From Eledone cirrhosa (lineage: Eukaryota), in NCBI GenBank assembly GCA_964016885.1, contig OZ024746.1, positions 17,856,001 to 17,920,000 of the forward strand: a DNA stretch of 64,000 nucleotides. Direction: 5' to 3'. Shown here piece by piece: positions 1-64,000 of this stretch; the first letter of the stretch is position 1, and every line of letters begins with the position of its first letter. A model generated the notes under the pieces. The model made no database searches and was not told the DNA's origin. It was given only the letters and a program-made list of their open reading frames with translations. Both the position numbers and the translations under genes were made by a program.

Positions 1-416
1 GACTGAACCACAGAAACGTGGTTAGTAAAAGAAGGAAATCTTACGTTTATATCGAAGATGTTCGGACTAGAAACGGTTGCAATACAGACTACAGACATCA
101 TCAGAAATTGCTTTCAACACAGACTTTAATTCAGGAAGCTGTACGACGGTTGTATGGATTACACAGAAACACTGGTTCTACCACCATTAATAATGATACG
201 AACAATAACAATACAAATAGTGGCACCATAATGACTACCACCACCACTAATAATAACAGTAATAATAATACTACTTTAGGACACAATGGCCTGGTCTCTG
301 TTGGGACCGGCAGCTGCTGTACATTACAGCAAGAACGTCAACAACAACAATTACTGTTATTTCAACAAAACAATTTTAGGGACAAATGTGAATTATTTTG
401 CAATCTAACTGTATGA
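1..416 (+). CDS. 3' part of FRAT/GBP-like GSK-3-binding protein (5' end outside window)
   Basis: Frame is open from base 3 to TGA at 414-416. HQKLLSTQTLIQEAVRRL (LIQEAVRRL at 126-152) matches the FRAT/GBP GSK-3-binding motif (LIKEAVRRL). Followed by N/T/Q low-complexity sequence. Confidence 0.65.
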   Translation, partial: LNHRNVVSKRRKSYVYIEDVRTRNGCNTDYRHHQKLLSTQTLIQEAVRRLYGLHRNTGSTTINNDTNNNNTNSGTIMTTTTTNNNSNNNTTLGHNGLVSVGTGSCCTLQQERQQQQLLLFQQNNFRDKCELFCNLTV

Positions 417-629
417 TATCTTTTCACTACATTTTATGCAGACAATTATTTCAGATGTGAGTGTTATACTTACAGACATGCACTTTTACACACACACACA
501 CACACACACATATATGTATATGTATACATACACACACACACACACATACAGAGTTAATCTAAGGACATAATTTATCCGTGTAACTGAAATTGCAGTGAGA
601 CAAATTCGTGTACATGTGCCATTAACACA

Positions 630-672
<43 letters not shown>

Positions 673-1526
673 ATGCGTGTGTGTGTGGTTTTTTTTGTAT
701 ATATTATGTGGTTATGTTGTGTGTGTGTATATATATATATTATATTTTAAATCATTAAAAGGGAGAAAGTTGCTGGTTTCAGTAGCCATGGTAAATATCA
801 GTATGAGCTGCACAACCCGGTTACACTGGTGGCTATATATTACATATATTTGTGTGTGGCTTGACTCATTTTTATATATAATGACTGATTTCTGAATGAC
901 CAGTTTAACTCACAATATTATGCTGAAAGTCTGTCTTATTAAAATAATTTCCACTACAAAAATAATATCTGTGATTTCCAACAAAAATTACATTATTAAT
1001 ATTATTATTGATAATAATAACAATAAATATTTTGAAAAAAAAAAAAGGCAAAAGGTCAGGAAGGAAGAAATAATGTATATTTTGTTGGTAAATATTTTAT
1101 TTAATGTGTAAATTATAGCTGCGTTCTCTGAACGTCAAAATATCCAGTACTTGTTTACTGTCAACTATTTTGGTCCAGATATTATCACCATTATTATTAA
1201 AGTACCAAATGAAGTACCCAGAGTCGATTTTAATCAACTTTACCCTTCCCCCTAAAATTGTTGGCCACGTGCCTAAATTAGAACCATTATTATTATTATT
1301 ATTATCATCATCATACATTATTTTGTCCTTTAAAAATATGTAGATGTTTCCTTTGTCAACAACATCGTAACATACAATACACTCACACATGATAAAAATG
1401 TAAATATGCATTTATAAGTATTTATGTACTTGTATATATATATATATATATATATATGCCTATATAAGTATTTGTGCTTTGTATAAGTGCAAATATGTAT
1501 GCACATATTTATGTACTTGTATATAC

Positions 1527-1575
<49 letters not shown>

Positions 1576-1958
1576 CATATACTGTTACTGAATATTCAAA
1601 AGAAACAATATATTCAAAAAAGTTAACCGATCATTTGAGTTTTGTCTTTGTGTTTATATATATATATTTATTTATATATGTATTTCTACATTTTTCCCGC
1701 AGTTCTCTGTTTGTCTTTGTCTGGTTTGATATGTGTGGGTGGTTAGTCTCCTTTAATATGCTTCAGCGGTCACACCAGTCAGTTGTATCAACAACACATA
1801 TCTTCCACCACAACAAAACTGTTTGTCTGTGTCTAGATTTCTTTACCTTATCAACATCCCTCGTGGTTTTCTGGGAGAAAGGTTTTAGAGAAAATAATAT
1901 ATTTGTTGGTGGGGCGGGGGGTATCTCGCTTTAGCTAAATAAGCCGGCACAGTCTATG

Positions 1959-2190
1959 AAACGAAAGATACCTGCATCATTTTCGTTGTAAATCTTCGAC
2001 TTCAGATTTTTTTTTTTAATTGATAAATTAAGATTCATTTGTTAAAAAAATCCGAATGATTGTACAAATCATTCGTCTTTTTATTTTTTATTGATTTTTT
2101 TTTTTTAAACAAATGAATCTTAATTTATCAATTAAAAAAAAAATCTGAAGTCGAAGATTTACAACGAAAATGTTGCAGGTATCTTTCGTT
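1959..2190. mobile_element. Fold-back / MITE-like inverted repeat
   Basis: ~90-bp arms (aaacgaaagatacctgca... / ...tgcaggtatctttcgttt) with an internal hairpin cgaatgatt...aatcattcg. No clear TSD or hammerhead. Confidence 0.6.
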
Positions 2191-3075
2191 TAGATTTAAA
2201 AAAAAAAATATTAACTCAACAAGCAGCAGTAGTTGGATATGTCTCGTGGGGAAAAAAAAAGAGAATCTTGTCTAAGATTTTCACGTTTTCTGTCCAAATA
2301 TCGGTGTTCTTTTACTTTCATGTTTATTGTCTGCCATTTTATTTACCGAAACACCCCATCTCGGCTTATAATTATATATAAAATTGCGTTTTTATAATAA
2401 TTCAGTATTTCTTGAACATAATAATGAATGCCTCGTGTTAAAAATACCTTTGCTAGCATCCTCCTTTAATCGGTGCTGCCTTATTCCCGGTGACATAAAT
2501 AACTTGGCTGCACACCACCAAACCTTATCACACTCTACTGTTGGCTACTGGAAAGATAAAACGTGATGGTCACGGCCGGAAATAGATCATAGATCTGGTC
2601 GATCTGAGAACAAAAACCGTGATGGTCAAAACTGGAAATATATCAGATCTTATGGATCTGGGGTATATAAACTCAAAACACATTCCAGTAGGAATATATT
2701 TTCTTGTACATATTCCAATCCAAGCTGTCGTTATATATTTATTCACCATACCATCCCTCCGTTACGGTTTTTTAAATTACGACAGTCTCTAAATTGTTAA
2801 AACTAATTAGTGTTGATAATCTATGCAATTACCGGCGTCTCTCTCTCTTTTTAGGAAGTCCTCATATTATTTTATATTTTATGTGGATTTCTTTTTCTTT
2901 TTCACCCCTGCCCCGACTGACTGCTATTTCTAACGGAGAAATTAGTCATAACACAACTACTATAATATATATATATTATAATTTATGTTTTGTGAATGTG
3001 AATGTGTTACATAATTAGATACAAATAATTATGTTACTATTTATCTCTGCCCCTTACTATATATAATATATATAT

Positions 3076-3313
3076 AGTCTGTGGTGCTGGACCGGTGAGA
3101 CCACTAATCATGGAAGTACTCAATGCATGGAGATATGCAGAGTGGTATAGAGATATGTAAAATCCCGATCGCGGCGCCAAGCGGTTTCGGCTTGTGTGTT
3201 CAGCTAGCCTTTTTCAATGATGTCAAATAAATTTATATAATTGGCAGCATGATCCTCCCAAAGTATATCTGTTTCAACACACGTTTTCACAAAAATCTTG
3301 CTATACAAAAACT
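3076..3313. mobile_element. Heterologous back-to-back PLE-like ends between (TA)n tracts
   Basis: Minus strand 3177-3220 has a degenerate hammerhead (TTGAAAA GGCT..AGCC GAAAC). Plus strand 3240-3313 is similar to the tail of the 59.2-59.8 kb element (ATGAtCCTCCCAAAGTAT...TTTCAACACACGTTTTCA). Confidence 0.55.
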
Positions 3314-4082
3314 ATATATATATATATAAAATGTGGCTTCTTGAGGGTATTTTTACCCGGTTTTCTAATGCTATTATATCATTTTCGAATTTTGAATCAT
3401 CCAAGGAACTCGATAAATCAAAGGATTGTATATACATATATATATTAAACAATTGATTTCAAAGTTTTGACGATATATTTCAACAATCCTCAAATAGATT
3501 GACCAGATCCATCCAAGGTGTAATCCGTAGGGTAAATAAATAAATATCTAGGACATTATACGAGTAAAAGAGCCGGAACCTTTTAAATAAATCTAAAAGT
3601 TTAGAAGGAATTTAAGACTTTTAAAAATTTTTTTTTTATTATTATTTCTCTTACGTTTCAACAAACTATATTAGCTGATTGAAGATTTTAATTAAGCAAA
3701 GATTCCAGTGCATGGAACTAAATCCAATCCATTTACTATCCAAGCATATAAAATCAACACATATCTCAACATAAATTTTCCATATCTCATTTAAAAGTTA
3801 GTCTCCCATAGAAAAGACCGTCTGAATAATATCAATATTTAAATCATTAAAACAGGGGACACTAAATTTATATATAAAACTACCGGCGAGTTAATGTGCG
3901 TGTGTATTTATGTATAGGTAAAAGCACAGGTATATTTAAAGATTATTTTTTTCTTTAACCTCACAATGTGTAATTTTATAATTGTTACATTAAATGGATT
4001 TAAATTACCATTTTGATATAATATAATATAATTAATGTAGCCTCAGTCGGATGGTTGGAACAGGTAAAAGAGTATATATATC

Positions 4083-4145
<63 letters not shown>

Positions 4146-4364
4146 GTGTATGTGAATGTGTCTAAAGTTTCATATTTCGAATGGATTGTGAAGTATTATG
4201 GCTGATGTTATTGTTTACAGTTTGTCAGTCTACGTTAACAAGCTGTTTATCAACAAGTCCAGGATGTTATTGACCTCCTCGTCGTCTGTTATTTATGACA
4301 CACCGCCTTCTTATGGCTTCTGACGACCTCCTTAGCTTTCTTGTCCTACTTCACCCACTAAAGA

Positions 4365-4450
<86 letters not shown>

Positions 4451-5800
4451 ATATATATAGATAGATCATGGAATTAGCTGTCGAAACGGCAAGAGCTCAT
4501 CCGTTGAGCCCCAACTCTTGTATGTCCGTACCATCACACTACCTTCCCAGACATACTCGTATATTTAATAAACTACGTCTTTCATCACCTGTTTTTTTTT
4601 CCTGTTGCTGAAATTGATGTATACGAAGCATGTCAAGCAATATCAACTAAAGTCGTCATTAAGTAACAACGATGTCTAATATACACACATATTTAGTTTA
4701 ACAGTTACTTGTAGAAACGCAGTAGCTTATTTGTTTGTCGAAACTTTTGTTCTTGTTTGTTAGTTCATGGTGTTTTATTCCACCATGTTATATTATAAGG
4801 TTTCTAGCAATAATTAATTGATTACATGTATGTACTTCTATTTAATCTTATATAAAAACCAAAATTATTTAATTCCTTCAAAAAGATTACCATGAGTGTC
4901 CCCCGCACCTTTTAAATATTTAAAGCTATTCCTATTGTAATAAAAAAAAATCATTTTATAAATGAAGTACTTCACTTAAATGAATTTTCATAATAGTGCC
5001 TCGTGTACTTTTAGTAGATAATGCTCTAGTAGTCGAAGATGGTGGTGGTAGTGGTGGTTTGTTTTTACTGTAGCTGCCTGTCGTGGCTGAAAACGTGACT
5101 CTTTATCAAGAGTAGATGTGTGTATATATATATATATATATGGTTGTCCCTGTTGTGTGTGTGTATATATATATTTATATATACAATATACAACAGGGGC
5201 AAGCATGTGCTTGCGTTGGTTAGCTAATGCTTACTCTATATAAACATCGACAGATTTTTTTTTTCTCCCTATTAACTTAGGCATTTTCTACCTCACTATA
5301 TTTTTTAACTCCCATCTTTCTATCTCTCTCCGTCTTTTATACCTATCAAGCTGGTCAACAGTTTTTGCAATATATACTCGATTATTTGCCGGTGTAATCA
5401 CTATTACTAAGTACATTTTAATTTTATTATTTATTAGCACAAAGCAATATCTGTTTAATCCAACACAGACCAGACATAACACGCTCATATAAACAAACGT
5501 TACCTCCTACTCCCAACATTTTCTGTTGTTATATTATAATTTCTTTTGGCTCACCGCGTTCTTCTTCAATGGTGTTCTGCTAGGAAATTCAAATTATTTA
5601 CTAAAGTCTCTTTCCTTCACTATACCAGAGACGACAAACTGACCGTTAGAAACAGTATCCTACTTCAAATACTTGTTACTATGATATTTGCTTGTTTATT
5701 TATTGAATCAGAAAAATTAATTTCGCAGTCTAAATTTTTTTGTTATTAATTTCTGTAAATAGCAAAATCTTTATTAAAAACTATATTATCATTATTATTA

Positions 5801-5968
5801 TGGCTGTGGATTGGCAAAATCGGTAGGGCGTCGGACATGCTTTGCGACATATAGTTGCAACCCATTACCCTCTGATTTCAAATCCTGCCGAGGATAGCTT
5901 TCGATAAAATAAAGTACCAGTAATGCACTGGGGTTGACTTTGCCCTTGTGCCTAAATCAGAAACCATT
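5801..5968 (+). mobile_element. Degenerate SINE (CORE-like)
   Basis: tRNA-like head and ttcaaatcctgccgagg...gataaaataaagtaccag core. Related copies at 9255-9435(-), 34120-34270(-), 39880-39990(-), 45170-45270(-), 63015-63090(-). Confidence 0.55.
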
Positions 5969-6488
5969 CTTATAACTGGAAATCGTCGTGATATTGCCAT
6001 ACTAAATGCAGTATAGTATTTCTTATTACGCTGGGTTGTATTCCCGTGAGAATTAATTTTGTTTATGGTGTCCTTGTTATAGCTAATGGAAATACCAGTA
6101 ATATACGGATGTGGATTTTATTCTATAAATACTACACCTATAACATTGTCTCTGATACCAAATAGGCAACTATTGTAGTAACATATTTGATCAATTATGC
6201 TCTTCCTCCAAAAATGTTAAATTATTAATAGATTACTAATTTACATATCTAATATAAACAGGCAGAATATGTGCGCATATATATATATATGTGTGTGTGT
6301 GTGTGTTCATATCATTTAACACCCATTTTTCCATGCTGATGTGGTCTCACATATGATCTGTTTTAACATGGTTTCTGGAGCTGGATGCTCTTCTTATCAC
6401 CAAACCTTAACAAAGCTGCGTTTGTGGTTTATCATCAAACATCTGATTTTTCATGCTTGCATGGGTAATATATATATATATATATATA

Positions 6489-6720
6489 ACACCAAAAGTA
6501 AACAAAAATAACAAAGCTAACAACACAGTACAATGAAGAAATATATTAGTTTAACACTTGATATAGAGGAAAAGCGTTTTTATGTTTCAGACACTCGTCC
6601 TTCATCAGAAGATAGAATGAGAAATAAAAGAAAATAGAAAGAGAGTGAGAAATTGAAAGAATGTAAAAAAGATCTTGAGAAAAACCTGTGTATTTTGTCG
6701 GCCATTTTGGATACAGAAAT
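6489..6720 (-). mobile_element. Hammerhead-containing dispersed repeat (family B), copy 1
   Basis: Minus strand TCTT CTGATGA A GGAC gagt GTCT GAAAC at 6577-6612. The 3' end abuts (TA)n. Similar to copies at 19450, 21858 and 30575. Confidence 0.6.
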
Positions 6721-7169
6721 AAATAGAGAGTAGAAATAACGCCATTTACAGAGAATACTGCTTTCTAATGTATGAATGAAAGTCTTTTAGACCCCACCTC
6801 CTCTCCATCCATGTTCCATGAATTCTAAATATAAAATTTAGAACGTTTTTGAGAGATTATAGCATTCATGTGTGGCAAATAGAACAAAAAAGGGTACACA
6901 TATAATATAGCATCTCATATTAGAATAGACACACTGTATCTCTGCATGTTCTAAGAGGTGACTAAAAGAGTTGGTGCCAGGAAAGGCTTCCATAAAACAG
7001 TGCTTCAAAAAGGACCTCAGGATGAGTATAACGATATATGAGCAGGGAACAACTTGAAGTACTTTGTGGAGGTCCCAACCCCCTCTAGTCAATACTGAAG
7101 ATGGCGAACCCAGTTGAAACGAGAGAAGTTCAGTCTATGTTGACCAAGTGGCTAATGTTCCTTGTGAAG

Positions 7170-7910
7170 ACCAGTATATGAGGTTTGAGGTGTGGAATGT
7201 AAGAATGATGGCAGTACTAAATAGAAGAGAGGACGTGTGCAGGAGACAAGATGGAAGGGATGTGCTCTGAAAATTGTGAGAGGATGACAAGGGTGTCTGG
7301 AAGGTATTGGTGTCTTGATTTCTCTAGAGTTTGTTCACTGAGTGAAAAACTGGTTATTGGAAAGTTCTTGGTGAACATCTCAGGATACACCTCACAGGTA
7401 GGTCAGGGAAATACATATTTTCATGAGCAATAGAGAAGATGATTGGAAACATGAAAGACTAGGACAGGATTTGAATAGACATGTGGGAAGGAGTATGGAT
7501 GGTTTCGTGGGAGTAGACGAGTGCTCTAGGTATGGTGTAATGAATCAAGAGGGTGAAAGGATTTTGGAGCCGAGATACCAATCTGTAAGACCCAGTTCCA
7601 AAAAGAAGACAACATTTTTTTATGTACATGTCATGTCAGGTGGGTTGTCGGCTACCTGGTTGGTGAGATAGGAAGAACCTTCTTGACTTGAGGGTGAAAA
7701 GTAGGATGAGAGCTCAATGGAAGAAATATTAACCAGGCATGAAGGTAATCCCAGGGGAAGAGGTTGTGACTTAAGGGTGAAAGCTGGGAGGAGAGCTCAA
7801 CCAAGGGTGAAGGTGTGGAGGTTAAAAAAGGCAACAATAAGGGAAGCTCTAAGTATGTTAGATGACACAAATGAGAGTGCGTGAAGCCTTTGAAAGAGTT
7901 TATTAGCTTG
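7170..7910 (+). pseudogene. Degenerate RTE LINE endonuclease (APE) remnant
   Basis: Broken frames with WNV, DLNRHVG and YGVMNQEGERILE, similar to the N-terminus of the 55.5-58.5 kb RTE ORF. Confidence 0.65.
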
Positions 7911-8874
7911 TCTGTCATGTATTTATTGACTTTTTGGTATAAGGTTTCGCAAAAGGCTAGACAACAACAAAAATATATAAATAAATAAATTTAACAAGTA
8001 AATAAAAAAATACTCTGCAGCAGTAAGATTGCAGCTGCAACCATGAGATTAGGAAGAGAATTTCTTAACCACACAGCCATATCTGCACCGATACATTGAT
8101 TAGATGTTAATTCATCCTTTGTGCATTTTTGTTTTAATCTTCATTGTAACAACAGGTCTCTGAACTACAGACACCCTTTCATTAAGTATTTAGCTTTAGA
8201 TTAACCAGCTTATTGTGACATATTTTAAGAATAAAAATTAATTGTGTCAAATAATTTTAAAATGTAAAATCTATTTTAAGAATATAAGACCGTTATTGCT
8301 TCAATCTGTCCACAAAACCCTTAGCAAATATCCTAAATGAAACACCAACATGCACTCATGACTTCTGCTAAACCAACCCACGATCCACTCCTAATATAGT
8401 TTTCTTGAGTGATTATATTTCACACAAAACTCTCAGATTTTCTTGTCTGTCTCCTTTTCTCTATCATTTTTTTTTTGTTTCTTTTGCCCTTGCTAAACTC
8501 TACTGAAAATAAATCAAGATAATTTATATAAAGATTTCACTAAGTTAATTCATATATATATAACACAGCAGCTGTTTTTGTTTTCAGAATAGAATAAATG
8601 AGTTGGAGATAATTATAAGGAGTGTCATAAATCATGTAATTCTGTTTAGAGTCAACATCCTTTATATAAACACCATGGTCGTGAGTCCTCTCTCGTGAGC
8701 CTAAATAATAATATACCTCCCACACAAACAAATTGCATATTTGTTAGTAGCTCTACTCCTAAAACTATTTTATGAATGATGAAGTTTTTTTTGTCAGAAA
8801 GTTAACTACAACCAAGCCAGCTCTAGATTTGTTAGTGCTCTGGACAAGCAGAATTTTTGTGACCTTTATAAGTA

Positions 8875-9197
8875 CAGGTATTCCTTGGCTTACGTTGTTT
8901 CGAGTTTTCTCATTTTCGAAGATACAACACAGTTTTTAAAAATATTATATGACAAAAATAAACCTTGCGTTTTGTCGATTGACTCAATTTTACATTGGTC
9001 TGTGAAAAATATTAAGCCATAACCCCACCCCCCTACACACACAATAAAATCATATAAAATCACATTTAAATAAATGATAAAATATACAGCATAAAATAAT
9101 GTGGGAAAGGTCTATTATTGTTTTAAAAGGAGTTTAATTTGACGTGCACTATTTTTTAACTTAAGTCTTAATTAATGACGTATATGAGGTATACCTG
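8875..9197. mobile_element. Tigger/pogo-like MITE
   Basis: Imperfect TIRs caggtattcct / aggtatacctg, with TA on the left flank. Confidence 0.45.
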
Positions 9198-9482
9198 CAT
9201 AATTAATTTTTTCAAGTTTTCACAAGAAGTAAAACCTATAAATGTAAGAATAATTGTTTCTACTTTTGGCACAAGGCCAGTAATTATCTCAGTGCATTAC
9301 TGGTACTTCATTTTATCGACCCCGTAAGGATGAAAGGCAAAGTTAACCTCGGCGAGATTTGAACTCAGAACGTAAAGGGTTGTAACTTTATGCTGCAAAG
9401 CATGGCATCCGACCCACGCCCGATACTGCCAATCCATGTAAGAATAATGTGTTTATTATGATATATTAAATATAGGAATAAA

Positions 9483-10390
9483 ATGTGACCAGTGACAGTC
9501 CAACATCTGAACCTGTAGATATATATTAAACTAAGATTTGAACCATGTGACCAGTGACAGTCCAACATCTGAACCTGTAGATATATATTAAACTAAGATT
9601 TGAACCATGTGATCAGTGACAGTCCAACATCTGAACCTGTAGATATATATTAAACTAAGATTTGAACCATGTGACCAGTGACAGTCCAACATCTGAACCT
9701 GTAGATATATATTAAACTAAGATTTGAACCATGTGACCAGTGACAGTCCAACATCTGAACCTGTAGATATATATTAAACTAAGATTTGAACCATGTGATC
9801 AGTGACAGTCCAACATCTGAACCTGTAGATATATATTAAACTAAGATTTGAACCATGTGACCAGTGACAGTCCAACATCTGAACCTGTAGATATATATTA
9901 AACTAAGATTTGAACCATGAGATCAGTGACAGGCCAACTTCTGAACCTGTAGATATATATTAAACTAAGATTTGAACCATGTGATCAGTGACAGGCCAAC
10001 TTCTGAACCTGTAGATATATATTAAACTAAGATTTGAACCATGTGATCAGTGACAGTCCAACATCTGAACCTGTAGATATATATTAAACTAAGATTTGAA
10101 CCATGTGATCAGTGACAGTCCAACATCTGAACCTGTAGATATATATTAAACTAAGATTTGAACCATGAGATCAGTGACAGGCCAACTTCTGAACCTGTAG
10201 ATATATATTAAACTAAGATTTGAACCATGAGATCAGTGACAGGCCAACTTCTGAACCTGTAGATATATATTAAACTAAGATTTGAACCATGTGATCAGTG
10301 ACAGTCCAACATCTGAACCTGTAGATATATATTAAACTAAGATTTGAACCATGTGACCAGTGACAGGCCAACTTCTTAACTTCAAGATAT
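9483..10390. repeat. 62-bp minisatellite, ~14.5 units
   Basis: Unit atgtgaccagtgacagtccaacatctgaacctgtagatatatattaaactaagatttgaacc; the same register recurs at 9485, 9547 and 9609. Confidence 0.95.
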
Positions 10391-10717
10391 GACATTAAAA
10401 TTCAGAACCATTAAAAAATAAGTATAAATTAATCCTAAAATCAGTAACTATAGTAACAAATTTCTAAAAGATTTCATTAAAGCCAAGATCATATGAATAA
10501 TGGCTGAAGATGTTCTAGTTTTTGATGAATTTGTAAATTATTTTGTGTTTTTTTTAAAAATAAGATATAAATTTTTCATGTAGTCAACAAATTTCATCTG
10601 ACAATATTTCCATCCAGAAGCAATGGAAGAAAAAGGAACATTTTTTTTCAAGATTGCAGTATTTGGCTAAAATCTCCTGAGTAATGAGGAAATATTTTGA
10701 AAATAAGATAATCTATA

Positions 10718-10836
10718 TACTCCTGGGTTCCAAATAATAGAGAGTGGGGTGGAATAAGTGGGGGAGTTGGAAAAAAAAATCTGAAAAATTAATAAGGTTC
10801 GGGGGGGGGGGGGCGATTATTCGAGAGCTGAGAGTA
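10718..10836. mobile_element. Small MITE-like element
   Basis: Imperfect termini tactcctgggttccaaataat / attattcgagagctgagagta. Confidence 0.35.
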
Positions 10837-11350
10837 ATTTGACAGCAAGTTATCTCAGTTGATAAAAAAGAATGGAGAATAATATTTTAAAAGAATAGTT
10901 ATCTACTATGGTGATCAGATTTAGATTTTAGTTGAATAACCTAAGTATAAATATGACCTAAATTCTATCAGAGATAAAAAAAAGATAACTAGTTGGTTTC
11001 CTGGAGCAGCCAACTTATAAAATTAACATTGAAGTGGCTCAGTATTCTACAAATATGTGTACACTTAATGTAATTTTGGGGGAGATTCAGTGACACTGAG
11101 AGACAAGGTTAACCCTTATAATTTTCAGGTCCATCTGATGAGCTTCCAAGCAGTTCCCATCTACCCAGTTTCATTCACAAGGCTTGGGTGGTCATGGGAC
11201 AATGGTAAAAGACACTTGCCTAAGATTTAATGCAATGGGAACTAATCTGGTGTCTCGTGATTGCAAAATGAACTTATTAACCATTCCACGATACTGCATC
11301 TATTCAAACATAGTCATGTAGCCTAAAACTTGGGGAGAGGAGAAAAGTTG

Positions 11351-14300
11351 GAATACTATATAGAACTATACCAATATATAGGATATTCCTATATTATATA
11401 GAACTATACCAATATATAGGATATTCCTATATTATATAGAACTAGACCAATATATGGGATATTCCTATATTATATAGAACTATACGAATATATGGGATAT
11501 TCCTATATTATATAGAACTATACCAATATATAGGATATTCTTATATTATATAGAACTATACCAATATATGGGATATTCCTATATTATATAGAACTAGACC
11601 AATATATGGGATATTCCTATATTATATAGAACTATATCAATATATAGGATATTCCTATATTATATAGAACTATACCAATATATAGGATATTCCTATATCA
11701 TATAGAACTAGACCAATATATGGGATATTCCTATATTATATAGAACTATACCAATATATAGGATATTCCTATATTATATAGAACTATATCAATATATAGG
11801 ATATTCCTATATTATATAGAACTATACCAATATATAGGATATTCCTATATTATATAGAACTAGACCAATATATGGGATATTCCTATATTATATAGAACTA
11901 TACCAATATATGGGATATTCCTATACTATATAGAACTATACCAATATATAGGATATTCCTATATTATATAGAACTATACCAATATATGGGATATTCCTAT
12001 ATTATATAGAACTAGACCAATATATGGGATATTCCTATATTATATAGAACTATACCAATATATGGGATATTCCTATATTATATAGAACTATACCAATATA
12101 TAGGATATTCCTATATTATATAGAACTAGACCAATATACAGGATATTCCTATATTATATAGAACTATACCAATATATAGGATATTCCTATATCATATAGA
12201 ACTATACCAATATACAGGATATTCCTATATTATATAGAACTATACCAATATATGGGATATTCCTATATCATATAGAACTATACCAATATTTAGGATATTC
12301 CTATATTATATAGAACTATACCAATATATTAGATATTCCTATATTATATAGAACTATACCAATATACAGGATATTCCTATATTATATAGAACTATACCAA
12401 TATATTAGATATTCCTATATTATATAGAACTATACCAATATTTAGGATATTCCTATATCATATAGAACTATACCAATATATAGGATATTCCTATATCATA
12501 TAGAACTATACCAATATTTAGGATATTCCTATATTATATAGAACTATACCAATATATAGGATATTCCTATATCATATAGAACTATACCAATATATAGGAT
12601 ATTCCTATATCATATAGAACTATACTAATATTTAGGATATTCCTATATTATATAGAACTATACCAATATATGGGATATTCCTATATTATATAGAACTATA
12701 CCAATATATAGGATATTCCTATATTATATAGGACTATATTATATAGAACTATACCAATATACAGGATATTCCTATATTATATAGAACTATACCAATATAT
12801 AGGATATTCCTATATTATATAGAACTATACCAATATATAGGATATTCCTATATTATATAGAACTATACCAATATATGGGATATTCCTATATTATATAGAA
12901 CTATACCAATATACAGGATATTCCTATATTATATAGAACTATACCAATATATAGGATATTCCTATATTATATAGAACTATACCAATATATGGGATATTCC
13001 TATATTATATAGAACTATACCAATATATGGGATATTCCTATATTATATAGAACTATACCAATATACAGGATATTCCTATATTATATAGAACTATACCAAT
13101 ATACAGGATATTCCTATACTATATAGAACTATACCAATATATAGGATATTCCTATATCATAGAACTATACCAATATATGGGATATTCCTATATTATATAG
13201 AACTATACCAATATATAGGATATTCCTATATTATATAGAACTATACCAATATATTAGATATTCCTATACTATATAGAACTATACCAATATTTAGGATATT
13301 CCTATATCATATAGAACTATACCAATATATAGGATATTCCTATATTATATAGAACTATACCAATATATAGGATATTCCTATATTATATAGAACTATACCA
13401 ATATACAGGATATTCCTATATCATATAGAACTATACCAATATATAGGATATTCCTATACTATATAGAACTAGACCAATATATAGGATATTCCTATATTAT
13501 ATAGAACTATACCAATGTATAGGATATTCCTATATTATATAGAACTATACCAATATATAGGATATTCCTATATTATATAGAACTATACCAATATATAGGA
13601 TATTCCTATATTATATAGAACTATAGCAATATTTAGGATATTCCTATATTATATAGAACTAGACCAATATATAGGATATTCCTATATTATATAGAACTAG
13701 ACCAATATATAGGATATTCCTATATTATATAGAACTATACCAATATATAGGATATTCCTATATTATATAGAACTATACCAATATATAGGATATTCCTATA
13801 TTATATAGAACTATACCAATATATGGGATATTCCTATATTATATAGAACTATACCAATATATAGGATATTCCTATACTATATAGAACTATACCAATATTT
13901 AGGATATTCCTATATCATATAGAACTATACCAATATATAGGATATTCCTATATTATATAGAACTATACCAATATATAGGATATTCCTATATTATATAGAA
14001 CTAGACCAATATACAGGATATTCCTATATTATATAGAACTAGACCAATATACAGGATATTCCTATATTATATAGAACTATACCAATATTTAGGATATTCC
14101 TATATTATATAGAACTATACCAATATTTAGGATATTCCTATACTATATAGAACTATACCAATATATGGGATATTCCTATATTATATAGAACTAGACCAAT
14201 ATATAGGATATTCCTATATTATATAGAACTAGACCAATATACAGGATATTCCTATATCATATAGAACTATACCAATATATAGGATATTCCTATACTATAT

Positions 14301-14360
14301 TGAACTATACCAATATATAGGATATTCCTATATTATATAGAACTATATCAATATATGGGA
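11351..14360. repeat. 38-bp minisatellite, ~79 units
   Basis: Unit gaactataccaatatataggatattcctatattatata (starts 11363, 11401, 11439). Internal inverted repeat ATATAGGA-tat-TCCTATAT. Confidence 0.97.
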
Positions 14361-14560
14361 TTGTTGGGTGAAGAAGTGCCAGGAAATGTCAGTGGAAGGA
14401 AGCCACTGTAGAGGTAGACCAAGAAAGACCTGGGCAGAGGTAGTGAAAGTTGACCTTAAATCACTGTGACTCACAGAGGCGATGACAAAGAATCACGATG
14501 TCGGGAGAAATGCTGTACTGAGAAGGACCCACACAAGCAGGGAAAAGCAGACATAAAAAT
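14358..14560 (+). mobile_element. RTE LINE 3' remnant
   Basis: Encodes DCWVKKC and RGRPRKTWAEVVKVDL, similar to the RTE C-terminus. Confidence 0.75.
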
Positions 14561-16064
14561 GACAATGAATATATTTAATTTGAATGTCTGTGTTATGGAT
14601 CTCTCTTCCTTCATCTTGTTTCTCCAAACTTTTATAATCTTAATTAATTCTTTTAAATCAAATAACCATTTTCTGATTTCAAGAGTAGTGTCTCATTAAA
14701 TTTTCTTTTCTAATCTTCACCAAACTAAGTGGTTGCTTAGAGCTTGTAGTGCTGGTTACTTGCCATTTAGTTGGGAATGACTTCCAATAAATAGAAAAAG
14801 AAGGAATCAAACACATTTTTTAACTCAGCCAGCTGGGAACTTCTTATCTTCTAAGGACCAAGCTACTTTCTACAATCTTATTTAATAAATGAATTTCATA
14901 TTACAGACCAAACAAGTAAACTTTTAGAGTTTTTTATTTATTTTTTTTATCATTTCCTTTTTTTTTTAGATTTAATTACTTCATTGTGAATTCACACGAG
15001 AAAGACAATATGTCTGAGTTGAGTAATATTAATATTTTTTGTTCGTTTTTAATGTAAATTAAGCTTTAACTTGCCAATAGTTGAGGGAAAGGAATAGGCA
15101 CTAGATAAATGAAAACTTTTGTTGTAGTAACCTAAAAATATTTCTTTCATTGCTTTTTTTACTCTTATTTTTTTTGTTTGTTTGTTTTTTGCTCTAGATT
15201 CCTGTGTTCTACTGACATGGTTACAGTAATTTATTTTTGTAGTCATTCATTCATAACCTGACCACTTTTGTCTGGTATTGGGATGGTATTACAGTGTTTT
15301 GTCTGGTATTGTTAGTATTAGGATGGTATTAGTGTTTTATCTGGTCATGTAAGTTTTGGGAAAGTAAGACATGACCAAAACCAAACAGAAAGTCGTGTAG
15401 GTCAACCATCAAGGGATTTACTAAAATCATTGATTTTTTTCATTAAGACATGATTTGTAACATAGCTTAAGAAAATTTTTTTATATAAATTTATTTATGA
15501 AGGTTTTAATTAAAATAGGAACTCTTGGTGGTTTTGTTTTATGGAACCAGGGGGGGGGGGGGGGGGGGTATAGGGAGCTTGATCTCAGAAGTGTAAAGGG
15601 AAATTGATTGATTCTTTCAGTTCGATAATATCCTGATGATTAGAGAATATAAGTGGCTAAGACCAGATTCCTATTGTAACAACATTTTTTTCACTTCAAT
15701 AAAGAAAATAGTTCACATTACTGTTGTGTGTTTAAATGTTGTTGTGACTATCTTCTCTATATAAATAAACAAAGTTAGACTAGGAACCATTAATATGTCA
15801 GATAAAAGTAATAGTTAAATTTATAAGTCAGTAATAAAAAAAATATGTGTAAAAATATCTAAGAAATCTTCTATGAACATATATATCAATAGGACTCAAT
15901 CTGAGAGGAGGCAGGCTGAACCATAACAGTCACACATACCAGAAGTGGCTGTTATTGTTATTGTTAAACCCCAGGTCAGATCAAGAAGACATGATCAAAG
16001 CATTCTAGCCATATCACATCTAGGATTATATTTTCTAATCTGTCCCTTCCATTTCTTCTCAAGA

Positions 16065-16795
16065 CAAAGCTTGCATTCTCCATTGGATGTGTAATAGTAA
16101 TATACGTAAACAGCAAAGCATAAAGGAACTAAGTGAGAAATTAGGAATAAGAGGAATCAGATGCTGTTTACTCGAGAGAAGACTACGTTGGTATGGTAAC
16201 GTGATGCGCATGAAAGACGACAACTGTATAAAAAAATGGAGGGCGATCAGAATATATGGAAGCTACGGAGTAGGCAGACCCAGAAAAACCTAGGATGATT
16301 TGATTAATTCCGACCTTACACATTTACACCTCTCCAAGACAATGGCACTGGACCGAGATCTTTGGCGCTAGGCAGTAACACAGAAGACCCGCCTTGCCTA
16401 AGTACAAAGCGAAACCTACAGTCAGTAGGCACCTCTTAACCAAAAATACACCCCATCCCACTACCCCCACCCCCATCTTCACCATCCCTTTCTCTGTAAA
16501 GTTATGTTGGTACCACAACATCCAGTCCTAAATAAATGAGGTCGTGTAGGTGTCACGACAAAAAAACACAGCCCACACTGTAATGTGGCCATGTAGGTAA
16601 CATGGTAAAAACCTCCCAGTCCACACTGTAAACGTGGTTGGTGTTAGGAAGGGTATCCAGCCGTAGAAAACCTGCCAGACAGTCCTATACGAGCAAGACA
16701 ACCAATCTTGCCTCACGTGGGACAATTCACGTCCAAACCCATGCTAGTGTGGAAGATAGACGTTAAACGATGATGATGATGATGATGATAATGAT
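16065..16795 (+). mobile_element. 5'-truncated RTE LINE copy
   Basis: MCNSNIRKQQSIKELSEKLGIRGIRCC...GRPRKT, followed by the shared 3' UTR and a (GAT)n tail. Confidence 0.9.
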
Positions 16796-17489
16796 AGTAG
16801 TAGGATGTGATTTTAGAGATATATATGCTATTTATAGCATAGACCCTCCACACCCCTTGAAGCAGATATATGATCAAAGCAATCCAGCCATGACCATCAT
16901 GCTTTTCTTTTAAAATATATTCCATCTAGGATTATATTTTCTAATTTGTCACTTCCTTTTCTTCTTAAGATAGTAGGATGTGATTTTAGATATATATATA
17001 TATAGCTGCTATTTCTAGCACAGCCCCCCCCCCCCCCCCCCCACCCCAACCTGCCCTCAGTAGCTTTAGGCAATTATAAGATTCCCTCAAAACCTATCTA
17101 CTAAACTACTAACACTGCAGTATCGTGTTATTGACTCAGCCTTACTAGTCATTCACCAATAAAATATTTACAACGAAGAAGACTATATAGTACACTAGTA
17201 TACCTCTTTTAAGTAACCCCCACACACATACATGTAAAATAAACCCGTTCTAAATTTACATACTTAAGTATTCTGCATCATATGATACCTGGATGTACAA
17301 ACTGGGGGCTGGGGATAGGGGTGGGGTAAGAAATATACGTGCAAAACTATAAATGTATGCATGTATAAGAATATGTAACCATATACACTGCTTATATATT
17401 ACACACTCAGACAGGCATATATGTATACATACATGCATATATATATATATATGTATACATACTTATATGCATATATATATATATATGGT

Positions 17490-18030
17490 GGCTGCCAACT
17501 CGTTTTCGAGTACGGCCACTACTTTATATCCATGTAAGAGAACCCCTACTGATGCGCTGAACGAGTGTGATTTTTAGTCCAGCCAGCGACTTGAAAACTC
17601 TGGTACAAACAGTACACTTGTGACAATTATTGACACATAGTGCTGGGCCCATGGCACCATGTGACGACAAGTGCAGAGAGATCTCCAGATATAAAGCAAT
17701 GCCTGTGCCGTGAAGCTTTTATAGTGAGCAAAGGCACTGCACAAAGCCAGTCCCACTCTCTTAACCAAGATGATATTTACCAAAAAGAAGAACAAGTCAA
17801 CATTATTGGATACCATCAGGGTTGCAGGTGTTATATCAGAGTTTTCCTTCTCTTGACAAAGGCTAAGGGGTCATCTCTCCCGCTGATTTTGGATGGCCAT
17901 TGACTCTTAAGAGCTCCTTTGCCCTTTGACAGGTTTTGTTTTTAGTTCTGCAGGATGTCCAAAGTCACCCTCCTCACCAAGAAACCTTGGTGGGATTGTC
18001 AGTTTAGTCGCCAACGACCCGACCATGAGA
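17490..18030 (-). mobile_element. Degenerate RTE/BovB-like remnant
   Basis: Minus strand encodes CTVCTRVFKSLAGLKNH (C2H2-like C-terminus of RTE-type LINEs); frames disrupted. Confidence 0.5.
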
Positions 18031-18076
18031 CAGGTTGTACATACATACATACATGCATATATATATATATATATAT

Positions 18077-18405
18077 CATCATCATTAATTAACATCAATC
18101 TTCCACGCTAGCATGGGTTAGACGGGTTTATCTCACTTGAAGCAAGATTGGTCGGGTGACCATGTCTCACTCATATAGAACTGTTTCTGGCTGGTTTTCT
18201 ACGGCTGGATGCCATTCTTAACACCAACCACATTTACAGTGTGGACTGGGAGCCTTTTTACTGTGTCTCCTACACGACCACTTTACAGTGTGGACTGGAT
18301 GTTGTGTGGTACCAACATAACTTTACAGAGAAAGGGTGGTGTGGGTGGAAGTGGGAGGATGGAGTAGGGTGTGTGGGGTGGGGTGTATATTGGGTTACTG
18401 ACTAG
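18077..18405 (-). mobile_element. RTE 3' UTR fragment
   Basis: Reverse complement of the 3' UTR seen at 16440-16795. Further fragments at 21565-21835, 22550-22725, 34930-35125, 51473-51810 and 62670-62890. Confidence 0.8.
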
Positions 18406-18426
18406 GTTTTTATATATATATATAAA

Positions 18427-18730
18427 TCAGCATATAGAGAGAAATAACATAAATATATGTTTTCAATCACAGGGGATTTAAAACCACCAGTGTCACGAAC
18501 ATATTAACTAGTACACTTTAATTTATTCTTTTAATTGATTTGTATTCACCATTCCATCCGTAATTAATATGTTCGTCACAGTGGTGATTTTAAGTCCCCT
18601 ACGATTGAACACATATATCTATATGTATTTCTCTCTATATGCTGAATCATAGAGAGCCCGGAATCTGTTCTTTGAGTTCATTAAATCATAGGGGATGATT
18701 GTGAGTTTTTAACTCGACTTTTTAATTTGA
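18427..18730. repeat. Imperfect palindrome plus one-sided tail between (TA)n tracts
   Basis: Arms ~18427-18508 and ~18562-18645; tail 18646-18730. No hammerhead recognised. Confidence 0.7.
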
Positions 18731-18743
18731 TATATATACATAT

Positions 18744-19402
18744 ATATTTATTAAAATAACAGATTAAAGTTTAAGCAAAGAATCGCTGCTTTCACCCTTA
18801 ACGGGATCTTCTGAAACTAACAAAGTCAATCTGTAAACGCAGAACTGGATATTTCAAAAAACGTTGCAACCGGAGGAAGACAGGAAGACGATACTTTGGT
18901 TCGTGGTAACGTTCGCTGGCAAAGAACGGGAAAAAACGAATAACATGTCATTAATAGGAGCGGTGAAAAACAATTACGCGCAAAGACAAAACCACGTTTA
19001 TGGTATAAAGGAGGTCGTAGACTAATGTTCTCTTAAGTGGTGCATAGAGACGTTCTCTGGCAATGAACGAAAAAACGAAGATAATAAGTCATATGTGGAG
19101 CGTGGAGAACAATAGCACGCAAAGACAAAACCACGTAAATGGTATAGCAGAAATCGTAGACTAAAATTCTAACTAGGAGACCAAATGAATCTCACGTTTT
19201 TTGAAATATCCAGTTCTGCGTTTACAGATTGACTTTGTTAGTTTCAGAAGATCCCGTTAAGGGTGAAAGCAGCGATTCTTTGCTTAAACTTTAATCTGTT
19301 ATTTTAATAAATATTTGCTCTATGGTTCTTATATATTTGATATATATTTTCCTTATCGAGCCCTCTTTGGATTTTAGTCTTCAATTTTATTATTATTACT
19401 AT
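18744..19402. mobile_element. Hammerhead palindrome (PLE-like) with tandem-duplicated spacer
   Basis: Arms 18744-18864 / 19194-19314; the spacer holds a diverged direct repeat of period 140; tail 19315-19402; flanked by (TA)n. Internally deleted copy at 20566-20685. Confidence 0.8.
19240..19290 (+). ncRNA. Type I hammerhead ribozyme-like motif, U4A core variant
   Basis: AGTTT-CAGAAGA-tCCCgttaaGGGt-GAAA-GCA(gcgattctt)TGC-T-T-AAACT; all three stems pair. Confidence 0.55.
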
Positions 19403-19407
19403 ATACA

Positions 19408-19441
<34 letters not shown>

Positions 19442-19449
19442 CATGTATG

Positions 19450-19750
19450 TAAAAGGTAAACAGAAATAACAACACAATTTGTACAGTATATGGAAGGAGT
19501 ATATTAGTTTGATGCTTGAAATAGCAGGAAGAGGGTCTTAACGTTTTGGACGCTAGTACTTCATTAGAAGAAAGAATGAGAAATTAGAAAGATTGAAGGG
19601 TCAGGCAGGGCAGAATTGGAAAAAATGTTTTTAAAGAAAAATGACAAGTCCATTCATGTTGTCATCTCTTGGGAAACTGTTGGTGCTGGTGTTTGATATA
19701 TTTTTTTAGAAAAGTGATATTGGTAAACACCAATATAACCAAATAACCAA
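19450..19750 (-). mobile_element. Hammerhead-containing dispersed repeat (family B), copy 2
   Basis: Degenerate core at 19536-19571; very similar to 30575-30830. Confidence 0.7.
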
Positions 19751-19838
<88 letters not shown>

Positions 19839-19839
<1 letters not shown>

Positions 19840-20028
19840 ACAAAGGAGTTGTGGTAAGGAACCAGATGGACCATAACGCACCAGAGTACTCAATACTTAG
19901 TGTAGTAGAGTGGAAAATAGGAAAAAGTAAGACCCCGACGGCAGAGCTCAAGCCGTTTCGACGGCTATTTCTGGAAATAGCCGTCGAAACGGCTTGAGCT
20001 CTGCCGTCGGGGTCATACTTTTTCCTAT
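19839..20028. mobile_element. Short palindromic element (family A) in (TA)n
   Basis: Tail 19839-19916; arms 19917-19971 / 19974-20028. Relatives at 20699-20832, 58858-59054, 21103-21200, 59067-59102 and 4467-4550. Confidence 0.85.
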
Positions 20029-20850
20029 ATATATAGATATATATAATTATGAAGGAGAACAGAAGGGGACCCATAGTGAAATAAGGTACTCAATACATTA
20101 GTAGAGAAGATCCATATATATTTCATATAGAGATGACTTCTACAGGATTAAAACTGTTTCTTAGGGGTAGAGAAAGTGGGGGGGGGGGGTTATAGAAGAA
20201 GGAGGATGAGGAGGAATGTCATAACATCTAGTTGGTCAGTTTTTTTTATTGAAGAATATACTGGAGTGAGCTAGGATACTCACACACATATGTATATGAT
20301 GATGATGATGATGATGATGATATATATATATTATATACATGACACAATTCAATGTCAGTGACCAAGCTGCCGAAGTGTGATAAAACTGTTTTGACACTTT
20401 ATAATATATGATACTAGTGAGAACTAAACAAACTTTAATTTAACATATTTTGGTGTTTTTAAATGTTTAACATACCAACTCTTCACTGATGCAATTATTC
20501 TTTCCATTATAACACATGAACTCAGATCAAGTTGATATATATATATATACATATATATATATATTAATTTATTAAAATAACAGATTAAAGTTTAAGCAAA
20601 GAATCGCTGCTTTCACCCTTAACGGGATCTTCTGAAACTAACAGCCCTCTTTGGATTTTAGTCTTCAAATTTATTATTATTACTATATATATATATATAA
20701 CAAAGGAAGTGTGGTAAGGAACCAGATGGACCATAACGCACCAGAGTACTCAATACTTAGGGTAGTAGAGTGGGTAATAGGAAAATGTTCAAGACGCCGA
20801 CGGCAGAGCTCAAGCCATTTCGACGGCTATTTCTATATATATATATATAT

Positions 20851-21083
20851 AGGTAGTACACTGGAAGGTAATATCTGTAGTGGTAGAGCACTCAGTACAT
20901 GGGACGAGTTAGGTAGAAGTGGTTACACAACAGTTAGTTCACCATACCGAGAACAATTGTTTCACCTTAGCGGATCCTCAGCTCGTAATGGACATATAAC
21001 CATGTCCATTACGAGCTGAGGATCTGCTAAGGTGAAACAATTGTTCTCGGTATGGTGAACTAACTGTTGTGTAACCACTTCTA
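20851..21083. mobile_element. Hammerhead palindrome (PLE-like) in (TA)n
   Basis: Tail 20851-20913; arms 20914-20995 / 21002-21083 (one mismatch seen); 6-bp spacer. Confidence 0.85.
21006..21055 (+). ncRNA. Minimal type I hammerhead ribozyme
   Basis: ccatta CGAG-CTGAGGA-tctgctaaggt-GAAA-CAATTG-T-T-CTCG gtatgg: palindromic stem III, stem I with internal loop. Mirrored on the minus strand in the left arm. Confidence 0.7.
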
Positions 21084-21857
21084 TATATATATATATATAT
21101 ATAGGAAAAGAGTCAAGACCCTGATGGCTGAGCTCTGGCCATTTCAACAGCTAGAGCCGAACTTTTATGGTCCACCTGGTATCTTACCACACCCTTTTTG
21201 TAATATATATATATATATTAGAATGATCGAGTATCGAAAAATCGGCGCACGAGTTCACGATAAACAAAATTCGAAATGAGCGGCAGAGGGCTCAATAATT
21301 CAGATGAATCAGATATATATATATTCATTAGTTAAGCAAAACAAGACCACAAACTTCACAAGGAAGACATTATTAAAAGATTGTCAACAAGGTTCAATTC
21401 TGAGTTGTGTGTTGTGTTCATGACCCACCCTCCAAATTTGGCAAACTGAACATGGACCGCAACAGCCACCAAATGAAGAAGACAGATGATATCAAGCTGC
21501 AGTTGTCATATTACATAGTGTCTGTATAATAAAGCTAATAAAGCCATTATTATCTATCTATATATAGGTGTCACGAAAAAAAACACCCAGTCCATACTGT
21601 GAATGTGTTTGGCATTAGGAAGGGCACCCAGCGCACACTGTAAAGTGATTGCATAGGTGTCACGTCAAAAAGCACCCAACACACACTGTAAATGTGGTTG
21701 GCATTAGGAAGGGCATCCAGCCATAGAAACCAAGCTAGAAACAATTCTGTATGAGCAAGACAGTCACCTGACCTGATATGCCTCAAATGGGACAACCCGT
21801 CTAACCCATGCTAGTATGGAAAACAGTGATGGTGATATATATGTGTGTGTGTGTGTG

Positions 21858-22020
21858 TAAAAATTAAACAGAAATAAGAAAGCAAATGACACAATACAAT
21901 GAATAAATATTTTAGTATAATGCTTGAAATAGCAGGAAAAGAGTCTTAACATTTCGGACATTTGTCTTTCATCAGAAGATAGATTTAGAAATAAAAGATA
22001 AAATAGAAAGATAAAGAGTG
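21858..22020 (-). mobile_element. Hammerhead-containing dispersed repeat (family B), copy 3
   Basis: Minus strand TCTT CTGATGA A AGAC aaat GTCC GAAATGTT AAGA at 21944-21979; abuts (TG)n. Confidence 0.65.
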
Positions 22021-22054
22021 ATAAGAATATGTATATTTAAATAATAGCGTTATT

Positions 22055-22087
<33 letters not shown>

Positions 22088-22405
22088 GCCACTATTGCAA
22101 CGTGATACCAAAATGAACAAAGTGTGGCATGGCAGAGTCAGTAAATGTCAAGTAGTTTTATTACTGAAATAATATCCAAGTAAATATAAAAAAAAGACAA
22201 ACCCATCTTAGAATGTATGACATGAATGTCATGGCTGTAAACAACTTGGCAAACATGGAATTGAAAATCACATGAAGCAAAATCTAAATATGATGAAACA
22301 GTACCTAAACATACATATAATGTATGAAAAACAATATACACATATACATTATACATATATACACATACATATACATTATTTATACACATACATAATACAT
22401 ATACA

Positions 22406-22520
22406 TGGAGGCACATGGCTTAGTGGTTAGAGCATTAACCTTGCAATCGAAAGGTTGTGAGTTCAATTCTCAGACTGAATGATGTGTTGTTTCCTTGAGC
22501 AAGACACTTTATTTCAAATG
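22406..22520 (+). mobile_element. tRNA-derived SINE 5' part
   Basis: A-box tggcttagtgg and B-box gttcaattc, then ccttgagcaagacactttatttc. Related copy at 22890-23000. Confidence 0.7.
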
Positions 22521-24144
22521 AGATGATAGGGACTGGGGTCCATATCATTCCACTGCAAAGTGGTCGTGGAGGTGCCACGGCAAAAAAAGCTCCCAGCACT
22601 CACTGTAAATGAGGTTGGTGTTAGGAAGGGCATCCAGCTGTAGAAATCAAGCCAGAATCAGTTCCCGTCCCACCCTTGCAAGCAGGGAAAAAGCGGACGT
22701 AAAATGAAATGATGATGATGATGATATATAATACACATACATAATACATGTATATACACAAACAAAACATTTATACACATACATAATACATATATACACT
22801 TACATTATACATATATGCATATACATGATGCATATATGCACATATATAATACATATGTACACATACATTTAAATCTACATTGTGAAGGAATGTAACTTAG
22901 GGGTTAGAAAATTGGATCCACAATTGTGAGGTTGCGAGTTTGATTCCCAGATGGGGCGATGTGTTATGTCCTTGAACAAAACACTTTATTTCACATTAGT
23001 CTTTCTCCAAGTGTTGCAACTGGTAAGATAGATAGTATTAGCAATTAGAAAGACCAATGGAAACATTGTTCCTCACTCCAATTTAACAAGTTCCACTCCA
23101 CTCGGTAAACGAAAGCGGTCTGGAGTCTTGTTGATCGATCTATATTATATTATCATCATTGTCATTATCGTTTAATATCTGTTTTCCCTGCTAGCAAGGG
23201 TTGGACACATCTACATAGACAAAGTCGGTACTGAAGCAGGGCTACTGACCTAGACAGGTCAAAGGGTCTGTATTCTGCTTATATACAGTCTTATCTAGTG
23301 CAGAGGAGAAGTTGTCGTGTCTTTTGATACAAAATGAAAGGTCCTCCTTACCCTCATTTGGCAAGTTTTTTTATATTATATTATATTATATCATATTTTC
23401 TTCTTAGATGTATAATGTAGAAGAATATGTCGAAGGGTTCCACCTGAAAGGTGAATGGCCCAACAAGTACCTCAGAGAAAATGTCAAGATGTACCAAACT
23501 TTACTGAATATGTTTTATTGTTTAAAACTGACATCCAACCCTAATTCTAACCAAGAATTCACAAACAAGCTATTTTGTAAACAAGCCATTGAATTACTGT
23601 GGGAAAAAATTACTCCATTGACAAGATTTATTATTTTGGTAGAGAAATTGAAAAACATGGAGGAAGAACAAGCAAGTAGTGAGAGGGGAGGGGGAGAAAA
23701 GGGGGAGGAGAAGAGAAGGAGAAAGGAAGACGGAGGGGGGAGAATAGAAGAAGGAGAGATGAAGAGTGGAGGAGAGGAGGAGGAATAGAAGACGGGGGAG
23801 GGGGGAAGGAGGAGAAGGAGAGAAGGAAAAAGAATAAGAAAGAGGAATCAGATGATAATAATAATAATGATTTCATTTATTAGCCACAAGGGCCGACATG
23901 TAGGGGACAATACAAAGACAGGGACAGTGGGGGTTTACAATAAGGTCGAGTAAAAGTGCACAATGGCAAGACTAATTTAACAATGAAAATATAAAATATA
24001 AAATAAACTATGCAAAATATAACAAAATAAATTCCCCGATAGGGGGTGGACGACCCTGGGGTGATTCGGGTACCCCACCAATCCTGAACCACCCTGCGCT
24101 TCTAGGGCACCCAGGAGAGCACCCCTCTCCTCAAGTTAGCTAGC

Positions 24145-27100
24145 CTATAGGCGCATGGTCAGAGTAGGCCCATTCACACGAGCCATTCTCGCCACATTCA
24201 CCCACCTTTTAGCAAATGTACTGGGGGGCAGCACTTCTCTCTCCACCCTCACCCTCCTTTCCAGGTGAAACTTGAAGAAGTTGATGAGGGATTGGCCGAA
24301 GAGAAAAGTGTCTGTCTTTAGTCCTTTCAACCTGGTCCACCATATAATCTCTTTCGCAACTGCCACCAGACAGAGGAAAATGTCCTGCTCTTCCTGACCT
24401 AAGGAAGGTGGCGGCTCGATCTTCACTATGGACTCGGCCGATAATTGGATTCGTTCCACACGCGACAGTAGCTGTTCGACATAACTCCACAAGTCAGTAA
24501 TGCACGGACATTGGACAAGTGCGTGCAGAACGGTTTCGTCGTTCTGTGCGCATCTTGGGCAGGTCCGTCTGACAGCACTTCCGTGCCTGTAGAGTTTATC
24601 TCGAACCGGCAGTGCCCCCCGGTAGCACTGCCAAGCGAGGGATTTCTGGAAATTGTCCATCGTCCCCGGCTCAAAAGTCCTCCGGTACAGACTGGTCAGT
24701 TCGACTTCGTCGAGGCCCAAAGCTTCTCCGAGTGCGTCATCGCACTTGCCCACCACTAATCCTCTATAAAACTCGAGAGTGGAAGTTCCACTGATCGCAT
24801 TGCCCGCTTGGTAGAGGGCAGTGAGTGCCTGGCAACATTCCAGGTGCCAGTCACCCAGTCTCGGTCTCTTCTTGACCCAGGACTGCAGCTCAGTCAAAGA
24901 AATGAGCTGCGGAAAAGCCCGTCTGATAAACGGCGACCACACCTGTTCACCATTGAGGCAGAATATCTGGAGATGTCGCAGCCTCAACGCATGTCTGCGC
25001 ATCATTAGCCACGGCATGCCCAGCCCTCCACGTAGAGGGTGCTGGCAGCAGATGGACCGCCTCACCAACGGAACTTGTCCCCTCCACAAGAATTTGAAGA
25101 GGAGCTGTTCCAACTTGATGAGGCGTGAACGGGGGCAAGGCACGACGGTTAGGCGGTAATAGATGACGGACGCGATGTACGCATTCGCCACCTCCGCGCG
25201 ACCTTTCAGTGATAGCTTCCTCCCAGCCCATTTTTGGGTGAGACTGGCTACTCTGCTCGTTACCTCGTCCCAATTCTTTTCCACCTGGAGGTCTGGTCCG
25301 AACCAAACCCCGAGCAACTTTACTGGTCCGTCCGTCCAGCGCCCCACGACGCTGTTGGACGGCATGGGCTTGCCTCTCCAGGTTCCGAGCTGCAAGCCCA
25401 CCGACTTTTCCGGCTTAAGTTTGGCTCCTGTCAACCTTTCATATTCTTTCAATAAGGTGCCGACCACCTTGATTTCTGAGGTGTTCGACACCATCACGGT
25501 GATGTCGTCCGCATAAGCCGACACTGCCTTTCCACGTCCCGGTTCGAGCGGGATGCCCTGCAACAGCTCCAGCTTCCGCAGTAAAGGCTCGAGAGTCAAT
25601 ACGTACAGAAGGGAAGAGAGAGGGCACCCTTGACGGACCGATCGGGAGAGCCGAAATGGTTCCGAGAGGTGGCCATTAACTTTGACCACCGAGCGTGTGC
25701 CGCTGTGCATTGCAACGATCCAGCTTCTAAAGACAGGGCCGAAGCCAGCTGCTTTGAGGACAAACTCCAGATACCGATGGTCGACCCTATCGAATGCTTT
25801 CGATTGATCTAAATTGATCAGTGCCCCACCGAAGCCAGGTTTACACCCTACCCTCTCTATGATGTATCGCATGAGGTGGAGATTGTCGTGTATGGATCTG
25901 GCTGGGATTGCGCAAGTTTGCGCCTCCCCAACCAAATCCTCGACGACAAGCGCCAATCTCTTTGCTAACACCTTGGCCAAAATCTTAAACTCTGTGTTGA
26001 GCAGAGTTATGGGCCTGAAGTTGTCTAATGTATCCCTCTTGTTCTCGTCTTTCCTTATCAGCGTCACCACTCCCCTGCTCACAGAACTGGGAATACTCCC
26101 ATTCTGCTGCCAGTTACAGTAGAGTGCTTCGAGGAGTTCGGAGAACAAGTCTGGCATATTTACGTAAAGCTCGTAGGGCAGGCCATCCAAGCCGGGTGAC
26201 TTGCGCCTCATGCAGCTGACAAGGGCGTCCTGAATTTCGGCTGAAGTAATTGGCCTTTCGCAGCGCTCAGCGTCGACCGTCGAGATGCGTGGCAAGCCGT
26301 CAAGGTAGGGACTGAAATCCGCTACTCTCTCTGACCCGCCACTCTCCCCGAACAACCGAGCAAAGTGCTGGCGAAAGGCCTCACACATCCGCTTGGAATC
26401 GCTTATCTCGTGTCCGTCTCGGTCCGCCAAAGACCGAATTGTGGTTTTATTACCACGCTGCGACTCCGCCACGCGGGCCCATCGAACAGCTTTAGTTCCC
26501 TCGTTTCTCAGCGCACGCGCCTTAGCTCTGACAATGCAACCTTCGTGTTTGGCATCGAAGAAATGGTTTAATGCCATTCTCGCCGCTAGCACGTCAGTTG
26601 CGATGCCACTACAAATAGCCTCGTCTAACTTATCTACCAGCTCCCCCTCCTTTCTATTTTTCTCTAACGCTAGTTCTTTGCTGAACTCTATCGAAGTTAC
26701 TCTAATCTCTCTTTTGAGAGCCCCCCACCATCTGTTGTTGATGATCCCCCCTATCAACTTTTGCTTAACTAACTTATTGACTCGGTCCCTGTACGCCTTA
26801 CGTGCCGGAAATGACATGTTCAACTTCCAGTAACCCGGTCCTAACCTACGCGTTTTATTTAGGTCGACCGTACAGATCACAAATTTGTGATCTGAATAGG
26901 CGATTGTTTTAAAAAGTGGACAGCCTACACTATTTCTATCTATTTTCCTAATGAAGATTCTGTCTATATACGATCTAGATGACCCCATTCGGTTGGTCCA
27001 TGTCCATACTGGCACATTGGGGAAATCTAGTCGATACCTGTCAGACAGTTGGAACTGGCTGAGTAGGTGCTTGAGGCTTTTGCACCCCCCGCTCCTATCA

Positions 27101-27567
27101 GCTACTCCCACACAATCCCAGCGTGCGTCTAAGATGCCATTCCAGTCCCCCGCTAACAGTAAAGGGCGAGACGTACCCAGAAAGGTCTCCAGGCGCCTAA
27201 AGAAGTCAGGTCGTCCGGCCCCTGTAGGGGCGTAGGCGGCCAGTAGTCTAAAGGCACCACCTTCGCTACTGCTCACATCCAAGACCACCAACTTACCGTC
27301 CGGGTCCCGGAAGATCGACCTTACCTCGAGATCCAGTCCTTTCCGAAACAGCACTGCCACCCCACCCCCCATTCCCGGCCTGTTAACAGATGCGAAGATC
27401 TGATAGTCGTTGAAAATGGGGGCTAGTGCACGCGTGTCGGAAATTCTGGTCTCGCTTACGGCAATCACATCCATTTCCAGCGACCGGAGGTCGTTGAGCA
27501 GGCGACCCTGCTTCCAGGGTGACCCCAGGCCGCGAACATTTAAACTTCCTACTCTTAATATGGCCAT
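24145..27567 (-). CDS. LINE ORF2: AP endonuclease + reverse transcriptase + C-terminal Zn knuckle (1140 aa)
   Basis: SLNVRGL, SET, GDWN, SDH (APE); [32 protein letters not shown] (RT); CPRC..ETVLHALVQC. Confidence 0.95.
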   Translation of the reverse strand: MAILRVGSLNVRGLGSPWKQGRLLNDLRSLEMDVIAVSETRISDTRALAPIFNDYQIFASVNRPGMGGGVAVLFRKGLDLEVRSIFRDPDGKLVVLDVSSSEGGAFRLLAAYAPTGAGRPDFFRRLETFLGTSRPLLLAGDWNGILDARWDCVGVADRSGGCKSLKHLLSQFQLSDRYRLDFPNVPVWTWTNRMGSSRSYIDRIFIRKIDRNSVGCPLFKTIAYSDHKFVICTVDLNKTRRLGPGYWKLNMSFPARKAYRDRVNKLVKQKLIGGIINNRWWGALKREIRVTSIEFSKELALEKNRKEGELVDKLDEAICSGIATDVLAARMALNHFFDAKHEGCIVRAKARALRNEGTKAVRWARVAESQRGNKTTIRSLADRDGHEISDSKRMCEAFRQHFARLFGESGGSERVADFSPYLDGLPRISTVDAERCERPITSAEIQDALVSCMRRKSPGLDGLPYELYVNMPDLFSELLEALYCNWQQNGSIPSSVSRGVVTLIRKDENKRDTLDNFRPITLLNTEFKILAKVLAKRLALVVEDLVGEAQTCAIPARSIHDNLHLMRYIIERVGCKPGFGGALINLDQSKAFDRVDHRYLEFVLKAAGFGPVFRSWIVAMHSGTRSVVKVNGHLSEPFRLSRSVRQGCPLSSLLYVLTLEPLLRKLELLQGIPLEPGRGKAVSAYADDITVMVSNTSEIKVVGTLLKEYERLTGAKLKPEKSVGLQLGTWRGKPMPSNSVVGRWTDGPVKLLGVWFGPDLQVEKNWDEVTSRVASLTQKWAGRKLSLKGRAEVANAYIASVIYYRLTVVPCPRSRLIKLEQLLFKFLWRGQVPLVRRSICCQHPLRGGLGMPWLMMRRHALRLRHLQIFCLNGEQVWSPFIRRAFPQLISLTELQSWVKKRPRLGDWHLECCQALTALYQAGNAISGTSTLEFYRGLVVGKCDDALGEALGLDEVELTSLYRRTFEPGTMDNFQKSLAWQCYRGALPVRDKLYRHGSAVRRTCPRCAQNDETVLHALVQCPCITDLWSYVEQLLSRVERIQLSAESIVKIEPPPSLGQEEQDIFLCLVAVAKEIIWWTRLKGLKTDTFLFGQSLINFFKFHLERRVRVEREVLPPSTFAKRWVNVARMARVNGPTLTMRL

Positions 27568-27576
27568 ATTGGTAAG

Positions 27577-28087
27577 CTAAGAGAGAGAGAGGGAAGGTTT
27601 ACTTACCTCCCGGGTCTTGTGAAGGTCGGGTGGTTCGACCTCCATGGTTGGTGGGGTTTCTTTTGGGAACCCCTTTAAAAGTCTTGATGTGGGTTTCACA
27701 TTCGGGTTTCCCACGTCTTGAGGAAAGCTCTCTCGAATTTCTTTGAAAGAATTGAGTGACATTCGGACCAGAAGCAAATCTTCTGGCACGCAAAATGTGC
27801 TCATTTCAAAAATCTCCCCCTCTGTTTGAATGTCCTCGCTTCGCGCTAAGAGGGCCATCAGTTTATCGTTGGCCCTTCTGACACGCACAAAGTTTTTAAC
27901 ATTTTGTTGGTGTGGTTTTATTTGTTTTCGTTTTGGTGTAGGTGGTGGCGATGGTTTTGGTGGTGTTGTTTCGGGTATGTCTATGTTTGTTGTAGGTGTG
28001 GTGTCTGCAATTTCAGGTATTTGTGTGTTTATTTGTACTTGTGTTTGTTTAGGTTGTTTGCGTTTCGGGGATTGTGGAGGAGGTGTC
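27577..28087 (-). CDS. C-terminal remnant of LINE ORF1
   Basis: Pro/Thr/Lys-rich open frame ending 9 nt before the ORF2 ATG. The poly-Leu start in the ORF track is flanking microsatellite. Confidence 0.6.
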
Positions 28088-29089
28088 GATGATAATAATA
28101 ATAATAATAACAATAACATTGAAGATAGATAAGATTGTTATCGCTATTGTTGTTCTTGCTGCTGCTGTTGTTGTTGTTGTTTAGCTCCAGGTCAGTTCTG
28201 AATGAGAATAACTTTGATCATCATAGCCATTCTAGCTATGACCCTCCCCCTCTGCAACATATAACATCCAGGACTACATTATACAATATGTCCTGTCATT
28301 TTTTTTGTTTTTGTTGTTGTTAATATAATATGGAGGGATGTGATTTTGAGGCAGATTTAACTGTTACTTCCTGTTTGTCAAGTGACTACTGAGAGTTTTC
28401 CTCATCTACTGACAGTAAATGAACATGATGATGATGATGATGAGAGTGATGGTGGTGATGATGGAGAGGATAATGATGATGATGAAGATGATAATGATGG
28501 CGAAGATGCTTAATTCTACATTGGTGGCAACTGGTAAAACCTTTTTCTGAGAAAGATTATCTGTGAGAGACTAGCAGCCTATCCAGGAGAAAAACTAACA
28601 CTTATCTGCATAATATTACAAAAACTGATGTTAAGGAAAGAATCTATAGAAAGAACCTAGTGATTTCAGAAAGGGGTGATCTCCTAGGCTCAATCCTTAA
28701 ACTAATTCTACCATTACCTGCATGTATTTTTATCAGTTTATCAGGGTTCACTCAGGTTGGGTTGAGCTGGCTCCAATCTGTGTATCCATATCTTTGCAAA
28801 CAGAAGTCAGCCATGCATGGTAACTACAGACTTAGTCAACAGGTAGCGGTGGCAGTGGTGGTGGTGATGATGGTTTAAGGTTATGGTGGTACTGTTAATG
28901 GTAGTGGTGGTGATGGTGGTGGTAGTGGTGATGTTGGTGTGATGATGATGACGATTCATTCTGAAAATAGCTTCAACTTTCAATGGTAACAATCTTATAT
29001 TATATAGCATTGTTATCAATATACTCAAGCTTATAGAAGCAAATCTAATCCACATGCCACCACCACAAATTAAACTTAAGAGTCAGTCT

Positions 29090-29228
29090 GCCTCGTGGTC
29101 CCCGTCAACAGGATGTAGAAGATATTGCCCTGGAGGGCAGCAAGGGAGAGGCGTTGGAACAACCACTCCACCTTGCGGAGCTCGCACATGCGGGTAGCCA
29201 ACTCTGCTCCAATATTAGTGAGCAACAG
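29090..29228 (-). pseudogene. CRE-like (RLE-type) non-LTR retrotransposon C-terminal fragment
   Basis: Minus strand reads IGAELATRMCELRKVEWLFQRLSLAALQGNIFYIL, resembling the LFQRLS.A..RGN terminal motif of CRE-clade elements. Confidence 0.55.
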
Positions 29229-29483
29229 GTTTATATATTTTTTCTTATACCTTACAGAAAATCTCTGATAAAAAGATATTCTGGCAGGATGGATTGTCTC
29301 AATCTATTGGGATGGTTAGTACCGTTCTTGGTCTTGGAAACTGCAGTAAGGGAACTTAGTGAAGGCTTCTAGCTTTAGGGTGCTTAACAAAGACTATATC
29401 CCTAAGGAGAGATGCATATGAAGTATTCTTTTTAGAATACTTTATTGAGATCTACCCATCAATGATTTTGTATAAGATGTTCA

Positions 29484-30202
29484 ATCATCATCATCATCAT
29501 AATCATCACCGTTTTACGTCCGTTCTTCCACAATAGGATAGGTTAGACAGGTTGTTCTGTTGTGGGCAGTGTCCGGTCGGCTGACTTTGTCTTGCTCATA
29601 CTGGAACTGATTCTGGCATGATTTCTACAGCTGGATGCCCTTCCTAACACAAACCTCATTTACAGTGAGTGCTGGGTGCCTTTTTTCTGTGGCACCTGCA
29701 CGTCCACTTTACATTATGGGCTGGGTGCGTTTTTGCCGCGGCACCTCCACAACCACTTTGCAGTGGGAGGGGGTGGGGGCATATTGTCTATATGCTTCAG
29801 CTTCGGCTTGTACCCATGGTAAGTCGGGTCTTCTGTATTACTGTGTGACGCCAGAGGTCACGGTCATGTGTCATCACCTTTGAGAGGTGCAATTGGGTAA
29901 GGTCGGCTTTTATCACCTCATCCCAGATCTCCCCACGGCTTCCATCGACTTCTAGTGCTCTGCACTTTTTTATGCAGCTGTCATCCTTCATACACATCAC
30001 ATGTCCATACCAACGCAACCTCCTCTCCTGCACACAGCATTTGATTCCTCTTATGCTCAGTCCCTCTCTCAATTCGTTTATGCTTTGTCGTTCACGTATA
30101 TTACACATCCATCAGAACATGCGAGCTTCGTTTCTTTCTAATCTGCGCAAGTCTTCTACATACAACGCCCAGGTCTCACTACCATGTAGCATTGCTGTTC
30201 GT
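29484..30202 (-). mobile_element. 5'-truncated RTE LINE copy
   Basis: Highly similar to 58125-58850 (RERQSINELRE...); (GAT)n tail. Confidence 0.92.
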
Positions 30203-30574
30203 ATGTGTGGATATATAATATATATATATATATACAACCTGAACTAAATATATATATATATATTGATGATGATGATGATATATATATGCAGGGCGGTAGA
30301 ACGGGGGGGGGGGGGGCAATATTTATATTTTTCTCCCCAAACTACCAAAACACATTTGTTTGTATATACGCTACAATTTATGTACATGTTATGTTTATCG
30401 CATATCAAAGTTTCTTATATCTTGGTTGATATTTGATAACAGCTAAACTAATCACTACAAGTAAATTGACCAAATTTGCCCCCCCCCCCCCCCATTCAAA
30501 AATGCTTCCACCACCCCTGATATATGTATATTCACACACTATATATATATATATATACATACATATATATATAT

Positions 30575-30830
30575 AAAAGGTAAACAGAAATAACAACACA
30601 ATGGGTACAGTATATGGAAGGGATATATTAGGTTAACGCTTGATATAGTAGGAAGAGGGTTTTAACGTTTCGGATGCTAGTCCTTCATCAGAAGAAAGAA
30701 TGAGAAATAAAATAGATTGAGAGGTTGGAATTGGAAAAAATGTCTTTAGATAAAAATAACAGGTCCATTCATGTTGACATCTCTTGCAAAACTGTTGGTG
30801 CTGGCATTTTATGTATGATTTATTTTTTAG
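30575..30830 (-). mobile_element. Hammerhead-containing dispersed repeat (family B), copy 4
   Basis: Minus strand TCTT CTGATGA A GGAc tagc aTCC GAAACGTT AAAA at 30660-30695; abuts (TA)n. Confidence 0.7.
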
Positions 30831-33800
30831 AAACGTGGGTGATGGAGCGCGTCTACCTGAAATGGGAAAAAAAACGTTTTGTAAAAAGAACTATACTTGT
30901 GCACGTGTGTAAGCATGTGTGTGTGTGTGTTATTATACGTCCGTATGAAACTAAGAAATGTGTGTGTATATGTGAGTAAAAGAGTGTGTGTGCATGTAAG
31001 TACAAAGCTCACACTACACATACTCCAGCACAAAAAAACATTAAGACTATTCTCATTATTTCCTGCCAGACAAATTATTCCATGTGCTGACATGTTTTCT
31101 ATGAGATAATATCGTAAGTGGGTCATTGCAGTAAGTGGGTCTCTCTATGAAATTAGGTTCAAATTTTGGCAGCCATTCATTCATGCATTCCTTCATCTGA
31201 TCATTCGTTTAATCATTCATTCTCCTTAGTTTCAGAGCTTCCTGTTCTCCAGTTGTTGGCAGCTATGTCTCATAGATTTACTGATAATTATTTCTAAAAT
31301 ACTCTCTTATGTGATTTAAACAAATATACTAGAAAATATTAATGTCAACAATAACATGTTCTGTTGTTATACAAACACACACACCTAACATACACCCTAT
31401 ACACACACACTCCCATGCATTCTATTGTTTATTGTCCCACAACAGTTTATTCAAGAAAAAGACATTTGTTAAATCCCAATTTCTGAATTACAGAATTATC
31501 AGTGAGAAATGTCTTTTGAAAGCTTAATAACGGGTTGTTGTTTAGACACTGGTCAGTACTGGTTGTTGTTGTTGCTGTTTAGACCCAGGTCAGTATTGAT
31601 TGAGAAAACCTAAAAACTGGTTGTTGTTTAGACCTATGATCAAAAAGCATTCCAGCTGTGACTATCCTGACTTTCTTTACATCAGATATTACATTATCTA
31701 GAATATCCTTTATTTAAAATGGTAGGGAGCAAGTTAATGAATACTTGGACTGCCTTGTCTAGCATAGCAAGTGATCTTATAAAGGAGGCTTCCTTGTTAA
31801 TTAGGTCTCCTGTTATCTGAAGAAGGATGTCTATTTAGTTTCACTTCCTGTAGTTATGTTAAAATTGTTATATGACACTCCTTTACTGGATTGACAGGTG
31901 AACAAAATACAGGTAGTTTTATTGATTTAACTGTGAAAAGAAACTTAAATTCATACCTTTAGAGTTGTAAGATATTTATTTAGTGTATTCTAGTACAAAT
32001 TTGGGATTAACAAGTACAGGAAATAGGATTGCTTCTTGGTGACTTCATAGTAATAGTGAATTGTATAGAGAAGAATTAAGACAATTTTTTATAGTCAAGG
32101 CCATACTTTCACCTGATGAGGCCTTAAGCTATATCAAATTTGATGAACTTCTCTAAAAATATAATAATTATTTTTTATATTAATGTTAATGATAAAGACT
32201 AAATAAAACACATACACATATATATAATTCTATGTTAAGGTATCAATACATATAAAAAGTATGATTATCATGTTTCTCAATAAAAAGATCTCAATGGACT
32301 TTAGTTCAGACCATCACTATATATATATATATAATTTTTGATGATTTAGGGGTAAATGATCTAAATAGTTTGGGTATCACTGATCTAAAGCAATCTTTAA
32401 TATATTGCCTGGTCAAACTGTTTACAACAGAATATATTCAACTGGCAGGCCATTGATCACAGGTATTCTAGCTAAGACAATCCCATCTTTTTAGGGTATC
32501 TAGGACTACATATCCTGCAATGGACTGGTGTCCTGACTAGTGGGGAGAGTCTTGTACTTTCAGTCATTTAACACCACAGAAACCAAGATAAATACCAGCC
32601 TGATGAGCCTCAAGGCTTGAGACAGACTTTGGAGGACTACACTATTCTTTGCTCTTTTTAGCAGTTTAAGATGACATGTAGAGGGTTCCTCATTAGCTAG
32701 TCATAGTTAGTGCTGTTTTCATATGTAATTATTTATTTACTCTAGCAGGTCAAGACGATCATAGAAGTGAGTAGAGGATCCACCATTAGCTTGTTACTGA
32801 TAGTGCTGCTATCATATGTAATTATTATTATCACCTACAGTATTATTTCCCCGTGTGTTACAAACCAAAGCATATCCTATTTAAAGCCAGCAAAGGAGAC
32901 ATATTTCTACCTGACCTCAAGGTGAGGTTACTTTGTTGATTCACAGCCATATCTTTGGTTGCTTATCGCAACAGTAATGCAGACACAACATGGAGCTGGA
33001 CTAACATTGTCAAGTATCTTCATATTCATGACTGAACATGTAAAGATTGTTGGTTCTCTGCACAATTAACAATGGCTAAATGTTGCAATATGTCTACAGA
33101 TGGCATAGTTGGACTGAGTGGTTAAATAAAATACACAGTATTTCAAATGCTAGATGAAATATACTTCTAAACTAGTGTTTCATCAAAGTGTATTACTAAA
33201 AATTTTTAGGTGCCTTCAAGATAAGGTGACCTTTAATAAAATTTAGTAAAAATATATTATGCTTTTTTTAAAAATATATATGAATACATTCTTCATGGAA
33301 AACAATCTTTTATTCATACAACAAAAATCCTCCAAAATTGCTGTTCTTCACACCATTGTTTTACCATCACATACACACAGTTATCTAGTTCAAGATCCTT
33401 TCTGATCACTTCTACTCAACAGCTGTCCTTTTGATAAACCTTAAAAAGAGTATTTCAAAGCTAGGTCTCCTTATCAAACTCTTCTTTTTCTCTCTCTTTA
33501 GAGAATATATCTCAATCTATGGAAGAAATACTGTATCCCTTTTGTACCTACTTGAAGTCAAATATTAAATAATGGTGTGTGCACGTGCACATACAGAGTG
33601 TGTGTGTGTGCCATACAGAGAAAGAGTGAGTGAGAGAAAGAATGGTGGTATGCGGTAACTTCTTTATAATTTCTATGAATAAATTTTTGTTGTTTCTTAT
33701 AATAATTTTTCTTATTAATGTATTAAAATAATATCATCTATAAAAGGTTTCCAAAACAGAATGTTCTGAACATGTTAGAGATAAGATAAATATTGTTTTA

Positions 33801-35382
33801 TAAAACAAATACTCTGTATATCTTAGTCTATATTATATTTATAAATATATTATGTTTATATATGTTAATGTAAAAGTATATTAGAAGCACATCTTGAATA
33901 TATTCTTCTGAATCATGTTGAGGCTTGACATATTTATTCCCCTGTTGGATATGGTACGAACCCATAATTCTTGAAGGAGTTGTAGGGATCCCTTATTGAC
34001 ATACAGCATTTCTTAGGGTATTTTTAAACTGGTGGAGCCCATCTCCCCTCCAGGTCTGAAAACAGTAGATTTGTTCCAGAGAAGGATGAGAATTGAAGTG
34101 AGAAAGATATAGAGGAAGAATCAATACCAGTACTAGACTGGTACTTTATTTAACCGACCTCGAATGGATGAAAGGCAAAGTTGACTTCAGCAAGATTTGA
34201 ACATAGAGAGCCAGATCAAATACTACAAAGCATTCTATTCAACGTTCTACCGACTACCAATTTGCCACCTATCTTCCTCAGCTTAGATCTTCCAAATTCC
34301 TATATTGACAATATCTTGCTGGACAACTTAAATTATTCTTGTGAATGTAATCCTGAATAGATACTAGGTTTTATGGAAAAAAACTGAAAAGGAATTATTT
34401 CTATAATTTATGAGACAAGGGTTGTTGTGTAAAAAGTGTTAAACTATTCACAAGAAATGTATACAAATGTTACTTGTGTTGTAATCCTGAGTTACACAGC
34501 ATAACTCTAATTGCTTTATGGATGCTGTTTTCATCGATGGTTGAGTGGTTAGCAGAAGGAACATTATCCAGCAGTAAAAAAGATGTAAAATTGAGAAAAA
34601 TAATATCTGAAAAAAATCAACATGAAAGATTAGTTCTAGCTTGTTATTTGAAGAAAAGATATTTTATTATCTTGATTTGATAGTTTAAGCTATAAGATTA
34701 CCCAAAGAAGCTTATTCCAGCATTTGATTCAGCCATTATAAACAGAAATATTCACCACTGCAAGTCTGTACATCATTACATCGTATTGGAAGCATTCCTT
34801 ATTTGTATTGCATTTAGTCCAGAGTTATATTCCATTGTTGTTCATTAGCAAAGTTGATCTGAAAATATATATGCAACATTTAGCAGTTCAATTAATACGT
34901 ATATATATACTGTAAAATGGTCATTTTGGTGCCATGATAAAAGGCACCTAGTTCACACTGTAAATGTAGTTGACATTAGGAAGGGCATCTAGCTGTAGAA
35001 ACCAAGCCAGAAACAGTCTTGCATGAGCAAGACTTGGTCATCTAATCTGACTTGTCTCACAACAGGACAACCTGTATGACCCATGCTAGCGTGGGGAAAT
35101 GGACGATAAATGATGATGATGATGACATATATATATATATATATATATCAAAAATCCATTTGTCAAAGAGTTAAATTTTTGAAGTTAACACCTGCTTATA
35201 ACATTTGTAATATTTTCTAATGTAACGAAGCTATGGTGGCTGCGGTGGTAAGAGACTCTCAGGAGAGGTGGACAGCAAAAGGTCTTCAGAGAAGAAATCC
35301 CGCTTCAAGCAAGTATTTATATATATATTTTATAAAAAATTTTAAAAATTAAAAAAATTTCCGCTCTACATGGCTGAATACA

Positions 35383-35984
35383 ATAAATGTAATCTGAGTT
35401 TTTCGATTTTTAATAACATTCGATTTGTTTGCAATTATGCAAACAAGCCTCGTTTTTAAAGCCATGTCAGTAGAATGAACACTTCATTCTTGCTCTTGTG
35501 TTGGCATGTAAACAGAACTGCAGACACTAATGTTTCTGGGTATCACGCTTCATCAGTACAGCTCACTGTTTACCTGCCAACTGTCAGAGATATTGAAAAT
35601 ATATGCTATTTTCTAAAATATACAGTGACTGACCAGCCGGATTTGCATATTAGCAGACTGTCTGATCAGTCAGATCTGCATATTAGGAGATCTACTGATC
35701 AGCCAGATTTGCATGTCAGCAGACTGGCCAGTCAGTTTCCTGTATACGAGCGATAAATGGTTGGCTTTGCCAAATTCAAAAATTTGGCAGGTGAACAGCG
35801 AGCTCTACTGATGAAGAGTGATAACCAGAAACGTTAGTGTCTGCAGTTCTGTTTACATGCCAACACAAGAGCAAGAATGAAGGGTTCATTCTACTGACAT
35901 GGCTTTAAAAATGAAGCTTGTTTGCCTAATTGCAAACGAATCGAATGTTATTATTAATATTCGAAAAACTCAGATTACATTTAT
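35383..35984. mobile_element. Hammerhead palindrome (PLE-like), diverged arms
   Basis: Arms 35383-35580 / 35784-35984; spacer has three ~33-bp repeats; the right end abuts (TA)n. Confidence 0.85.
35791..35856 (+). ncRNA. Type I hammerhead ribozyme with GUC cleavage triplet
   Basis: gtgaacagc gagct(c/g)ta-CTGATGA-agagtgataacca-GAAA-CG ttag TG-T-C-tgcagttctgtttac. Long stem I; stem II degenerate in both arms. Confidence 0.6.
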
Positions 35985-38369
35985 ATATATATATATATAT
36001 ATACATATATAGTAAGAAATTCTCGGGAGAGCTAGACAGTAGGTCTCAAGCATGTGTTTCGGCCCTTAACTTCTGCAAATCTTATTAATTATTTTACCTG
36101 TTGAAAAGAACATCTGCTGACATAGTATGTATTTGCTAACATAAAATTATTTTGTTTTAAATGAATTAAAGAGAAAGCATAATATATGAAAGAAAGGGAA
36201 TTTGCATTCAGTTCTATCAGTTAATTTTGCTTTCAAGGGAATTTTAACAGTTACTACGGTTATTTAGTAGTTGAGAAGGATTTTCTGTATAATCTGTGCT
36301 GAAAGGATCGCAGTTTCTCTGCTGGTACACAGCAGAAATATTCAGATTCTTTCAGTAATTCCACAGAGTGTTGGCATAGTGACAACATAAGATTGTGTAA
36401 ACCAGTCACATGTGTGTACAAAGACATGTTTATACACAAGAAATTCCTTACTGATATAGGTTAACAGTAAAGAGAAGAGGACAAACAGAAAAAGAACGAA
36501 AGAATTAGGGAAAAAATGATGTAGAATTTCAGACAGTGGGGGAATGATATGTGGCAGAGCGGAATGATGGGGAAGGAGGATGAAGAAATTCATAAATAAA
36601 TCAGACAAGCAGATTGTTATATTCTTAGAAACATGCAAATGTGTATATGTCTATATGAAAACCGCCCTACTGAGCTTTTACCATATAAAATCAACACGAG
36701 ATCTAAACAGTAAATCAGAAGTAGACTTACATAATGTAATCAGTAACGTTATAATAAATAAAAAAAAGGCGGCGAAAATGGTAGCTGATACTATGTAGAA
36801 AAATGATAGGGTTACAGTCATGTCGTTTATGACGAACAGAGTCATCACAAGGAACCTTGATGTGGTCAGTTTCCCATTACAACTAGAGCTTGTCAGCCAT
36901 GACCACGAGTTAGGTTAAACACCCAGCCAGACGAACTAACCTCTTTCCTGCTGTAGGGGTGGTAATCACTCCTCTTAGACACAGCATGTTGCCACACTCT
37001 CCGGTGCCAATCTCTTAGCCTGGATTGCAAACATGGTTGGCACCGCCAACAATGCTGAGGTATGGATGATTACTAAATACTATGTACTAACTGACCGTTT
37101 TCTATTTGTACTGATCGCCATCTAGACCTCATGTGTCCTTATCTCCAGGACTGAAGAAGGTAGAATAACTGGTGCTGCGAATATCGAGTATCGCTAGCTG
37201 TTCTCGGTGTCAATGCTTTTGTCATCTTGTTCAGAGAACTTAGCTGAGATGTTCTGCTCAGTCAAGCGTGTAGAGTTTACCCCCTCTTTATTTTTCTTAA
37301 CTGTTTTTTTTCTTTTCTCTCTGTTTGTAAATAAATACAATTGAATATGTTAAAAGTTCCGTTTAACACCTGTAATAAAAACAAAATTAATCCACTCGAC
37401 ATCTGTCGCCATTGTTACCACAATCTTCCACCTCTCATCTCCACCCATCTCTTCCCAGCACGCCATCATCATCACCTCAGCAGGTAACAACAGTGTATGG
37501 GTATGTCAATGGCTGAACATACCACCTCCAACTGTGTAGCAGTTGGATTAGCTTTCTTTCCTAAATACTGACCTACTACGACGACAAGCCACCCACTGAC
37601 CCATCAACAAGAAGACCTACGACAGCAACCAACAATAACCAGAGCCATCACCACCAACAACAACATCAACAACACCTACTACCACCATCAGCAACAGTCA
37701 CCGCCAACAAAAACAACCACCAAGATAAACAACAGTCACCACCGCCAACAACTACAACAACCACTACCACCAACAAGAAGACAAACAACACTCCACCGCC
37801 GCCAACAACATCCACCACCACCATCAACAACAACAACAGCTACCACCACCACCACCACTGTGAATCGACTTGAAAAGCATGACAAATAAATGATGATTTG
37901 TGGCGATAACGGAGCATTGCAGTGAGTATTTTGGGAATGTCAATGAACAAGCTAAACAGGGAAGACAAACATACAAACACAGACACAGAACCACCGCCGC
38001 CATCGACATATACTACAGCAGTAACTGCAGTTGTGATACACCGGTCTGGCCAGAAATAGTTGTTGTAACATTGACATAGAAACATGTTAGGCATCTGAGG
38101 TGGTGACTCTTGTTTGCTGTACTCTTTGTCTGGCTGCTGTTTAATTATATAATTTATGTCTGCACTTAAGGTGTGCATGTATGTATGTTTATATATTTAT
38201 GTGTTTATATCTATTTACATATATCAAAGCTCAATGTGATTTTATAGTCCACATCAAGATAGGTAAAAAAACAGTTCAGAGTTTAATCCAATCGGTAAAT
38301 TTCCAATCACAGTAGTATATATACGAGGGTCGGCTGAAAAGTTCTTAGGCTGATGAAGAAGCCCAAGAA

Positions 38370-38990
38370 ATCTACTCAAGCTGCAGTGTACAAGGCAGTG
38401 GTACTGCCAATCCTCATTTACTGCAGCGAGACGTGGACAATTCATTGCAGCTAGAGTCCTTTCACTTAATAACAATTAATCAGATATACATAATTGGTTA
38501 GTAAGGTAGTAGTGAGCATGGAAGTCTTTCAATATATTGGAATCACCAGCATGGAAGACATCCTCACCAAATTAAGGTTACATTAGGTAGGACATGTCAG
38601 GTGTAGAAAAAAGACATCCTTTACAGTGAACTTACATGTGGAACTAGAGTACAAGGCAAACAGAAAAAGCATTTCAGGTATGATCTTTAACAGACCCCGT
38701 AACACTACAAAATTCCCTTGTCTAGTTGGGAGGATGTAGCAAAAGACCAACAAGCCTGGTGCTCTCTTACAAATCAGTATCTGCCTGAACTGTCCAAGCT
38801 TAACTTTGACCAACTCAATGAGAGCAGAGACAGGTGCATGACTCAGCAGCTGCAGTGACGAACATCTGGTCTACCTGTGAAACATCTGTGGTTGAGTTTG
38901 TGGGTGCTGTATTGGACTTTAAACCCTTGTACGTGCCAATCACTGACTGCCATGAAGAGAAACATCATTGTTGACTTACACAGATGACAA
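38370..38990 (+). pseudogene. Degenerate RTE/BovB-like LINE 3' fragment
   Basis: KLQ.YKAVVLPILIYCSETWT motif with many disruptions. Preceded by a mariner-like TIR fragment tacgagggtcggctgaaaagtt (~38321-38352). Confidence 0.65.
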
Positions 38991-39273
38991 AGTAGAGTGT
39001 GTGTGTTTATGAATGTATGTGTGTGCATGTGTAGGCTCAGACATGGCTACATGGTTTAGTTTTAGGTTCACTTTCACTGTATGGCAATGTTTTCTACTAC
39101 AGCCTTAGGTTGACTAACACATTGTGAATGAAATTGGGTTGGCGTAAAATGTGTAGAAGTTCATCGTTTTATATATATATATCAAAAGAGATCAATATAT
39201 AATATAGCAATCATGCAGTTCAATGAGAGAAACCACATATCTAATATTTTGCAGAGAACAATATAATCAGTTA

Positions 39274-39307
<34 letters not shown>

Positions 39308-39308
<1 letters not shown>

Positions 39309-39779
39309 TTTTGAGTTTATGTTGGTTGTATACCAACACCCCAGTATGCAGGCTGGAGCACTCGACGAAGTGCGCAGGTTGGTTTGGTTACTCCGGAGTA
39401 GTGTAAAATAAAGTTAAATAAAAGTCAAATGATTAAAATTTAGCTTTGTTTATTACTGCTATATATATTTCAGTGACAGCCATCTTTGGCTGTGACCTCT
39501 TCAGGCAGTTTGAATTAGTATGGTATAGACAAGTACATATGTTGTTTAGGTGACCACCACCAACATGGCTACATGGTTTAGTTTTAGGTTCACTTTCACT
39601 GTATGGCAAATGTTTTCTACTACAGCCTTAGGTTGACTAACACATTGTACTTGTCTATACCATACTAATTCAAACTGCCTGAAGAGGTCACAGCCAAAGA
39701 TGGCTGTCACTGAAATATATATAGCAGTAATAAACGAAGCTAAATTTTAATCATTTGACTTTTATTTAACTTTATTTTA
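39308..39779. mobile_element. Hammerhead palindrome (PLE-like) with locally templated spacer
   Basis: Tail 39308-39403; arms 39404-39537 / 39646-39779; flanked by (TA)n(GA)n and (TA)n. Confidence 0.88.
39674..39728 (+). ncRNA. Minimal type I hammerhead ribozyme
   Basis: ACTGC-CTGAAGA-GGTcACAGCCA aaga TGGCTGTcACT-GAAA-TATATA-T-A-GCAGT, immediately followed by AATAAA. Confidence 0.8.
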
Positions 39780-40309
39780 TATATATATATATATATATAA
39801 TCAGGTTAATATATATACATACATATATATAAAGCCAGAACAATATCACAAGGTGTTGTCCTGATGCTCTAACAGTTCTGGTAGTTCACTGTCCTACACT
39901 TGTGCTCTATTTATTAACCTTGAAAAAAATGAAAGGCAAAATTGACCTTGACAGAATTTTAACTTGAAGCAGAGAGAACCAGAACTAAATATTCTTTGTT
40001 TAGTACTGAAAAAATTAATTGAAACCAAAAATATTAATCGAAAGGTTTTTCTAATTTAGATCACCTATTGTTGATTGATTTGAAACTTGTTTTACAGGTC
40101 AGTGAAAAACTTGTTTCACCAAATTTCGATCAAGGTTTTTTTTTTATAGTTTTTCTTCTCATAGTAAATTTTATCTGAATGTAAACCAGAACAGATAATA
40201 GCCTACTTAGTTTAACAGGTTTTTTAGTACATCTGTAGCTAAGTCGTCACCTAATTTAACTATGACTATGTCTAGTTTTAGTACATCTGTACCTATCTCT
40301 GTCACCCAC

Positions 40310-43300
40310 CTGCTGGACCTTGGTGGTGGTCACCTTTAGTTGAGGTAGTCATTGTCACCAGCTAGACCTTGGTGGTGGTCACCTTTAGTTGAGGTAGTCA
40401 CTGTCAACAGCTGGACCTTGGTGGTCACCTTTAGTTGAGGTAGTCATTGTCACTAGCTAGACCTTGGTGGTGGTCACCTTTAGTTGAGGTAGTCATTGTC
40501 ACTAGCTAGACCTTGGTGGTGGTCACCTTTAGTTGAGGTAGTCACTGTCAACAGCTGGACCTTGGTGGTGGTCACCTTTAGTTGAGGTAGTCACTGTCAA
40601 CAGCTGGACCTTGGTGGTCACCTTTAGTTGAGGTAGTCACTGTCAACAGCTGGACCTTGGTGGTGGTCACCTTTAGTTGAGGTAGTCACTGTCAACAGCT
40701 GGACCTTGGTGGTGGTCACCTTTAGTTGAGGTAGTCACTGTCAACAGCTGGACCTTGGTGGTGGTCACCTTTAGTTGAGGTAGTCACTGTCAACAGCAGG
40801 ACCTTGGTGGTGGTCACCTTTAGTTGAGGTAGTCACTGTCAACAGCTGGACCTTGGTGGTGGTCACCTTTAGTTGAGGTAGTCACTGTCAACAGCTGGAC
40901 CTTGGTGGTGGTCACCTTTAGTTGAGGTAGTCACTGTCAACAGCTGGACCTTGGTGGTGGTCACCTTTAGTTGAGGTAGTCATTGTCACTAGCTAGACCT
41001 TGGTGGTGGTCACCTTTAGTTGAGGTAGTCACTGTCAACAGCTGGACCTTGGTGGTGGTCACCTTTAGTTGAGGTAGTCATTGTCACCAGCTGGACCTTG
41101 GTGGTGGTCACCTTTAGTTGAGGTAGTCACTGTCAACAGCTGGACCTTGGTGGTGGTCACCTTTAGTTGAGGTAGTCACTGTCAACAGCTGGACCTTGGT
41201 GGTGGTCACCTTTAGTTGAGGTAGTCACTGTCAACAGCTGGACCTTGGTGGTGGTCACCTTTAGTTGAGGTAGTCACTGTCACCAGCTGGACCTTGGTGG
41301 TGGTCACCTTTAGTTGAGGTAGTCACTGTCAACAGCTGGACCTTGGTGGTGGTCACCTTTAGTTGAGGTAGTCATTGTCACTAGCTGGACCTTGGTGGTG
41401 GTCACCTTTAGTTGAGGTAGTCACTGTCAACAGCTGGACCTTGGTGGTGGTCACCTTTAGTTGAGGTAGTCACTGTCAACAGCTGGACCTTGGTGGTGGT
41501 CACCTTTAGTTGAGGTAGTCATTGTCAACAGCAGGACCTTGGTGGTGGTCACCTTTAGTTGAGGTAGTCACTGTCAACAGCTGGACCTTGGTGGTGGTCA
41601 CCTTTAGTTGAGGTAGTCACTGTCAACAGCTAGACCTTGGTGGTGGTCACCTTTAGTTGAGGTAGTCATTGTCACTAGCTAGACCTTGGTGGTGGTCACC
41701 TTTAGTTGAGGTAGTCATTGTCACTAGCTGGACCTTGGTGGTGGTCACCTTTAGTTGAGGTAGTCAATGTCAACAGCAGGACCTTGGTGGTGGTCACCTT
41801 TAGTTGAGGTAGTCACTGTCAACAGCTGGACCTTGGTGGTGGTCACCTTTAGTTGAGGTAGTCACTGTCAACAGCTGGACCTTGGTGGTGGTCACCTTTA
41901 GTTGAGGTAGTCAATGTCAACAGCTGGACCTTGGTGGTGGTCACCTTTAGTTGAGGTAGTCACTGTCAACAGCTGGACCTTGGTGGTGGTCACCTTTAGT
42001 TGAGGTAGTCACTGTCAACAGCTGGACCTTGGTGGTGGTCACCTTTAGTTGAGGTAGTCATTGTCACCAGCTGGACCTTGGTGGTGGTCACCTTTAGTTG
42101 AGGTAGTCATTGTCAACAGCTGGACCTTGGTGGTGGTCACCTTTAGTTGAGGTAGTCATTGTCACCAGCTGGACCTTGGTGGTGGTCACCTTTAGTTGAG
42201 GTAGTCACTGTCAACAGCTGGACCTTGGTGGTGGTCACCTTTAGTTGAGGTAGTCATTGTCACTAGCTAGACCATGGTGGTGGTCACCTTTAGTTGAGGT
42301 AGTCACTGTCAACAGCTGGACCTTGGTGCTGGTCACCTTTAGTTGAGGTAGTCACTGTCAACAGCTGGACCTTGGTGGTGGTCACCTTTAGTTGAGGTAG
42401 TCATTGTCACTAGCTAGACCTTGGTGGTGGTCACCTTTAGTTGAGGTAGTCACTGTCAACAGCTGGACCTTGGTGGTGGTCACCTTTAGTTGAGGTAGTC
42501 AATGTCAACAGCAGGACCTTGGTGGTGGTCACCTTTAGTTGAGGTAGTCATTGTCAACAGCTGGACCTTGGTGGTGGTCACCTTTAGTTGAGGTAGTCAC
42601 TGTCAACAGCTGGACCTTGGTGGTGGTCACCTTTAGTTGAGGTAGTCACTGTCAACAGCTGGACCTTGGTGGTGGTCACCTTTAGTTGAGGTAGTCACTG
42701 TCAACAGCTGTACCTTGGTGGTGGTCACCTTTAGTTGAGGTAGTCACTGTCAACAGCTGGACCTTGGTGGTGGTCACCTTTAGTTGAGGTAGTCACTGTC
42801 AACAGCTAGACCTTGGTGGTGGTCACCTTTAGTTGAGGTAGTCAATGTCAACAGCAGGACCTTGGTGGTGGTCACCTTTAGTTGAGGTAGTCAATGTCAA
42901 CAGCAGGACCTTGGTGGTGGTCACCTTTAGTTGAGGTAGTCATTGTCAACAGCTGGACCTTGGTGGTGGTCACCTTTAGTTGAGGTAGTCACTGTCAACA
43001 GCTGGACCTTGGTGGTGGTCACCTTTAGTTGAGGTAGTCACTGTCAACAGCTGGACCTTGGTGGTGGTCACCTTTAGTTGAGGTAGTCACTGTCAACAGC
43101 TGGACCTTGGTGGTGGTCACCTTTAGTTGAGGTAGTCACTGTCAACAGCTGGACCTTGGTGGTGGTCACCTTTAGTTGAGGTAGTCACTGTCAACAGCTA
43201 GACCTTGGTGGTGGTCACCTTTAGTTGAGGTAGTCAATGTCAACAGCAGGACCTTGGTGGTGGTCACCTTCAGTTGAGGTAGTCATTGTCAACAGCTGGA

Positions 43301-43610
43301 CCTTGGTGGTGGTCACCTTTAGTTGAGGTAGTCACTGTCAACAGCTGGACCTTGGTGGTGGTCACCTTTAGTTGAGGTAGTCACTGTCAACAGCTGGACC
43401 TTGGTGGTGGTCACCTTTAGTTGAGGTAGTCAATGTCAACAGCAGGACCTTGGTGTTGGTCACCTTTAGTTGAGGTAGTCATTGTCACCAGCTAGACCTT
43501 GGTGGTGGTCACCTTTAGTTGAGGTAGTCATTGTCACCAGCTAGACCTTGGTGGTGGTCACCTTTAGTTGAGGTAGTCATTGTCAACAGCTGGACCTTGG
43601 TGGAGGTGAC
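40310..43610. repeat. 49-bp minisatellite, ~67 units
   Basis: Unit gctggaccttggtggtggtcacctttagttgaggtagtcactgtcaaca (starts 41041, 41090). Variants concentrated in one ~15-bp segment. Confidence 0.97.
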
Positions 43611-43838
43611 TATGGTGTGAAGAGACTGAGAGTACGCGACTCCCACCTGGACAGGACGCCAGTCCATTGCAGGGTTAAACCTTCAGCTATTACTGGTACT
43701 CCTTTTCTGATTATACTGGAGCAATGTGAAATGAAGTGTTTTGCTTAAGTACACAACACGCAAACTAGTCTAGGAATCAAACTCACACTGTTATGATCGT
43801 AAGTCCAACACACTTACCACTAGTCCATGTGCCTCCAC
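43611..43838 (-). mobile_element. tRNA-derived SINE
   Basis: Reverse complement of the family at 63174-63455 (gtggaggcacatgg head; gcaatggactggcgtcctgtccag body). Confidence 0.75.
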
Positions 43839-46124
43839 TACATAGTATCTGTCCACCAAGTCTGTCCACTCACATTGGTCAACCTAAGGCCAAGGTAAAA
43901 TACACTTGCGTAAGGTGTCACAGAGTGAGATCAAAATGTAAACCACATGGTTGTGAAATAAACTTCTTACACACACACTACCATGCCTACACCTGTAGAT
44001 TATTGACAGAGAGTTGCATGTCATGCTGGTAAGTCGAGCAGGTACATACAGACTTCTAATAAAAAGTCACAAAAAAATTCAAGTTAAATTAGATATGTAT
44101 ACAGCTTTACTTTGTTTCTGTTGTTAAGTTCAACAGGATCTTATTAAATAGCAAAGTCTAGATGGCAGATGTTGACAGAAAGAACCAGTCACACTACTTC
44201 CTCCAACACTATCAATGACACTGCTCCACTTTATAATACAACTATTTTATATTGTATATGAGTGTGTGTAGGTGCAATATATGTATGTATGTGTTTGTGT
44301 GTGTGTGCAAGTATATGAGTATGTGTATTATATATGTATCTGTGTATGTGTGTGATATATATGTATCAGTGTGTATGTAAGAGCTGGTGCATACATGCAC
44401 ATGTATGTGTTTTACTCACAAAGTTGGCTCCTAAATATTTCTCCATTGTTTAAATTTGAGATATTTTTTCTTTTCTTATAAAACACTTGAACTTAGTGCC
44501 CATATTTTGTTATCACCTGACTAGGTTGGTCTGACTCTATATCTGAGATTGATTTGAAAGTTTAAATCAGTGATTTCCAACGTAGGCGCTTCACCCTTTC
44601 GATGATTCAAGCATGACACTGTGACTCAAGCATGACACTGGAAGGAAAAGGAGAGGTAAGCAAAGGGGAGATAGGCAAGGAGTGCTGAAGGAGAAAGAAT
44701 ACAAATTAATAATTGTGCTCATAAACCAGTCACCTTTAAATTATTCGATTAATGTGTAAATAAAATGTTTGTAAATTATTAAAATTTACAGAGCTGTTCT
44801 GCAAGAGAATGGGTCGGCAGGTAGAGATATGACCACTAGATGTGATGATTAGAATGTCTCAGGAAAAAAATCGTTGGATATATTTTACAGCCAAAACTAA
44901 CCGACAAGAGACCAGAGCTAAATGGTTGGATAACATCGATGAGCTCAGCTGGTCTTGCTTGGGGATCCAGCTGGATTGATCCTCCAAGTAATAAGGGGGT
45001 GAGGAAGAAGAAGAATGTCCGACTGGGCTGAGAAAATATTTCCTTTAGTCTTTTCATTGCTGATCACAGCTCATAGCAGAAGGCAGTGGGATTTGAATTG
45101 AGAAACCACAGAACTGATTTCAATACTGCAATGTATCCAATCCAATTCTTTAACAATTCTGTGAAAAAATGACCCTTATTTATTAACCTCAAAAGCATGA
45201 AAGGCAAAGTTGATCTCAGCAGGATTTGAACCCATAACAAATACTGAATGATGTCTTGCAGTATTGTGAGGAGGCGGAGAACAACAACAAAATGGTGGTG
45301 GTGGTGGTACTCTGTTAACACTTTGATATATTTACATCAGTTTGAAGAATTCCTGAATAGAAATATTATGCCAGTGTCATGCTCTGCTGGTCAGTAGTGA
45401 TGATGTCATTATACACCTGGTTGTTCTCACCTGTCGCTAGGAGGTTTATAGCATACAATTGCTAAACAATGGCTGTTACAAATATAAAACAGATACAGGT
45501 TTCAGCTGATATAGATGAAAACACCAAATAACAGTCGCAATTCTTTTTAAAACTTATTGCTAATATCCAACTTATTATTTATCACAACTGACTAAAGACA
45601 TGACGACCTCTAGAGTGCTGGTGCCATGATAAAATGAACCTGGTACACTCTAGAGTGTGGGAATGAATGTAAATGAGCAGTGACTCTCCCCCTCAACATC
45701 CTATGGGGCAGAGCTTTCTCTATTCTGTTCATTTGGACCATGAGGTGACTTGTGCCTGGGGTTCTGTACATGCAAAAATCTGTTTCCCCACACCATTTAA
45801 ACCCATATCATAGGGGTGGCAATGTTTGAGTACTCTTTCTCAGATTTTCATCTACAACGAAATGGTATTGGAATTATACTACCTACCCACCTGCCTACCT
45901 ACCTCATTAACTACCTACCTGTCTACTTACCAATCTACCTGCCTCGGGTAATAGTAAGGTATATAGCATGGCTAGGGCAGGAGTGGATTGCCTCAAGTAG
46001 CATTTGGATGATTTGTATGTGTTGTGTTTTTTTGTGAGTGTGAGGTAAATTCCAGAATTGCCCTGGGTGGTGACACAAACTCTAAGTATACCACTAGGCG
46101 TGAGCCTGGCACTATATAATTGTC

Positions 46125-46541
46125 TATAAAACTTCCTAGCCCCATAGCCAGGTAGGTATACATCATGTATAAAACTTCCTAGCCACATAGCTAGGTATAC
46201 ATTGTGTATAAGACTTCCTAACCCCATAGCTAGGTATATATTGTGTATAAAACTTCCTAGCCACATAGCTAGGTATATATTGTGTATAAGACTTCCTAGC
46301 CCCATAGCCAGGTATACATTGCGTATAAGACTTCCTAGCCCCATAGCTAGGTATATATTGTGTATAAAACTTCCTAGCCACATAGCTAGGTATATATTGT
46401 GTATAATACTTCCTAGCCCCATAGCTAGGTATATATTGTGTATAAAACTTCCTAGCCACATAGCCAGGTATACATTGTGTATAAAATTTCCTAGCCACAT
46501 AGCCAGGTATACATTGTGTATAAAATTCCCTAGCCACATAC
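46125..46541. repeat. 39-bp minisatellite, ~10.5 units
   Basis: Unit tgtataaaacttcctagccacatagctaggtatacattg with hairpin CCTAGC-cacata-GCTAGG. Confidence 0.92.
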
Positions 46542-47851
46542 ACTAAAACCAATTCAATCAATTTTATCCATTGTTTCTACAAATGTGTGACTTATTTTTT
46601 AACCAATAAAAAAAAAAAGCCATCAATATTTGAATATAGGATCTGCTGGAAGGAGTGTTTGAGGACTCTGTCCCCATGACCTTCTCGAGAAGAAGAAGAA
46701 GAAGAATTGAATATGTTAATTAGGTTGGGTAGGGGGAATAGTATCAGATAAACGACCGTTAGCTGTATAAAGATTGACGGTGAATTAACAAATAAATATC
46801 TAATATGGTGGTTGACGGTGAAAATATTAAATACGAAATATAAACATTAATATTTATTAGAGACAAATCAAAGATATTTACATCGAAATATAATAAACTA
46901 TTACATTTCAGCTAAATATCTAATTCTATACAGAAGACATGCAGTGTGATCAGGGGAAATCACATTAAATGAAGGAAACAAATAAGAAAATCAACATGGT
47001 TACGTAATATATTAATAGTTTGTATAACTAAGTTAATAAAATCAATTCCTATTTCAGATTGCAGCAGTAGATGTGGGTTTATCTCTCTCTTATCTTCTAA
47101 TATCAACAGATATGTACACAGACGTACACACAGGTACACAGACGTATACAGAGGTACAGATGTGTACACATGTACACACACGTATGCAGACGTACACAGA
47201 GGTACAAACAGGTACACATCTACATGCAGACAAATGCACAAGTACACACACATGAACAGAGATACACAGACGTACACACCAGTACACACACATATACAGA
47301 CGTACACATGTACATATTTGTATGCAGGTGTACACATTTGCAGGTAGACGTACACAGACATACACATTTATACACACAGGAACACATCTGTATGCAGACG
47401 TACACAGGTGCACATTTATACACAAGTATACAAACGTACACATTTGCAGGTAGACGTACACAGACATACACATTGATACACACAGGTAGAAATTTGCTGT
47501 CATGCTACACTCTCCATCTGCGCATTATTGAAAATACAAATACATGTGATTGTATGTATGTGTGAGTGTTTTATCATGTTTACACATATATATATATGTG
47601 TGTGTGGATGTGTTTACAAATAACAAATTTAAAGTGGAGAATGGGAGAGAGAAAAATAGTGAGTCAGATTAATTGATCAACAGATAACTGACACATACAC
47701 ACACATAATGCAAGAATGGACAAGACAAACACAGATTCAAAAACACAGCCTTATTGGTTTCAAGATAGGGAGATGGGAGGGGTGTGTGTGTAAAAATTCA
47801 AATTGATGCGTAAAACAGACAAGAGGAAAGATTAACATACACATACATTGA

Positions 47852-47897
<46 letters not shown>

Positions 47898-48242
47898 GAA
47901 CACATATAGTGACACACTCTGAGTATTGATAGAAAGAATTCACACCTTCAAAGGAATATAAGTGTGAGGAGAGGATGGTGTGGTATGGGTGTATGAGAGT
48001 GTGACAGGAAGATAGGTTGGTAATAAAATAAAAAAATAAAAAAATAAAAAACGAAAATCCAGACAGATTGTCAAAGACAGAAATATTAAGAATCACAAGA
48101 ATGAATAACTAGTCTGATGGAAAAGCAGAGACATAGGCAAGCAAATAAATAGATGGAGGATGGGTGAATAGGTAGATAGATGGATGGATGGTTAGTTGGA
48201 TGGATGGTTAGATAGATAGGTAGATAGATGGATAGATAGATA

Positions 48243-50683
48243 TGTTTCTTTTATTTGCCACCAGGGCATCAAAAGTGGGACAAGTACAATGGGGGGAGTT
48301 TACAAAACAAGGCGTCCTCAATAAGGAGGAGGCAATAACAATATATAAAAATAAAATAAAATATAACAAAAATAAAATTTATAACAAAGTCCTCAATAGA
48401 GAGGAGGCGCCTTGGGGGGTCGCACACACCCCCGATAAAAGTGTGCAACCCTTCTCCTCAGGAGCACAGAGAAGGGGTGCTCCCTTGGTCTTTCATCTTC
48501 CTCACCTATAGTCTGATGTAGAGTGAAGGCCCATTCACACGGGCCATTCTCGCCACTTTCACTCATCTTTCATAGAAACGGCTGGGGTGCAGCACCTCTC
48601 TCTCCATCCTGATCCTTCTTCCGAAATGATATCGGAAGAAACGGACCAGTTGTTGGCCAGAAAGAAAGGTGTCTGACCTCAGTCCTTTCAGACGCGTCCA
48701 CCATACAACCTCTTTCGCCATGGCTATTACGCACAGAAACACCGCCTCTCCTTCGTTTTTGAAGAGGGGAGGCGGCTTGATTGTTACAATAGACTCGGTG
48801 GTCAACCGGATTGGTCCCACCCTTGACAGCAGTTGTTCGACATAACCCCACAAATCGGCAATGCCCGAGCAGTGTACCAATGCGTGTGCAACGGTTTCCT
48901 CGTCGCACACGCATCTGGGACAGATCTTTTTCGATGGGTCCCTACCCGGGCGCCCGTGTCTGTAGAGCCTTTCTCGAACGGGCAGAGCCCTTCTGTAGCA
49001 TTGCCAGGCCAGGGACCTCTGGAAGTTATCCATGGGTCCCGGGCTGAATGTCCTACCGAACAGGTTGGCCAGTTCGTCTTCCTCCATGCCTAGGGCTTCT
49101 CCGAGGGCGTCGTCGCACCTGCTAACCACCAGCCCTCTATAGAATGACGAGGTGGATTCTCCACTGACAGCCGGGTCCGCCTGCCAGAGAGCCGTGAGTG
49201 CCTGGGCATACTCGGTGTGCCAGGCGCCCAGTTTTCTCGGTCTTTGCTTGACCCAGGATTGCAGCTCGGTGAGTGAGACGAGTCTGGGAAAGGCTCGCCT
49301 CTCAAACGGGGCCCACACCGGTTGACCGGAGAGGAATACCTGAAGGTGCCGTAGCCTTAATGCGTGTTTACGTATCATTAGCCACGGCATCCCCAGCCCT
49401 CCTTTCGAAGGGTGTTGACAGCAGATGGATCTCCTCACCATAGGAGCCCGCTTCTTCCAAAGGAATTGGAAGAGTGCGCGCTCCATTTTGGCGTGCGTTT
49501 CCCTTGGGCAAGGCACAACGGTCAGGCGGTAGTAGATGACGGACGCTATATAAGTGTTCGCCACCTCCGCCCGTCCTTTCAGGGACAGTTTGCACTCGGC
49601 CCACTTCTGGGTCAGTGCAAACACCCTGTTCGTCACCTCACCCCAGTTCTTCTCCACCTGGAGGTCTGGTCCGAACCAGACCCCGAGCAACTTCACCGGG
49701 CCCTCCGTCCAGCGCCCGACGACGCCATCGGAGGGCATCGATCTGCCCCTCCACGTGCCGAGTTGCAGACCGATCGACTTGTCCCGGTTCAGCTTAGCCC
49801 CTGTAAACCTTTCGTACTCCTCCAGTAAGGTGCCGATCGCCCCGATTTCCGAGGCCGTCGACACCATTACTGTTACGTCATCGGCGTAGGCTGACACCGC
49901 TTTCCGCAATCCCGGTTCCAACGGGATACCCTGCAACAACTCCAACTTCCGCAGCAGTGGCTCTAGAGTCATTACATACAGAAGGGAGGAGAGAGGGCAC
50001 CCCTGTCGGATGGACCGCGCGATTTCGAAGGACTCCGAGAGGTAGCCGTTCACCTTGACCCTAGAGCAGATGCGGCTGCTGTGCATGGCATTGATCCAGC
50101 CCCTGAAAACGGGTCCGAAGCCTGCCGCCGCTAGCACCGCATCCAGGTAACCATGGTCGACTCTATCGAATGCCTTAGATTGATCCAAGTTGATCAGGGC
50201 CCCACCAAAGCCGGGTTCGTTCCCAACCCTCTCTATGATGTATCGCATGAGATGGAGGTTGTCGTGGATGGACCTGGACGGGATAGCACATGTCTGCGCA
50301 TCTCCCACCAAGTTGCCCACGACAAGCGCCAACCTCTTTGCTAGCACCTTGGCCAAAATCTGTAACTCTGTATTTAGCAGAGTTATGGGCCTGAAATTAT
50401 TTATATCGTCCCCCTTGTTCTCGTCCTTCCTCACTAGCGTGACTACGCCCTTGGTCACAGCACAGGGAATTCTCCCGTTCTGTTGCCAGTTGCAGTAGAC
50501 CGCCTCGAGGAGTTCGGGGAACAAGTCCGGCATAGCTAGATATAGTTCGTATGGAAGACCATCGAGACCCGGGGATTTGCGTTTGCCGCATTGGCTCAGC
50601 ACGTCTTCTATCTCAGCGGCTGAAATCGGCTCCTCGCAGGACTTCGCCTCCCTGTCCGAGAGACGCGGCAGGCCGTCGAGGTA
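48243..50683 (-). mobile_element. 5'-truncated Tx1-clade LINE (second family) in (GATA)n/(GATG)n
   Basis: RT to Zn knuckle open from YLDGLPRLS. In-frame TGG>TGA at 48563-48565; ancestral stop at 48506-48508. The ORF-track N-terminus is microsatellite. Confidence 0.92.
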
Positions 50684-50684
50684 T

Positions 50685-50685
50685 G

Positions 50686-50748
<63 letters not shown>

Positions 50749-51000
50749 GGATGGACAGATAGATGGATGGAGGAATAGATGGATGGACAGATGGATGGAT
50801 GGACAGATGGATGGATGGAGGGATAGATGGATGGACAGATGGATGGACAGATGGATGGATGGACAGATAGATGGATGGACAGATGGATGGACAGATGGAT
50901 GGATGGACAGATGGATGGATGGACAGATAGATGGATGGAGGGATAGATGGATGGACAGATAGATGGATGGACAGATGGATGGATGGAGGGATAGATAGAG
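50685..51000. repeat. (GATA)n/(GATG)n/(GACA) compound microsatellite
   Basis: Directly visible. Confidence 0.95.
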
Positions 51001-51829
51001 AAATAAAGATCATGATGGATGGCTGGCTAGGTGGATGGATGATGGACGACTGGATGGTTAGGTTAGGTGGATGGGTGGGTACAATCATAGTGGCTACAGT
51101 AGTAATGGTAATGGAGGAGGAAAGAGAATAGATATTGGAAATTGTTTCCTAAAAGAACTATGACAGATTTTAACAGTGCAGCCAACCCTGCCAAAAAGGA
51201 GATTCTGTTGATCAAAGATCAAATGCAGATAATGTTGGGTTTGACATGAGCCTTCCGTCTGGACGAGCATGTGACAGCAGCTGTTCTAGTATTGGGGTGA
51301 GGATAATATGTCCATTTTCTCTGTTCAAGATCAACTACTGTTGCACATATTCATTCTGTGCAAGATTATATTGCATATAAAAAATGTTTCCTTTTTCATA
51401 CATTTCTATACATTGATATATATATACATATATTACAAAACACACACACACTACTATATATATATATATATAATACAGAGTACCCGACCTCCCATGGGTA
51501 CATGCTGAAGCATATAAACAATATGCCCCCACACCCCCCACCGCAAGGTGGTCGTGGAGGTGCCACGGCAAAAAAGCACCCAGCCCACACTGTAAAGTGG
51601 ACGTGTAGGCGCCACGAAAAAGCACCCAGCACTCACTGTAAATGAGGTTGGTGTTAGGAAGGGCATCCAGCTGTAGAAATCAAGCCAGATCGGTTCCTGT
51701 ATGAGCAAGGCATGGTCAGCCGACCAGACACTGCACACAACAGGACAACTCGTCTAACCCATGCTAGCGTGGAAGAACGGACGTAAAACGGTGATGATGT
51801 GATGATGATATATATATATATATATATAT

Positions 51830-52261
51830 CTAAGGCGGGTAAAATTCCCAAGATCCATGGACGAGTTCTCTCCAGCGGTCTCTGTCCCTCATTATCGCTG
51901 CCATGTCCTGCGTCTCCAACAGACCAGTGTCTGTCCTTAGGGCATCAACATACGTTAACCTTGGTCTTCCTCTTCTAGTGTATCCATGTAGGGGCTCCCA
52001 AAGGAGCTCAGAGCAGGAGAGTTAGGGCGAAAAAGGTATCGGATGCTGAATTTGCCGACGACATAGTTTTGGTGACAAATACAGTGAAGGAGGCAGAGGA
52101 TTTGATGCGGGAGGTTGAGACTGTGTCGATGAGTGTGGGGCTGAGAATGAATGAGACTAAAACAAAATATCTGGTAGAGAATGTTGAGAAGCCAGAGGGG
52201 ATCACTAATTTAGGCGGGAAGCTGCTAGAATTGGTTGGGGGCTTCCTGTATTTGGGAGCAA

Positions 52262-52263
<2 letters not shown>
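51830..52263. mobile_element. RTE-type LINE with 5' inversion between (TA)n tracts
   Basis: Minus 51830-52009 encodes LLWEPLHG..RGRPRLTYVD..DRDRWR then stop. Plus 52010-52263 encodes the RT part EFADDIV..GLRMNETKTKYL. Confidence 0.8.
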
Positions 52264-52332
<69 letters not shown>

Positions 52333-52551
52333 TGTGTGTCTATGTATGTATGTTTGTATGTATGTATAAGTTAGAAGAAAACCTATCAGTGGACATGTTT
52401 TCTGCTAGTACTAATCAATACAAACATGTACACACAGGCACAAACAGATACAAACACGATGACATACATAAAGATATACATTCAAACACATACATACATA
52501 CAAATTGACATATATGTACTTAAATACATTGATACATATGGGGCGGGGCGG

Positions 52552-52770
52552 AAGGGGGGGGGGTCTGAAAAGTTCCTGGCTTTGGGTAAAAGAAAATACA
52601 GGAGGATCAGTTAATTATAATTTTATTCAACATATTCCCCTCTCAGATTCACACACTTATTGCAGCAGTCCTTCAGTTTTTCTAAGCCCTGTAAAAAGAA
52701 CTTGGAAGGTTGGGCCTCGAATCAGGCCTCTATAGCAGCGATCAAGCCAGGAACTTTTCAGCACCCCCTC
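52552..52770. mobile_element. Mariner-derived MITE
   Basis: TIRs ggggt(g)ctgaaaagttcctggctt / aagccaggaacttttcagcaccccc. Confidence 0.75.
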
Positions 52771-54048
52771 AAACAGTGATATAGGGATATAAACTAACAC
52801 ATATATATATACTGATATACAGATAGGCAAAGACATGTACACCTAGAAACACACACAAAATACATTGACTTACACACATACACACACATATAAATATACA
52901 AACACAGACATAGAAATAAATGCAGACATTTACAAACACTCATATAGATATAAATACACAAACACATACATGTAGATAAACATAGACACAAACACAGTTA
53001 CTGAAACAATACATATACATAAATAAAGCCGCATACACGCATTCTCTCATTCACAACACACACACATATATACAAATAAACATAAACATACACACACACA
53101 CATGTACACAGATAAACAGACACATAAACACACAAACGCAAGTCAATGAGGAAGACTCTACGTGGATTTTAAACCTACTAGAAATAGCAGTGAAATCTTC
53201 AAATTACACTTTCCACTCCAATCCAAGGCCTTCTCACTTCTGTAAGAGGAAACCCTCCCTGGTTGACCTCCACTTTCTGCTGTGGTTTTGGTCATGTCAT
53301 GGTGTAGCCATAATCACCACCTTGGTCAATTGTGGGTTGGTGAAGCTATTTAACCCATAGTTGTGGTGGATGGCCTTGGGCTCAAGATTTCATCTGCCCT
53401 TTTAACAGCTCTTGTTTTTTGTGCTGCTGGGCTTGCACTTACCCTCAACACCAGAACAGGGTCTTGTGGGTAGCTGGTTTAGTTGCCAACTACTCGACCC
53501 TGAAGCAGGTTGTACTAGGTTATATGGTACCAAGAGCAGGCAGAAGCCTGACCTGATGAGACCAGAGTCTTGTGGGAACCGCCACATGACCATGAAGCAG
53601 GTTGTACTAGGTTATATGGTACCAAGAGCAGGCAGAAGCCTGACATGACCAAAACATTACATTTTACTGTCTTAGAAAAGAGGCACATTATATAATGTGA
53701 TCTTCAGTTCTTTGCACATATATAAAAGACAGGATGATCATGGCTGGAGTATTTTTGATCATAGGTCTGCTTCATTAGGGATTGTTTGGAAATCAACAAC
53801 AACCACAGACAGGATGGTCATGGCTAGAGTACTTTTGATTATAGGTCTGCTTCATCAGGGATGGTCTGGAGATAAACAACAGACACACACTCACAGAAAC
53901 ACAAACACCAAATAGAAATATTGATTTACAAACATTGACACACATACACAGTTAAATACAGAGAGAGACATACACACACATTGACATACACACACATATT
54001 GACAAACTCACAAACATATACAGGTAAACATACATACATATTGACATG

Positions 54049-54084
<36 letters not shown>

Positions 54085-54344
54085 CATACAGATAAACAAA
54101 CACACACACATATACAGATAAACACACTCGCATACTGAGTGTAGCATCTGTCCACCAGTCATGTATTCTATCCTGGACCACACACAAACACACACACCTA
54201 TTCATACATACATACATATAAACAAATAAGGACCTATATGCACATACACAGAGAAAGCGTCACATCTGTCTATCCATGGATCTTTAACACCTGATGGAGT
54301 CATAGTAGAGGTGCCATGATGACATGGGTCTGGAGAGAGGGGGG

Positions 54345-54733
54345 AGGTGGTGGTAGTAGTAGTAGTAGTGGTGGTGGTGGTGGTGGTGGTGGTGGGGATA
54401 GTAGTAGTAGTAGTGGTGTTGGTGTGTGTGGTGGTAGTAGTAGTAGTAGTGGTGTTGGTGTTGGTAGTAGTAGTAGTAGTAGTGGTGGTGGCGGTGGTGG
54501 TAGTAGTAGTAGTAGTGTTGGTGTATGTGGTGGTAGTAGTAGTAGTAGTAGTGGTGGTGGTGTTGGTAGTAGTAGTGGTGGTGGTGGTGGTAGTAGTAGT
54601 AGTAGTGGTGGTGGTGGTGGTGGTGGTGGTAGTAGTAGTGGTGGTGGTGGTGGTAGTAGTAGTAGTAGTAGTGGTGGTGGTGGTGGTGGTAGTAGTGGTA
54701 GTGTTGGTGTATGTGGTGGTAGTAGTAGTAGTG

Positions 54734-54774
<41 letters not shown>

Positions 54775-54892
54775 GGTAGTAGTAGTAGTAGTGGTGGTGG
54801 TGGCGGTGGTGGTAGTAGTAGTAGTGTTGGTGTATGTGGTGGTAGTAGTAGTAGTGGTGGTGGTGGTGTTGGTAGTAGTAGTGGTGGTGGTG

Positions 54893-54945
<53 letters not shown>

Positions 54946-55057
54946 GGTGGTGGTGGTGGTGGTGGTGGTGGTGGTAGTAGTGGTAGTGTTGGTGTATGTG
55001 GTGGTAGTAGTAGTAGTAGTGGTGGTGGTGGTAGTAGTAGTGGTAGTGTTGGTGTAT

Positions 55058-55090
<33 letters not shown>

Positions 55091-55110
55091 CTGATGGTGG
55101 TGGTAGTAAG
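54345..55110. repeat. (GGT)n/(AGT)n compound trinucleotide repeat
   Basis: Alternating tracts with recurrent gttggtgtatgt. A 21-bp repeat x5 follows at ~55190-55293. Confidence 0.95.
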
Positions 55111-55480
55111 TAGTATGAGAGTCCTGACATGGTAGCATTTGTAAAAGTGGGGTACTAAATGGTGTGTAGTGGTAGAAGGAATAGGAGGTGGGAGTAGTGA
55201 TGGTAGCAGTGGAAGTAGTGATGGTAGCAGTGGGAGTAGCGATGGTAGCAGTGGGAGTAGTGATGGTAGCAGTGGGAGTAGTGATGGTAGCAGTGTTGTT
55301 GTTTATAGTGGTAATTGAGATAGCAAATGTCTCTTAGAGATAGCACTAGTGGTAGTGGTGGTGGTGGCGATATACTAATAGTGTTATTTGTAATCATAGT
55401 AGTAGTAGTGGTGGTAGTAGTAATAATAGCTGTATTTATTAATGATCTGGGATTCATTTTCACACACACTGTATATATAT

Positions 55481-58400
55481 ACGAGTGTCGACAAATGCCC
55501 AAAACTCCGAGTTGGTACCATCAATGTAGGCTCAATGAAAGGAAGAGCAGGAGAAATCGTAGAAATGCTAGAGCGAAAGGAAGTTGATGTATGCTGTGTG
55601 CAAGAGACTAGATGGAGAGGAGGGTCTGCTAGAGTCCTTGTAGGAAAAAGCCAGTGCTACAAATTTTTCTGGGTGGGAAATGACGATGGGATGGGTGGTG
55701 TAGGTATACTATTAGCTGACAAGTGGGTAGATAAAGTAATCTCAGTGTACAGGGTAAATGCAAGAATCATTAAACTCAGACTAGTCCTGAATAAGACAAT
55801 TACCACAATAATATCAGCTTACGCACCCCAATCGGGGCTGCCAGACGAACTTAAGGATAGGTTTTACGAGTCCCTAATACACACTACTGCTCTAACAGAC
55901 GACAAGGACTTCCTAATCATTGCAGGAGATTTTAACGGACACGTAGGTAAACACTGCGACGGCTTCAATAGAGTACATGGAGGCCATGGAGTTGGCACAA
56001 GGAATGAGGAAGGATTCAGACTTCTAGAATTCTGCGACGCCAATGACATGTCGATATGTAACACAAACTTTAAAAAACCCGACAACCACCTGATCACCTA
56101 TAGATCAGGGGAGCACTCTAGTCAGTTAGATTTTATCCTCATCAGAGGACGTGACAGATGGACGGTCGTAAACACAAAAGCCTTCCCTAGTGAGGAATGT
56201 ACATCCCAACATAGCTTAGTTGTCAGCGACCTCACGGTCAGAACTAGACGAGCCCTGAAACAGAGGCCAACCTGGAGAAGAAAGATCTGGAAGCTGAAAG
56301 TCCCCTCAACCAGTAACAGATTTAAAGATATTTTACTCAACGCCTACGACAGTAAAGAAGAACAGATAGAGACATTTAACGTAGAAGAGAACTGGGAGTT
56401 CCTAAAAAATAACTTACTAGAGGCGACGGATGAGGTTTGTGGCTGGAGTAAGACCTCAAGCAGGAGGAGAGTGACTTGGTGGTGGAACAATAAGGTAGAT
56501 GAAGCAGTCAAGGCCAAGAGACAGGCATGGAAAGAATGGAAGAACGGGGGGAGCAGGGTACATTACATAGAGACCAAGAGGGAAGCTAGGCGACAAGTAT
56601 ACTTAGCTAGGAGGGAAGCAGAGGATAGAAAATTCAAGCATGTTTTACAACGTGAGGACCAGAAACAGGAGGTATTCAAGATTGCGAGGCAGTGTGTCAG
56701 AGATAGTTGTGATGTCATTGGAGAGAAGTGTATCCGGAATGATAAAGGTGAGCTTGCCCTCACAAGTGCTGAGAAGAAAGATGCATGGAAGAGTCATTAT
56801 GATAGATTACTAAATGAGGAGAATGCATGGGAAGAAGAGACCCTACCCCACGTAGACCCTATAGAGGGACCAGCAGTACAAGTCAGCGGCAGCGTAGTAA
56901 GTAAGGCAATCAGAGATATGAAGATAGGGAAGGCAACCGGTCCATCGGGTATAGCTGCCGAGATGCTGAAGGCATCTGGGTCTGTAGGTCACACTATAAC
57001 CACACGTATCGTTAACCAGGTAATACTAGAGGGGGCCATACCAAAAGATTGGTGCAGTAGCATCATTGTCAACTGCTACAAAGGTAAAGGCGATGCACTA
57101 GATAGAGGAAACTATAGAGGTATAAAGTTGATGGACCAGGTCATGAAAGTAACAGAAAGAGTTATAGCACAGCTGATTAGGGACCGGGTGAATATAGACG
57201 AGATGAAATTTGGGTTTGTTCCAGGGAAAGGCACCACTGATGCGCTCTTCCTTGTGAGGCAATTACAGGAAAAGTACCTAGCTAAAAGTAAGCCACTCTA
57301 CTTGGCATTTGTCGACCTTGAGAAAGCCTTTGACAGAGTTCCACGTGCAGTAATCTGGTGGGCTCTTAGAAAACTAGGAGTAGATGAATGGCTTGTGAAA
57401 GCGGTACAAGCCATGTATAGGGGAGCAGTCAGCAAAGTTAGGATTGGCAATGAGTATAGCGAGGAATTTAGCGTACAGGTTGGGGTCCACCAGGGCTCTG
57501 TTCTTAGCCCTCTCCTGTTCATCATAGTCCTGCAGGCAATAACGGAGGAGTTTAAGACCGGATGCCCATGGGAACTCCTGTATGCTGATGACCTCGCACT
57601 CATAGCTGAATCTATGGTAGAACTAGAGAATAAATTCCAAACCTGGAAGCAGGGACTAGAGAGAAAGGGCCTCAAAGTCAACATGACAAAGACTAAGGTC
57701 CTTATAAGTAGACGAGAAAACAGAACCCAGATCCCCTCAGGGAAATGGCCTTGCTCAGTATGTAGGAAAGGTGTAGGTAGGAACTCCATTCTTTGCCCCA
57801 AATGCAAACAATGGGTACACAAGAGATGTAGCGGGATCTCAGGAAGCTTAATTAAGAATGTAGGATTCACATGCAGCAGCTGTGCTGAAACAGCAAGCAA
57901 ACAGCCACAGGAAACAAGTACCACCAATCTCTGGGAGGGCCCTGTAGAAACAGTAGACAGCTTCTGCTACCTAGGTGACCGAATTAGCAACGGAGGTGGG
58001 TGCTCAGAAAGTACAATAACTAGGGTAAGAACGGGATGGAAGAAGTTTAGGGAACTACTACCACTGCTAGCTGCAAAAGGCTTCTTCCTCAGAATGAAAG
58101 GCAGACTGTATGATGCGTGTATCCGAACAGCGATGTTGCATGGTAGTGAGACCTGGGCGCTGAAGGTGGAAGACTTACGTAGATTAGAGAGAAACGAAGC
58201 CTGCATGCTCCGATGGATGTGTAACAGTAATATACGTGAACGACAAAGCATAAATGAATTGAGAGAGAGACTGAGCATAAGAGGAATCAAATGCTGCGTG
58301 CAGGAGAGGCGGTTACGCTGGTATGGACATGTGATGCGTATGAAGGATGACAGCTGCATAAAAAGGTGCAGAGCACTAGAAGTTGATGGAAACCGCGGAG

Positions 58401-58850
58401 TGGGGAGACCCAAGATGACTTGGGATGAGGTGATAAAAGCCGACCTTACCCAACTACACCTCTCAAAGTCAATGACACACGACCGTGACTTCTGGCGTCA
58501 CGCAGTAATACAGGGTACCCGACCTCCCATGGGTACATGCTGAAGCATATAAACAATATGCCCCCCCCCCCCCCCACCGCAAGGTGGTCGTGGAGGTGCC
58601 ACGGCAAAAAAGCACCCAGCCCACACTGTAAAGTGGACGTGTAGGCGCCACGAAAAAGCACCCAGCACTCACTGTAAATGAGGTTGGTGTTAGGAAGGGC
58701 ATCCAGCTGTAGAAATCAAGCCAGATCAGTTCCTGTATGAGCAAGGCATGGTCAGCCGACCAGACACTGCCCACAACAGGACAACCCGTCTAACCCATGC
58801 TAGCGTGGAAGAACGGACGTAAAACGGTGATGATGATGATGTGATGATGA
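55481..58850 (+). mobile_element. Near-full-length RTE-clade LINE
   Basis: Starts after (TA)n; single long ORF, 3' UTR, (GAT)n tail. Confidence 0.93.
55484..58543 (+). CDS. RTE ORF: APE + RT + PHD-like finger; native start probably lost
   Basis: GTINVG, VQETRW, GDFNGH, YRGIKL, DLEKAFD, HQGSVLSP, YADD, CSVC..CPKCKQWVHKRC..CSSC, GRPKMTW. No stops. Confidence 0.9.
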   Translation, partial: SVDKCPKLRVGTINVGSMKGRAGEIVEMLERKEVDVCCVQETRWRGGSARVLVGKSQCYKFFWVGNDDGMGGVGILLADKWVDKVISVYRVNARIIKLRLVLNKTITTIISAYAPQSGLPDELKDRFYESLIHTTALTDDKDFLIIAGDFNGHVGKHCDGFNRVHGGHGVGTRNEEGFRLLEFCDANDMSICNTNFKKPDNHLITYRSGEHSSQLDFILIRGRDRWTVVNTKAFPSEECTSQHSLVVSDLTVRTRRALKQRPTWRRKIWKLKVPSTSNRFKDILLNAYDSKEEQIETFNVEENWEFLKNNLLEATDEVCGWSKTSSRRRVTWWWNNKVDEAVKAKRQAWKEWKNGGSRVHYIETKREARRQVYLARREAEDRKFKHVLQREDQKQEVFKIARQCVRDSCDVIGEKCIRNDKGELALTSAEKKDAWKSHYDRLLNEENAWEEETLPHVDPIEGPAVQVSGSVVSKAIRDMKIGKATGPSGIAAEMLKASGSVGHTITTRIVNQVILEGAIPKDWCSSIIVNCYKGKGDALDRGNYRGIKLMDQVMKVTERVIAQLIRDRVNIDEMKFGFVPGKGTTDALFLVRQLQEKYLAKSKPLYLAFVDLEKAFDRVPRAVIWWALRKLGVDEWLVKAVQAMYRGAVSKVRIGNEYSEEFSVQVGVHQGSVLSPLLFIIVLQAITEEFKTGCPWELLYADDLALIAESMVELENKFQTWKQGLERKGLKVNMTKTKVLISRRENRTQIPSGKWPCSVCRKGVGRNSILCPKCKQWVHKRCSGISGSLIKNVGFTCSSCAETASKQPQETSTTNLWEGPVETVDSFCYLGDRISNGGGCSESTITRVRTGWKKFRELLPLLAAKGFFLRMKGRLYDACIRTAMLHGSETWALKVEDLRRLERNEACMLRWMCNSNIRERQSINELRERLSIRGIKCCVQERRLRWYGHVMRMKDDSCIKRCRALEVDGNRGVGRPKMTWDEVIKADLTQLHLSKSMTHDRDFWRHAVIQGTRPPMGTC

Positions 58851-58857
58851 TATATAT

Positions 58858-59054
58858 AACGAGGGAGTTGTGGTAAGGAACCAGATGGACCATAACACAC
58901 CAGAGTACTCAAATCTTAGGGTAGTAGAGTGGGTAATAGGAAAATGTATGACCCCGACGGCAGAGCTCAAGTCGTTTCGACGGCTATTTCAGGAGTCTAG
59001 AAATAGCCATCGAAACGGCTTGAGCTCTGCCGTCGGGGTCATACATTTTCCTAT
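58858..59054. mobile_element. Short palindromic element (family A)
   Basis: Tail 58858-58935; arms 58936-58990 / 59000-59054. Sits at the RTE tail/(TA) junction. Confidence 0.85.
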
Positions 59055-59145
59055 ATATATATATATGAAAAGATTCAAGACCCCGGCCTTTTCGACAGCT
59101 AGATCATCATCATCGTTTAACGTCCATTTCCCACGTTAGCATAGG

Positions 59146-59193
<48 letters not shown>

Positions 59194-59195
<2 letters not shown>

Positions 59196-59753
59196 CGTTT
59201 CTGAATTTGTTTAGCAAGATTCTTTATCTGAAAACGTGTGTTGAAACTGATATTGTTATACTTTGGGAGGGTCATGTTGCCAATAAGAAACACACGCACC
59301 AGTTACTTTCACTCCAATTTATTATAAATTAAATTTATAAATTTAAGAATTTATAAATTTCCGGTTGGTTGGTTGGTTCCATAACCGGACGGTTGTTCAT
59401 GTATTGTCAAAGTTCTTTCGTCACACATTCTGTGACCTCTTCAGTGACTGGGGATTCTTTTCTTTGTTGGTTGTGCCTCTCCTTTGTTCTGTCCTACGCC
59501 ATCAGAAAATGGGCGTAGGACAGAACAAAGGAGAGGCACAAAAACAAAGAATAGAATCCCCAGTCACTGAAGAGGTCACAGAATGTGTGACGAAAGAACT
59601 TTGACAATACATGAACAACCGTCCGGTTATGGAACCAACCAACCAACCGGAAATTTATAAATTCTTAAATTTATAAATTTAATTTATAATAAATTGGAGT
59701 GAAAGCAACTGGTGCGTGTGTTTCTTATTGGCAACATGACCCTCCCAAAGCAT

Positions 59754-59761
<8 letters not shown>
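59194..59761. mobile_element. Hammerhead palindrome (PLE-like) in (TA)n
   Basis: Tail 59194-59249; arms 59250-59500 / 59512-59761. Confidence 0.9.
59563..59605 (+). ncRNA. Minimal type I hammerhead ribozyme
   Basis: GTCA-CTGAAGA-g-GTCACA gaatg TGTGAC-GAAA-GaaC-T-T-TGAC. Confidence 0.75.
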
Positions 59762-59799
<38 letters not shown>

Positions 59800-59802
<3 letters not shown>

Positions 59803-60334
59803 GATAAATCTACCAAGAGTTTACGGTAGTGTCCAATCTGTATGAAGAACTCAATGTATTCCGGATATCATGGAAAGAAGAGATGTAATGAAAAACCACT
59901 TTCGGTGAAAGATAAACGGTATACAGAGTCAAGATAAAATATTAAACAAATAATGAATAAACAATTCCTTATATTAAACAAAAAAAGTTCATTATTTAAC
60001 GATCGTTTCTAGGATATATATGTGTTAGAATTGGTATGCATATTCAACAGATCTATGTACAAAATTATACAAAATTATACAAATTATCAAGATTAAATAT
60101 ACATACCAAACACATATATACGCCGTCTTCAGAAATAATTATTTCTGAAGACGGCGTATATATGTGTTTGGTATGTATATTTAATCTTGATAATTTGTAT
60201 AATTTTGTATAATTTTGTACATAGATCTGTTGAATATGCATACCAATTCTAACACATATATATCCTAGAAACGATCGTTAAATAATGAACTTTTTTTGTT
60301 TAATATAAGGAATTGTTTATTCATTATTTGTTTA

Positions 60335-60343
<9 letters not shown>
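59800..60343. mobile_element. 410-bp spacerless palindrome plus tail in (TA)n
   Basis: Arms 59934-60138 / 60139-60343 with no mismatch seen; tail 59800-59933. Confidence 0.9.
60138..60286 (+). ncRNA. Type I hammerhead ribozyme with 116-nt stem II domain
   Basis: ATTATTT-CTGAAGA-[60152-60267 long imperfect hairpin]-GAAA-CGATCG-T-T-AAATAAT. Confidence 0.7.
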
Positions 60344-60386
<43 letters not shown>

Positions 60387-60407
60387 CCATTGAATATATA
60401 TATATAT

Positions 60408-60672
60408 ATCATCATCATCATCATTTTATGTCCGCTTTTCCCTGTTTGCAGGGGTGGGATGGGTCCTACAGCAATCTGAGGTCCGCTCTCACCACCTCCG
60501 CTCATGTTTTTTGTGGTCTTCCTCTATTGTCTCTTCCTTCTCTACTGGCATTTTTTGGCACATCTTTACCCGGCGGTCATCTTCCATGTGCATCACATTT
60601 CCATACCATCGCAGTCTTCTCTCCCACATACTACAACTTATCCCTCTTATACAGTTTCTCTTTTAACTCATC
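60408..60672 (-). mobile_element. RTE LINE 3' fragment (other subfamily)
   Basis: Minus strand RRLRWYGNVMHM...GRPQKT and a (GAT)n tail. Confidence 0.75.
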
Positions 60673-61331
60673 TATAGTATCTATATATATATCTGTATGT
60701 ATATATGTATTCAAAATAAGAGGTGCACAGGACAAAGATAATGGAAAAAACAACAGAAAGTTGAACGGTCTCATCTCCTCAGTCAACCTCTGAAAATCTC
60801 TTCACCTCCTGTTAACCAATATTTTTAGATCCAGTCCACCATATATTATTTTTTCTGGTTGCAATTTTATATATATATCGGTGTCATCTTCGACATCTTC
60901 AACAATAGGCTGCTGTGATCATTTCTGGGTCAAAAACAAAAACACACTTTTTTCTTCAGTCTTTTTTTTCTTTGCTTTTTTCCTTAAAACTTCTTGCAAT
61001 ATGTTTACCATCATTCCATTGGTATACATCTATTATGCAATTTACACCTGAAGATGTCACCGGGTCCTTACACAACTTGGCTACTGAAATGTGCATAGTG
61101 TTTTCAGAAATAAATAAATAAGAAAATTCAACTTGTCCAGCCTCCTGTCATTTTACTTTTTAATATATTTAACTCCATTCCCACACCACCAGCATGATTC
61201 AACATCAAAGATGGATGAGTTGCATAACGTTGAGTGCTTTTCTCAAATTACATGATAATTAACATTGCAGAATGACCAATTCTACCCAGTGGTAAACCAC
61301 CAAATTTAAACGTTCTATATATAGATAGATA

Positions 61332-62623
61332 TGTTTCTTTTATTTGCCACCAGGGCATCAAAAGTGGGACAAGTACAATGGGGGGAGTTTACAAAACAAG
61401 GCGTCCTCAATATGGAGGAGGCAATAACAAAATATAAAAATAAAATAAAATATAACAAAAAATAAAATTTATAACAAAATCCTCAATAGAGAGGAGGCGC
61501 CTTGGGGGGTCGCACACACCCCCGAAAAAAGTGTGCAACCCTTCTCCTCAGGAGCACAGAGAGGGGGTGCTCCCTCGTTCCTTCCTCTTTCCACCTACAG
61601 GCTTATGTAAAGAGAAGGCCCATTCACACGGGCCATTCTCGCCACTTTCACCCACCTTTCATAAAATCGACTGGGGTGGAGCACCTCTCTCTCCATCCTG
61701 ATCCTTCTCCCGAAATGATATCGGAAGAAACGGACCAGTTGTTGGCCAGAGAGAAAGGTGCCTGACCTCAGTCCTTTCAGACGCGTCCACCATACAACTT
61801 CTTTCACCATGGCTATTAAGCACAGAAACACCGCCTCTTCTTCATCTTTGAAGGGGGGAGGCGGCTTGATCATTACAATAGACTCGGTGGTCAACCGGAT
61901 CGGTCCCACCCTTGACAGCAGTTGTTCGACATAGACCCACAGATCGGCTACACCTGAGCAGTGTACCAATGCGTGTGCAACGGTTTCCTCGTCGCACACA
62001 CATCTGGGACAGATATTTTTGGCAGGGTCCCTACCCAGGCGCCCGTGTCTGTAGAGCTTTTCTCGAACGGGTAGAGCCCCTCGGTAGCACTGCCAGGCCA
62101 GGGACTTCTGGAAGTTGTCCATAGGTCCCGGGCTGAATGTCCTACCGAACAGGCTGGCCAGTTCGTCTTCCTCCATGTCTAGGGCTTCTCCGAGGGCGTC
62201 GTCGCACCTGCTGCGTACCAGCCCTCTATAGAATGTTGCAGTGGAGTCTCCACTGATAACCGGATCCGCCTGCCAGAGGACAGTGAGCGCCTGGGCACAC
62301 TCAGTGTGCCAGGCGCCCAGTTTTCTCGGTCTTTGCTTGACCCAGGATTGCAGCTCGGTGAGTGAGACGAGTCTGGGAAAGGTTCGTCTCACAAGCGAGG
62401 CCCACACCAGTTGACCGGTGAGGAATACGTGGAGGTGCCATAGCCTTAATGCGTGTTTACGCATCATTAGCCACGGCATCCCCAGCCCTCCTTTCGAAGG
62501 GTGTTGACAGCAGATGGATCTCCTCACCAAGGGAGCCCGCCTCTTCCAAAGGAATTGGAAGAGCGCGCGCTCCATCTTGGCGAGGGTTTCCCTTGGGCAA
62601 GGCACTACGGTCAGGCGGTAGTA
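61332..62623 (-). mobile_element. 5'-truncated Tx1-clade LINE in (GATA)n
   Basis: Same family and same 3' junction as 48243-50683. ORF2 C-terminus open from [10 protein letters not shown] to the stop at 61595-61597. Confidence 0.92.
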
Positions 62624-63173
62624 GATAGATAGATAGATATACATACTTACATACATATATATGTACATATCATCATCATCATCATCATCGTTTAACATCT
62701 ATCTTTAATGCTAGCATGGGTTAGACGGAGTTGTCCCAATTTGAGGCAAGGTCAGGTGGGTGACCATGTCTCGCTTGTATAGGACTATCTGGCAGGTTTT
62801 CTATGGCAGGATGCCCTTCCTAACACCAACCACATTTACAGTGTGGCCTGGGAGGTTTTTACCATGTTACCTACACAGCCACATTATACACTTTTGGCTA
62901 TATGCAACGCACCAATCAGTAAACTGTAACTTATTAGAAATATGATACTGAAAGGGTTAATAAATTGATTTTTAACATTGGTACAAGATTACAGTATAAT
63001 TAAGGATTTAATTGGTCCCCAGTATCTAACTGGTACTTTATTTTACTAACTTTGAAGGGCAAAGTTGACCTCAGCAAGACTGAAACTTGTAAATAAAAAT
63101 AACTCAATAACCATAAGGAGGTTTGTGTGACACATTACCATTTCTTCTTGCTGTCTAGCAATGTTGGACAATG

Positions 63174-63455
63174 TGGAGGCATGTGACTTAGTGGTAAGGA
63201 TGTTGGACTTACAATCATAATGTCATGGGTTCGATTTCTGAATTGGATTATGGTTGTGTTATTGAGAACAACACTTCATTTCACATTGCGCCAGAATAAT
63301 CATCTGAAAATGAGTACCTGCAGTAACTGGGGGTTTAAGCTTGCGATGGACTGGCGTCCTATCCAGATGGGGTCTTGTAGTCTCAGCCCCTTCATGCCAT
63401 AGAAACTGGGATAAGCACTGGCCTGATGAGCTTCTGGGCTCAAAACAGGCTTTAG
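63174..63455 (+). mobile_element. Full-length tRNA-derived SINE
   Basis: A-box tgacttagtgg, B-box ggttcgatttc, body gcgatggactggcgtcctatccag, LINE-like tail. 3' fragment at 32515-32630. Confidence 0.8.
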
Positions 63456-63494
63456 AGACTTTAAAATGTTAACCAAACATATTTCCTTATGTAA

Positions 63495-63531
<37 letters not shown>

Positions 63532-64000
63532 CACAACCAGAAAAAATAATATATCAGATTATGAGATTACTCTAAGGATTACATCTAATTTATACAGTCT
63601 ACCCTACTAATCCACCCAGTCATGCAGACAATTCATTCAATCCTTATAACTAAACCATCTGAATATCATTGTTAATCCATTAAATTTACTTTATTAATCC
63701 ACTAGTATGGTTTAAATTGCTTCTTTCATTTCCTTAGGTCCAAGGAAAGCTAAATGGGGAAAATACCAACAATTCGAAGAGGGATACCTCACCCTATATC
63801 GTTAATTAGTTCCAGAAGTCGAAAAACAACGATTGTCAAATTAACCTCCCTATAAACTGCTCATAGGCATTATCTACATTACTTTATGCTGTATATTTTA
63901 GCATTTATTGAAATGTGATTTCACCTGATTTTATTGGTGTTTTTTTTTTAGTGGTTTTTATGGTTTAATATTTTTGGCAGACTAACGTAAAGTTGAGTCA

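What the first reader, a model, noticed from the sequence alone, without database searches (positions are those of the whole stretch)
39538..39648. Palindrome spacer is a patchwork copied from DNA on both sides of the locus
Seen: 39563-39648 duplicates 39041-39125 (part of a diverged local SINE, one extra A). 39548-39563 (aggtgaccaccaccaa) is the reverse complement of 16 bp of the 49-bp array starting ~750 bp downstream. TGT overlaps at the arm junction. Established: locally templated inserts with microhomology are a signature of polymerase-theta end joining. Inference: the two arms were joined in situ, so the palindrome was built at this site and did not transpose as a unit.
Basis: partly seen in the sequence, partly recalled or inferred. 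Interest (0 to 1): 0.75.

Follow-up and report, generated by a model that had tools for sequence, protein, structure and literature searches.

The report
Flank-copied patch in Penelope palindrome junction
The middle of this DNA palindrome is a patchwork copied from neighbouring DNA on both sides, a rare scar likely left when two cut-short copies of a Penelope-type jumping gene were stitched together on the spot; it is a very readable example of a known kind of repair scar, not a new system.

Summary
The arms are 5'-truncated ends of a Hydra-clade Penelope-like retrotransposon (PLE), head to head in a TA tract. The left copy runs 39308-39552, so 39538-39552 is element sequence and AGGTG is a second microhomology. 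The true insert is 93 nt (39553-39645), fully templated: 82 nt from a left-flank SINE relic (direct) and 11 nt from a right-flank array (inverted), with overlaps of 5, 1 and 3 nt. Both sources are local: the 16-mer has two other genomic sites and the left junction is unique. Of 171 head-to-head junctions examined, 164 pair a tailed with a tail-less arm and 158 differ at the centre, so joins are made on site. Flank-copied patches are rare: 1 of 170 other junctions. 'Polymerase-theta signature' is only partly met: the tract is too long and its templates too distant for canonical theta insertions, and the element's own reverse transcriptase is a live rival. The scan earlier reported such PLE palindromes in this genome and one flank-copied PLE junction in another genome. 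Ordinary class, modest mechanistic value.

The parts
39308..39552 (-). Left copy: 5'-truncated end of a Hydra-clade PLE, tailed form (about -47 to +198 relative to the hammerhead core)
   Evidence: 243 of 245 identical to family copy L035; family context
39308..39403 (-). One-sided 96-nt tail, present on one arm only
   Evidence: tailed/tail-less pairing in 164 of 171 junctions
39455..39509 (-). Type I hammerhead-like motif in the left copy (activity untested)
   Evidence: motif scan
39548..39552 (+). AGGTG microhomology shared by the left copy and the array template; inferred final join
39553..39563 (+). 11-nt insert, inverted copy of the 49-bp array; its last A is shared with the SINE copy
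39563..39648 (+). Direct copy of 39041-39125 with one extra A; TGT shared with the right copy
39646..39779 (+). Right copy: 5'-truncated PLE end, tail-less form (-33 to +100), followed by (TA)n
39674..39728 (+). Type I hammerhead-like motif in the right copy; stems I and II fold, stem III is a short TATATA (activity untested)
   Evidence: not detected by Rfam
39041..39125 (+). Left-flank template, part of a diverged SINE-like relic
40312..43607 (+). 49-bp tandem array (67 units); right-flank template of the 16-mer, whose match is almost confined to this array
39264..39307 (.). Left half of the TA-rich target; its TAATCAG-TTAATATATATA recurs at 39798-39817 with one extra G (possible target-site duplication, uncertain)
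   Evidence: sequence
39780..39831 (.). Right half of the TA-rich target

Best explanation
The palindrome is two truncated copies of a Hydra-clade Penelope-like retrotransposon joined head to head in a TA tract, and its 93-nt centre is copied from both local flanks, likely because the free 3' end of one new cDNA hopped between exposed flank strands during insertion before host polymerase-theta-type end joining sealed the gap. Shown: element identity, tailed/tail-less arms, the templates, the overlaps and the uniqueness of the junction. Inferred steps: (1) the GIY-YIG nuclease cuts both strands; (2) each 3' end primes a cDNA, one from each reverse-transcription start site, usually on the same RNA; (3) both flanks become single-stranded for several hundred nt; (4) the tail-less arm's end primes at TGT on the opposite flank and copies about 83 nt (direct repeat, one A slipped), re-primes on its own strand in the array and copies 10-15 nt (inverted repeat), then anneals through AGGTG to the other cDNA. 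Odds: built on site about 0.95; at insertion time about 0.8; theta as the polymerase about 0.5.
For: [quoted passage not shown] On-site joining: 164 of 171 junctions are tailed plus tail-less, 158 of 171 centres are distinct, and in 94 of 164 each arm holds sequence the other lacks; 77 of 83 have TA tracts at both ends. One template per insertion: arm mismatch is 1.4% within loci against 3.3% between loci (57 pairs). PMC11167929 shows a PLE protein cleaving and extending both strands from two start sites in vitro. Theta-like features: 73 of 171 centres overlap by microhomology (no chance control run); 24 of 30 inserts of 10-130 nt match an arm within 60 nt of the join (no shuffle control); iterative short repeats occur (L052, L232). 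Here a direct and an inverted insert coexist and the longest overlap is at the inferred last join, as described for theta insertions (PMC7165422). A second flank-copied patch, L232/L272, has a 23-mer found only at its junction and 800 nt into its own flank, with 0 of 60 swapped flanks reaching that length.
Against: Tract length (82-86 nt) and template distance (183-268 and at least 540 nt) fall outside the canonical theta definition. L132 carries a 33-38-nt patch from element sequence downstream of the tail that neither arm holds, so an RNA-copying enzyme does switch templates at these joins. The strand model rests on 3 templates in 2 loci; agreement on the tail-less arm would arise by chance one time in four. 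Sequence ages cannot separate insertion-time from later repair (left copy 2 differences in 245, insert 1 indel in 86). The left junction has no read support here. No polymerase-theta gene was looked for in this genome.
Confidence: 0.48

Rival explanations
1. Same timing and geometry, but the element's own reverse transcriptase made the patch by jumping from its RNA onto flank DNA and back, with only the final ligation left to the host.
For: L132, L084 and L219 show element-derived patchworks, one from sequence only the RNA could supply. L1 ORF2p extends 5-nt primers on DNA templates, is highly processive and template-jumps (PMC10830420), which suits an 83-nt tract. L1 insertions carry templated genomic inserts (22 cases among about 3,600; bioRxiv 10.1101/2024.08.27.596794), about the 1 in 170 seen here.
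Against: The L1 templates lie within 15 bp of the site, not hundreds of nt away. DNA-templated jumping was not among the PLE activities in the parts of PMC11167929 that I read. The short iterative arm-templated inserts look theta-like.
Confidence: 0.3
2. An ordinary PLE palindrome inserted first; later its hairpin tip broke, was trimmed on both arms and was repaired with flank-templated synthesis (theta-type or MMBIR/fork-stalling template switching).
For: Both arms stop well inside the family's usual 5' end near -122. Multi-template, microhomology-primed inserts are described for MMBIR (PMC8421209). Palindrome fragility is recalled knowledge.
Against: Templates are farther from the tip (427 and 756 nt) than from the target ends (183 and 540 nt), and the arms next to the tip were not copied here. 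Short arms are common in the family without any flank patch.
Confidence: 0.17
3. The spacer is an assembly or read-chimera artefact.
For: No listed contig spans the left junction. Palindromes beside TA tracts are hard to assemble (PMC8557442).
Against: A run X4 contig carries the extra A and the SINE-to-arm join exactly (possibly the assembly's own sample). Base-precise microhomologies, the family-typical arm asymmetry and a second independent case are not expected of a chimera.
Confidence: 0.03
4. The arm-plus-spacer unit moved here ready-made, as a MITE-like element.
For: 5 of 138 junctions share the same perfect TCATATGA centre, so some centres recur.
Against: This spacer and junction exist nowhere else and derive from this locus's flanks. 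The ends are asymmetric rather than terminal inverted repeats.
Confidence: 0.01

Closest known systems
Hydra clade of C-terminal EN+ Penelope-like elements, with inverted 5'-truncated copy and one-sided tail (PMC8557442, passages and supplement rows seen; lists Hydra-1_Obim)
   Same: RWK, DKT, CxCX5C, CxxC and CxH motifs, no second cysteine between the GIY and YIG words, hammerhead motif, (TA)n target, head-to-head truncated copy, tail at one end.
   Different: Tail is about 96-98 nt against the 30-40 bp described. No flank-templated centre appears in the passages read. Not aligned to Hydra-1_Obim.
Polymerase-theta templated insertions, TINS (PMC7165422, passages)
   Same: Microhomology-primed, multi-round, direct plus inverted repeats, longest overlap at the inferred last join.
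   Different: 82-86-nt tract and templates 183 to over 540 nt away, against within 50 bp and rarely over 10 bp per round.
L1 twin priming and L1 templated insertions (bioRxiv 10.1101/2024.08.27.596794, passages and most of one section; PMC11702581, passages)
   Same: Two primed cDNAs joined by microhomology; rare capture of local genomic DNA under 250 bp at a similar rate.
   Different: Both PLE arms copy the same 3' region from two fixed start sites, giving a palindrome; the templates are far more distant and on both sides.
Self-priming model for head-to-head Penelope palindromes (PMC3846280, passages)
   Same: Same head-to-head structure; short palindromic centres are also seen here.
   Different: 94 of 164 non-nested arm pairs and flank-copied centres fit two separately primed cDNAs better than a single fold-back.
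MMBIR templated insertions (PMC8421209, passages)
   Same: Several templates, both orientations, short microhomologies.
   Different: That search was limited to templates within 100 bp and is not tied to a retrotransposon junction.

Membership tests
EN+ Penelope-like element | RT followed by C-terminal GIY-YIG in longer family copies | tested here: met
   YRDD-containing RT-like pieces by eye (no Pfam RT hit); GIY-YIG hit E 7e-4, below the curated cut-off; the copies read are frameshifted
EN+ Penelope-like element | Partial tandem (pLTR) and inverted 5'-truncated copy | tested here: met
   L053, L054 tandems; 171 head-to-head junctions
EN+ Penelope-like element | One-sided tail | tested here: met
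   164 of 171; about 96-98 nt, longer than the 30-40 bp described
EN+ Penelope-like element | Hammerhead motif in the pLTR | tested here: met
   (motif and fold only; Rfam silent)
Hydra clade | RWK, DKT, CxCX5C, CxxC, CxH; CCHH absent | tested here: met
   Read by eye translations against the description
Hydra clade | (TA)n targeting | tested here: met
   77 of 83 with TA tracts at both ends
Hydra clade | RT phylogenetic placement | not tested
   No tree built
Canonical theta TINS | At least 5 bp identical to flanking DNA, direct or inverted | tested here: met
Canonical theta TINS | Template within 50 bp of the break | tested here: not met
   183-268 and at least 540 nt from the target ends; 427 and 756 nt from the join
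Canonical theta TINS | Short synthesis tracts (3-30 bp, rarely over 10 per round) | tested here: not met
   82-86 nt for the SINE copy; the 11-16-nt array copy fits
Canonical theta TINS | Dependence on POLQ | not testable with these tools
   Needs genetics
MITE-like unit | Same arm-plus-spacer unit at many loci with symmetric ends | tested here: not met

The most novel reading that the evidence does not exclude
Penelope insertion passes through a double-strand break that is extended at both ends from one RNA and opened for 0.3-0.8 kb on both sides, and rare flank patches record which strands were exposed and which cDNA end (the tail-less one) searched for a partner. Collected genome-wide, such patches would decide between two-ended priming and the published self-priming model for Penelope palindromes.
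Probability: 0.35. Interest if true: 0.6.

Novelty: new member of a known kind. Interest (0 to 1): 0.36.

Why it matters
How Penelope-like elements form their inverted structures is stated as open in PMC8557442. A centre built from this locus's own two flanks is direct evidence that the join was made on the chromosome with both ends free, which favours two-ended priming over fold-back. The family has at least 5,718 exact core matches, so a rate near 1 in 170 would give an estimated 10-20 such patches, enough to test the strand rule. As a single scar it has no sign of function, and similar inserts are known for L1.

Tried and rejected
Rfam scan of the window: no hammerhead family hit, only TA-rich miRNA-model matches below gathering scores. 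DNA search with the arm found nothing because common words are skipped. Narrow read-laying on the junction listed only unrelated SINE relatives; runs X1, X2 (small shares) and the RAD-seq run X6 gave nothing on this locus's spacer, and no empty-site allele was found. Spacers of five other window palindromes showed no flank match above 14 nt outside themselves. Apparent flank inserts rejected: L054 and L099 (a dispersed repeat, 86-93% to local copies), L276 (dispersed repeat, 94% to another locus), L048 (TA-simple), L174 (96% older duplication). 36 single copies showed no convincing flank-templated 5' junction. The array patch as an RNA-templated piece: the 10-mer occurs in the element's CCA run, but that leaves the 16-nt fit unexplained, so it was rejected. 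PMC13580325 and bioRxiv 10.64898/2026.07.22.740005 passages added nothing on junctions. Literature searches for a PLE flank-templated junction found none in the held library; supplements other than two rows-level look-ups in PMC8557442 were not read, and bioRxiv supplements are closed.

Full report
Observation. 39563-39648 repeats 39041-39125 with one extra A, and 39548-39563 is the reverse complement of a 16-mer in 62 units of the 49-bp array. Genome-wide, the spacer's best other match is the local copy at 99%, then 90% over 42 nt and 78% over 72 nt. The 16-mer has only 2 sites outside this locus in 3.0 Gb, and the left junction 33-mer is unique. The source looks like a decayed SINE: 3 relatives at 69-90% in 1.3 Mb.

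What the arms are. Each arm carries a type I hammerhead-like motif. Its 37-nt core has 4,238 exact matches and a one-base variant 1,480 more. [quoted passage not shown] This is the description of the Hydra clade of Penelope-like elements in PMC8557442 (passages); its supplement lists an octopus member, to which I did not align. The same paper describes an inverted 5'-truncated copy and a one-sided tail as typical.

Corrected anatomy. Against family copies, the left element spans 39308-39552 (243 of 245 identical to L035), including a 96-nt tail, and the right spans 39646-39779. So 39538-39552 is element, and the foreign centre is 39553-39645 (93 nt) with no untemplated base. The overlaps are AGGTG (element/array), A (array/SINE) and TGT (SINE/element).

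Family survey. Loci were chosen by exact motif matches and not by junction type; 351 stretches, some overlapping, gave 171 unique head-to-head junctions including this one. 164 pair a tailed with a tail-less arm; 158 differ in breakpoints; 73 overlap, 11 are blunt, 42 have 1-9 nt and 45 have 10 nt or more between the arms. In 94 of 164 pairs each arm holds sequence the other lacks. In the first 83 pairs, 77 had TA tracts at both ends, and 24 shared a flank word against 6-15 in swapped controls. Arms differ by 1.4% within loci and 3.3% between loci (57 pairs with enough overlap); 25 of 328 polymorphic-site comparisons were discordant, 18 of them at the site that the motif selected for, and one locus (L133) looks like two templates. 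PMC11167929 (first two of four parts read) shows a PLE protein cutting and extending both strands from two start sites, which explains the asymmetry. Joining on site is therefore the rule for this family. Against a strict reading, 5 of 138 junctions share one perfect palindromic centre, and non-nested arms could also come from fold-back followed by uneven deletion.

How common are flank patches. Of 50 inserts of 8 nt or more, tested against own and 60 swapped flanks, two passed: this one and L232/L272. The latter has arm-derived repeats and then a 23-mer (29 nt with one mismatch) found only at its junction and 800 nt into its flank. The rate among unselected junctions is 1 of 170 (95% interval 0.015-3.2%). 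It is a lower bound, as the median flank held was 1.9 kb. Most inserts are copied from the arms: 24 of 30 of 10-130 nt in the 138-junction set (no shuffle control).

Mechanism. If the 5' strands at a two-ended cut are removed, the exposed strands are the top strand on the left and the bottom strand on the right. Both templates here fit these strands if the tail-less arm's cDNA end did the copying: across to the left flank (direct), back onto its own strand (inverted), then a 5-nt anneal to the other cDNA. L232 also fits the tail-less arm priming on the opposite flank. This is inference from 3 templates, and the agreement has a one-in-four chance of being accidental. Direct plus inverted inserts and a stronger last overlap are theta-like, but PMC7165422 (passages) sets templates within 50 bp and tracts rarely over 10 bp; here they are 183-268 and at least 540 nt from the element's ends and one is 82-86 nt long. 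The element's reverse transcriptase is the main rival: L132 has a patch from sequence beyond the tail that neither arm holds, and L1 ORF2p primes on short DNA pairings and template-jumps (PMC10830420, passages). Later breakage of the hairpin tip remains possible; ages do not separate the cases.

Read support. One contig of run X4 matches 39563-39675 exactly but joins upstream to 39040 across the 47 shared bases. I read this as graph mis-threading; a deletion allele is not excluded. It supports the right junction only, falls 4 nt short of the tool's bridging rule, and may come from the assembly's own sample. One search added nothing.

Comparison and verdict. Templated local inserts are known at L1 insertions (22 of about 3,600, under 250 bp, within 15 bp; bioRxiv 10.1101/2024.08.27.596794; also PMC11702581). 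PMC3846280 (passages) explains head-to-head Penelope palindromes by self-priming and reports host-DNA capture in other positions. Searches found no paper on flank-templated PLE centres in the held library. Earlier notes of this scan report the PLE palindromes in this genome and one flank-copied PLE junction elsewhere; they are unchecked AI notes, read after my own identification. The finding is real, the in-situ inference is right, the theta label is unproven, and the class is known. Interest 0.36.

Noticed in passing
window 59250-59761, 59934-60343, 35406-35958, 18744-19314, 20914-21083, 1959-2191: Further long palindromes beside TA tracts, several with hammerhead-like words in the arms; probably other PLE families. 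Their spacers show no flank templating.
   Followed up: partly
family position about -122 (e.g. L035, L040, L049): Strong 5'-end hot spot at a TCATATGA palindrome; may mark the RNA's 5' end.
   Followed up: partly
L232 1281-1345 and window 39538-39648: Both flank-patched junctions have arm ends near -47 and -33, either side of an ACATATGT palindrome; coincidence or a fragile site.
   Followed up: no
L132 2968-3000; L084; L219: Junction patches copied from distant parts of the element, one from beyond the tail, pointing to template switching on the RNA.
   Followed up: partly
L133: The two arms differ at 4 of 8 subfamily sites besides the selected one, suggesting two different RNA templates in one insertion.
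   Followed up: partly
window 39040-39563, run X4: A contig skips 522 nt between the two direct repeats; graph artefact or a real deletion allele.
   Followed up: no
window 40312-43607: The 49-bp array appears confined to this locus, judged by one 16-mer; origin unknown.
   Followed up: partly
L054 2800-2985, L099 774-960: A 186-187-nt dispersed repeat sits inside or between PLE copies at an AAT-rich site; it also forms local clusters.
   Followed up: partly
window 19850-20040, 20700-20840, 58880-59050: Another small repeat that folds back at varying points beside TA tracts.
   Followed up: no
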